From Macrostomum lignano (Eukaryota), in the NCBI GenBank assembly GCA_002269645.1, contig NIVC01000083.1, positions 248,001 through 312,000 of the forward strand: 64,000 nucleotides of DNA, read 5' to 3'. The position numbers and the translations under genes were made by a program. Numbering within the stretch: position 1 is the first letter of the stretch; every line of letters starts with the position of its first letter. A model generated the notes under the pieces. The model searched no databases and was not told where the DNA came from. It was given only the letters and a program-made list of their open reading frames with translations. Below, in pieces: positions 1-64,000 of the stretch.

Positions 1-2173
1 AGCCGGCCAGTCTGGGACGCAGATGCGGACTCTGTCTAGCGGTGTCCGGCCGCTGCTCCTGGTGGAAGCTCAGACCGGATGCCCGGTCGGCCGGGCCGGT
101 CACAGCGAGACTGCTAGCTTGAAGTTCCAAGCCGTTAGCGGCTCGATCAGTGGCGGAGAGGCGGCCGACAACTCTCAAGCAGGTGTCCGCTGAGACATCG
201 GCGGGCAGGAGCTCGGATGGCGAGACTACAATCTGAGTTGCAAAGGTTTTTATTGGTTATACTATATGTAACTGCAGTACTGTACTACTGTATGCATACA
301 ATTGTACCATTGATTGCGTAGTTACCACTCCTTATCCTTTTGTAACTAACCGCAGCTCCAGTTTCTACTCATAGCTCATGCATACCTAGCCACCTCACTA
401 CTTCTACACTTCACTCACTACCTCTTCACCTCATCACTCACTACTTCTCCACTTCATTCACTACCTCTCCACATCATTCACTACCTCTCTACCTCACTCA
501 CTACTTCTCCACCTCACTCACTACCTGTCTACTCACTCACTTCCTCCCCACCTCACTCACTACCTCCCACCTCACTCACTACCTCCCACCTCACTCACTA
601 CCTCTCAATCTCACTCACTACCTCTCCACCTCACTCACTACCTCTCCACCTCAATCACTACCTCTCCACCTCAATCACTACCTCTCCACCTCACTCATTA
701 CTTCTCCACCTCACTCACTACCTCTTCACCTCACTCACTACCTCTTCACCTCACTCACTACCTTTCCATCTCATTCACTACCTCTCTACCACTACCTCTC
801 TACCTCTCTACCTCACTCTCTACCTCTCACCTCACTCACTACTCTCCACCTCACTCACTACCTCTCCACCTCACTCACTACTCTCCACCTCACTCACTAC
901 CTCTTCACCTCACTCACTATCTCTCCACTTCACTCACTACCTATTCACCTCACTCACTACTTCTCCACCTCACTCACTACCTCTCCACCTCACTCACTAC
1001 CTCTCCACCTCACTCACTACCTCTCCACCTCACTCACTACCTCTCCACCTCACTCACTACCTCTCCACCTCACTCACTACCTCTCCACCTCACTCACTAC
1101 CTTTCCATCTCATTCACTACCTCTCTACCACTACCTCTCTACCTCTCTACCTCACTCTCTACCTCTCACCTCACTCTCTACTCTCCACCTCACTCACTAC
1201 CTCTCCACCTCACTCACTACCTTTCCATCTCATTCACTACCTCTCTACCACTACCTCTCTACCTCTCTACCTCACTCTCTACCTCTCACCTCACTCACTA
1301 CTCTCCACCTCACTCACTACCTCTCCACCTCACTCACTACTCTCCACCTCACTCACTACCTCTTCACCTCACTCACTATCTCTCCACTTCACTCACTACC
1401 TCTTCACCTCACTCACTACTTCTCCACCTCACTCACTACCTCTCCACCTCACTCACTACCTCTCCACCTCACTCACTACCTCTCCACCTCACTCACTACC
1501 TCTCCACCTCACTCACTACCTCTCCACCTCACTCACTATCTCCCACCTCACTCATTACCTGTCTACTCACTCACTTCCTCTACACCTCACTCACTACCTC
1601 TCAATCTCACTCACTACCTCCCACCTCACTCAATACCTGTCCACTCACTCACTTCCTCTCTCATTCACTACCTCTCTCTCACTCACTACCTCTCTCGTTC
1701 CCTACCTCTCTCATTTACTACGAGCTACCTCTTTCATTCACTTTCACTCTTTCGTTCACCATCTCATTCTACTTATTGACTACTTTTATTTCTAAAGTAT
1801 ACCGTATGCATCTTAACTACCAAATCAACCCCATCTTCCAGCATGCTGAATTTATAGATCCCGCATACTAGATAACAAGATTAAGAACTAAACTAACCTG
1901 CAGGGTTTTATGAGTAGTACCATCGCCCAACTCGATGAAGCTAACTTTTTTCTGACGTCTGAGGCTTCGCACCCAGCCTACTAAACTGACTTCACCAGTT
2001 TCTTCGAAGCCTTCTTGAGTGTCCGCTCGATTTTCACCATTAGCCAATTGAGAAGAATGCTCAATAAAAGTCTGCTTCAAGCAGACTCGACGGCTGCTTC
2101 CGCTGAAGCAACGACGCCAAACAATGGCGGCTAACAATGGAGCAGGTTTGAAATGCTGCAAAAGAAAAGACAT
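1..2173 (-). CDS. NARS2: Mitochondrial asparaginyl-tRNA synthetase, 5' part; exons 2173-1898 and 232-1 (continues beyond window start)
   Basis: Exon 1 reads MSFLLQHFKPAPLLAAIVWRRCFSGSSRR (transit-peptide-like) then SLVGWVRSLRRQKKVSFIELGDGTTHKTLQ. Donor GT at 1897, acceptor CAG at 235-233. Exon 2 reads IVVSPSELL...GLELQASSLAVTG...RQSPHLRPR, completing the AsnRS/AspRS OB-fold anticodon-binding domain. Confidence 0.85.
400..1745. repeat. ~20-bp minisatellite (CACTCACTACCTCTCCACCT)n in NARS2 intron 1
   Basis: Tandem units read directly, with a larger duplicated block inside the array. Confidence 0.95.
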
Positions 2174-2223
2174 CAACGCGGGGGAAAAGAGCGATTCGAG
2201 TAATGATGGCGGAAACATTTATA

Positions 2224-2445
2224 GCGGAAGTAGAGGCGTCTAAACCGGAAGTAGAGGCGTCTAAACCGGAAGTAGAGGCGTCTAAACCGGAAGTAGGGGC
2301 GCCTAAACCGGAAGTAGGGACGCGTAAACTAGAAGTAGGGGCGCCTAAACCGGAAGTAGGGGCGCCTAAACCGGAAGTAGGGGCGCCAAAACCGGAAGTA
2401 GGGGCGTCTAAACCGGAAGTAGGGGCGCCTAAACCAGAAGTAGGG
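2224..2445 (+). promoter_or_regulatory. 21-bp tandem array (AAACCGGAAGTAGGGGCGCCT)n with 8 perfect CCGGAAGT ETS-type motifs upstream of NARS2
   Basis: 11 units, 8 with exact CCGGAAGT, starting ~50 bp upstream of the NARS2 ATG. The regulatory role is inferred. Confidence 0.55.
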
Positions 2446-2704
2446 GGTCCTGACTTGCTTCTAGGGAAGATCTGTCTAAAAAGGAACTAATAAAAAAGTT
2501 ATCTTGATCAATTATAGTAAAACGGCAAATAAAATGCGTGAAAAAAATTTGAAATACGCTTGTGACAACCTATTTCTTGTTTTATTTTTGCATTTTTAAC
2601 AGCAGCAATTTAAGCGTTTATACAAAATAAATTAAAACATTAGCGTAATAACACTCAAATGTTGAAACACTTATTAGCACATAATACACTTGACTTGTGC
2701 CATT

Positions 2705-3185
2705 TAAAGTCCATTCCATCCAATTAACAGACTTGATTAACAAAGACTATTCCATCCAATTAACAGGCTTGATTAACAAAGACTATTCCATCCAATCAAC
2801 AGAATTGATTAACAAAGACTATTTCATCCAGTCAACTGACTTGATTAACAAAGACTATTTCATCCAGTCAACTGACTTGATTAACAAAGACTATTCAATC
2901 CAATCAATAGACTTGACTACTTCAATAAAGACCATTCTATTCAGTCAATAGACTTGACTTACAAAGATCATTCATATAATCAATAGACTTGACTACTTCA
3001 ATAAAGACCATTCTATTCATTCAATAGACTTGACTTACAAAGACCATTCATATAATCAAAGACTCGACTAACAAAGACCATCCATCCAATGAATAGACTT
3101 CACTAAAACCATCCATCCAATCAATAGACTTGACTAACAAAGACCATCCATTCAATCAAATGGCTTGATTAACAAAGACCATTGT
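2705..3185. repeat. Degenerate ~33-36-bp minisatellite (TCCATCCAATCAATAGACTTGACTAACAAAGACCA-like) just downstream of the PRMT stop
   Basis: Tandem units read directly. Confidence 0.9.
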
Positions 3186-3216
3186 TTCGAACAAGACACG
3201 ATAAATAGGAGTCAAA

Positions 3217-4470
3217 TTAGGCACAAGAGTCCAACGTGACGGTAAACTTCAACTCTTCACCAGCATCAACATCGTCGAGACTCTCCACCAAGCCATCCTT
3301 GACACCAACTGGCAGCAAAGTAACTTCAATATCTAAATCTCGGCAATTGAGCCGATTCGGACAAAGGCAAACCTGCCCACTTAACCGACTGTCAATGCTA
3401 ACTGGAACGCTGCGCGGCAGCCAAACCAGAGTCTGCTGCCAGTGAGTCGGTTCGCTAAATGGCGACGTACTCAACCGAGTATTGGAACCGGGGAATTCAA
3501 CGTCGAACCATAGACAAAAAGCGTCTAAATTAGCGCACTGAATGGCGTCCAATTGAAATTTGCCGCTAGTGGCTTGCCCGCTAGCCAACTCTGATTTGGT
3601 CAGGCTAGCTAAATTCAAGCAGAACAGAGTGGTTGAATCCGTAATCAGATGACTAGTATCTTCAACCAGAGCAACGGAAGGCCTGGATCGTTTCTGGCGT
3701 TCAATTGCGTCAACTATGGGTGTCATATTGCAGCCGTACAATCTGCCTAGCGAGTCCATGTCCTCATCTAATACAGAAGAATTATCCGCATCAGGCTGGT
3801 CGCCGCAAGTATAGCCGGCAATAAACAGTCGAGCCCGATTTGGAAACATCTGCACTTCAAAACCGTCGTCTATTTCGCGAAGCAATCGATCGCGAGCGTC
3901 CAGCACTGAGCTGAGCATGTTCTCATACAGCAGACAGTAGCCCATCCATTCGCTAACAAGGAACTCGGCCCGGCCACCATCGCAAGGTAGTTCATTAAGC
4001 GACTCAGCTCTGCAGCCAATCACAACAGCTTTGCCTGAATCAAGGTGGCCATTAGCGCGAAGGAATTCCCTAGCTACCGAGCACATGCCCGCAGCCGCCT
4101 CCAGGCCATAGACAACTCTAGCACCGGCCTCGCAAGCGAAATGAGTCAGTATGCCGCTGCCGCAGCCGATGTCTATGCCGCTTCTACGATAGACCAAACG
4201 ATAAGCGCGCATGAGGGCGAGGCGATAAGCTAAAGTTCTAACTCTATCAGCCAGCATAGTAGCGTGAACTTCTAAACACTGATATGAATCAAAATAAGCT
4301 GCATCCTGCTTATCGACTCTATCGCTACAGGTGCCATTAGGATTAGCGTTGACGGTTTCTGATTGGCGTCCAATTGGCGATCGGGAACAGCTTCGTGACT
4401 GCTTAGCAAGCGAAACAGCATGCTGCTGCTTTGGCGCCAATTCAAACGAGGCAATTCTGTCAGCTGTTTC
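3217..4470 (-). CDS. PRMT6: Type I protein arginine methyltransferase, PRMT6-like; one large exon, start codon unresolved
   Basis: Motifs YFDSY..LEVHATMLADRVRTLAYR, DIGCGSG (SAM motif I), VSEWMGYCLLYENML (double-E loop) and STSPFSEPTHWQQ (THW loop). ADRVRT.AYRL best resembles PRMT6. The exon opens at acceptor TTATTTCCAG|GAA (4470) in phase 0 with no ATG before the conserved core. Confidence 0.8.
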   Translation of the reverse strand, partial: ETADRIASFELAPKQQHAVSLAKQSRSCSRSPIGRQSETVNANPNGTCSDRVDKQDAAYFDSYQCLEVHATMLADRVRTLAYRLALMRAYRLVYRRSGIDIGCGSGILTHFACEAGARVVYGLEAAAGMCSVAREFLRANGHLDSGKAVVIGCRAESLNELPCDGGRAEFLVSEWMGYCLLYENMLSSVLDARDRLLREIDDGFEVQMFPNRARLFIAGYTCGDQPDADNSSVLDEDMDSLGRLYGCNMTPIVDAIERQKRSRPSVALVEDTSHLITDSTTLFCLNLASLTKSELASGQATSGKFQLDAIQCANLDAFCLWFDVEFPGSNTRLSTSPFSEPTHWQQTLVWLPRSVPVSIDSRLSGQVCLCPNRLNCRDLDIEVTLLPVGVKDGLVESLDDVDAGEELKFTVTLDSCA

Positions 4471-5384
4471 CTGGAAATAAATAAATTTATAAATTTGTCA
4501 ATATTGTCCCAATTAAAACAACAAAACTGTTTAGATACTACTTACTAAATAGTAGCATTGTAATTTTTTCTAAATAATAGAAATTATTTTCAACTAAACA
4601 ATTACATATAAGTCACATGAGCATTAACCAACGAAGATAAAATAATTTTGGCATTAAGCATTTCAATGATATATTTTCAACATTTATAGTGTTTAAAGCA
4701 ATATTTGACACCTTAGATAACGCAATAAATTACTAAATTAGCAATCACTTAAACACACGGAAAAGAAATACAGTATAATTCAGTTAAAATATTGTAACAA
4801 TAAAAATTAATGAGCACTCAGTCCCTCACTTCATCGCTCACTTGCTCAAAAACTAAAAGATAAGCTTGCATTTTGAAGGGAAGAGGGATAGGGAAGAGGG
4901 AGAGGGAGGAGAGGGAGCAGCGGGAGGGATAGGAGTGAGAGGGAGAGGGAGAAAGAGGGAGAAGGAGAGAGAGGGAGAAACGAGAGAAATGAGAGATATA
5001 GGGAGAGAGGGAAAAGGAGAAAGGGGAGTGAAAGAGGGAGAGTGAGAAGAGAGATAAGGGAGAAAAGAGGAAGAGGTGGGGCAGATTGATGCAGAGGTCA
5101 CAGCCCTATCAGTTCATGGGTAAAAGTCAACATGAACCAGGCTGCCAGAAGTCCACCCAGTCGCGTGAGGATCTAAAATACAACCTATTACAGTTCAGTA
5201 CAGTAAAATGCACTGACCCAGGCAATTGCAAATATAGATGTGAAGAAAATTTAAAACTGTCATAAAACATTCTGATTAAGTTAAAATTGAAGCAATGTGA
5301 AATAGATCACAAAAATTGATGTTTCCTTTGATTTATATATTAATGAAACAAACAATAGCAACAAGAGAAAAATAATTGAATGCC

Positions 5385-5436
5385 CTAATTATTAAGATGA
5401 CGAGGCATTTGTCTAATTACTCCCGCTGTTTACCCG
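5385..5436 (-). other. Degenerate 28S rRNA H69-H71 fragment, copy A (central ~16 nt missing)
   Basis: Minus strand GGGTAAACAGCGGGAGTAA-T-TAGACAAATGCCTCGTCATCT. This is 18/19 plus 20/21 identical to the conserved eukaryotic LSU sequence GGGTAAACGGCGGGAGTAACTATGACTCTCTTAAGGTAGCCAAATGCCTCGTCATCT (recalled consensus). Confidence 0.8.
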
Positions 5437-5529
5437 GTCACACTAGCGCACGGGAGACGAACACGAGTAAACACAAAATACCGACAAAGGTGTGGCCAAT
5501 GCTCAGAAGATAGGGAAGGATTCTGAGTC

Positions 5530-8500
5530 TCAGCTTCTGTGCAGATTGCGGCCAAGAACGCTGCGAACGTCGTTGACGAATCGCAGCGAATCCAGCACAG
5601 GCAGCAGGGCCAGCAGGGCCGTGTCCGAACTGTCCGAAAACCAGGACGATATGGGGATTGCGTTGTCTGAAGGGCAGGCGGGTAGGAAATGGATTAGTCT
5701 GACAATAGTCTGAGAGTTGAGTCTTACAATAGAGGCGTGGAAACGGTAAGACGAACACGGACTAGATGAAAAACTCGAGGACAGGCTTTGAGACAGGCAC
5801 TGAGACAGACACTGAGACAGGCACTGAGACAGACACTAAGACAGGCACTGAGACAGACACTGAGACAGACACTGAGACAGGCACTGAGACAGACACTGAG
5901 ACAGACACTGACACAGGCACTGAGACAGACACTAAGACAGACACTGAGACAGGCACTGAGACAGGCACTGAGACAGACACTGAGACAGGCACTGAGACAG
6001 ACACTGAGACAGGCACTGAGACAGACACTAAGACAGACACTGAGACAGGCACTGAGACAGACACTGAGACAGACACTAAGACAGACACTGAGACAGGCAC
6101 TGAGACAGACACTGAGACAGACACTGAGACTGACACTGACACAGGCACTGAGACAGACACTGAGACAGACACTGAGACAGGCACTGAGACAGGCACTGAG
6201 ACAGGCAGGCACTGAGACAGACACTGACACAGGCACTGAGACAGACACTGAGACAGACACTGAGACAGGCTCTGAGACAGGCACTGAGACAGACACTGAC
6301 AGGCACTGAGACAGACACTGAGACAGACACTGAGACAGACACTGAGACAGACACTGAGACAGACACTGAGACAGACACTGAGACAAGCACTGAGACAGAC
6401 ACTAAAAAAGGCACTGAGAAAGACACTAAAACAGGCAGTGAGACAAGCACTGAGGCAAGCACTGAGACAAGCACTGAGACAAGCACTAAAACAGGCACTG
6501 AGAGAGGCACTGAGACAGGCACTTATACAGACAATAGGACAGACACTAAGACAGACACTGAGACACTCACTAAGAGAGACATTAAGACAGACACTGAGAC
6601 AGATACTGAGACAGGTACTAAGGCAGACAGGCAGGTAGACTCAGACAGACCCACAGCCAGGAGTTCAATAAGCGTCACCAAGCAGCCAAAGGCGCACCTG
6701 GAAAGAGCCGATAAGCCCCAGGTGAGTTGTCCAATATAAACACGGAGCTCAGGTCGGGCGATATAGAGCTCAAACTCTTAGTGAAGCCTCCGTTGTCCAC
6801 CTGGCAGTCCTGTCGATAGTAGCCTCTGCTAAACATCTTTCGCCCGTTATCTAATCGTTGTGAGACGGCCTCCCCGTAGATCTGCAGCGAGGCGGTGAAG
6901 ATCACCAAATCGAACCACTGGCTGACAACGTCCAGAAAGAAGTCAACGTGAGGCCGCTTGCGCACAAAGAAGCGTACATTATGGCGCTCGATTCGGACCT
7001 GGAAAATTAGGTGGGAATATACGGAGCAGACTGAAGCAGATGTAGAATATAGGATGAGATCTGGGATCTAGAATTTGGGATCTGGGATCTGGGATCTAGG
7101 ATCTGGGATCTAGGATCTGGGATCTAGGATCTGGGATCTAGGATCTGGGATCTAGGATCTGGGATCTAGGATCTGGGATCTAGGATCTGGGATCTAGGAT
7201 CTGGGATCTAGGATCTGGGATCTGGGATCTGGGATCTAGGATCTGGGATCTAGGATCTAGGATCTAGGATATGGGATCTAGGATCTGGGATCTAAGATCT
7301 GGGATCTAAGATCTGGGATCTAGGATCTGGGATCTAAGATCTGGGATCTAAGATCTGGGATCTAGGATCTGGGATCTAAGATCTGGGATCTAAGATCTGG
7401 GATCTAGGATCTGGGATCTAGGATCTGGGATCTAGGATCTGGGATCTAGGATCTGGGATCTAAGATCTGGGATCTAGGATCTGGGATCTAGGATCTGGGA
7501 TCTAAGATCTGGGATCTAGGATCTGGGATCTAGTGTTTTAAATCTGAGTTACTCAAGCAGGATTTAGAATCTAGGATCAAGGATCAGCCTTTACTTAGAT
7601 TCAAACTGACCTGCACAGAAAAGTCAAATGGTGGTCGAGATTGAGTCCCCAATTGCACTAGACCGTCATGTTGCGAGTGAATCAGCGTCTCATCCAGATC
7701 TAGCACCAAAATCTTTCGTTTTACTCGACCTGTAAAAAGGGGGTTTTAGGCAATTCCAATTCAATAACATTAAAATAGCTATGAATTTATATAGCAAATC
7801 AATGACAACATACTTAATCGAAGCTTGGAATGTGGAGACAAAGGCGCAATGTCATATCTTATTGTTCTGTACTGTTGAATCTGCAACAAAATAGTTTAAT
7901 ATGTGCCAATTACATCAAATACATTAGTTTTAATGGAAATAAAAATTTTAGTGGACAATATTTGAAGTTTTAGAAAAATGACTTTTTATCATATTTTTTG
8001 GCTGATAATTCATTAATTCAGTCAACCAAGGTTTGCACCTAACTAGCCACTTTAATTGTAAAAGCTATAAATTATAATCAGTAATGGTAATGACCAGTGC
8101 TTTCATTTTAAAAAAGCTTAATATTACTTATCTTAATATTAATTCTTTAATTCTATTTAAAATTGAAATCAGTTATATGCCATTATATAAGACTTAATTA
8201 CTTAATAACCCATGGCCATTTGTGGCTATCAATTTTGATTGTATAAACAAACTATAGATAACAAAATAGATGCTCAATTTAATATGCTATTATGAATAGG
8301 AAGGCAAAAATCAACAATAAATAAATTTAGTTAAGCAATGCATTTTGCACAATCTTCAGGTTTATTTTTGAGCAAAAGAAACAAGTGAGATTGGCAGTAA
8401 ATAAATACAAAATTTTGGGGTGTAAATTAAATCAATATTTGAAGTACATGTTTGTTAGTCCATAAGTTGAGAGGCAAAGTCCAGGGACGGGTTGATAGCA

Positions 8501-11113
8501 ATATAGTTAGAAGTACAGAAAGTACATCAGGATATATAGAAAGTACATACAGAAAGTACATCCATCCATCCATGATGTTATATAAATCAAGTTTATAATC
8601 ACAATAAAAATCAAAGTTTAAAATCACAGTTAAAAATGAGCAAAAGCTAAATTACACAGCATCATCTCTTCAAGTTATGTTACATGCAGCGTGTAAACAA
8701 ACTGCAATAGGCTTCATTTCTATTAAACTAACTTTCTTAGAAATGTTCAAATTCAAAAACTCTATTACTTTGTTTTACTGTACAAATATTATAAATATTC
8801 TGTATATTTCATATATTTTTATGTGTTGTTTTGTTTAAAACAGTAAGAAAACTTTACTATAAAAGGAAGCCAATTGAGGGCCAGGAAAAAATAAAACTTG
8901 TTATGCTTGTTTTGAAATTGTTCTAGTTCAGCTATTCAAAGCCTTTTACTTTGTGTGCGATGAAAGTCAAATCAGCCTCAGGGCTTGTTTTTGCTTGTGT
9001 TACTTATTTTGAGTAGTAAATAGCAACTTAGGAATAGCCCCAAGATTGGGAGAGTTCAATCCATTCTTAGAGAATGAGACATTCAGATTTAGAATCTGAG
9101 AAATTGCCTTTAGAAGGCAGAAATCCTACAACAGGGTAGAGTAATCTAGACTCAGAGTCTATGGAACCCATCTCAGGCAGAATACCCAGCGAGTAAGCTG
9201 TGACCCTCTGATCCCAGGAATGCCTAGGACTGAGAGAATAAAAATTGTTAAGAGGAGTATAAAGATAAGATAGATAGTGCCATAAGACCACTCAGGCCAG
9301 TAGATAAATACATGTGTTACCAATAGATATATACGCTACTAGAAGTATAATATCTATAAAAGTATAAGTATTATATAGGAACTATTAGTATAACTTTAGA
9401 GATTTATTGGAGAGATTTTGATAGAGAAAAGTTAGCCTTGTGACAACTTGGTAGCAGTTTGTAAGATTATATTAGGGATAGAAGTAACCCCTACATCAAC
9501 TTTGGTGGTAGCTTAAGGTAATTTATAGAGTAGGAATTAGAAAAAGTAGCTTTACAATTGTTGGTTGCATCATTGGGATTGTTTTAGAGGATAGAAGTGA
9601 CACCTGTAATAAAACTATAATAATTTTTCCCTTTGCTTTGAACTTCTGCAACTAAATTATATACAAATTAGTTAACTACACATTTAATACATTTAATGTT
9701 ATGCAATCATGCTAAAAACAATTAACATACCTACCACTAAATAGTCATTTTGTCTGCTGGCAAACAAACTGACAAAAGACAAAATGACTGCATCCCAAAA
9801 TTTTTCAAATACATGCCTTCTTCTTAACTATCTATGGTATATAAATAAGAATTAGTTGGAATTCTATATGGGTATTTCTACAAAAATGGGACAATAGGAA
9901 AATTAAGCTTAACAGTTTTTTAAATAAAGATTTTTGAAGGTAACCTGCAATATACATACCCAATACCCCTTTAACCTATCTGAACTAGATGGGTAAAATG
10001 GCTGCCAGCCAAGGTAAGCTGCAAAATTGAAAATGAAAAGTTGGAAGAAATAAAGAAGAGGAAAAGAATGGGAAAAGAATGGAGGGACAAGAGAGGGAGA
10101 GAGAGGAAAGAAGAGAGAGAAAGAGAGAGAAGAAAAGAGAAAAAGGCAAGAAGTCATATACAAAGTGAAAATTAAGTCACAATCTGGGGAACTAAGTGAC
10201 AATCAACAGGAACTAAGTTGCAAATCTGGATGAAAGTAAGTTGCACCAGACAGATGAAATCTTGAGGTTGGGCATGTATGACCTGTAATTAAATACTAAA
10301 ATCATGTTTTTAGATGAAACCATTAAGGTTTTTACACAAAAGTAACACTCTAATTAGAAAAGTATATGAGAACAAACTCTAAAATGCTTTAAAGTTGTGT
10401 AACCCGGCAATCTTATGGATGTCCACCCTTATAAATTTACTTTTTTGAATAACTTTTTGAATAAATACTTTTTTTAGACACATTTTTTATCTTTTTAACT
10501 TGTATGGTATTCAACATTGTTTGAGAACATTTATAACTATTCAACAATTTAGTGCTTTACTATAAAGCTTTTTTATGCTTTTTTGGGTATCATGATTGCT
10601 GTTATATTTTTTATATTGGTCTAATAAAGTTTTGCAATACTTTTTTTCTTCATGTTTAATATAGACACTATTTTTATAAAGCAGCTATATACTTTATAGT
10701 AAATTTCAAAAGGCTTGCTTGCATATAAAGTTTGCACTTAAAGTTTGGGCCCTACAACTTTCAAAAGAAAAATTTGAAACTTTCTAGGGCCTACTAGATT
10801 TATCATTGATCATTGAAATTCAAAATATAATTTTAGTATAGTATAGTCCCAAGGTAGATTGGCTATAAGCTTTTGTCTTAGTTATTTAAAAAAGTCTGTT
10901 TAGCTTTGGGCTTAGGCTAGAAAATAACTAGAAAATTCACCTATTTAGTAAATTAAATAAATATATCATTATACATAGACTTACTTGATGGCATTGCTTT
11001 TTCATAAACAGTGAGCTGAAGCTACAGATTTTCGAGAAAATAGTTAATATGAAACGCATTGACGATAGTATTCTCATCTGCATCCACCAAAACTTATTGT
11101 GTTTCATGCCCAT
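5530..11113 (-). CDS. CTDNEP1: CTD nuclear envelope phosphatase 1 (Dullard); exons 11113-10985, 7880-7814, 7729-7611, 6998-6698, 5666-5530 (250 aa)
   Basis: All introns are GT-AG and in frame. Motifs [32 protein letters not shown] (DxDxT), [24 protein letters not shown] and [43 protein letters not shown]. Confidence 0.95.
5778..6650. repeat. 12-bp minisatellite (GAGACAGACACT/GAGACAGGCACT)n in CTDNEP1 intron 4
   Basis: Tandem units read directly; source of several spurious ORFs. Confidence 0.95.
7064..7532. repeat. 7/14-bp repeat (GGATCTAGGATCTG)n in CTDNEP1 intron 3
   Basis: Tandem units read directly. Confidence 0.95.
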
Positions 11114-13369
11114 GGTTTGGCAGTACAGCTATTATTAAAAATATAGAGCCTAGGTCTACCTAGTAGATCTCAAATCCAATCGTCCCGAGTTTCTTCTGAA
11201 ATTATAAATCATAAGAAGATATCGGGAAGAAAATAACAAAATACTAAGTAAAAAATCGACTAAAAAGCAATCCGTCACGTAACCGCACTACTATGTACAG
11301 TCCAGTCCAGAGAAAGAATTTTTATAGTATTTTTTTTATAGTTTATAGTCTTTAAAAGCCATTAAATTTGATGTCGGCATGTCGCGAACACACGCGTCTT
11401 CTTGGAAATAAATAATTTTAAAATATTTAAAATAGTTAACAAAGGCTTTCCTAGTCATCTATTTTTTCAAAGCTATTAGTAAAATAAATAACAAATTTAA
11501 TAACATATTCACTTGTTTGTAAACTTTCATTAAATAATGACGCAAATGCACCTATTTCGTTAAGCTTGCAGTTAAGCACTTTAAGCATTACTGTAAGTAG
11601 GAAAAAATACATTTGTACAAAATTGTTTTCAGAAATTTTAACCCGCAGTTATCTAACCATTCGATTCGACTAACACAGGCTGAACCACTGAAAATGCAAT
11701 TCAGATGTATTAAGATAAGTGTACAGATATATAGCTTTTATTTTTTTTTATTTATTTCACTTGTTGAGCCAGTAAGTTCAAGAGACTCGAGAGCTTATAA
11801 GATTAGATACACAAAAAGAAAAAAAAGATTTAACTCTCATCTCACTTGAATCACTTAATGAATTTTTGTTTGTAACAAAGGAAAATAATTTATGTTTTAT
11901 AGACAGAGGACGTATAAAATAGCTGCATTCTATGAACAACGTGATATTTAGCTTAGTATATCATAGCTTGGTGTCGTAAAAAGAGATAAGAACTGATAAA
12001 GTGATAAGGAATATGCAGCTATATTAGAGAGTAAGGTTTGCAGAGTTATCAGGAGTTGTACGGTTTTACTCTTGGATCAGCTGCTATATACTACATAGCT
12101 GCAGTGTATAAGTGGCTTGGCTATGATTCATATATCCAGTCACTTCTCATCTGCATAACCCGGCCAGCGCACTCATTCCACTTCTAGCTACTTTATTCTA
12201 AAATTGAGTCAGTGGAGCGAATTGTTCAAATAAATCCTCTTCAAATAAACACTCCTTAATAGACAGACAGCTGAGAATTTGCTTTCCTCTTATCTTGATC
12301 GTTCCTCTCCCGCTGGATTATCCTCTCATTTTTCACTCTCTCTTGTCTCTTCCTCTCCCACTGCAGCCGCTGACTGTATCGACTTTGTCCCTAGTACGTG
12401 AAGGGGAAGGGATAGCAAAACCTCTCATTCCCCAGCCCAGCCCAACCCAATTCAAGGTCATCGCGCCTTCGTCAAGGTCTAAAAATAACCCATTTCCCTC
12501 AATAAATTGTACGCAAATGACTCACTGCATGTAGTCTAGTTCCTAACCCCTTTCCGATAAAAAGAAATTCTATTTTTAGTCGCGTCTATGGATTACTAAC
12601 TCCGTAATGCGTATGTGTTTTCCCTGCCATTCTTTTTAATGCTTTCCCTTGCTGACTAATGCTTTTCGGGGTGAAAAAAATGTTTTGTTTACTTTGAGCT
12701 CTACCTTACGAAAATCAGACTCCACGCTCGCAATTCGCACAAGCCCTTACCAGCACATAAAAATGAAGCTGGAAGTCAAGTGTGAAAAAAACAATTTATT
12801 CTCGCTGTCGACGTTGGGATAATACAAGGGTAGGGTACTGCACTATTGCAATGTGTCATAATGCTCCTTGCATGCTATGTATAGAATTGCCTTGTACGAA
12901 TCAATCTGCAGCTTTAATTTTATGCCGGCGAGCGTGAAACACGAAATTAACATTTTGAGGGCGTTGGGCAGGAAGTGAAGCGAAGTAAATAATGATACTA
13001 TACTAATACTATATTATAAACCGTTACAATTACAATTAACATTTAGCAAGTGCACTCACAGCTGCTACTTGCAAAACAGTTTTCATTCAGTTACTTAAGT
13101 TAAATAGTTACTTACTTTACCATATAAAATGCATATTGTTAGCGTCCAAATTGGGGAAGTCGACCCCTGGTAGCTTGTCGGGGAATTGGACCGGGGACCC
13201 CCGGGGAGTAAAAATATTTAAAATACATTCGTAACTTTTGCCATTTAACTAAGAAAATGATTCACAGAAAGCACTCCGTTTATGCTTTTTCACTGCATAA
13301 CTGTATTATTTCAAACACACGTTTGAATGAATGTTGCTGATTGCTCACTTTTCATTGCTCATTCCTGTT

Positions 13370-13470
13370 GCTATCCAGTTGCTATATAATTCCATAACTG
13401 TCGGTTCTTCTCACAAGCGTAGCTGCTGAGCGTGTATTTTCAGCCTCCGGACTCTTTCTGACAAAGGTGC
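13370..13470 (+). mobile_element. Possible hAT transposase C-terminal (dimerisation domain) remnant
   Basis: One frame reads LTSVAAERVFSASGLFLTK, resembling the hAT 'xSxxxERxFSxxG' motif. No TIRs seen. Confidence 0.35.
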
Positions 13471-14109
13471 CCACACCTGGGGCGGATTAATTGCCCACCC
13501 CCTCTTGTGGCTGGCGATGATGGCGCTACTTTTCAAGAAAGATCCTCACCGCCCCCCGCCCTCAGTTTGCTTAAGTATTGCGCCCCCTAGTGTATATTAT
13601 GGCGCCCCCACTCCTATGGGTAAATCCGCCCCTCCTAGAAAATCGAGTGTGGGCCGTGGCGTCTTTCTACGTCAGCTGTCCGTGAATAATAATTATTATT
13701 ATTGATTACACCTGCTTAAATAGACAGCTCAGTCGCAGCTATTGCGCGGCGCGTCTGAATGCGCAGGGAGGGGGGAGGCAAAGGAGACATGAAAAAAATC
13801 AAAGAGGGAAAAATCAGAGCGACCAAGCGCATTTTTGTCAAAATACAGAGCCACCCCCGGCCCCACCGCCCCCCTTGAGTCTTTATCATTCAGTCTCCAG
13901 AATCCGCCCCCCCCCTCAACAAATCTGATTGCGCCACTCATTGTCTGGAGAGGCTCCGAACGGCTGTTCAGTCCAAGGACAAGGACTGGGGGTCAAGACT
14001 AAGTGGTTCCAGTGGTTCCGAGTATATGTACAAACTAATTTTCTTCCGAGATCAATATATTCACAGTACACAAGCTGCAGAGCTCCATTTATAGAGTAAT
14101 TCATTCATT

Positions 14110-14401
14110 ACAAGACTCGAACTTTCTTTTATTTTGTAGCGAATGCCAAAATGAATTGGAGAGAGTCGAGAGACTGGAGACTGAGAGAAAACCAAGTATA
14201 GAAATTTCCAGACAGGAACGACTGAGACAGGAAAACGGAGAAAAAAGAAATTGGTACACCTTTTTTGTCTCGGCACCGCCAGCCCCCGCGACACTTCTAC
14301 AGCCCGTCTGTTTGCTGGGACTGTTTTAATAACTGGGCTTGATTTTGACATACGCAACGCAAGCCCAGACCCAGTCCCAGACCACACACAAGACTCGAAC
14401 T
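14110..14401 (-). mobile_element. 264-bp insert flanked by 14-bp direct repeats (SINE/retroposon-like)
   Basis: ACAAGACTCGAACT at 14110-14123 and 14388-14401. The inner left end TTCTTTTATTTT is an A-rich tail containing AATAAA on the minus strand. Confidence 0.45.
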
Positions 14402-15223
14402 GTTCGACTTGAAAACCCTTAGTCGTTAGAGGTGTTGACTAGAGTTGGAAAGAAACGCACAACGTACAAACACGCACTGGAATAATTGGAAAGACCTTGA
14501 GAGACTTAGAGGGAGACTTGAGTGAGTCGTCAGACACACAAGCAAAAATAGGCTTGGCTTGCCTTGCTGTGTGGCAAATGAAAAACCTCTCTGCCTCAGT
14601 GAGAGGCACGGGGGCCCTCTTTCATTCCCGCGCCTTCCCCCTTCTTACTTTACTCGTCCGTCGTCTGTCTTGGGGAGGGGGACGCCCTGCCCGCCCCTAT
14701 TAGTCACCCTGCCCCACCCCATCTCGCAGCTGATTCGCCCCAGCAAGACAGACAGAGAGGAAGCTATAACAGGACCTGGGAGCTCCCCGTAGGAAGATAT
14801 ATATAAATATACATACGCTTTGCATACTTTACTTAACTGACTATTACTAAAAACCGTTTCTTTTTTGCTATTCCAGTACAGGCGCTGGTAGGAATTCCAA
14901 TTGTAAGTTAATAATATTAAAATACACCAGAGGACCTGGAAAGTCAGCTGAGCGATATTTTATTTACGCTATACTATACTATAGGGGCTGTCTAGATTAT
15001 TGAGAAACTTATTAATATATTATTGTCGCTCTTGATAGATTATTAACTGAATTAAAAGTCTAACAAACATTTAATTATACTGGTTGATTAAGTTCTGCAA
15101 AGGAGATCGCTCTAGCTTATTAATTTTATGATAATTAAAGCTTCAATCCAGAATCTGTTTTCTTTGGGTCAAATAGTTGATTTATCTGATAGGTTTTAAG
15201 TTTCGAATAAAGTGATAGAACAC

Positions 15224-22313
<7,090 letters not shown>

Positions 22314-23276
22314 ATTAAATAATGATAAAAAGAAGTTCATCGCGTCCTTTTACTTGCGCTGGCTGTTTTTTCCTACCCAGCTTACTTTGTCTGACTGAAG
22401 AGGATTCGATCCACGCGTGTACTGTTACCCGTGTTGCACCTGCTATTATTATTTAGTACTATGCAATATTACTTATCAATATTGCTTAGTCTGTTAGTTA
22501 GCTCTTGTTTTGCTGCTTTTCTTCTGCTTTCAGTGTTCCGTCTGTTTCTGCTTCTAAGCACATCACGTGTTTTTATTGGTCTGTTTATTTTGCTGTTTTC
22601 TGTTGTTGTTGCTGCTGAACAATATAAAAAGAAGAAACTCGCAACAAAAAAGTAGTTTCACTCAATGTCTGTACAGTACAATTTTTATGTACCTTTTATG
22701 TAGAAAGGCAAGAACCACCCTCTCTAAGCCTGCCTGTTTGAAACTTATCTGTATCTTCATAAATATGAATTTTTCTGAGCATTTAAAGCCATCCAATCCA
22801 CCAGCAGTTTCATAATTGTTGCCCTTTTCCATTATTAATTCGTGAAGAACCGTAAGCTACTACTGTATACTACTTACAAGCGTTATCTTGCACCCAATTG
22901 CTATTCTTCAGCCTTTCCCCTCTCGGGTTGCACAGTGCGCGCTTTGAAAAAGCAACAATAATCGGTAATTTTCTTCGAATGGAACTCTCATGCCCGTTGT
23001 CTTTTTTACCTTGCTTATTTATTTATTAATATATTTAAATAAATTTGCCGTCAACAGTCTGCAATAGAAAGCCAGAAGCCAAAACACGCCGTTTGTTTTT
23101 AAATTAAAATAAACCCAGCCTGTTGTAAATTTCTAAAAATCGCTTAAAAATCGTTATTGTTGGTTTAAAAATAAACTGAGTTTCAATTCGAGGTTTTCAC
23201 CGAGTTGTACATGCTAGTGTTATGCGATAGCAATTCATTGTTTTGCTTTAGCCTTGACTCTATTTCTTTTTCAAAG

Positions 23277-23693
23277 TTGAGGGAGGCGTCATTTTCATTT
23301 TGAGGAAGGCGTCATTTTCATTTTGAGGAAGGCGTCATTTTCATTTCGAGGAAGGCGTCATTTTCATTTTGAGGAAGGCGTCATTTTCATTTTGAGGAAG
23401 GCGTCATTTTCATTTTGAGGAAGGCGTCATTTTCATTTCGAGGAAGGCGTCATTTTTATTTTGAGGAAGGCGTCATTTTCATTTCGAGGAAGGCGTCATT
23501 TTCATTTTGAGGAAGGCGTCATTTTCATTTTGAGGAAGGCGTCATTTTCATTTCGAGGAAGGCGTCATTTTCATTTTGAGGCGGGCGCCACTTTTCTTTG
23601 GAGAGGCGCCACTTTATTTTGAGGGAGGCGCCACTTCATTTTGAGGGAGACGCCATTTTCATTTTGAGGGAGGCACCACTTTATTTTTAGGGA
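23277..23693. repeat. 23-bp minisatellite (GAGGAAGGCGTCATTTTCATTTT)n, left arm around the retrotransposon
   Basis: Tandem units read directly. Confidence 0.95.
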
Positions 23694-25189
23694 TTTGACT
23701 TACTTACATGAACATGCAGCTGCAGGGGCACCCTTCGGTGGATGCAGCGAGGAAGCGGAGGAGACCGTCCATTTCGCTGGATGTCACTCAGGAGGACCCG
23801 TCAGTCTCGCCTGCAGCGCGGTCCTCCTCACAGGCGGTGGGGAAGAAATCAGCTCGTCCCATGTCCATAAGGTACCTGGCAAGCAGCGGTATGCTCTCGG
23901 GCCGGAGAGAACCGGGTTTGGCCCGAGGTGAGTGAGCCTGGCCCTAGCTGGTGAAGACCAGTACGTGGCAGATAAAGTTTTCACTCGGCGTTTTCACTGC
24001 CTGAGCGGCAGAAGGGGCACCGCTCCTCGGGTACTTGGCCCTGAAGGAAGCGGTGGCGAGAGAAGCAGCCATGCCCGGAGAGGGCCATGCTAACTGCTCT
24101 GAGGTCTCTGCATGCGGTGGAACTTGAGGAGGGCTCTACGCAGGAGGGGGGGGGAACAGGGGACGGCAGCACGGGATTGCCTACAATTCCGAGTGTCGTG
24201 CCACCTGCGGAGATGCTCGGAATCAGCCCAGCGCTTAACGCCGGAGTTGATCACCGAGGCGGGGATGGGGGCTCCGAGGAAACCAGCGTGGCCCGGGATC
24301 CATCGAGCTCCACCTGGTTGCCTAGCGCAAGCCCGTTGAGCTGGACATTGCAGTCCTACAGGACATATCTGGAGCTGGTGGTGCTGCGGCAGAGGGCCCG
24401 AAGGGCTGCTTGGTTGTCAGAGTGAAATATAAATTTCCGACCGCTAAGCTGCCTTCGGCGCAGCTCTGCCGCGCAGGAGCTGATGGCAAGCACCTCGCTC
24501 TGAAAAACACTGGAGTTGAGCCCAGTGTGCTATGAGTAGCTCCACACCGCTTCTCCCTAGAAGAAGACGCAAGCTCCGAAGCGTGAGAAGCCATTCCTCA
24601 TTGAGAGTGTAACAGTGGACTTCAGAATCGCTCCAGCAGTTGCTCGCCTCGTGTCGAGGCTGAATGGTGACCTGATACCTTTGGCTCAGGAGAAGGGTGG
24701 CTGGGATCGAGTCCGTGAGGATTTTGAGCCCGTCACACTTCTCGAGAGTCTTGAGGCAGAGGTCAGAGTGCGGGATTAGCGGCCGCTTCTTAAAGGCCCG
24801 CACTTTCTTGAAGGCCACCCCAGCATCCAGAAGACGTCGGGTGCTCTACGCCGCCTCTCCTTTGATATAAATATCCAGAGGAGGGGCACAGAGGAAGGCA
24901 GTGCGGTTCCGGATCATGAACATGATCCACCGGACAAGGTGAGGGTGCGTGGCCCTGGATTCCAGGGCTCTGCAAAAGGCCTCGAAGATAAAATTGTCGA
25001 AGGCACCCTCAATGTCCAGGAAAAGCGAGAGGGCAAAGCCGCTGTCAAGAACGGCCCTCTCCAGGAAGTCAACGATGACACGGAGGGCACTCTCAGTGGA
25101 CCTGCCCGTGCGGAAGCGGAAGGCGTACTGGTTCTGCGTTAGTGGGAAGCGCTTCAGATCGACCGAGAGTAGGCACTAAAGCACCAGTC
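23694..25189 (-). mobile_element. Decayed, 5'-truncated and internally deleted non-LTR retrotransposon (R1/LOA/Tad-like; RT, RNase H, C-terminal Cys/His motif)
   Basis: Minus-strand translation gives RT motifs QYAFR..GRSTESAL and LFLDIEGAFDN, post-RT PPLDIYIKGEAA, RNase H motifs GLNSSVFQSEVLAI and FHSDNQAALRAL, and ALSGHGCFSRH..CPFC..ENAE. The 3' end is (GTAA)2. Stops and frameshifts are present. TTTTAGGGA occurs at both junctions (23685-23693, 25190-25198). Confidence 0.88.
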
Positions 25190-25980
25190 TTTTAGGGAGG
25201 CGCCGTTTTCATTTTGAAGGAGACGCCATTTTCTTTTTGAGGGAGGTGCCACTTTCATTTTGAGGGAGGTGCCACTTTCATTTTGAGGGAGGTGCCACTT
25301 TCATTTTGAGGGAGGCGCCATTTTCATTTTTAGGGAGATGCCATTTTCACATGTATTTTTAGGGAGATGCCATTTTCACATGTATTTTGGAGGAGATGCC
25401 ATTTTCACATGTATTTTGGAGGAGATGCCATTTTCACATGTATTTTAGAGGAGATGCCATTTTCACATGTATTTTTAGGGAGATGCCATTTTCACATGTA
25501 TTTTTAGGGAGATGCCATTTTCACATGTATTTTTAGGGAGATGCCATTTTCACATGTATTTTGGAGGAGATGCCATTTTCACATGTATTTTGGAGGAGAT
25601 GCCATTTTCACATGTATTTTAGAGGAGATGCCATTTTCACATGTATTTTTAGGGAGATGCCATTTTCACATGTATTTTTAGGGAGATGCCATTTTCACAT
25701 GTATTTTAGAGGAGATGCCATTTTCACATGTATTTTTAGGGAGATGCCATTTTCGCATGTATTTTTAGGGAGATGCCATTTTCACATGTATTTTTAGGGA
25801 GATGCCATTTTCGCATGTATTTTTAGGGAGATGCCATTTTCACATGTATTTTTAGGGAGATGCCATTTTCACATGTATTTTTAGGGAGATGCCATTTTCA
25901 CATGTATTTTTAGGGAGATGCCATTTTCACATGTATTTTGAGGTAGGCCGCCACCTCATTTGAGGGAGGCGCCAGTTCAG
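25190..25980. repeat. Right arm of the same satellite, changing from 23-bp units to ~31-bp units (TAGGGAGATGCCATTTTCACATGTATTTT)n
   Basis: Tandem units read directly. Confidence 0.95.
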
Positions 25981-26830
25981 TTTGGCTTCGCCGCAAACCC
26001 CTCACTACTCGGCTGTTGCTTTGCAAATCTCCAGTCGCTGAGAAAGTTTTTGACTTCAATTATTTTGCAGTCCCAAACTCCAAAAATAAGTCTGCTGTCA
26101 CAGGCATCAGAAATTGGGCTATGAGAAGCCGCAACACAAGCTTCAGTAGCGTCAAGCAGATTCCCGAGATCAGCGGAGCAATGCGCAAGACTTGTCTTCC
26201 TCTCGACCGGGCAGCCGCCGGGCGGTTCGGCGAGAGAATCGGACCAGAAAAACGAAGAGATCCGGGGAGCAGGAAAGGATTTGAGAAGCTGCGCCAGACC
26301 ATTCCGCAGGGGATTAACTGAAAATCGGCGGAGACAGCTGCCCGATTAGCGGCAGCCAATTTTCCTCGAGGCTTAGTCGAAATCCCTTGAAGCGGGAGAT
26401 CGCGTGGGCGTAGGGGGGAGGCCGCGGAGGATCTTCGGTTGTCTATGGCCGAGACTCGAACTGGCTGTAGGGAATCGCCCTCTACAGCTGATTGGTTGAT
26501 GAAGAAGATGATGTGTCTTCACTGTCGTTATAACCCGTTCCTCAGTCTCCTTTCTTCATCTGCGACTTCTTTAGCGGATCTCTGCGCGTCAAAAATAAGA
26601 AGAGAAAGCTACGCGGTTTTGAAAATAATCCAACCCCAATTCTGTTTGATTATCAATTCGGCACGCGTACACATTTTCGGCGAGATTTTTTCAAAAATCT
26701 AAAAAGGTAAGCGAAAATGTGACTTTCACCATTGCTCAGCGGATTAGTGTACTTATTGCTAGATTTATATAAACAAAATTGGCTGTTCGGGAATGGTTTC
26801 GAATTTGTTCCGTTGCTAAAAATACGCGCA

Positions 26831-29800
26831 ATGTCCACAGCGAGGTGCGAGCACCAGCAGCAGCGTAGACACCCATCTCGCGGCTCGGAGTCCGACTCTT
26901 CATCAGCTACAGGTAATCGGCTGTCTTCGGTTGGCGACGGAGACTCTGAGGCTGGCGGCTGCTGCTACTGCTGTTACAGCTACTATTGTGGACAACCGGT
27001 TTGCACCCAGTGCGGAGTTGCCATGGACTCGGCCGCGGCCAAGGCTAGACGGGGCCGGTTCTCGTCTGTCAGCTCTATGATTGATGAAGACGAGATCTCT
27101 GGGATCGAGGTGAGCCACTCACCATCTCTTTTGTGTCCTTGCCACTCTCCTTTGTCCTTGTCACTCTCCTATGTGTCCTTGTCACTCTCCTATGTGTCCT
27201 TGTCACTCTCCTATGTGTCCTTGTCACTCTCCTATGTGTCCTTGTCACTCTCCTGTGTGTCCTAGTCACTCTCCCACTCTCCTATGTGTCCTTGTCACTC
27301 TCCTGTGTGTCCTTGTCACTCTCCTATGTGTCCTTGTCACTCTCCTGTGTGTCCTAGTCACTCTCCCACTCTCCTATGTGTCCTTGTCACTCTCCTGTGT
27401 GTCCTTGTCACTCTCCTATGTGACCTTGTCACTCTCCTGTGTGTCCTTGTCACTCTACTGTGTGTCCTTGTCACTCTCCTATGTGTCCTTGTCACTCTTG
27501 CGTGCCCTTGTCAATCTTGCGTGCCCTTGTCACTCTTGTGTGCCCTTGTCACTCTCTTATGTTGTCCTTGTCACTCTCATATCTGTCTTTGTCACTCTCC
27601 CACGTGTCCCTGGCACTCCCATATGATAACTTCTTGGCACTCTATTACGAGTTCTTGTTACTCCCAATGTGTCCTTGCCACTCTCATATGTTGTCCTTGT
27701 CCTCCTATCTGTCTTTGTCTTTTTTCTATTTGTTCTTGTCACTCTGTTATGTTGACCTTGTCACTCTTCTTTTTAACTTTGTCACTTATTTTTGTCCCTT
27801 TTCCCTCTCTACCCTTGTCACTCTTCTATCTGCCATTGTCACTCTCGTGCCCCTACAAAAGTCGAGCTCTTCACCGCCCCCCAGCAGAACAAGCTGAAAG
27901 ACCTCGGCTCGGTGAAGGAGACGGCGGAGGCAGCCAAGAAGACGGTTTCCTTCATATTCGGTGTTGGCGACAGGATCAGCGGCCTGGCCGGGGTGCTCAA
28001 AATTTTCGAGGTGAGAAACTGCTTTTTTGGAATAGTTGATGGGCTGTTTCTAGAGAACCTGTGTATTTCCTTTATTTTCTTGTTGGAAGGTAAGTTCGGC
28101 GCCAATTTAGTTAAGCATGGCGCCACTTTAATTAAGCATGGCGCCACTTTAATTAAGCATGGCGCCAATTTTGTTAAGCATGGCGTCACTTTAATTAAGC
28201 ATGGCGCCACTTTAATTAAGAATGGCGCCACTTTAATCAAGCATGGCGTCACTTTAATTAAGCATGGCGTCACTTTAATTAAGCATGGCGTCACTTTAAT
28301 TAAGCATGGTGCCACTTTAATTGAGCATGGCGTCACTTTAATTAAGCATGGCGTCACTTTAATTAAGCATGGCGTCACTTTAATTGAGCATGGCGCCACT
28401 TTAATCAAGCATGGCGTCACTTTAATTGAGCATGGCGTCACTTTAATTAAGCATGGCGTCACTTTAACTAAGCATGGCGTCACTTTAATTAAGCATGGCG
28501 TCACTTTAATTAAGCATGGCGCCACTTTAATTAAGCATGGCGTCACTTTAATTAAGCATGGCGTCACTTTAATTAAGCATGGCGTCACTTTAATTAAGCA
28601 TGGTGCCACTTTAATTAAGCATGGCGTCACTTTAATTAAGCATAGCGCCACTCTTTAAACATGGCACCAATTTAATTAAGCATGGCGCCACTTTATTTAC
28701 GCATGGCGCCACTTTAATTAAGCATGGCGCCACTTTAATTAAGCATGGCGCCACTTTAATTAAGCATGGCGCCAATTTTGTTAAGCATGGTGCCACTTTA
28801 ATTAAGCATGGCGCCACTTTAATCAAGCATGGCGTCACTTTATTTAAGCATGGCGCCACTTGAATTAAGCATGGTGCCACTTGAATTAAGCATGGTGCCA
28901 CTTTAATTGAGCATGGCGCCACTTTAATTAAGCATGGTGCCACTTTAATTAAGCATGGCGCCATAAATGAACTTTGGCTCAACATTATTAAACGACTTGT
29001 TTCGATACATATCGGCTCCTAACTTTAAAAAACGGCGCCGCAAAGGCGAACAACATCGAAGTCGTGCACGTCGAATCGCGCGGCGGCCGGCGCGCCTCCG
29101 CTCCGTTCGAAATTTTCGTCGACGTGGACGCCGACAGGTCGAAGCTGCCGAGCCTGGTGGACGCTTTGAAGGCCGAAGTCGAGTCCGTGATGGTCCAGGA
29201 GGTCGACAAGTCGATCGATCCCGACCAGACCGAATCCGGCGCCGCCATTTCCGGTGGCGGCGTCGGCGGCGGCGCCAACGACGGGGCCGTCGACGGTGGA
29301 AACGCCTTCGAGAATTCCGGACCGGCGGGCGTCGTTGACACGGAAATTCCTGGAAAATCCAATGCGGCCTCGGCCAAAACATCTGCGCCAAGACAGGGGC
29401 GCATGCTGCGCAGGCAGAGTGAGGGAGGGCTCATGGGGCTTGTGTGAATCTAATGGAGTTTGTGTGAATTCAATGGAGTTTGTGTGAATTCAATGGAGTT
29501 TGCGTGAATTCAATGGAGTTTGTGTGAATTCAATGGGGGCTTGTGTGAATTCAATGGAGTTTGTGTGAATTCAATGGGACTTGTGTGAATCCAATGGAGT
29601 TTGTGTGAATTCAATGAAGGCTTGTGTGAATTCAATGGAGTTTTTGTGAATTTAATGGAGTTTTTGTGAATTCAATGGGGCTTGTGTGAATCCAATGGAG
29701 TTTGTGTGAATTCAATGGATTTTGCGTGAATCCGATGGAGTTTGTGTGAATTTAATGGGGGCTTGTGTGAATTCAATGGAGTTTTTGTGAATTCAATGGG

Positions 29801-32800
29801 GCTTGTGTGAATCCAATGGAGTTTGTGTGAATTCAATGGATTTTGCATGAATCTGATGGAGTTTGTGTGAATTCAATGGATTTTGCGTGAATCCGATGGA
29901 GTTTGTGTGAATTCAATGGGGGCTTGTGTGAATTCAATGGGGGCTTGTATGAATCCAATGGAGTTTTTGTGAATTCAATGGGGCTTGTGTAAATCCAATG
30001 GAGTTTGTGTGAATTCAATGGGGGCTTGTGTGAATCTAATGAATTTTTCGTGAATCCGATAGAGTTTGTTTGAATTCAATGGGTGTTTGTGTGAATCCAA
30101 TTGGGTTTGTGTGAACTCAATGGAGTTTGTGGGGATTCAATGGTGGTTTGCGTGAATCCAATGGAGTTTGTGTGGATTCAATGGAGTTTGTGTGAATTCA
30201 ATCGGGGTTTGAGTGAATTCAATGGGTGTTTGTGTGAATCGGAATATGATTTTAAAGAAAGTGTCAACAAAATTGATTCGATTTAATGCATATTAACCTG
30301 TCCCGCAATAAGTTTTATTTATCCATTTCAATGATCAGTGACCATGGAGCGTCTGCCGTGGTTTCCCAGACGCATTCAAGATCTGGACAAGGTGTCGCGA
30401 CGAGTCATCATGTATGGGTCAGAGCTGGACGCTGATCACCCGGTATGAGCATCGGCCACCTCTGAATTTAATTAAAATCTCTCTACCAAAAATGTAGAAA
30501 GAATCGCCCTCTTTGAAAGAACAGCTGAGACCCCTTTAAATTCCGCTGCAATCTACAAACACAATCGATAAAATCGAACCGAGACCCTAATTCTTAAATT
30601 CAATCACATTCAGCCCAGTCAATACCCACCGAAATCAAGTCATGCCCCTTCACCTCAAAAAATCCGGCCGAGACCCACCACCCCAAAAAATCCAGCCGAG
30701 ACTCACCATCCCAAAAATCCAGCCGAGACCCACCACCCCAAAAAATCTAGCCGAGACCCACCACCCCAAAAAATCCAGCCGAGACCCACCACCCCAAAAA
30801 ATCCAGCCGAGACCCACCACCCCAAAAAATCCAGCCGAGACCCACCACCCCAAAAAATCCAGCCGAGACCCACCACCCCTAAAATCAAGCCGAGACCTAC
30901 CGCTGAAATCTAATTGTGATCCCCATTAATTCAAAAACTCAGCCAAGACTCACTACGCATAAAATCAAAATCAAACCGTTGCGCATCGCCACTTATATTT
31001 AAACCAAGACACGAACACACAAGATCAAGCGGAGAGCCGTCAACCCACACCTATTATATTACATGAACTCAGGGCTTCAAAGATGTCGAATACCGCAAGC
31101 GCAGGATGTGGTTCGCCGATCTAGCCTACAATTATCGCCAAGGCGAGCCAATTCCCCGAATCGAGTACACAGCTGAGGAGACTCGTACTTGGGCGGCCGT
31201 GTACAAAGAGCTGAGCAGTCTGTATCAGAAGCACGCTTGTAGGGAGTTCCTGGAGAATCTTCCGCAGTTGCAGAAGTTTTGCGGTTATCGGTGAGTTGTG
31301 TGGGACACGATTTACTAGGTTTGAGTTGAGTTGTAAATGAGATTTTGGGAGATAGAACAAGAGATACGGGAGATGAGAGATGAGATTCAAAATATGAGAG
31401 ACGATATTTAGGTCATGGTGAATAAGATTCAGGAGATTAGAGTTGAGAGTCAGGAGATCGGAGATGAGATTCAGGAGATTGGAGATGAGATTTCAGAGAT
31501 GGGAGACGATAATTAGGAGATGATATTTAGCTGATGGGAGTTGGAATAAATTAAAGTTGATATTTGACCTTTTCACCAACTCAAAAGGGAGGACAACATT
31601 CCCCAGCTGGAGGACATATCTAGGTACCTAAAAGATCGCACAGGCTTCGTGCTTCGTCCAGTGGCCGGTTACCTATCGGCTCGCGACTTTCTATCGGGTC
31701 TGGCTTTCCGAGTGTTCCACTGCACTCAATACATTCGCCACGGGGCCGATCCGTTCTACACGCCTGAGCCGTGAGTGGTCGGAGTTTATGTGTTTTATTA
31801 TCTTTAATTGGCGCCGCCTAAAGGTATTCTGATCTGTTATCAGTGCAAAATTGTGGGGTTAATGACGCGTTTGAATATAAAACAGGGATGTAGGTATTCT
31901 TCCATTTTCAGGGGTATAGAAAGTGAGAAAACGGGGTTGCTTGCGCGCACTTCAATTTTAAGTGTTATGTGTCAATACAAAGAGGGTTGGTGTTCTGTTT
32001 TTTACTTAAATTGGATTAAGTTATAATGGGGTTGGTTTTGGCTTTGGGCTTGAAGTTAGAGGGGTAGAGGCGAGAGGGTGAGAAAATAGGGTTGCTTTCG
32101 GTCTTGAAATATGAGGGGTAAAGAGTGAGAAAATGGGGTTGGTTTTGGGCTTAAACTAAGAGGGGTAGAGGATGAGAAAATGGAGTTGGTTTTGGGCTTG
32201 AATTTAGAGGGGTAGAGGGTGAGAAAATGGGGTTGGTTTGGGGCTTGAATTTACCGGTAAAGGGGTAGAGGGTGAGCAAATGGGGTTAGTTTTGGACTTT
32301 AATTTAGAGGGGTAGAGGAGAGAAAAATAGGTTTGTTTTGGGCTTGAATCAAGAAGGGTTTGTGCTGGGATTTTCAAACCTGTTTTCACAGAGACTGTTG
32401 CCACGAGATTCTGGGCCACATGCCTCTACTGGCCGATCCGAGTTTCGCCCAATTCTCCCAGGAAATTGGTTTGGCCTCGTTGGGCGCCAGTGATGAAGAA
32501 GTTCAGAAGTTGGCTACGGTAATGACAGCGGTTTAACTTAATACTCGAAATAAGCTAGGTTAATATTGGTAATCCCTGATGGATACAAAAAGATCTCCCA
32601 AAATAATTGCAGTGTTACTTCTTTACCATCGAATTTGGACTGTGCAAGCAGGAGGGCGAGATGAAAGTCTACGGAGCTGGACTACTGTCCTGCGTGGACG
32701 AGTTTAGGGTGAATATTCACTTGTTTTTACCACCGATGATTAACCTGTGTTTATGACTGATATTCACCGGTGTTTATGACTGATATTCACCTGTGTTTAT

Positions 32801-34139
32801 AACTGATATTCACCTGTGTTTATGACTGATATTCACCGGTGTTTGTGATTGATTATTAACCGGTTTTATTGACTGATATTCACCTGTGTTTATGACTGAT
32901 ATTCACCGGTGTTTGTGATTGATTATTAACCGGTTTTATTGACTGATATTCACCTGTGTTTATAACTGATATTCACCTGTGTTTATGACTGATATTCACC
33001 GGTGTTTGTGATTGATTATTAACCGGTTTTATTGACTGATATTCACCTGTGTTTATGACTGATATTCACCGGTGTTTGTGATTGATTATTAACCGGTTTT
33101 ATTGACTGATATTCACCTGTGTTTATGACTGATATTCACCGGTGTTTGTGATTGATTATTAACCGGTTTTATTGACTGATATTCACCAGTGTTTATGACT
33201 GCATGATATTCACCAGTGTTTATGACTGCATGATATTCACCAGTGTTTATGACTGCATGATATTCACCAGTGTTTATGACTGCATGATATTCACTAGTGT
33301 TTATGACTGATATTCACACCTGCCCAGATCTCTTACTAAATCTCCAGTTCGTAATGAGCGGCAAAGCCGAGATCAACTCGTTCGATCCCAGGACCGTATC
33401 GAAAGAAGAGTGCCTGGTGACCACTTTTCAAAATCGTTATTTTTACACGCCGAGCTTTGAGGACGCCAAAGAAAAAATGCGGTAAGAAAATTTGAACACA
33501 CTGGCGAATACGCTTGCAACTAAACTACTTACATTAAGTGGTGTGTGCTATCTTATAGCTAAGTACATGTACCTGTAGGTCATTGGGGGATTTGGGAACA
33601 TTGGGACCTTCGGGACCTTCGGGACCTTCGGGACCTTCAGGACCTTCGGGACCTTCGGGACGTTCGGGACCTTCGGGACCTTCGGGACCTTTGGGACCTT
33701 AGGGACCTTCGGGACCTTCAGGACCTTCGGGTCTTTCGGAACCTTCGGGACCTTCGGGACCTTAGATACTTCGGGACCTTGATACTTCAGGAGCTTAAGA
33801 CCTCTGAGATCTAGCTTCGAGACTTCAGGACCTGGATTCAAGGCACTAAGGAACTATGTTGAACAAAAAATGATCAGCTAAATGTACTTTACCACTCGAC
33901 TTGACTTTGAAAGCGAGTTCGCCAAGACCATCCGCCGGCCATTCGACGTTCGCTACAACCCGTACACCCAGTCCGTTGAAGTCCTGGACTCGCCAAGGCG
34001 CATCGCCAACGTCGTCAACGAGCTCAAAGGCGACCTCGCCATCATCAGCAGCGCGCTGCGCAAGATGACTTCGGGTAGGAAAATTCTGCTGGCCGTCAGC
34101 GAACCGCCGCCGCGAATGGACGATGAAGATGGCAAGTGA
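26831..34139 (+). CDS. TPH: Tryptophan 5-hydroxylase; exons 26831-27109, 27885-28010, 29046-29418, 30339-30442, 31073-31290, 31588-31770, 32392-32518, 32613-32708, 33348-33481, 33914-34139
   Basis: ACT domain ([34 protein letters not shown]). Catalytic motifs [48 protein letters not shown] and [13 protein letters not shown] rather than xYWF, and DPFYTPEP, point to TPH rather than PAH or TH. Confidence 0.93.
27130..27845. repeat. 21-bp minisatellite (GTGTCCTTGTCACTCTCCTAT)n in TPH intron 1
   Basis: Tandem units, decaying towards the 3' end. Confidence 0.9.
28095..28965. repeat. 21-bp minisatellite (TTAATTAAGCATGGCGYCACT)n in TPH intron 2
   Basis: Tandem units read directly. Confidence 0.95.
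29435..30240. repeat. 20-bp minisatellite (GTGTGAATTCAATGGAGTTT)n in TPH intron 3
   Basis: Tandem units read directly. Confidence 0.95.
30655..30900. repeat. 28-bp minisatellite (CCAGCCGAGACCCACCACCCCAAAAAAT)n in TPH intron 4
   Basis: Tandem units read directly. Confidence 0.9.
32030..32350. repeat. ~47-bp degenerate minisatellite (GAGGGGTAGAGGGTGAGAAAATGGGGTTGGTTTTGGGCTTGAATTTA) in TPH intron 6
   Basis: Several diverged tandem units. Confidence 0.85.
32745..33320. repeat. 23-bp minisatellite (TGATATTCACCTGTGTTTATGAC)n with a higher-order alternating unit, TPH intron 8
   Basis: Units alternate with a longer unit containing CACCGGTG and AACCGGTT. Confidence 0.9.
33590..33840. repeat. 9-bp repeat (GGGACCTTC)n in TPH intron 9
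   Basis: Tandem units read directly. Confidence 0.9.
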
Positions 34140-35556
34140 TGAACAGCGGCTTACGACACACGAGTCGGGAAGTGAGCGACAGACAAAATATCAGATCGTT
34201 TCATTGCCATTTCTCCCTCTATGATTCCTTCTGGTGACCATCCGTGGTTTATTTGGTAGCTTACGATACTTAAGACACATTCTATCTATCGGTCTGTCTG
34301 TCTGTCTGCCTGTCTGTCTGCCTGTCTTGTAGTGCCTGTCTGCCTGTCTGGCAAAAAGCCGACTGTCATTACTCAATATATCTTCGTCTACATGTCGCAC
34401 CCAAAATTCTAAACCCGCCTTACCTATATTTTCATTTTCACCCCACTAAAGTACATCACCCCACTAAAGTACACTGATATCAAAGCACTCTGTGAACTTT
34501 ATAACAAGCATCAATGCACTTCTGACTGTTTGTCTGATACGAGTCGATACTAAACTTTGCCGGTTTTATTAGTCCTTGAGTGACAGTAATGAAGTCTCAC
34601 GAACAATATTATTATTTATCAATCATGAATTTATCACTAATTGCATCTCATAAGGTGTTGTCTATTAGTATCCCAAGCATAGCACAATATTTCTTTTACT
34701 GATTAGTGTCATTTCTTTCCAGTAGAATTTAAACACGACCAATCTTGAATTACTACTTACTATAGTTGCCTAGTAGACTGTCACGTATATTCGAATTGTT
34801 TTTAAGTTTCTGAATTTATTTCATCGTTTTAAAACAAAAAATCGATAAATAAATAAATAATACATTGCTGAGGACCATTGTTCATCAGCGCCTCATCAAA
34901 ACTATCAATTTGGGGAAACGTCAACTACGATGTGTATTATTATAATTTGCTCTTGTAATGGAAAAAATATAAAAAATGCCTGTAAAAAGTAATCCTGAAC
35001 TTGATTCTCTGTTTAGGTCATCACAGATACTAGAATGAACTAGATGGGCCACTCGGACATATACTGTATACATAGCAAAACCAGCTTTCTACTTTCAGTT
35101 CAGTAGCAATGAAGGATAAATAAGCTATTTTATAAGAATAGAGGCAGCTGAAATGAATTTGATAAGTTTAGAAGCCCAAGCTTGCAGGCGTAAACAACTT
35201 GCTAATTGGTTCAGTCATAATCTACATTAGCCACTTGGCAGATTTAGGCTGGAACAATCGAGGAAGGTAATAAAAATTGGGTGACAGGGCAGGGGTTAGA
35301 GGTTTGTGTGGAGTGTGAGGGTTTAAGCTTGGAGCCAATAAAAAAGCCTTGGTCTTCAAAAATACATTAAAATGCTTCAGTTTAACTTACTACTGAAAGT
35401 AGCTTGCATGCAATTGTCCTGAATGGCACATCTAGTTATTTTATTAGTATCTGTGGTTTAGTTGCAGCTTAATTTATAATCTCTTTGCTGCATGTTTAAT
35501 AAAATTAGCTTTAAAATTTGACCTTGAAATTATTTAATTCCGACACAAAAACCAAA

Positions 35557-37902
<2,346 letters not shown>

Positions 37903-38379
37903 TCCTATACTCGGTGTTTTTTTTCAAATTTCTGTTTGACTCTGTGATACTTTTATCTGAATTCGGTTTACCTTTAAAAGTAGAAAGCTTTCACAAGCGT
38001 GCGAGAACACAGTCGCTTGCTTCAATGATAAGAGAAATTCATGTGACAAAACGCACACAGAGAATGGACCGAACCGTTATATTACTGAATTCTAAAGGTC
38101 GCAAATTCCAAGAAAGCACGAGTGCAAAGGTGTAAATACAGTACAGTAAACTCTTTCTTCGTGGCTTAACTACGAGTTGAAAAAGATTATGCACTTAGCA
38201 AACTGATAAAGTACTGAAAAAATCGATGCTATCAATTAAGTAGTCATTTTGCCTATTTAATGAAGTACTTTCATTTCTTTCTGGCATAGGCTGATTTCGC
38301 CAGCACACATCTCTATTTTAATCTTTATTTAAGCTTTTCTCATACTCGTAAAATTACTTTATGAGGATTTTACGAATAC

Positions 38380-39232
38380 CTCTGCCTCCTCCTCTCCCCT
38401 CTCTCCCTCCTCCTCTCCCCTCTCTCCCTCTGCCTCCTCTCCCCTCTCTCCCTCCTCCTCTCCCCTCTCTCCCTCTGCCTCCTCTCCCCTCTCTCCCTCT
38501 GCCTCCTCTCTCTCACTCCTCCTCTCCTCTCTCTCCCTCTGCCTCCTCCTCTCCCCTCTCTCCCTCCTCCTCTCCCCTCTCTCCCTCTGCCTCCTCTCTC
38601 TTCCTCCTCCTCTCCTCTCTCTCCCTCCTCCTCTCCTCTCTCTCCCTCTGCCTCCTCTCCCCTCTCTCCCTCTGCCTCCTCTCCCCTCTCTCCCTCTGCC
38701 TCCTCTCTCTCCCTCCTCCTCTCCTCTCTCTCCCTCTGCCTCCTCCTCTCCCCTCTCTCTCTCCCTCCTCCTCTCTCTCCCTCTGCCTCCTCCTCTCTCT
38801 CCCTCCTCCTCTCCCCTCTCTCCCTCTGCCTCCTCCTCTCCCCCCTCTCTCTCCCTCCTCCTCTCCTCTCTCTCCCTCTGCCTCCTCCTCTCCCCTCTCT
38901 CTCCCTCCTCCTCTCTCTCCCTCTGCCTCCTCCTCTCTCTCCCTCCTCCTCTCCCCTCTCTCCCTCTGCCTCCTCCTCTCCCCCCTCTCTCTCCCTCCTC
39001 CTCTCCTCTCTCTCCCTCTGCCTCCTCCTCTCCCCTCTTTCTCTCCCTCCTCCTCTCTTCTCTCTCCCTCTCCCTCCTCCTCTCCTCTCTCTCCCTCTGC
39101 CTCCTCCTCTCCCCTCTCTCCCTCCTCCTCTCCTCTCTCTCCCTCTCCCTCCTCCTCTCCTCTCTCTCCCTCTGCCTCCTCCTCTCCTCTCTCTCCCTCT
39201 GCCTTCTCCCCTCTCCCTCCCTCCTGCCTCCT
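38380..39232. repeat. Polypyrimidine (CCT/CT) low-complexity array between TMEM41A and the EXD2-like gene
   Basis: Almost entirely C/T on the plus strand. Confidence 0.95.
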
Positions 39233-39835
39233 CGAAAACATTAATCTAAAATATTTACACACACCAATACCTATAACTGGAAGGTTTAAACAAGTACGAG
39301 CTAGTTAAAGTTTATCTGCACTCGAACACACACACACACACACACACAGCAGGACCCCAATACCGCTGAAATTTTATTTAAAAGCAGATGAACCATGCAC
39401 CTTTGAACTTTGAAAGTTTCTCGAAAGGCAGTGTCAATTGAATATTTAGCTAACCATGTGAAGCGTATCAAAATGCATGTACGTTTGCTAACCAGCTCGA
39501 ACAGTTATTCCTAAACACAGTCACATGACTTTAATTTTGTTTGGCATTGAACCAAAATCATTTTTGGCGTTGGTTGCACCTGCCTCATGTGCGACCGTTT
39601 TTGAGGTCAAAACCATTTATCGAATTGTTGGAATATTTCCATATTTTTGTGCCTTCAAGCGATACAATCCACCAAACCGAATCAGTATTTGATAAAAAAT
39701 ACTTTAGAAGAATATTTTGCATAATATGCAAACTTCTTTAACACGTGAAACGAGAATTAAACAGCTGTTCTTGACTAATAAATGCACTGATTCACTGTGC
39801 CATTAAATTTTATTTAATAATTTATACGATTTTTA

Positions 39836-39968
39836 TTAGAAAAATTTTAAATAGTCATCACTGAGTGGGCAGGCATTTTTTTAATTAATGACTCGGCGAG
39901 TTAAAGGTAGGGAGACAGACAGACAGACAGATAGACAGACAGACATACAGACACTAAGACAGACAGAA

Positions 39969-40005
<37 letters not shown>

Positions 40006-40055
40006 TACAGACACTAAGACAGACAGAAAGACAGACAGACAGACAGACAGGCAGG

Positions 40056-40105
<50 letters not shown>

Positions 40106-40137
40106 GGCAGGCAGGCAGACAGACAGACAGACAGACC

Positions 40138-40193
<56 letters not shown>

Positions 40194-40230
40194 GGCAGAC
40201 AGTCAGACATTCAGACAGACAGACTGACAC

Positions 40231-40261
<31 letters not shown>

Positions 40262-40318
40262 GGCAGGCAGGCAGACAGACAGACAGACAGACAGACAGTC
40301 AGACAGACAGACAGACAC

Positions 40319-40353
<35 letters not shown>

Positions 40354-40356
40354 GTC

Positions 40357-40393
<37 letters not shown>

Positions 40394-41060
40394 GGCAGGC
40401 AGGCAGACAGACAGACAGACAGACAGACACAGACAGACAGACAGATAGACAGGCGGGCAGACAGACAGGCAGACAGGCTCACCCCACCCCCCAGTCCCTC
40501 GGCATGAACCTCGGCCGCATGGTGGCCTCAAAGTGGCACCGCCAGAGCCGCTCGAAGTCCGCCAGCGACTCGGCGCCGCGGCGACCCAGCAGAGCGCGGA
40601 CAACCCGAGCACCGTGCCGCACATCCTCCTGACGATCATCCGCACGGCTCCCCGCTGCCGCCGTCAGCCTCTGCAGCTCCGCGGCCCGCTCCGGCGGCAG
40701 CCGCTCACCGTGGCGCTTCAACGCCGCCGCAGCCGAAAGCGCCGCGCCAAACTGGGCGCTGCGCGCCGACTGTCGATTTCCGCGCGGCGCCGAGAACGCC
40801 AGCGCCAGGCAAGACTTCAATCGGTCGTCCCGTTTCTCGCTGTAGTCATGGCAACGCAGACAGAGTCGGACCACGTCGGCTGGTCGATGCTTTTTTAGCT
40901 CTTCCGGGAGGTGCTTCCGGTACTCGGATGGGATGATTTTTTTCTGACGAAGCGGCATCGACTTGGCGCCGCAGACGGCGCAGCGGGGAGCCGACTGGCG
41001 CCAAGAGAAATACAAGACAACCGCCGCAGCCGCCGCAGCCGCAACCGCCAACAGTTTCTT
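39836..41060 (-). CDS. Stand-alone EXD2 C-terminal (HNH-like, CxxC) domain protein with an N-terminal hydrophobic anchor and no exonuclease domain; exons 41060-40483 and probably 39860-39836; no ATG at exon start
   Basis: [22 protein letters not shown] is followed directly by CAVCG...[29 protein letters not shown]...DDRLK..LA..F.AP.G...RHGARVV...[20 protein letters not shown]. This is collinear with the C-terminal half of EXD2 (CVVCG..KNVIPHEYRKHFP..MKDH..DVLLLC..CH, recalled). Acceptor TTCTAG|AAG at 41060; donor GTGAGC at 40482 precedes a (GACA)n intron. Confidence 0.8.
39915..40476. repeat. (GACA)n microsatellite in the putative intron of the EXD2-like gene
   Basis: Read directly. Confidence 0.95.
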
Positions 41061-41224
41061 CTAGAATTTTAAATAATCTGTTATTATTACTATCAATAAA
41101 ATTAAGCTTGGGCCATTTTATATTGTCTAGAAGTTTCACATTAATTCAAGAATCCTATTGTTAAGGCATTGTGATCCCTAATTGCTCAAATTGCGATTCT
41201 AAATCTATGGACTTTTGACCCAAC

Positions 41225-41650
41225 ATCTAGGGACTTTATGATCCAAAATATATAAGCTGGAATGATACCAAATCTATAAGCTGGGATATGATCCCAAATA
41301 TATGGACTGTATGATCCCAAATATATGGACTGTATGATCCCAAATATATGGACTGTATGATCCCAAATCTAGAGACTGTATGATCACAACTATAGAGACT
41401 GTATGATCCCAAATCTATAAGGACTGTATAACCCCAAATCTAGGGACTGTATGACCCCAAATCTATGGGACTGTATGATCCCAAATTCAGAGACTGTATG
41501 ATCACAAATCCAGAGACTGTATGATCCCAAATCCAGAGACTGTATTATCACAAATCTAGAGACTGTATGTTCACAACTATAGAGACTGTATGATCCCAAA
41601 TCTATGGGACTGTATGATCCCATATCTATAGGGACTGTATGACCCCATAT
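41225..41650. repeat. ~23-bp minisatellite (TATGATCCCAAATCTAGAGACTG)n upstream of the EXD2-like exon
   Basis: Tandem units read directly. Confidence 0.9.
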
Positions 41651-42399
41651 CTAAGCTATCAATCAGACTATTTTTAGCCACAAGCGTAAACCAACTATTG
41701 GCAGTAACTGTAGCAAATGCCTCACTAAAGAACCATAAATAATGATTATTTAGTAACAACAGCTTGAGGGATTGTGTAGTATTAAGATCCCTGATTTATG
41801 AACTATTGCCGTTGGGATCTCGGTCTTCTAAGGCCTCACAATTAAGAAGGGAAGACAGGGAGCGGGGGAATGTACGCGCCCACAAAAATCCCTGCCCACC
41901 AAGAGAGGTCCAACAATCGAAGTACTCGAAAAACATAAGGCGCGGATGAATTTGTTGATAAAAATCGATGCCAATAAAGCTGCTTTTCTTTGAAAGAAAA
42001 AACCCTGAGAATGCCCGAAATGTTTCCTTGCTTGCTGGCTGGAGAGGAGCTTAAAATCTAGGGCGGGTGGGAGACGAAGCGAAAAAGGGGAAGTCAGTGA
42101 AGGGATCAGAGAGAAATCGATCAGCTGTAGGAGAACAAAATTCAGAATAAGTGCGGCTTTCGTTACGGCTACAATAAAACGCATGGGCGAGAAAAAATTT
42201 ACTCAACTGAGCACCCTCACTGAGCTGTGACCGCTAAAAGACGGCCTGACTCTCGGGCAGCGATTGTTGAGGGCCTCACAGATTTTCTTCCTGACAAATT
42301 TACTTTCAGAAATCTGTTTGCAGAAAGTGAATTAAGGACAAGGTAGGTGAGCCAGTTTTGACTGCCGTTCATTAACGTAATTGTTGTTAGATTAGATAG

Positions 42400-42990
<591 letters not shown>

Positions 42991-43031
42991 GCCTCCCCTC
43001 ACAGACACCTAGCAGTCAGGCATCATCGCCG

Positions 43032-46000
43032 ATGGACAGGCAACTGTCGGCATCGACGGAGTCGCTGCTCACTAGCCGGTCCCGCAGCCTTTTCGACAAC
43101 CTGGACCGGGACTGCAGCGGCTACATCGAGCCGGCGGACCTCGCCGATTACTGCGGCGCGGAGCTCAGCAAAGAGGAATTCGCCAAGCTGTTCAAAGAGC
43201 TGGACAAGGACGGCGACGGCCGGATAAGTCTGGAGGATTTCCGAGAAGGATTTCGTTTCATTAGTCGAACGGTGCATCGACACGATCAGGTAAGCGAGGA
43301 CGTCATCAAACAGGTTTTACTCGTGCGAAATTGGATTGGCTGTGTTTATCCCTATGAGAAACCGAATCAGCAGTTATCTTGGAGATTTCTTAGAAAGCTA
43401 CCAAATGTTTCTTAGAAAAAGGCGGATTGATTTCCTAGAACTTAAATGGACGCTGCTTTATTGATATAAAGAGGATAGAAGTTTTTTTCCTGGAAAAGGG
43501 CTGATAGTTTCCTAAACAGTTTGAATTGTTTTATTAAAACGGCATTCATTGTTATTCTCTAAGAAATTGAGCCGGTGGTTATTTCTTAAAAACAATGGGA
43601 TTGATTAACAAAAATAAAAAATCTAAAAATTTTTAAATTGTTTTTTTGAGATCAGTCACTTTTTTATTGGAAACGTATAAATGCATTCTTAGAATCAAGT
43701 GATGATCGAACATTTTAGAAACCGGATTGACGTGTTTTTTTAAGTAACAGAATACAGTTTTAATGATGCGCAGCGATTTTTTCTCAGAAAAATTTCGTGA
43801 AAAATTTTCTTGTACTTCTTTCCTAGAAACCCAACGGACTTCTTTCTTAGAAACCCAACGGACTTCTTTCTTAGAAACCCAACGGACTTCTTTCTTAGAA
43901 ACCCAACGGACTTCTTTCTTAGAAACCCAACGGACTTCTTTCTTAGAAACCCAACGGACTTCTTTCTTAGAAACCCAACAAACTTCTTTCTTAGAAACGC
44001 AACGGACTTCTTTCTTAGAAACGCAACGGACTTCTTTCTTAGAAACCCAACGGACTTCTTTCTTAGAAACCCAACGGACTTCTTTCTTAGAAACCCAAGG
44101 GACTTCTTTCTTAGAAACCCAACGGACTTCTTTCTTAGAAACCCAACAAACTTCTTTCTTAGAAACGCAACGGACTTCTTTCTTAGAAACCCAACGGACT
44201 TCTTTCTTAGAAACCCAACAAACTTCTTTCTTAGAAACGCAACGGACTTCTTTCTTAGAAACCCAACGGACTTCTTTCTTAGAAACCCAACGGACTTCTT
44301 TCTTAGAAACCCAACGGACTTCTTTCTTAGAAATCTGAAATACTTCGTTCTTCGAGAAACTCAATCGTTCTACATTCGACAATCCACAGGAGCGCCGTCG
44401 ATCGTCGGTGGCGTCGAGCCTGTCAGCACGCCGACTGCCAACTAGCACTGCCGGCTCCCGAGACGACAACCTCAACCGACTGGACGAATCGGTTGAGGAG
44501 GGCAACGGCAGCCGGGGAGCCGCAGGCGAGGTCAAGGAAGCCACCGGAAGTGCCGACACCCCACAGCAGCAGCTGGCGCAGGCTCTTAACGACTGTCTGC
44601 AATCGTTGTCTACTCAAGACTGCGTCCTGGATCTGTACCAGCAGCTCAGCGAGCAGCAGCAGAGGCAGCCTCATCTGTTAGAGAGCTTCGAGACTGTGCT
44701 CGCCGACCTGATTCAAACCATTCAAAGCCTTCGTTCGGAGCAGACCAAGATGGAGGAGTCAATGAAGCTGGAGCGGCAGCGGCACAGGAGGGCCTTGCGA
44801 GAGATGGAGGCTGAGCTGGAGCAGCAGGTGGGAAATTTTTGAAGTCCCAAAATCTCGATTATGAAATCTCCCAGCAGATCCAAAATATTAGAATCTAAGC
44901 TATTAGAATCCCAACTCAATTAGAATCCCAACTCAATTAGAATCCCAACTCAATTAGAATCCCAACCCAATTAGAATCCCAACTCAGTTAGAATCCCAAC
45001 TCAATTAGAATCCCAACTCAAATAGAATCCCAACTCAATTAGAATCCCAACTCTATTAAAATCCCAACTCAATTAGAATCCCACAATCCCAAATCTCAAA
45101 ACACCCGCTAACCCTGACAGCTGGCGGCAGCTGAGGAGGCCGCCCACACCCGAGCACGCGAATCGGCCGAGCGCGATTTCCGAGCCGTCCTAGAAGCCAA
45201 GGACGCCGAATTGGCATCTTTAGCTCAGCAACTGGCCGAGCATCGGGTCAAACTGACCGCAGCTGATTCTCTTGGATCCGAAATCGCCGCCCTGAAACGG
45301 GAGCTCACCGAGGCCAGGGCTGAGACACAGTTGGCCCAATCGGAGCTAAACGAGTCGGAGACTAGATTGGCGGTTGCTATGAGCGAGATCAGCTCGTTAA
45401 AGCAGTCGCTTCAAGAGCGAGAGTTCAGCGTGGCCAGAGAGCGCGAGACGGTGCAGGAGCAGCTGAGGCAGGGAGCTCGCATTGCTCAGCAGCTGCAGGC
45501 GATGCACGCGGCTAACAGAGCGTTGCGAGACAGGAATGAGGAGCTCCTGCAGGTGAGACTGAAGGGGTTCTCATGCCTTCTCACTGTTTTTCATGGCTTC
45601 TCACTCTTTATTATGTTTTCTCACTTTTTTATTATGCCTTCTCACTTTTTAATTATGGCTTCTCACTGTTTCTCATGGCTTTTAACTTCTTCATTCTGGC
45701 TTCTCACTGTTTCATTGTGGCTTCTCTCGTTTTCTCATGGCTTCTCACTGTTTTTCATGGCTTCTCACTGTTTCACATGCCTTCTTACAGTTTCTCATGG
45801 CTTCTCCCAGGTTCTCATGGCTTCTCACTGTTTCTCATGGCTTCTCTCACTGTTTCTCATGGCTTCTCCCGGGTTCTCATGGCTTCTCACCGTTTCTCAT
45901 GGCTTCTCACTGTTTCTCATGACTTCTCACTGTCTCTCATGGCTTCTCACTGTTTCTCATGGCTTCTCACTGTTTCTAATGGCTTCTCACTGTTTTTCAT

Positions 46001-49000
46001 GGCTTCTAACTTCTTCATTCTGGCTTCTCACTGTTTCATTGTGGCTTCTCTCGTTTTCTCATGGCTTCTCACTGTTTCTCATGGCTTCTCTCACTGTTTC
46101 ACATGCCTTCTTACAGTTTCTCATGGCTTCTCCCGGGTTCTCATGGCTTCTCACTGTTTCACATGGCTTCTCACTGTTTCTCATGACTTCTCCCGGGTTC
46201 TTATAGCTTCTCACTTTTCATTATGGCTTCTCACTTTTCATTATGGCTTCTCACTGTTTCTCATGGCTTTTCACTTTTTCAATATGGCTTTTGAATTTTT
46301 CATTATGGCTTTTCACTGTTTCTCATCATGGCTTCTCAGTTTTTCTCATCATGGCTTCTCAGTGTTTTTTTATGGCTTCTCCCAGTTTCTCATGGCTTCT
46401 CACTGTTTCTCATGGCTTCTCACTTTTCATTTTGGCTTCTTAATTTACTTCTCATGGCTTCTCACCAACTCTTTACAATCATTCGAAATCCAACAGGTCG
46501 CCAAAGCCTCCACATCGTCCTCGTTTGACGCCAACGAAGCCGACCACGGCGAGGAGTCAGACTGCGATGACGCAAACGAACACGATGACGTCATAGTCGA
46601 CGACCGTCGCAACAGACAGAAGCGACTGCAAATTTTTAAAGCGCCATCAACAGCACCGCGAACGGGCTCTTCAAGATTGTCTGGCAATCGCCAAGGTCTC
46701 AAAGTCGGAGGCGGTCATCCGGAACGAATGTTCAAAGTGGTCCTAGCCGGTGACAGCTCGGTTGGGAAGTCCTGCCTCATCATGCGGCTGTGCGATAATA
46801 AATTTGTGGAACGAACCACCGCCACGTTGGGCGTCGATTTCAAAACTACGGTGCTGAATGTTGACGGCGAACTGCTGGCTGTTCAGGTGATAAAATTCTT
46901 CTTATTTATGCGAGATTGGAGATTTTAGCAATTAGCTACTGATACTACTTTTGTAAGTAGCACAACTAGATTGAAATGATAAGCGGTATCAAATGCATGG
47001 TCAGTTTATGTCACAATTTTTTTATAAAATTGTCAAATTTATGTCAAAAATAAAATAAAACTGACTCATACATGATGCCAGTAATGAGAAGAATGAATTC
47101 ATAATTGAGTCAATGCAATCTTGAGGTCATAAAAGCGATTATTAATGAGATCACAAATGGGATTATAAATGAGGTCATTAATGGGATCAGAAATAATTTC
47201 ATAAATGGTGAGTTCGTAAATGGGGCCATAAATTGCATCATAAATGAGATCACAAATGAGGTAATAAATGAATGTCAGAACTCAGAAGTGTGAGGCTATA
47301 AAAATGAATCTCCCATTCCCGGCCGTAACTCGGCAGCTGTGGGACACGGCGGGTCAGGAGCGCTTCCGGTCCATCGCTAAATCCTACTTTCGGCGTGCGG
47401 ACGGCGTGCTGCTGCTCTACGACTGCTCACATGAGCGTTCGTTTCTGAGCGTTCGCGACTGGCTAAGCCAAGTGCGCGAAGCTGCCGACGTGCCGATCAT
47501 GATCTGCGGAAATAAGATCGACCTGCGAGCCGAGGCGGAGCTCAAGCAGCAACAGAGTCAAGACAGTCAGCAGAATCAACGATTTGTTGGCTACACCGAA
47601 GCCAGGAAGCTGGCTCAAGAGCACGACGCCCTGTTCGCGGAGACCAGCGCTAAAAGTGGAGAAAATGTGGCCGAGAGTGTGGCCGAACTGGCCAGACAGA
47701 TGCGAGCTAACGAAGATTTGCAGGTGGGTTGGGGGTGGAATCCTTCACCTGTTGGATAGAATTCTCCAAACCTGTTGGATAGAATCTCCCCAAACCTATT
47801 GGATAGAATCTCCCCAAACCTGTTGGATAGAATTCTCCAAACCTGTTGGATAGAATTCCCCAAACCTGTTAAATAGAATTCCCAAAACTTGTTGGATAGA
47901 ATTCCCCAAACCTGTTGGATAGAATTCCCCAAAACTGTTGGATAGAATTCCCCAAACCTGTTGGATAGAATCTCTCCAAACCTGTTAAATAGAATTCCCA
48001 AAACTTGTTGGATAGAATTCCCCAAACCTGTTGGATAGAATTCCCCAAAACTGTTGGATAGAATTCCCCAAACCTGTTGGATAGAATCTCTCCAAACCTG
48101 TTGGATAGAATTCTCCAAACCTGTTGGATAGAATTCCCCAAACCTGTTGGATAGAATCGCCCAAACCTGTTGGATAGAATTCTCCAAACCTGTTGGATAG
48201 AATTCTCCAAACCTGTTGGATAGAATCGCCCAAACCTGTTGGATAGAATTCTCCAAACCTGTTGGATAGAATCTCCCCAAACCTGTTGGATAGAATCTCC
48301 CCAAACCTGTTGGATAGAATTCTCCAAACCTGTTGGATAGAATCTCCCCAAACCTGTTGGATAGAATTCCCAAAACCTGTTGGATAGAATTCCCAAAACC
48401 TGTTGGATAGAATTCCCCAAACCTGTTGGATAGAATTCCCCAAACCTGTTGGATAGAATTCCCCAAACCTGTTGAATAGAATTCTCCAAACCTGTTGGAT
48501 AGAATTCCCCAAACCTGTTGGATAGAATTCCCCAAACCTGTTGGATAGAATTCTCCAAACCTGTTGGATAGAATCGCCCAAACCTGTTGGATAGAATCTC
48601 CCCAAACCTGTTGGATAGAATTCTCCAAACCTGTTGGATAGAATCGCCCAAACCTGTTGGATAGAATTCCCCAAACCTGTTGGATAGAATTCCCCAAACC
48701 TGTTGGATAGAATTCCCCAAACCTGTTGGATAGAATTCTCCAAACCTGTTGGATAGAATTCTCCAAACCTGTTGGATAGAATCTCCCCAAACCTGTTGGA
48801 TAGAATTCCCCAAACCTGTTGGATAGAATCTCCCCAAACCTGTTGGATAGAATTCTCCAAACCTGTTGGATAGAATCCCCCAAACCTGTTGGATAGAATT
48901 CTCCAAACCTGTTGGATAGAATCTCCCCAAACCTGTTAGATAGAATTCTCCAAACCTGTTGGATAGAATTCCCCAAACCTGTTGGATAGAATCGCCCAAA

Positions 49001-49586
49001 CCTGTTGGATAGAATTCCCCAAACCTGTTGGATAGAATTCCCCAAACCTGTTGGATGGAATTCCCCAAACCTGTTGGATAGAATTCCCAAAACCTGTTGG
49101 ATAGAATTACCCAAACCTGTTGGATAGAATCGCCCAAACCTGTTGGATAGAATCTCGCCAAACCTGTTGGATAGAATCGCCCAAACCTGTTGGATAGAAT
49201 TCCCCAAACCTGTTGGATAGAATCGCCCAAACCTGTTGGATAGAATTCCCCAAACCTGTTGGATAGAATCTCGCCAAACCTGTTGGATAGAATCGCCCAA
49301 ACCTGTTGGATAGAATTCCCCAAACCTGTTGAATCGCCCAAACCTGTTGGATAGAATTCCCCAAACCTATTGGATAGAATTCCCCAAACCTATTGGATAA
49401 GTATAATTGTTAGTAAGATATAAAGTAACAACACTGCATTTTTAAAGTAAATAACTTATTATGATGCAACCTAACAATTAAACCCAGGTGAGCCAGGCAC
49501 ACTCACAATTATCATGGCAGCAGCAGTCAGTACAGCTAAAAGAGGGCAGCCATGGAAGCAGTCGTCCTGCCTGCTGTGAGACCTGA
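43032..49586 (+). CDS. RASEF: RAS and EF-hand domain-containing protein (Rab45); exons 43032-43289, 44390-44827, 45121-45552, 46497-46886, 47337-47723, 49488-49586
   Basis: Two EF hands (DRDCSGYIE, DKDGDGRISLEDF), a coiled-coil middle, a Rab domain (FKVVLAGDSSVGKS, ATLGVDF, LWDTAGQERFRSIAKSYFRRADGVLLLYD, GNKIDL, ETSAK) and a C-terminal CCET prenylation-type motif. All introns are phase 0, GT-AG. Confidence 0.92.
43820..44335. repeat. 24-bp minisatellite (TTTCTTAGAAACCCAACGGACTTC)n in RASEF intron 1
   Basis: Highly homogeneous tandem units. Confidence 0.95.
44905..45085. repeat. 17-bp minisatellite (AATTAGAATCCCAACTC)n in RASEF intron 2
   Basis: Tandem units read directly. Confidence 0.9.
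45560..46465. repeat. 20-bp minisatellite (TCATGGCTTCTCACTGTTTC)n filling RASEF intron 3
   Basis: Tandem units with an internal block duplication. Confidence 0.95.
47745..49398. repeat. 23/24-bp minisatellite (AAACCTGTTGGATAGAATTCCCC)n filling RASEF intron 5
   Basis: Tandem units over ~1.65 kb. Confidence 0.97.
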
Positions 49587-50720
49587 TAGACAAGAAGCAA
49601 GCTGAATTGGAGTGAAGAAGACATTTAAAATCGAATATTTTGATGCCTAGAATAGCTTGATTTGATACTATTTTGTATTATTTTAAATGTAATTCACTAA
49701 AACTTATTGTAGCTTAAACCTCTCTAAAGTAAAAAGGCTAAGAAATTCAACAAGATGTTTTTTCAGATTTAAGGCTACAATAATTGTTTTATTTATTCAA
49801 CAAAAGCTTTGAAATTTTACTAGAAACTGCTAAACCCATAAATAAATATAATAGCTTGAAAAATGCTACAATAAAGTAAATTTTCATTTTCAAACTCATT
49901 AATGCCTATATCTTCTAATATAATACAATCAACAACAGGCCGTGTAAATATAAATATAAAAATGTTTAACTTCATTGTCCATGCAAAGTATTTTGCTAAT
50001 GCCTCACAATAAATTTTATCTGCTTGTTTTATTGGTTAATAACTATTTGCCCTATATTCAAAGTTTTTTCTTGATGTACTGTATATTTTAAAGGTTTTTC
50101 ATAATTAATATACAGTACAGTACTTCTATAATAACTTTGATTTTATTGATTGAGTGATTTTATTGGATTGAGTAAATAATATAAATATTCAAGCTTTTTC
50201 AAATTATCAAAAATTTAACCCAACCCTAATTTGGCATACTTAACAGTATGAACTGCAGCAGCAGATAACAAATTTTTGGCTAATACAGTATTGGCAAAAT
50301 TCTTATGTTAATAGTTGATTGGTATGCTTATTTATTATCTAGAAACTAGACGTGGTTGTAAATATAGTAGCAGCAGAAAAACCTTACCGTTTAATTAAAT
50401 TCATCCACGATGACGTCTGTTAAAATGCCGCTGAAACGAAAACTATTATTTATAACAAAGCCTGCTTACATGTATTACACTTAATTAATAGATTAGCCTT
50501 AAATTAAAGTTTGTATTGAAAAATGCAATTATTATTTTATAAATAGTAATTTTCAGCATTTAACTTTGATTAGACACTATTTACAGTGGATACATATTTT
50601 ATTATATAGGTTTGGTTGTTGGCCGACGTTGAAATATGAAACCGGATTCTTCGAAATTTTACTTTTAGACTGAGGAGGTCTTGTCTTGACTTTGTTGTGC
50701 AGATTAAACTAAAGTATAGT

Positions 50721-53700
50721 ATGTCTTCTTTATCTCCAATAGCACAGAATCCAGCAATGTCCAATCTTGCAAATCTAATTTTGGCTGCTAGTTTCCCTAA
50801 ACTTTCTCTATCGCCCTCTCAAATGCAATCTGTGAATCTGAGCCACCTTTCTGGGAGCGTTACATTGCCCGTCGAGTTAGACCAAGCTGTTCAGGGAATT
50901 GGAATGGCTGCTGTTAGTGTTAAACAGCAGCACTTAAGGTACTATTAATGTATTCTGCTTTTGTTGGTTACCATGTCATATTTGTACTCATAGCCATAGC
51001 ACTTACATCATAATCACTTACAATTACATCATCACATGTATACTTAACTTAGCCTTTAATGACTAGCTATTCATATAATTTATAGGGCCTATGTCTATTA
51101 TGTGGCCATATTGTGGGCCTATGAAAACATCTGCAGTAGGTTTAGGTTATATCAATTATCATTTGCTATATTTTGATATTGTTATAGCATATTGATAGTC
51201 AAGTTTTTTATTTTTGTATTATTTTTATAAGTAATTTATATTAAATGAAGTTCTTGGCTATTATGAATTTATTTTGTGAAGTTTTTCTTTCTAATTTTTC
51301 TATAATTTCTTCAGCCAACATGACTAGACACCCTTGAGCCTACCACAAATACTTTCCTAAAAATGAAATTCAATTGTTAGAACTTTATTATTTTTATTTT
51401 TAAGTCATATTTGAAAAATAATACAGTTTCTATTTTTCCTGTTTTTTCTTGTTGAAAATATGGATAATATTAAATCCACGTCAAAATGGCCACACGCAAA
51501 ATGGCCTCATAACAGAATGGCCACACTGTCAAAATGGCCACATGTCAAAATGGCCACATATAACAAATTTGGATGGCTGCACCATCAAAATGGCCACACA
51601 ACAATTTTTTATAAGGTGTGACACAATGTTAGTTTATTTAGTTTATTTAGGATGTGATCTTCACCCTGCTCTTTTGCCACCTGTCCGCTCACAACTATAC
51701 CAAGTCCCATACATGCGTAACCTCCAAAATTCGGTCGGCCATGCGACTTAGTTTTAACAAAAATGCGACATAGTTTTTGGCCAAAAATGCAACTTAAATG
51801 TAAAAAACCCTAAAGCAAAATTAACGCAACTTTGGGTAAACGGCAGGAGTAACTATGACTGTCTTATTAGGTCAAAATGCCTTGGCAGCTACTTGTACTA
51901 CTACTTTAGTATTTTTTCAGGTGGGCATTTTTGCGACCTCCTTGGTTGGCCGTCAAATCGGTTGGCCGACTTGGCCGACTGTTGTGCATGTATGCCAAGT
52001 CCTGAGCAGTGACAGCTGCTCAAGCAGAAGGTTGCAGACATTTGAAATTAGGACATCAACCTAATTTTACTGATTTTACTAATTTTAATTTTACTTTGTG
52101 GCACACATTTGTTTAAATACATGTACATTTGTTCGTATACTTATTCGAAATTGTCCTATGCATTTCTTATCAAGTTGAATTTCAAATCCAATCTGCAATT
52201 TCTTACGAAGTCTATAAACATAATAACCTATAAGCAAGTACATGTCCTAATAACTCGAATAACTTGATATGTTAACGTAAAGACAGGCGCGGATCCAGGA
52301 ATTTCTTGAGGGTGGGCCAACTTTTTTCATACTGCCCCAAGTAGGAACCAACTCCAAGGCCTGAGCCCTTTCTTTACTTAGAAGGGGGCCAAAGGCCAAG
52401 AGCAGAATTTTTTTCGAGGCAGCGGAGGGGGGGGGCATGGCCCCCTTGCCCCCCCCCCAGGATCCGTCATTGTGTAAAAACTTAATTAAATAACACTTAG
52501 AAACATATTTGCATATTGTATGACCAAATAAACTAACATTAAACTAACTCAACTAACTCAACTAAACTAAACTAACTCATGCATATGAAACTTATAAAAA
52601 TTTGTTATATATGGCCATTTTGATGGTGTGGCTATTCCGTTGTGAGGCTGTTTTGTGTGTGGCCATTTTGACGTGTACCCATAATATTATATGATTAATT
52701 TTTGCTAATTTAGATAACAAAATAACTTATATTGAATATTATCTATAGCAACCTAATATTTTAATTAAACCATACACATTTTTTATAAAAAGGCTAATCT
52801 AATAGGCAAATATAAAGAAATAAGATCTAAAGACATACATATATAGCTGCTTGCCAATCTAGCATGCATAAAATTGTTTTTATTTTATTTTTGTACTTTA
52901 CTTTTTTTGACAAAGTTTGATAATCAAGATTTTGTCTACTTTGTCTTTGTTTTTAAGTAAGTTGAATTCTCTGTGATAACGAAGTTGCATATTTAATGAA
53001 ATTTTAAAGGCTTCACATATTTCTAAGGTCCCATTTAAGTGTCTTTTTTAATTAAATAATAGTAATACTAAGAGATTTTCATTAATGAAATCATTATTGA
53101 TAATTGAAATTTGTTTTCAGAACTGCTTTTAAGTGCCAAATACTATTTTAGTAACAATTCTAAGTTTGTTTATTTAACAAATGGGATTAAATAATAATAT
53201 TTATAATATATGAATATGTATAAAAATGTTTGTTCCTTTAAAGAATCTGTAACCTAAATTTCTTTCAATTTAAAAAAACTTTTCTGACACAGTTACCTGC
53301 GAGATTTCCGCACTCAGCAGTGCCCACTATTCGCCAATCACAAGTGCACCCAGCATAAGCCATTCACCTGCTTTCACTGGCACTTCCCTAATCAGCGCAG
53401 ACGGCGGCCAATTCGCAAATCCGATGGCACATTTTCCTACTCTCCCGATGTCTACTGCGACAAGTATGACGAGACTCGAGGCGACTGTCCGAATGGCGAT
53501 GCCTGCCCTTATCTGCACCGCAATGCCGGCGACACTGAGCGAAGGTACGTCGGTCTAACCCTCTCCTGACTGGCCGATCAACCTAAAGTTTCGTCAGTCT
53601 CCAAGCTGTACTTTGATCCTGCAGTCTGCTAATTTCTCTTCTCTTCTGTCTAAGTGATCGCCGGCCTTTTGTTTTGCAATCTCATCTGTTTATGGTGTTG

Positions 53701-56700
53701 CTGTCTGCCTCTCCATTCTTTTGCTCTTCATCCCCTCGCCCTTCTCACCTGCTACCCACTGTCTCACTCACCCCATCTCACTTTGCTCTTCACTCTCTCT
53801 GTCTCTCTCTCCCCCTCCCTCCCTCTCTTTTACTCCCTCTCTTGCTCTCCCTCCCTCTCCCTCCTTCTCCTTTCCTCTCTCCCTCTCCCTCTCTCCTTCC
53901 TCTCTCTCTCCCCCTCTCACTCCCTCTCTCTCTCTCCGTCCCTCTCTCTCCTTCCCTCTCTCCCTCTCCTTCCCTCTCTCCCTCTCCTCCCCTCTCTCCC
54001 TCTCCTTCCCTCTCTCCCTCTCCTTCCCTCTCTCCCTCTCCTTCCCTCTCTCCCTCTCCTTCCCTCTCTCCCTCTCCTTCCCTCTCTCCCTCTACTTCCC
54101 TCTCTCCCTCTCCTTCCCTCTCTCCCTCTCCTTCCCTCTCTCCCTCTCCTTCCCTCTCTCCCTCTCCTTCCCTCTCTCCCTCTCCTTCCCTCTCTCCCTC
54201 TCCTTCCCTCTCTCCCTCTCCTTCTCTCTCTCCCTCTCCCTCCCTCGCCTTCCCTCTCTCCCTCTCCTTCCCTCTCTCCCTCTCCTTCCCTCTCTCCCTC
54301 TCCTTCCCTCTCTCCCTCCTTCCCTCTCTCCCTCTCCTTCCCTCTCTCCCTCTCTCCCTCTCCTTCCCTCTCTCTCTCTCCTTCCCTCTCTCCCTCTCCT
54401 TCCCTCTCTCCCTCTCCTTCCCTCTCTCCTTCTTCCCTCTCTCCTTCCTTCTCTCCCTCTCCTTCCCTCTCCCTCTCCTTCCCTCTCTCCCTCTCTTTCC
54501 CTCTCTCCCTCTCCTTCCCTCTCTCTCTCTCCTTCCCTCTCTCCCTCTCCTTCCCTCTCTCCCTCTCCTTCCCTCTCTCCCTCTCCTTCTCTCTCTCCCT
54601 CTCCCTCCCTCTCCTTCCCTCTATCTCCTTCCCTCTCTCCCTCTCCTTTCCTCTCTCCCTCTCCTTCCCTCTCTCCCTCTCCTTCCCTCTCTCCCTCTCC
54701 TTCCCTCTCTCCCTCTCCTTCCCTCTCTCCCTCTCCTTCCCTCTCTCCTTCCCTCTCCCTCTCCTTCCCTCTCTCCCTCTCCTTTCCTCTCTCTCTCTCC
54801 TTCCCTGTCTCCCTCTCCTTCCCTCTCTCCCTCTCCTTCCCTCTCTCCCTCTCCTTCTCTCTCTCCCTCTCCTTCCCTCTCTCCCTCTCCTTCCCTCTCT
54901 CCCTCTCCTTCCCTCTCTCCCTCTCCTTCCCTCTCTCCCTCTCCTTCTCTCTCTCCCTCTCCCTCCCTCTCCTTCCCTCTCTCCCTCTCCTTCCCTCTCT
55001 CCCTCCTTCCCTCTCTCCCTCTCCTTCCCTCTCTCCCTCTCCTTCCCTCTCTCCCTCTCCTTCCCTCTCTCCCTCTCCTTCCCTCTCCCTCTCCTTCCCT
55101 CTCTCCCTCTCCTTTCCTCTCTCTCTCTCCTTCCCTGTCTCCCTCTCCTTCCCTCTCTCTCTCTCCTTCCCTCTGTCCCTCTCCTTCCCTATCCCCCTCT
55201 ACCCATCTTTCTCATTCTCTATCCAACTTCTAATAATCCATCTTCCACTTCTATTTTTATATATCTATATCTTCCTTCTTAATCATTCCACCCTTTTAAT
55301 CCTTTTTTATTTATTTTCCATCCAGTTTCGCCTCTACTCTCCTACCGTATTATTTAATTCTTACCTGTGAAAAACATTCCAAAAAGAGCATTTCTTAACA
55401 CAAATAAACGCCTCATCAACCTTTTTATAGATATCATCTTCGCTATTTCAAAACTGGCACGTGCATCCACGACACGGACGCCAGAGGCCAGTGCACCCGA
55501 AACGGATCTCATTGCGCATTCGCTCACGGCGCCCAAGACTTGAGGGTGCCAGTCTACGATATCCGCGAAGTGCAGGAGGCCGCCGACTGCCCAGTGAACT
55601 TGCCAGCTAGCCTGGAGAAAGAGCGAGTCCTGTCGGAGGACCCCAAATGGAACGAAATGAGCTATGTGTTGGCCAACTACAAGACTGAGCAGTGCCGCAA
55701 GCCGCCCAGGATGTGTCGTCAAGGCTACGCTTGCCCGTTTTTTCACAACGCCAAGGATAAACGACGAGGACCGCAGTTTTATAAGTATAGGTGAGAATTT
55801 TTCTGTACTTAATCCGTGCTTGATTGTACAGGTGTGGGGTTATAAAGGTGTAGGTTTGTACAGATGTGGGTTTATAAAGGTGTAGGGTTGTACAGATGTG
55901 GGGTTATAAAGGTGTAGGGTTGTACAGGTGTGGGGTTATAAAGGTGTAGGGTTGTACAGGTGTGGGGTTATAAAGGTGTAGGGTTGTACAGGTGTGGGGT
56001 TATAAAGGTGTAGGGTTGTACAGGTGTGGGGTTATAAAGGTGTAGGGTTGTACAGGTGTGGGGTTATAAAGGTGTAGGTTTGTACAGATGTGGGGTTATA
56101 AAGGTGTAGGGTTGTACAGGTGTGGGGTTATAAAGGTGTAGGGTTGTACAGGTGTGGGGTTATAAAGGTGTAGGGTTGTACAGGTGTGGGGTTATAAAGG
56201 TGTAGGGTTGTACAGATGTGGGATTATAAAGGTGTAGGGTTGTACAGATTTAGGGTGGTACAGATGTAGGGTTGTACAGGTGTACAGATTTAGGCTTGTA
56301 CAGGTTTAGAGTTGTACGGATGTAGAGTTGTACAGGTGTAGGGTTGTACAGGTGCTGGGTTGTACAGGTGTAGGGTTGTACATGTTTAGGTTTGTACAGG
56401 TGTAGGGGGGTCAGATGTAGGGTTGTACAGGTTTAGGGTTGTACAAGTGTAGGATTGTACAGGTGTGGGATCGAACAAACAATTTAAGGACTATGAATAT
56501 TTCATACTGTTCTGAATTTAGTGTAATCGCATGCATTATTATCCTGTTGTCATAAATTATTCTACATGTACAATTTTTGAAAGTTGATAAACTTAGCGAT
56601 TATGAAGTTGGGATTAAAAGATATACTTTATGTTTGTAACTAGGCGTATATTTTTCTTTCAGATTAATATTTTAACCCGCAGTTAATCCCATGTTGACTG

Positions 56701-58574
56701 CCTGCGTACACTCGAAACTGCACTCTCTCACTACCCGCCCACGCCAATCAATTTCAAATCGATCTATCTGTCTTACTGACGGCTCCATATAGGGTTTCAA
56801 ATTTCCACTGAGTCTGCATAGTCAGAATGATTTTAATCGCTACACTTTGCTAACTTAGCACTGCTGTCATGCATACCTTGCATTAATCATAAATAAATTT
56901 AAACGCCCACTCAATGGACATTTTTCTCTTGACTTTTTATCGCAACACTCGATAGCAGGGACTTTACGAGTTAGCTAAGTAAATTTGGGCTTGTGGGTCG
57001 GATCGTGACTTAGTGGCATGCCGGATATGAAGGCCAATTGCAAGGTTTAGTATTCTTGCCAAGTTCTTATCGCACACTGCTCCTAGCAATGCTCTTGTGG
57101 GTAGAAAATTCGTTTAAAATCCGTTCTTGCAAGTACAAGCGTACTTTATAAAATTCTTTATTGCCCATAGCAGCATCAGATCTTTTGCAAAAATAATTCT
57201 TCAAATATTGTACCAGTTGCTTGGCAATCCGCTAGCTTCCCAGATCCTCAGTTGCTGGGCCAGCCTCCCAGAGTGTCAGTTGCTGGGCCAGCCTCCCAGA
57301 TCCCCAGTTGCTGGGCCAGCCTCCCAGAGTGTCAGTTGCTGGGCCAGCCTCCCAGAGTGTCAGTTGCTGGGCCAGCCTCCCAGAGTGTCAGTTGCTGGGC
57401 CAGCCTCCCAGATCCCCAGTTGCTGGGCCATCCTCCCAGATCCCCAGTTGCTGGGCCAGCCTCCCAGATTCCCAGTTGCTGGGCCAGCCTCCCACAGTGT
57501 TAGTTGCTGGGCCTGCCTCCCAGATCCTCAGTTGCTGACATTAAGACCTTCAAAGCATCAGATAAGATGTCTACTAAGATGGCTCGCTCTCCACCCCACC
57601 GCAGGTCAACTCCCTGTCCAGCAGTGAAGAGCTCGGACGAGTGGCTAGACAGCAGCCTCTGCGAGCAGTCAGATGACTGCCAGTACTGCCACACCCGCAC
57701 AGAGCAGCAGTTCCACCCGGAGGTGAGCGCTGCTTTTTATTGTCTGTTATTTACTTTTCCATCTAGTTTTTTAATCCTCTGAACTAACAGTGGTTCTGAT
57801 GGAATTTCGTTTTCCAAGTTCTTTTTGGTTAGAAATCTGCAGTTGTACACGTTTATATGTATCAGGTGCTATATTTAGGCTGCAATGTTTTTGTGCAAAA
57901 CCACCTCACTCAGAGTGCTGGATATTCGTCATGGCTTTATTTAAACTGTTTTAACGTGACAGCTTTATTTGATATTTTAATCAGTTAGTAACGTTTATTT
58001 TTATTCTCTTGCAACATTCGTTAATTAGCTAGCTATTGAATTTCTTTATTAGTTTCTTAGATTGTTAGTTAGTTAGTTTGTTTGCTTGTTAGTTTGTTTC
58101 TTAGTTTGCTTGTTAGTTAGTTATTTAGTTAGTCAGTTAGTTAGTTAGTCAGTTAGTTAGTTATTTAGTCAGTTAGTTAGTTATTTAGTCAGTTAGTTAG
58201 TTATTTAGTTAGTCAGTTATTTAGTTAGTCAGTTATTTAGCTAGTCAGTTAGTTAGTTAGTCAGTTAGTTATTTAGTCAGTTAGTTAGTTATTTAGTTAG
58301 TCAGTTATTTAGTTAGTCAGTTATTTAGCTAGTCAGTTAGTTAGTTAGTCAGTTAGTTAGTTATTTAGTCAGTTAGTTAGTTATTTAGTCAGTTAGTTAT
58401 TTAGTTAGTTAGTCAGTTAGTCAGTTAGTTAGTTAGTTATTTAGTTAGTTATTTAGTCAGTTAGTTAGTTAGTCAGTTAGTTAGTTATTTAGTCAGTTAG
58501 TTAGTTAGTTAGTCAGTTATTTAGTCAGTTAGTCAGTTATTTAGTCAGTTAGTTAGTTAGTTAGTTATTTAGTC

Positions 58575-58609
<35 letters not shown>

Positions 58610-58754
58610 CAGTTATTTAGTCGGTTAGTTAGTTATTTAGTTAGTTAGTTAGTCAGTTAGTTAGTTATTTAGTCAGTTAGTAAGTTATTTAATCAGTTAG
58701 TTAGTTATTTAGTCAGTTAGTTATTTAGTTAGTCAGTTAGTTAGTTAGTTAGTC

Positions 58755-58807
<53 letters not shown>

Positions 58808-61800
58808 TTTAGTCAGTTATTTAGTTAGTCAGTTAGTTAGTTATTTAGTCAGTTAGTTAGTTATTTAGTCAGTTAGTTATTTAGTTAGTCAGTTAGTTAT
58901 TTAGTCAGTTAGTTATTTAGTCAGTTAGTTATTTAGTTAGTCAGTTAGTTATTTAGTTAGTCAGTTAGTTAGTTAGTCAGTCAGTTAGTTAGTTAGTCAG
59001 TTAGTTTGTTATTTAGTCAGTTAGTTTGTTATTTAGTCAGTTAGTTATTTAGTTAGTCAGTTAGTTAGTTAGTTAGTCAGTTAGTTAGTCAGTTAGTTAG
59101 TTATTTAGTCAGTTAGTTATTTAGTTAGTCAGTTAGTTAGTTATTTAGTCAGTTAGTTATTTAGTCAGTTAGTTAGTTATTTAGTCAGTTAGTTATTTAG
59201 TTAGTCAGTTAGTTATTTAGTTAGTCAGTTAGTTAGTTAGTCAGTTAGTTAGTTAGTCAGTTAGTTTGTTATTTAGTCAGTTAGTTAGTTATTTAGTCAG
59301 TTAGTTAGTTATTTAGTCAGTTAGTTATTTAGTTAGTCAGTTAGTTAGTTAGTTAGTTAGTTAGTCAGTTAGTTAGTTATTTAGTCAGTTAGTTATTTAG
59401 TTAGTCAGTTAGTTAGTTAGTTAGTTAGTTAGTTATTTAGTCAGTTAGTTATTTAGTTAGTCAGTTATTTAGTTAGTCAGTTAATTAGTTAGTTAGTTAG
59501 TCAGTTAGTTAGTTAGCTATAAAAGTCCAGTCCGTACGCTAAACTCAATCACCGCGTAGACTCAACACTCGAGCAATAAAATGTTCACAGGGCGTTGCTT
59601 AACTAACAATTGCAACAATTGGCATCTCAAAATTGGTCTGGAGTTTATGCTCTTATGTTTCATTTGCTTTCCTTAGATCGTATATATAGGCATATATGCT
59701 ATGAGAGCTGTTGAGTCGGGTTTGAGCAGTCCTCGTCAGTCTCACCCTCCCTACGTAACCGCCTCTATATTAGCCGAGCAGGGCTATTTTTAATTTTAAT
59801 TTCTCTTTCTGTCCCCTGTTCGTCTCAATGTTTCTCAGTTCTTATCGCGCAAAGACATGCAAGTCTGTAATATATCTGTTGCCAAATTTAGAACTCACGC
59901 CTTGCCAATAGCTAATAATAATACTGGTTGCTATGCTGAATAGTAAATTTATTAATTGCGCTTGTCTGGCGATGAAAATTGTGTGTAATTAACCTGTATG
60001 CTTGTGTGTTATATAGCCCCTTTAAGTGTGCATTTGGCTGTTCTATTATATTTAGTTGTCTTTTAGATTATTCTGGTTACCTAACTCACTCATTCACTAA
60101 GTCCTCCTTCATTCACCCATTCACTAGTTCCTGCATTGACCCATTCACTAATTCCTGCATTCACCCTTTCACTAGTTCCTGCATTCACCCATTCACTAGT
60201 TCCTGCATTCACCCATTCACTAATTCCTGCATTCACCCATTCACTAGTTCCTGCATTCACCCATTCACTAATTCCTGCATTCACCCATTCACTAATTCCT
60301 GCATTGACCCATTCACTAATTCCTGCATTGACCCATTCACTAATTCCTGCATTGACCCATTCACTAGTTCCTGCATTCACCCATTCACTAATTCCTGCAT
60401 TGACCCATTCACTAATTCCTGCATTGACCCATTCACTAATTCCTGCATTCACCCATTCACTAATTCCTGAATTCACCCATTCACTAATTCCTGCATTCAC
60501 CCATTCACTAATTCCTGCATTCACCCATTCACTAATTCCTGCATTCATTCTATCACTAATTCCTCTATTCACCCAATCCTTTTAGTTAATTCACCCAATC
60601 ACTTTTTAGTTAATTCACTGCTCTCACAAATTCACTCAGTCACAAGCACGCCCCTTGTCTACCCATTTCCTCATTGTTCTTTTCTTCCCATCGTACTCGC
60701 TTACCACAATAATCCCCCTTGTTGCTCCCATCATTGCCATTGCTATGGCTTGTCACGTGCCTTCTTCTCCATCTCTTCTAGATAGTCAACAGTCCCAGCT
60801 CCCCGTGCAGCCGCCGATCAGTGCTTTAAGCCAGTTCTGCTCTACAGTTCAAAAGTACTTTTTCAGTGCGGTTTTGTATGTACCGACTCTTGGATGAACT
60901 GAAGCGGGGCCTCATTTCTCCCCTTCTCCTTCTCTTCCCTATCTACCCTGCTGCCTCAGTCCTGCACACTCCCATTCAGTGCACGTGTGCGCTAATACAG
61001 GTTTTACACTATAAGCCAGATCTTTTTTTGCAATTTAATTTTTAGTTTGCGCTAGAATAATTTCAATGACCAGTTAGTAAGTAGTATGTGAGTAGTATAC
61101 GCTCGTGCATTCTTCTGTTTATATTTGATATTCTCAAAATTATTAATTTATATAATAGTTTTATTAGAAAATTACCAGAAAACAATAACAAAAGTAAATA
61201 CCAACAGCTGCAAACAATAAAAACAGTAAACCACAACAGCAAAGCAACAACAAATGCAAACAACAATAAAAACATCAACGACTATAACAAACAACAACAG
61301 TAGCAGCAAAAATACAACAGCAACAACAGAAAACTATAAGCAACAATAATGGGCAGAGCAGTTTAATAACACGAATTTGGGCATAACTATATAAACCTGT
61401 CTTGTACAACCTTGCCACAGATCTACAAGTCTACCAAGTGCAACGATGTGGTGCAGCAGAGCTACTGCCCTCGCGGACCGTTCTGCGCCTTCGCTCACGA
61501 GGAATCCGAGATGAACTTTGGACGCAATTTCATCCAGGAGATGCAGGAGCTGCACTCAGCTGGAGACCAGCTGCCTGCCCAGCTCAGCGGCCTGTCACCG
61601 CTGACTCTGTCTCGCCTGATTGGCACCGGTTGGGACTTTGGCGGCAGCGGCGGAGCCCCGAGTCCTCCAGGAGCCAGCTTCGCAACTGGCCGACAGCAAC
61701 ACCTGCATCAGCTTCATCATTCACCTGTTGGCGCAGCCGCAGCAGCCGCTGCCGCGGTTGGTGGCAACAAAGGTGACTGTTTTTGAAATGTTGCTGGTTG

Positions 61801-64000
61801 GTATGGGATTAGCGATTCTAATGGGATTAACGATTGGAGGTATGGATTAGCGATTCTAGGTATGGGATTAGCAATTCTAGGTATGAGATTAGCAATTCTA
61901 GGTATGGGATTAGCGATTCTAGGTATGGGATTAGCGATTCGAGGTATGGGATTAGTGATTCGAGGTATGGGATTAGCGATTCGAGGTATGGGATTAGCGA
62001 TTGGAGGTATTGGATTAGCGATTCTAGGTATGGGATAAGCAATTCTAGGCATGTGATTAGCGATTCGAGGTATGGGATTAGCGATTCGAGGTATGGGATT
62101 AGCGATTCGAGGTATGGGATTAGCGATTGGAGGTATGGGATTAGCGATTCGAGGTATGGGATTAGCGATTGGAGGTATGGGATTAGCGATTCGAGGTATG
62201 GGATTAGCGATTCGAGGTATGGGATTAGCGATTCGAGGTATGGGATTAGCGATTCGAGGTATGGGATTAGCGATTGGAGGTATGGGATTAGCGATTCTAG
62301 GTATGGGATTAGCGATTCGAGGTATGGAATTAGCGATTGGAGGTATGGGATTAGCGATTCGAGGTATGGGATTAGCGATTCGAGGTATGGGATTAGCGAT
62401 TCGAGGTATGGAATTAGCGATTGGAGGTATGGGATTAGCGATTCGAGGTATGGGATTAGCGATTCGAGGTATGGGATTAGCGATTCGAGGTATGGGATTA
62501 GCGATTCGAGGTATGGAATTAGCGATTGGAGGTATGGGATTAGCGATTCGAGGTATGGGATTAGCGATTCTAGGCATGGGATAAGTGATTTATAGCATGG
62601 TATTAAGGATTTAAAGTATGGGATTAACGATTCTTGGTGTGATAATAGTGCTTACAGTTCCCTGATAAGCTTTGCCATGTAAAACAGCCAACCGCCGCCC
62701 TCTCAACCAAACCAGGCCGCACGTACAGCGGTGCCAGTGTCGCGTCAGCCGAGTCGGGCCTCGGCAGCCTGCACCGCGGCGACAGCCCCGCCTTTCACGC
62801 CAGATTCTCGACGTCGACGTCGACTTCGTCGGGTCGAAACTCCGCGGTTGCTACGGCCTCCGCCGCCGCCGCTGCAGCAGCCGCCGCCGCCGCAACCTAC
62901 GCGTCCGCCTCCAGCGGCGGAATGTCGAACCTGCCGCCAGATCTGGACGAGCTCGACTTTTTGTCGCAGCCCGACGGCGTCGGGACCGCCTGTTCGCAGA
63001 GCAGCGACTCTTTCAGCCCGCTGACTGTTCTGACATCCACCGCTAGCGGGCCGCTGGGCATCCCCGGCGCCACCAGTCCCTACAGCCCGTCTGCCTTCCG
63101 GTCGACAATGTCGTCGCATGGATCGGCGGCTGTCGGTCCGCTGCCATTTCAGTCTGGAGCTGGCGGCACGTTTGAGGTTGGCTAATCCGCTGCCGGGATA
63201 TCAAAGATGAATACTCCTCAATATCGGGAGAAATCGCCTCTAATGTAGAGAAATCGCCTCTAATGTAGAGAAATCGCCCTATAATGTAGAGAAATCGCCT
63301 CTAATGTAGAGAAATCGCCTCTAAATGTAGAGAAATCGCCTCTAAATGTAGAGAAATCGCCTCTAAATGTAGAGAAATCGCCTCTAATGTAGAGAAATCG
63401 CCTCTAATGTAGAGAAATCGCCTCTAATGTAGAGAAATCGCCTCTAAATGTAGAGAAATCGCCTCTAAATGTAGAGAAATCGCCTCTAAATGTAGAGAAA
63501 TCGCCTCTAAATGTAGAGAAATCGCCTCTAATGTAGAGAAATCGCCTCTAAATGTAGAGAAATCGCCTCTAAATGTAGAGAAATCGCCTCTAAATGTAGA
63601 GAAATCGCCTCTAATGTAGAGAAATCGCCTCTAATGTAGAGAAATCGCCTCTAATGTAGAGAAATCGCCTCTAAATGTAGAGAAATCGCCTCTAAATGTA
63701 GAGAAATCGCCTCTAATGTAGAGAAATCGCCTCTAATGTAGAGAAATCGCCTCTAAATGTAGAGAAATCGCCTCTAATGTAGAGAAATCGCCTCTAAATG
63801 TAGAGAAATCGCCTCTAAATGTAGAGAAATCGCCTCTAAATGTAGAGAAAACTCTTGAAAACAACGCGCAGGCCGCCTCAGGTCGTCACCGAATGAACAG
63901 CGACCAGTCGTCAGCGATGTCCCCGAACTTCGCGCAGAGTCCCATCCTCATCAGCAGCAGCAGCCCGTTCGCCAACCCGGGTGTCGATCTCGAGCGACTG
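50721..64000 (+). CDS. UNK: RING finger protein unkempt homolog, 5' part; exons 50721-50938, 53293-53544, 55431-55790, 57605-57722, 61421-61772, 62716-63176, 63872-64000 (continues beyond window end)
   Basis: KQQHLSYLRDFRTQQCPLF, HKPFTCFHWHF, YSPDVYC, YHLRYFKTG.C, CAFAHG, YKTEQCRKPPRMCRQGYACPFFHN, YRSTPCPAVK and QQFHPEIYKSTKCND (tandem CCCH fingers), then a low-complexity region. The exon 6 acceptor (62716) was chosen to preserve frame. Confidence 0.93.
51834..51890 (+). other. Degenerate 28S rRNA H69-H71 fragment, copy C, inside the MULE-like element
   Basis: GGGTAAACGGCAGGAGTAACTATGACTGTCTTA is 31/33 identical to LSU, followed by TTAGGTCAAAATGCCTTGGC. Confidence 0.85.
52284..52472. mobile_element. 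Small MITE-like element nested in the MULE-like element
   Basis: Imperfect inverted ends CAGGCGCGGATCCAGG ... CCAGGATCCGTCATTG and a subterminal G-run/CATGGCCCCC/C-run hairpin. Confidence 0.5.
53790..55190. repeat. Polypyrimidine minisatellite (CTCTCCTTCCCTCTCTCC)n in UNK intron 2
   Basis: Read directly. Confidence 0.95.
55830..56465. repeat. 32-bp minisatellite (GGGTTGTACAGGTGTGGGGTTATAAAGGTGTA)n in UNK intron 3, decaying into 16-bp half-units
   Basis: Tandem units read directly. Confidence 0.95.
57235..57535. repeat. 28-bp minisatellite (GTTGCTGGGCCAGCCTCCCAGATCCYCA / ..GAGTGTCA)n in UNK intron 3
   Basis: Same unit as 18395-18945. Confidence 0.95.
58065..59518. repeat. Compound tetranucleotide microsatellite (TTAG/TCAG/TTAT)n in UNK intron 4
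   Basis: Read directly. Confidence 0.95.
60095..60565. repeat. 24-bp minisatellite (CATTCACCCATTCACTAATTCCTG)n in UNK intron 4
   Basis: Tandem units read directly. Confidence 0.95.
61800..62630. repeat. 21-bp minisatellite (GGTATGGGATTAGCGATTCGA)n filling UNK intron 5
   Basis: Tandem units read directly. Confidence 0.95.
63228..63850. repeat. 20/21-bp minisatellite (AGAGAAATCGCCTCTAA(A)TGT)n filling UNK intron 6
   Basis: Tandem units read directly. Confidence 0.95.

What the first reader, a model, noticed from the sequence alone, without database searches (positions are those of the whole stretch)
39836..41060. Membrane-anchored EXD2 C-terminal domain without the exonuclease: a possible new protein architecture
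Seen: within one exon a hydrophobic anchor is joined directly to the CxxC...CxxCH HNH-like region, so the exonuclease domain cannot be hidden in an intron between them. The frame is intact for ~190 codons. Established: EXD2 is an N-terminally anchored mitochondrial outer-membrane nuclease with an exonuclease domain followed by an HNH-like domain of unclear function. Inference: an exonuclease-less paralogue that could be a regulator or partner of EXD2, or show an independent role for this domain.
Basis: partly seen in the sequence, partly recalled or inferred. Interest (0 to 1): 0.7.

Follow-up and report, generated by a model that had tools for sequence, protein, structure and literature searches.

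The report
Truncated, exonuclease-less EXD2-like flatworm gene
A single-exon gene of the flatworm Macrostomum lignano encodes only a hydrophobic N-terminal helix joined to the zinc-finger/HNH-like tail of the mitochondrial nuclease EXD2; it has no exonuclease domain and a degenerate active site, so it is a real but lineage-restricted variant of a known protein.

Summary
On the minus strand, 41060..40482 (stop 40479-40481), there is an intact 193-codon frame. A hydrophobic stretch (residues 3-20) runs straight into CxxC...CxxCH. The rest of the stated range (39913-40476) is a (GACA)n microsatellite, probably 3'UTR, ending at poly(A) signals near 39832.

The organism is Macrostomum lignano, and a 99% identical paralogue is annotated as a partial hypothetical protein. 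Residues 24-192 match the EXD2 C-terminal module (E 5e-40 against an EXD2 profile; E 1e-21 to starfish EXD2). No exonuclease-coding piece exists anywhere in the 64 kb. The flanking genes are an EF-hand/Rab gene transcribed divergently and TMEM41A.

Beyond the exonuclease, the protein also lacks about 75 residues of the module's own N-terminal sub-domain. Its catalytic positions are degenerate (HH→KK, SHD→PAD). It still keeps 30 of 33 family-invariant positions and gives a confident model (pLDDT 87.5).

There is no genomic ATG. The frame opens at a TTCTAG acceptor, and the M. lignano spliced leader ends in ATG in frame, which would give MKKLLAV…

Exonuclease-less homologues already exist in phages and giant viruses, but none of the closest 149 relatives has the anchor fused directly to the core.

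Not determined: a separate full-length EXD2 in this genome, dN/dS, and localisation.

The parts
41061..41066 (-). TTCTAG: 3' splice-acceptor-like site immediately upstream of the frame. Its TAG is also the in-frame stop that opens the ORF. A second AG, 3 nt downstream (41058-41059), is also in frame. This is the proposed spliced-leader acceptor.
   Evidence: Sequence. The M. lignano trans-splice acceptor motif is [T/C]TNCAG and the SL ends in ...TTGCATG (PMC8629364). Two independent ab initio models (P0017, P0018) start or join an exon exactly at 41060. The site is identical in the paralogous locus L001. No SL reads were examined.
40479..41060 (-). Coding exon: 193 codons plus TGA, with no genomic ATG before the conserved domain. 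It encodes the EXD2-like protein.
   Evidence: It is 100% identical to P0001 and 99% to PAA91656.1 (M. lignano hypothetical protein BOX15_Mlig017757g1, partial). GC3 > GC1 > GC2, as in the neighbouring genes.
41001..41054 (-). Hydrophobic, Ala/Val/Leu-rich segment [18 protein letters not shown] (residues 3-20), flanked by KK and R..R. Putative signal-anchor or targeting helix, encoded largely by a GCN-rich run.
   Evidence: Kyte-Doolittle 19-residue mean is 1.8, against 1.9-2.15 for two EXD2 anchors. A naive Hessa sum is +2.4 kcal/mol, so the segment is borderline. AF2 predicts a helix at residues 2-22 with pLDDT 61-78.
40797..40982 (-). HNH-like beta-beta-alpha zinc-finger core: C27-x2-C30, strand 37-41 ending in K40 K41 (the HH position), A61 D62 (the SHD position), strand 63-67, C67-x2-C70-H71, helix 68-88.
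   Evidence: Alignments, conservation count, AF2 secondary structure. The best PDB matches are the Cap5 HNH nuclease, but they are not significant.
40482..40796 (-). C-terminal helical region of the EXD2 module, including the A..AA.AL..HG..LPPER..EL, HG.RVV and [16 protein letters not shown] motifs. The last motif runs to within 3 residues of the stop.
   Evidence: (helices 96-120, 123-141, 149-161, 163-181; pLDDT mostly above 90).
39809..40476 (-). Probable 3'UTR: a (TGTC)n/(GACA)n microsatellite (39913-40476), then two AATAAA signals (39832-39837 and 39809-39814).
   Evidence: The same microsatellite follows the ORF in the paralogous locus L001. The poly(A) site itself was not verified.

Best explanation
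This is a small, separate, transcribed gene of Macrostomum lignano, derived from the EXD2 family. It has lost the DEDDy exonuclease domain and the first third of the EXD2 C-terminal module. What remains is an N-terminal hydrophobic helix fused directly to the Cys4 zinc-finger HNH-like core and its helical tail.

Shown:
- single uninterrupted exon;
- homology of residues 24-192 to the EXD2 module;
- no exonuclease-coding sequence in 64 kb;
- separate flanking genes;
- the fold-determining residues are retained.

Inferred:
(1) The mRNA is SL trans-spliced at the TTCTAG (or the adjacent AAG) acceptor. The ATG that ends the M. lignano spliced leader supplies the start codon in frame, giving M-K-K-L-L-A-V... 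This would explain why the databases call the protein 5'-partial.
(2) The basic / hydrophobic / aromatic-basic N-terminus acts like the EXD2 signal-anchor and tethers the protein to a membrane, most likely the mitochondrial outer membrane, with the module facing the cytosol.
(3) The module is not an HNH nuclease. The general-base position at the end of strand 1 is Lys (already Lys-Asn in most animal EXD2 proteins), and the invariant His of SHD is Ala. The four Cys and H71 are kept. It most likely acts as a zinc-stabilised nucleic-acid-binding or protein-binding module.
(4) It arose from an ancestral EXD2 either by an internal deletion that kept the anchor or by a 5'-truncated copy that gained a GCN-repeat-encoded N-terminus.
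For: - Identity and organism.
- Homology: E 4.7e-40 against the EXD2 profile, ORF residues 24-192; Patiria, Nematostella, Helobdella and primate EXD2 at 39-42% identity, E 1e-21 to 1e-18; the model matches giant-virus EXD2-like proteins, E 1e-6 to 2e-7.
- No exonuclease or N-sub-domain piece in the window.
- Flanking genes: the upstream neighbour is a divergent EF-hand/Rab gene starting at 43032, and the 2-kb spacer is mostly tandem repeats. TMEM41A downstream has its own ATG exon at 37902.
- Constraint: 30 of 33 columns that are at least 90% conserved in 37 relatives are kept, against 22% identity elsewhere. A chance open frame occurs in under 1% of shuffles.
- Structure: AF2 pLDDT 87.5, with a beta-beta-alpha core plus a helical bundle.
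- Expression (indirect): the GenBank annotation of this assembly is built from RNA-seq transcripts that are cut at mapped SL sites (PMC5730564), and the annotated CDS begins 6 nt from the acceptor.
- Spliced leader: the SL ends in ATG (PMC8629364), and flatworm SL AUGs can serve as initiators (Cheng 2006, cited in PMC12582326). Both candidate acceptors are in frame.
- Anchor: hydrophobicity and flanking charges resemble EXD2 anchors. The EXD2 anchor is a signal-anchor of the outer mitochondrial membrane (PMC6648332).
- Active-site state.
Against: - No SL-containing read, transcript or protein evidence was seen directly.
- The annotated CDS starts at Leu 3 (41054), not exactly at either AG.
- TAG is a less favoured acceptor than the CAG consensus.
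- The hydrophobic segment is poly-Ala-rich and only borderline as a transmembrane helix (naive Hessa sum positive; pLDDT 61-78). It could equally be a signal peptide, a mitochondrial presequence, or a by-product of a GCN repeat.
- No orthologue with this architecture was found in 1.84 billion representatives. The gene is therefore known from only two near-identical copies in one neopolyploid genome, and selection on it cannot be measured.
- Losing the N-sub-domain and three otherwise invariant residues could destabilise the protein. High AF2 confidence does not prove that it folds.
- NJ tree and HMM comparisons did not resolve its origin.
Confidence: 0.5

Rival explanations
1. A transcribed but non-functional relic: a 5'-truncated remnant or partial duplicate of EXD2, without its own start codon, sitting between microsatellites. 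Its frame is still open only because it died recently.
For: - There is no genomic ATG, and it is annotated as 'partial'.
- The N-sub-domain and three invariant residues, including the His of SHD, are lost.
- Composition is Ala/Arg-rich and GC is 67%.
- A microsatellite starts 3 nt after the stop.
- No orthologue was found.
- The only difference between the two copies is non-synonymous.
Against: - 30 of 33 invariant positions are retained against 22% background identity, with no frameshift or stop over 193 codons in either copy.
- The conserved C-terminal motif runs right up to the stop codon.
- The ORF opens exactly at an acceptor that would be in frame with the SL ATG.
- Its closest relative, P0019, shares the degenerate active site yet is also an intact ORF in another eukaryote. 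This suggests an older, maintained, inactive sub-type.
Confidence: 0.27
2. The exon is cis-spliced to a short, non-conserved upstream exon in the 41061-43030 spacer that supplies an ordinary ATG, and perhaps a few more residues. The architecture would be the same, but the start codon would not come from the spliced leader.
For: The frame opens at a canonical acceptor. About 60-70% of M. lignano genes are not trans-spliced.
Against: The transcript-based GenBank model has no upstream exon and is 5'-partial. The spacer is largely a 23-bp minisatellite plus TAGA/CAGA microsatellites. The only upstream join that any model proposes (P0018) uses the antisense strand of the EF-hand exon and is clearly artefactual.
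Confidence: 0.12
3. The ORF is the 5' exon of a fusion gene with TMEM41A, as in the UniProt model A0A1I8IIV5 (P0017, 404 aa). That model uses a donor at about 40512 and joins to exons at 37291, 36723 and 35763.
For: Both genes are on the same strand and are adjacent. A database model with this structure exists.
Against: - The model skips TMEM41A's own first exon, which has an ATG and a transmembrane segment at 37902.
- It cuts off the family-conserved FMP..W motif, which continues to the ORF's own stop.
- The transcript-based GenBank annotation keeps the two genes separate (191 aa and 284 aa) in the paralogous locus.
- A sister model, P0018, contains frameshifted and antisense pieces, which shows that this annotation set is unreliable here.
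Confidence: 0.05
4. It is the last exon of a canonical full-length EXD2 whose exonuclease exons lie outside the window.
For: In some invertebrates the whole C-terminal module lies in one large terminal exon (P0014, and P0019 in L007).
Against: - The hydrophobic segment, not the N-sub-domain, precedes the CxxC in the same exon.
- No exonuclease piece lies within 23 kb upstream.
- A divergently transcribed gene occupies the upstream flank in both paralogous loci.
Confidence: 0.03

Closest known systems
[quoted passage not shown]
   Same: - C-terminal module from the CxxC to the end: 39-42% identity, with all four Cys, H71, the IP.EYRKH.P motif, the HG.(K/R)VV motif and the WR.HF..M.P.F.P..W motif.
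- Lys at the first position of the HH dyad, as in animal EXD2 (consensus R-K-N).
- An N-terminal segment that is basic, then Ala/Val/Leu-rich, then aromatic-basic, resembling the EXD2 signal-anchor.
   Different: - No DEDDy exonuclease domain (PF01612) and no linker.
- Lacks the first ~75 residues of the C-terminal module.
- SHD→PAD, K.N→S.P before the CxxC, and a ~20-residue shorter inter-helix linker.
- 194 aa rather than 550-650 aa, in a single exon.
Stand-alone EXD2-C-like HNH proteins of phage-like contigs and giant viruses (P0003-P0013, ~250-290 aa; Harvfovirus A0A3G5A5A7, 247 aa)
   Same: They have no exonuclease domain and the same core plus helical tail: 31-38% identity, E 1e-17 to 1e-22, and TMq 0.65 to the Harvfovirus model.
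   Different: The viral forms keep the N-sub-domain, an intact R-H-H dyad and SHD. They give marginal Pfam HNH (PF01844) matches, have no hydrophobic N-terminus, and sit in dense phage-like gene arrays near RNA ligase genes.
P0019: 229-aa ORF on a genomic contig of an unidentified eukaryote (Logan ERR12944162, L007)
   Same: It is the closest non-Macrostomum relative (43% identity, E 4e-23) and the sister in the NJ tree. It also has a degenerate dyad (R-I) and KRD instead of SHD, and no in-frame ATG ahead of the domain.
   Different: It has no hydrophobic N-terminus and keeps a vestige of the last N-sub-domain strand (VVQFTFPAEE). It is probably a terminal exon whose upstream exons are not on the 1.6-kb contig, so its full architecture is unknown.
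HNH / His-Me finger nucleases with a Cys4 zinc site (Pfam PF01844; e.g. the HNH domain of the CBASS effector Cap5)
   Same: A predicted beta-beta-alpha core flanked by CxxC...CxxC, with a His in the helix.
   Different: The general-base His is absent. The ORF gives no Pfam HNH match. The structural matches are not significant (E about 1, 71-81 aligned columns).

Membership tests
EXD2 (canonical architecture) | DEDDy 3'-5' exonuclease domain (Pfam PF01612) | tested here: not met
   Pfam finds nothing on the ORF. The EXD2 profile and tblastn find no exonuclease-coding piece on either strand of the 64-kb window.
EXD2 (canonical architecture) | C-terminal HNH-like core (CxxC...CxxCH) followed by a helical region ending in WRQHF..M.P.F.P..W | tested here: met
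   E 4.7e-40 against the EXD2 profile, ORF residues 24-192. 30 of 33 invariant columns are kept. Alignment.
EXD2 (canonical architecture) | N-terminal sub-domain of the C-terminal module (PLYxN..APDG..LC..KKAxWY..VRLxFEPSGR) | tested here: not met
   It is absent from the ORF and from the window. The hydrophobic stretch takes its place.
EXD2 (canonical architecture) | N-terminal single transmembrane signal-anchor (mitochondrial outer membrane) | tested here: inconclusive
   A hydrophobic helix is present (KD 1.8; AF2 helix 2-22), with flanking basic residues as in EXD2. It is Ala-rich and borderline by a naive Hessa sum, and no dedicated TM or targeting predictor was available. Localisation cannot be tested here.
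Catalytically competent HNH endonuclease (His-Me finger) | General-base His at the end of strand 1 (the HH dyad) | tested here: not met
   The dyad is K40 K41. Viral stand-alone homologues have HH, and most animal EXD2 proteins have KN.
Catalytically competent HNH endonuclease (His-Me finger) | Beta-beta-alpha-metal fold with a helix His, and a structural Cys4 zinc site | tested here: inconclusive
   AF2 gives strand 37-41, strand 63-67 and helix 68-88. C27, C30, C67, C70 and H71 are all kept. The best PDB matches are the Cap5 HNH domain, but at E about 1. Model coordinates could not be inspected.
Catalytically competent HNH endonuclease (His-Me finger) | Match to a curated HNH profile | tested here: not met
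   The ORF has no HNH-clan hit even at E of 10 or less. Viral homologues reach PF01844 at E 2e-4 to 6e-4.
Flatworm mRNA whose start codon is donated by the spliced leader | ORF opens at a 3' acceptor, has no in-frame genomic ATG ahead of the conserved domain, and joins the SL-terminal ATG in frame | tested here: met
   TTCTAG|AAG AAA CTG. The first genomic Met is residue 35, after the first CxxC. The SL is ...TTGCATG.
Flatworm mRNA whose start codon is donated by the spliced leader | RNA reads carrying the SL joined at this site | not testable with these tools
   No read data are accessible. The only indirect support is that the GenBank models derive from RNA-seq with SL-site cutting and that the annotated CDS starts 6 nt from the acceptor.

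The most novel reading that the evidence does not exclude
The short protein is not an extra paralogue but the only EXD2-family gene left in M. lignano, and perhaps, together with P0019, a member of an older catalytically dead sub-family. In that case a membrane anchor plus the non-catalytic zinc-finger/helical module would be a selectable functional unit of EXD2 that does not depend on any exonuclease activity: a natural separation-of-function allele in a transgenic, RNAi-amenable animal.
Probability: 0.15. Interest if true: 0.55.

Novelty: new variant of a known kind. Interest (0 to 1): 0.35.

Why it matters
The role of the EXD2 C-terminal 'HNH-like' domain is unknown, and there is no Pfam model for it. 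This locus shows that an animal genome can keep that module, minus its N-terminal sub-domain and with a dead active site, on its own behind a hydrophobic N-terminus. The module also circulates as a stand-alone, apparently active HNH protein in phages and giant viruses, next to RNA ligase genes. Together these points argue that the module works independently of the exonuclease. M. lignano, which supports RNAi and transgenesis, would be a system for testing that. The locus is also a useful annotation case: a protein labelled '5'-partial' may be complete once the ATG of the spliced leader is counted, and two UniProt models for this locus are chimeras. The significance is limited, because the gene is known from a single species and its expression, localisation and selection are unverified.

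Tried and rejected
- Pfam and PDB sequence searches of the ORF returned only noise.
- dN/dS between the two M. lignano copies is not informative. They differ at 1 of 582 nt (D72Y), and the unique upstream sequence is identical.
- The search for a full-length M. lignano EXD2 was inconclusive. The profile search scored only the 8000 most word-similar candidates and listed the best 120, all from other animals. The names of 20 top representatives included no flatworm. No paper links EXD2 to flatworms, and the gene ID is not in the literature.
- Origin, animal EXD2 versus viral stand-alone clade, was not resolved. HMM scores were 134.5 versus 130.6 bits, and the NJ bootstrap was unresolved, partly because the 'short' hits include exon-level fragments of animal EXD2.
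- The PDB fold search gave no significant match. The Cap5 HNH domain ranked top at E about 1.
- Fusion with TMEM41A (P0017) and the 588-aa model P0018 were rejected as merged or frameshifted predictions.
- Upstream exon search: the minus-strand ORFs in 41061-43030 are repeat translations with no family match.
- The prokaryote-style promoter/terminator scan is irrelevant for a eukaryotic locus and was at background level.
Full report
**What is there.** The feature is on the minus strand. A 193-codon frame runs from 41060 to 40482 and ends in TGA at 40479-40481. It reads [79 protein letters not shown]... and finishes with ...[25 protein letters not shown]. 39913-40476 is a (GACA)n microsatellite of 141 copies that begins 3 nt after the stop. 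Two minus-strand AATAAA signals lie at 39832-39837 and 39809-39814. An open frame of this length appears in only 0.7-0.9% of composition-matched shuffles. The codon-position GC pattern (GC3 > GC1 > GC2) matches that of the neighbouring genes.

**Organism and existing annotation.** The protein is identical to one database cluster representative. It is 99% identical to PAA91656.1, 'hypothetical protein BOX15_Mlig017757g1, partial', of Macrostomum lignano. That paralogous locus (L001, NIVC01000082.1) is syntenic with the window at about 95% identity. Within the ORF the two copies differ at a single nucleotide (D72Y), and the roughly 230 bp of unique upstream sequence is identical. dN/dS is therefore uninformative. 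The GenBank annotation of this assembly was built from RNA-seq transcripts, cut at mapped spliced-leader and poly(A) sites, with ORFs called by TransDecoder (PMC5730564). This is indirect evidence that the locus is transcribed.

**Homology.**
- A profile of ten full-length EXD2 proteins, searched against all 2299 six-frame stop-to-stop pieces of the window, hits only this ORF. The E-value is 4.7e-40, with profile positions 362-545 aligned to ORF residues 24-192. Nothing matches the exonuclease or linker parts; the best other E-value is about 3. tblastn with individual EXD2 proteins agrees.
- phmmer against 1.84 billion representatives gives 1172 hits at E of 1e-3 or better. After the M. lignano entries, the best named hits are EXD2 of Patiria (42% identity, E 1e-21, residues 349-539), Nematostella, Helobdella and primates. 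There are also full-length homologues in lamprey, a barnacle and volvocine algae.
- Pfam has no model for this module, so the ORF gives no Pfam hit.

**What is missing or changed.** Alignment with animal EXD2 and with stand-alone relatives shows that the canonical module begins about 75 residues before the CxxC. That stretch is a conserved sub-domain (PLYxN..APDG..LC..D.KKAxWY......VRLxFEPSGR....YY...K.N.C). The M. lignano protein lacks all of it except possibly the YY position (Y17). In its place is the hydrophobic stretch.

Of the 33 columns that are at least 90% conserved across 37 relatives, the ORF keeps 30. Identity at the other 140 aligned columns is 22%. The three losses are:
- K23S and N25P, both at the truncation junction;
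- H61A, the His of SHD, which is invariant in the 37 relatives.

The dyad at the end of strand 1 is KK. It is HH in 43 of the 56 short forms in which the motif was found, which are mostly viral, and KN in most long EXD2 proteins. Two other long proteins also have KK. The general-base His is thus already absent in most animal EXD2 proteins, and the flatworm protein is one step more degenerate. The four Cys, D62 and H71 are all retained.

**Structure.** AlphaFold2 with a 38-sequence alignment gives mean pLDDT 87.5 and pTM 0.68. The elements are a helix at 2-22 (pLDDT 61-78), strands at 37-41 and 63-67, a helix at 68-88 (together a beta-beta-alpha core), and then four further helices with pLDDT mostly above 90. 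Foldseek against the PDB finds nothing significant; the top matches are the HNH nuclease domain of CBASS Cap5 (E about 1, probability 0.63). Against predicted viral structures the model matches a Yasminevirus 659-aa exonuclease-domain protein (E 2e-7) and a 247-aa Harvfovirus protein named EXD2 (E 1e-6, TMq 0.65).

**Gene structure and start codon.** The frame opens immediately after TTCTAG (41066-41061). The TAG in this hexamer is both the in-frame stop and a YAG acceptor. A second AG lies 3 nt further in. There is no in-frame genomic ATG until residue 35, which is after the first CxxC. The M. lignano spliced leader is CGGTCTCTTACTGCGAAGACTCAATTTATTGCATG, the trans-splice acceptor motif is [T/C]TNCAG, and about 30-39% of genes are trans-spliced (PMC8629364; PMC5730564). 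Flatworm SLs end in an AUG that can serve as the initiator (Cheng et al. 2006, as cited in PMC12582326). Joining the SL at either AG gives ATG|AAG AAA CTG or ATG|AAA CTG, both in frame. The product would be M-K-(K)-L-L-A-V-A-A..., a classical basic-then-hydrophobic N-terminus.

This would explain why all database versions are '5'-partial'. It would also explain why two ab initio models place an exon boundary exactly at 41060. It remains an inference, because I saw no reads. The GenBank CDS starts at Leu 3 (41054), a few nucleotides off either AG, which I cannot explain beyond trimming or coordinate effects.

**Neighbours and rival gene models.**
- Upstream in gene orientation, the next gene is a divergently transcribed EF-hand/Rab gene. 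It starts at 43032 on the plus strand.
- The 2-kb spacer consists mostly of a 23-bp minisatellite plus TAGA/CAGA microsatellites.
- Downstream on the same strand is a TMEM41A/VTT-domain gene. Its own first exon ([20 protein letters not shown]...) starts at 37902.
- UniProt A0A1I8IIV5 (404 aa) fuses the ORF to TMEM41A through a donor at about 40512. It skips TMEM41A's own first exon and cuts off the conserved FMP..W motif.
- UniProt A0A1I8IQ19 (588 aa) strings together an antisense EF-hand exon, frameshifted pieces of this ORF, TMEM41A and unrelated sequence.
- I regard both UniProt models as artefacts. The transcript-based GenBank annotation keeps the genes separate.

**The hydrophobic segment.[18 protein letters not shown] has a 19-residue Kyte-Doolittle mean of 1.8. 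This is above the usual 1.6 threshold and close to the EXD2 anchors of two animals (1.9-2.15). A naive Hessa sum is +2.4 kcal/mol, against 0.0-1.0 for those anchors. Its layout (basic N-terminus, Ala/Val/Leu core, aromatic residues, then Arg) resembles EXD2 N-termini such as that of Tubulanus (LALAALVAAAAAGTFGFWF...RRK). That fits retention of the ancestral signal-anchor after an internal deletion. However, it is encoded by a GCN-rich run, and it could equally be a signal peptide, a presequence or a repeat by-product. None of the 149 closest representatives has a hydrophobic N-terminus directly before the CxxC.

**Relatives without an exonuclease.** Proteins of about 250-290 aa that consist of the full module only (P0003-P0013) lie in dense, unidirectional, phage-like gene arrays. 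These arrays carry sigma-70, ClpX-like, PARP and LAGLIDADG genes, and in all three contigs examined an RNA ligase (PF09414 and/or Rnl1) lies nearby. These proteins keep R-H-H and SHD and reach Pfam HNH at E 2e-4 to 6e-4. Absence of the exonuclease is therefore not new for this module. What is new is an animal copy with an anchor and a truncated, inactive core.

The closest non-Macrostomum relative is P0019 (43% identity), from a genomic contig of an unidentified eukaryote. It shares the degenerate dyad (RI) and has KRD in place of SHD, but its upstream exons are not on the contig.

**Interpretation.** The most likely reading (about 0.5) is a functional, SL-trans-spliced, single-exon gene. Its product would be a membrane-tethered, non-catalytic, zinc-stabilised EXD2-type module. 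The main rival (about 0.27) is a transcribed relic. Against that rival stand the strong enrichment of retained invariant residues, the intact frame in both copies, the conserved motif running to the stop codon, and the in-frame acceptor. In its favour are the lack of any orthologue, the lost sub-domain and invariant His, and the absence of direct expression data. A cis-spliced small 5' exon (0.12), the TMEM41A fusion (0.05) and a canonical EXD2 with distant exons (0.03) are less likely.

**Not determined.** I could not establish whether M. lignano also has a full-length EXD2. A tree and HMM comparison did not resolve whether the gene descends from animal EXD2 or from a viral stand-alone form. 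The Lys at the dyad, and the slightly higher identity to animal proteins, favour an animal origin.

**Verdict.** This is a lineage-restricted new variant of a known family, of moderate-to-low general interest. It would be useful to anyone studying the unexplained C-terminal domain of EXD2.

Noticed in passing
L002 54-920; L003 8001-8816; L005 8001-8828 (metagenome contigs): Stand-alone ~270-aa homologues of the EXD2 C-terminal module have an intact R-H-H dyad. They sit in phage-like gene arrays and have an RNA ligase gene (PF09414, and in L005 also Rnl1 PF09511) nearby in all three contigs examined. In L002 the ligase overlaps the 3' end of the gene. This hints at an RNA repair or processing role for the ancestral module.
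   Followed up: partly
BFVD hits to model m2ab192c1038b: Giant viruses (Klosneuvirinae) encode both a full-length EXD2-like protein (Yasminevirus, 659 aa) and a module-only one (Harvfovirus, 247 aa; Catovirus, 183 aa).
   Followed up: no
window 35560-41060 and 43038-43229, minus strand: UniProt A0A1I8IIV5 ('Transmembrane protein 41A', 404 aa) and A0A1I8IQ19 ('SNARE associated Golgi protein', 588 aa) are chimeric gene models. They merge the EXD2-like ORF, partly frameshifted, with TMEM41A exons. The second also includes the antisense strand of an EF-hand exon.
   Followed up: yes
L007 112-810 (Logan ERR12944162): The closest non-Macrostomum relative (P0019, 43% identity) also has a degenerate active site (RI dyad, KRD for SHD) and no in-frame ATG. 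It follows a tatacag acceptor at 82-88. The organism and the upstream exons are unknown.
   Followed up: partly
window 38386-39233, 39913-40476, 41201-41653, 42388-42990: The gene sits in a GC-rich island (67% GC) surrounded by tandem repeats: a CT-rich array of 27/52/140-bp periods, (GACA)n, a 23-bp minisatellite, and (TAGA)n followed by (CAGA)n. The same arrays, with different copy numbers, flank the paralogous locus L001.
   Followed up: partly
window 43032-47760 (+), with repeats at 43760-44340, 45570-46470 and 47615-49400: There is an EF-hand plus Rab-type GTPase gene here (CRACR2A/Rab44-like by Pfam in the paralogous locus). It is interrupted by, or followed by, long coding-looking tandem repeats, which produce ORFs of up to 561 aa on both strands.
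   Followed up: no
alignment A2: In most animal EXD2 proteins the position of the HNH general-base dyad is K-N, not H-H. The 'HNH-like' domain of animal EXD2 is therefore probably not an active HNH nuclease in general. There is no Pfam family for this module.
   Followed up: partly
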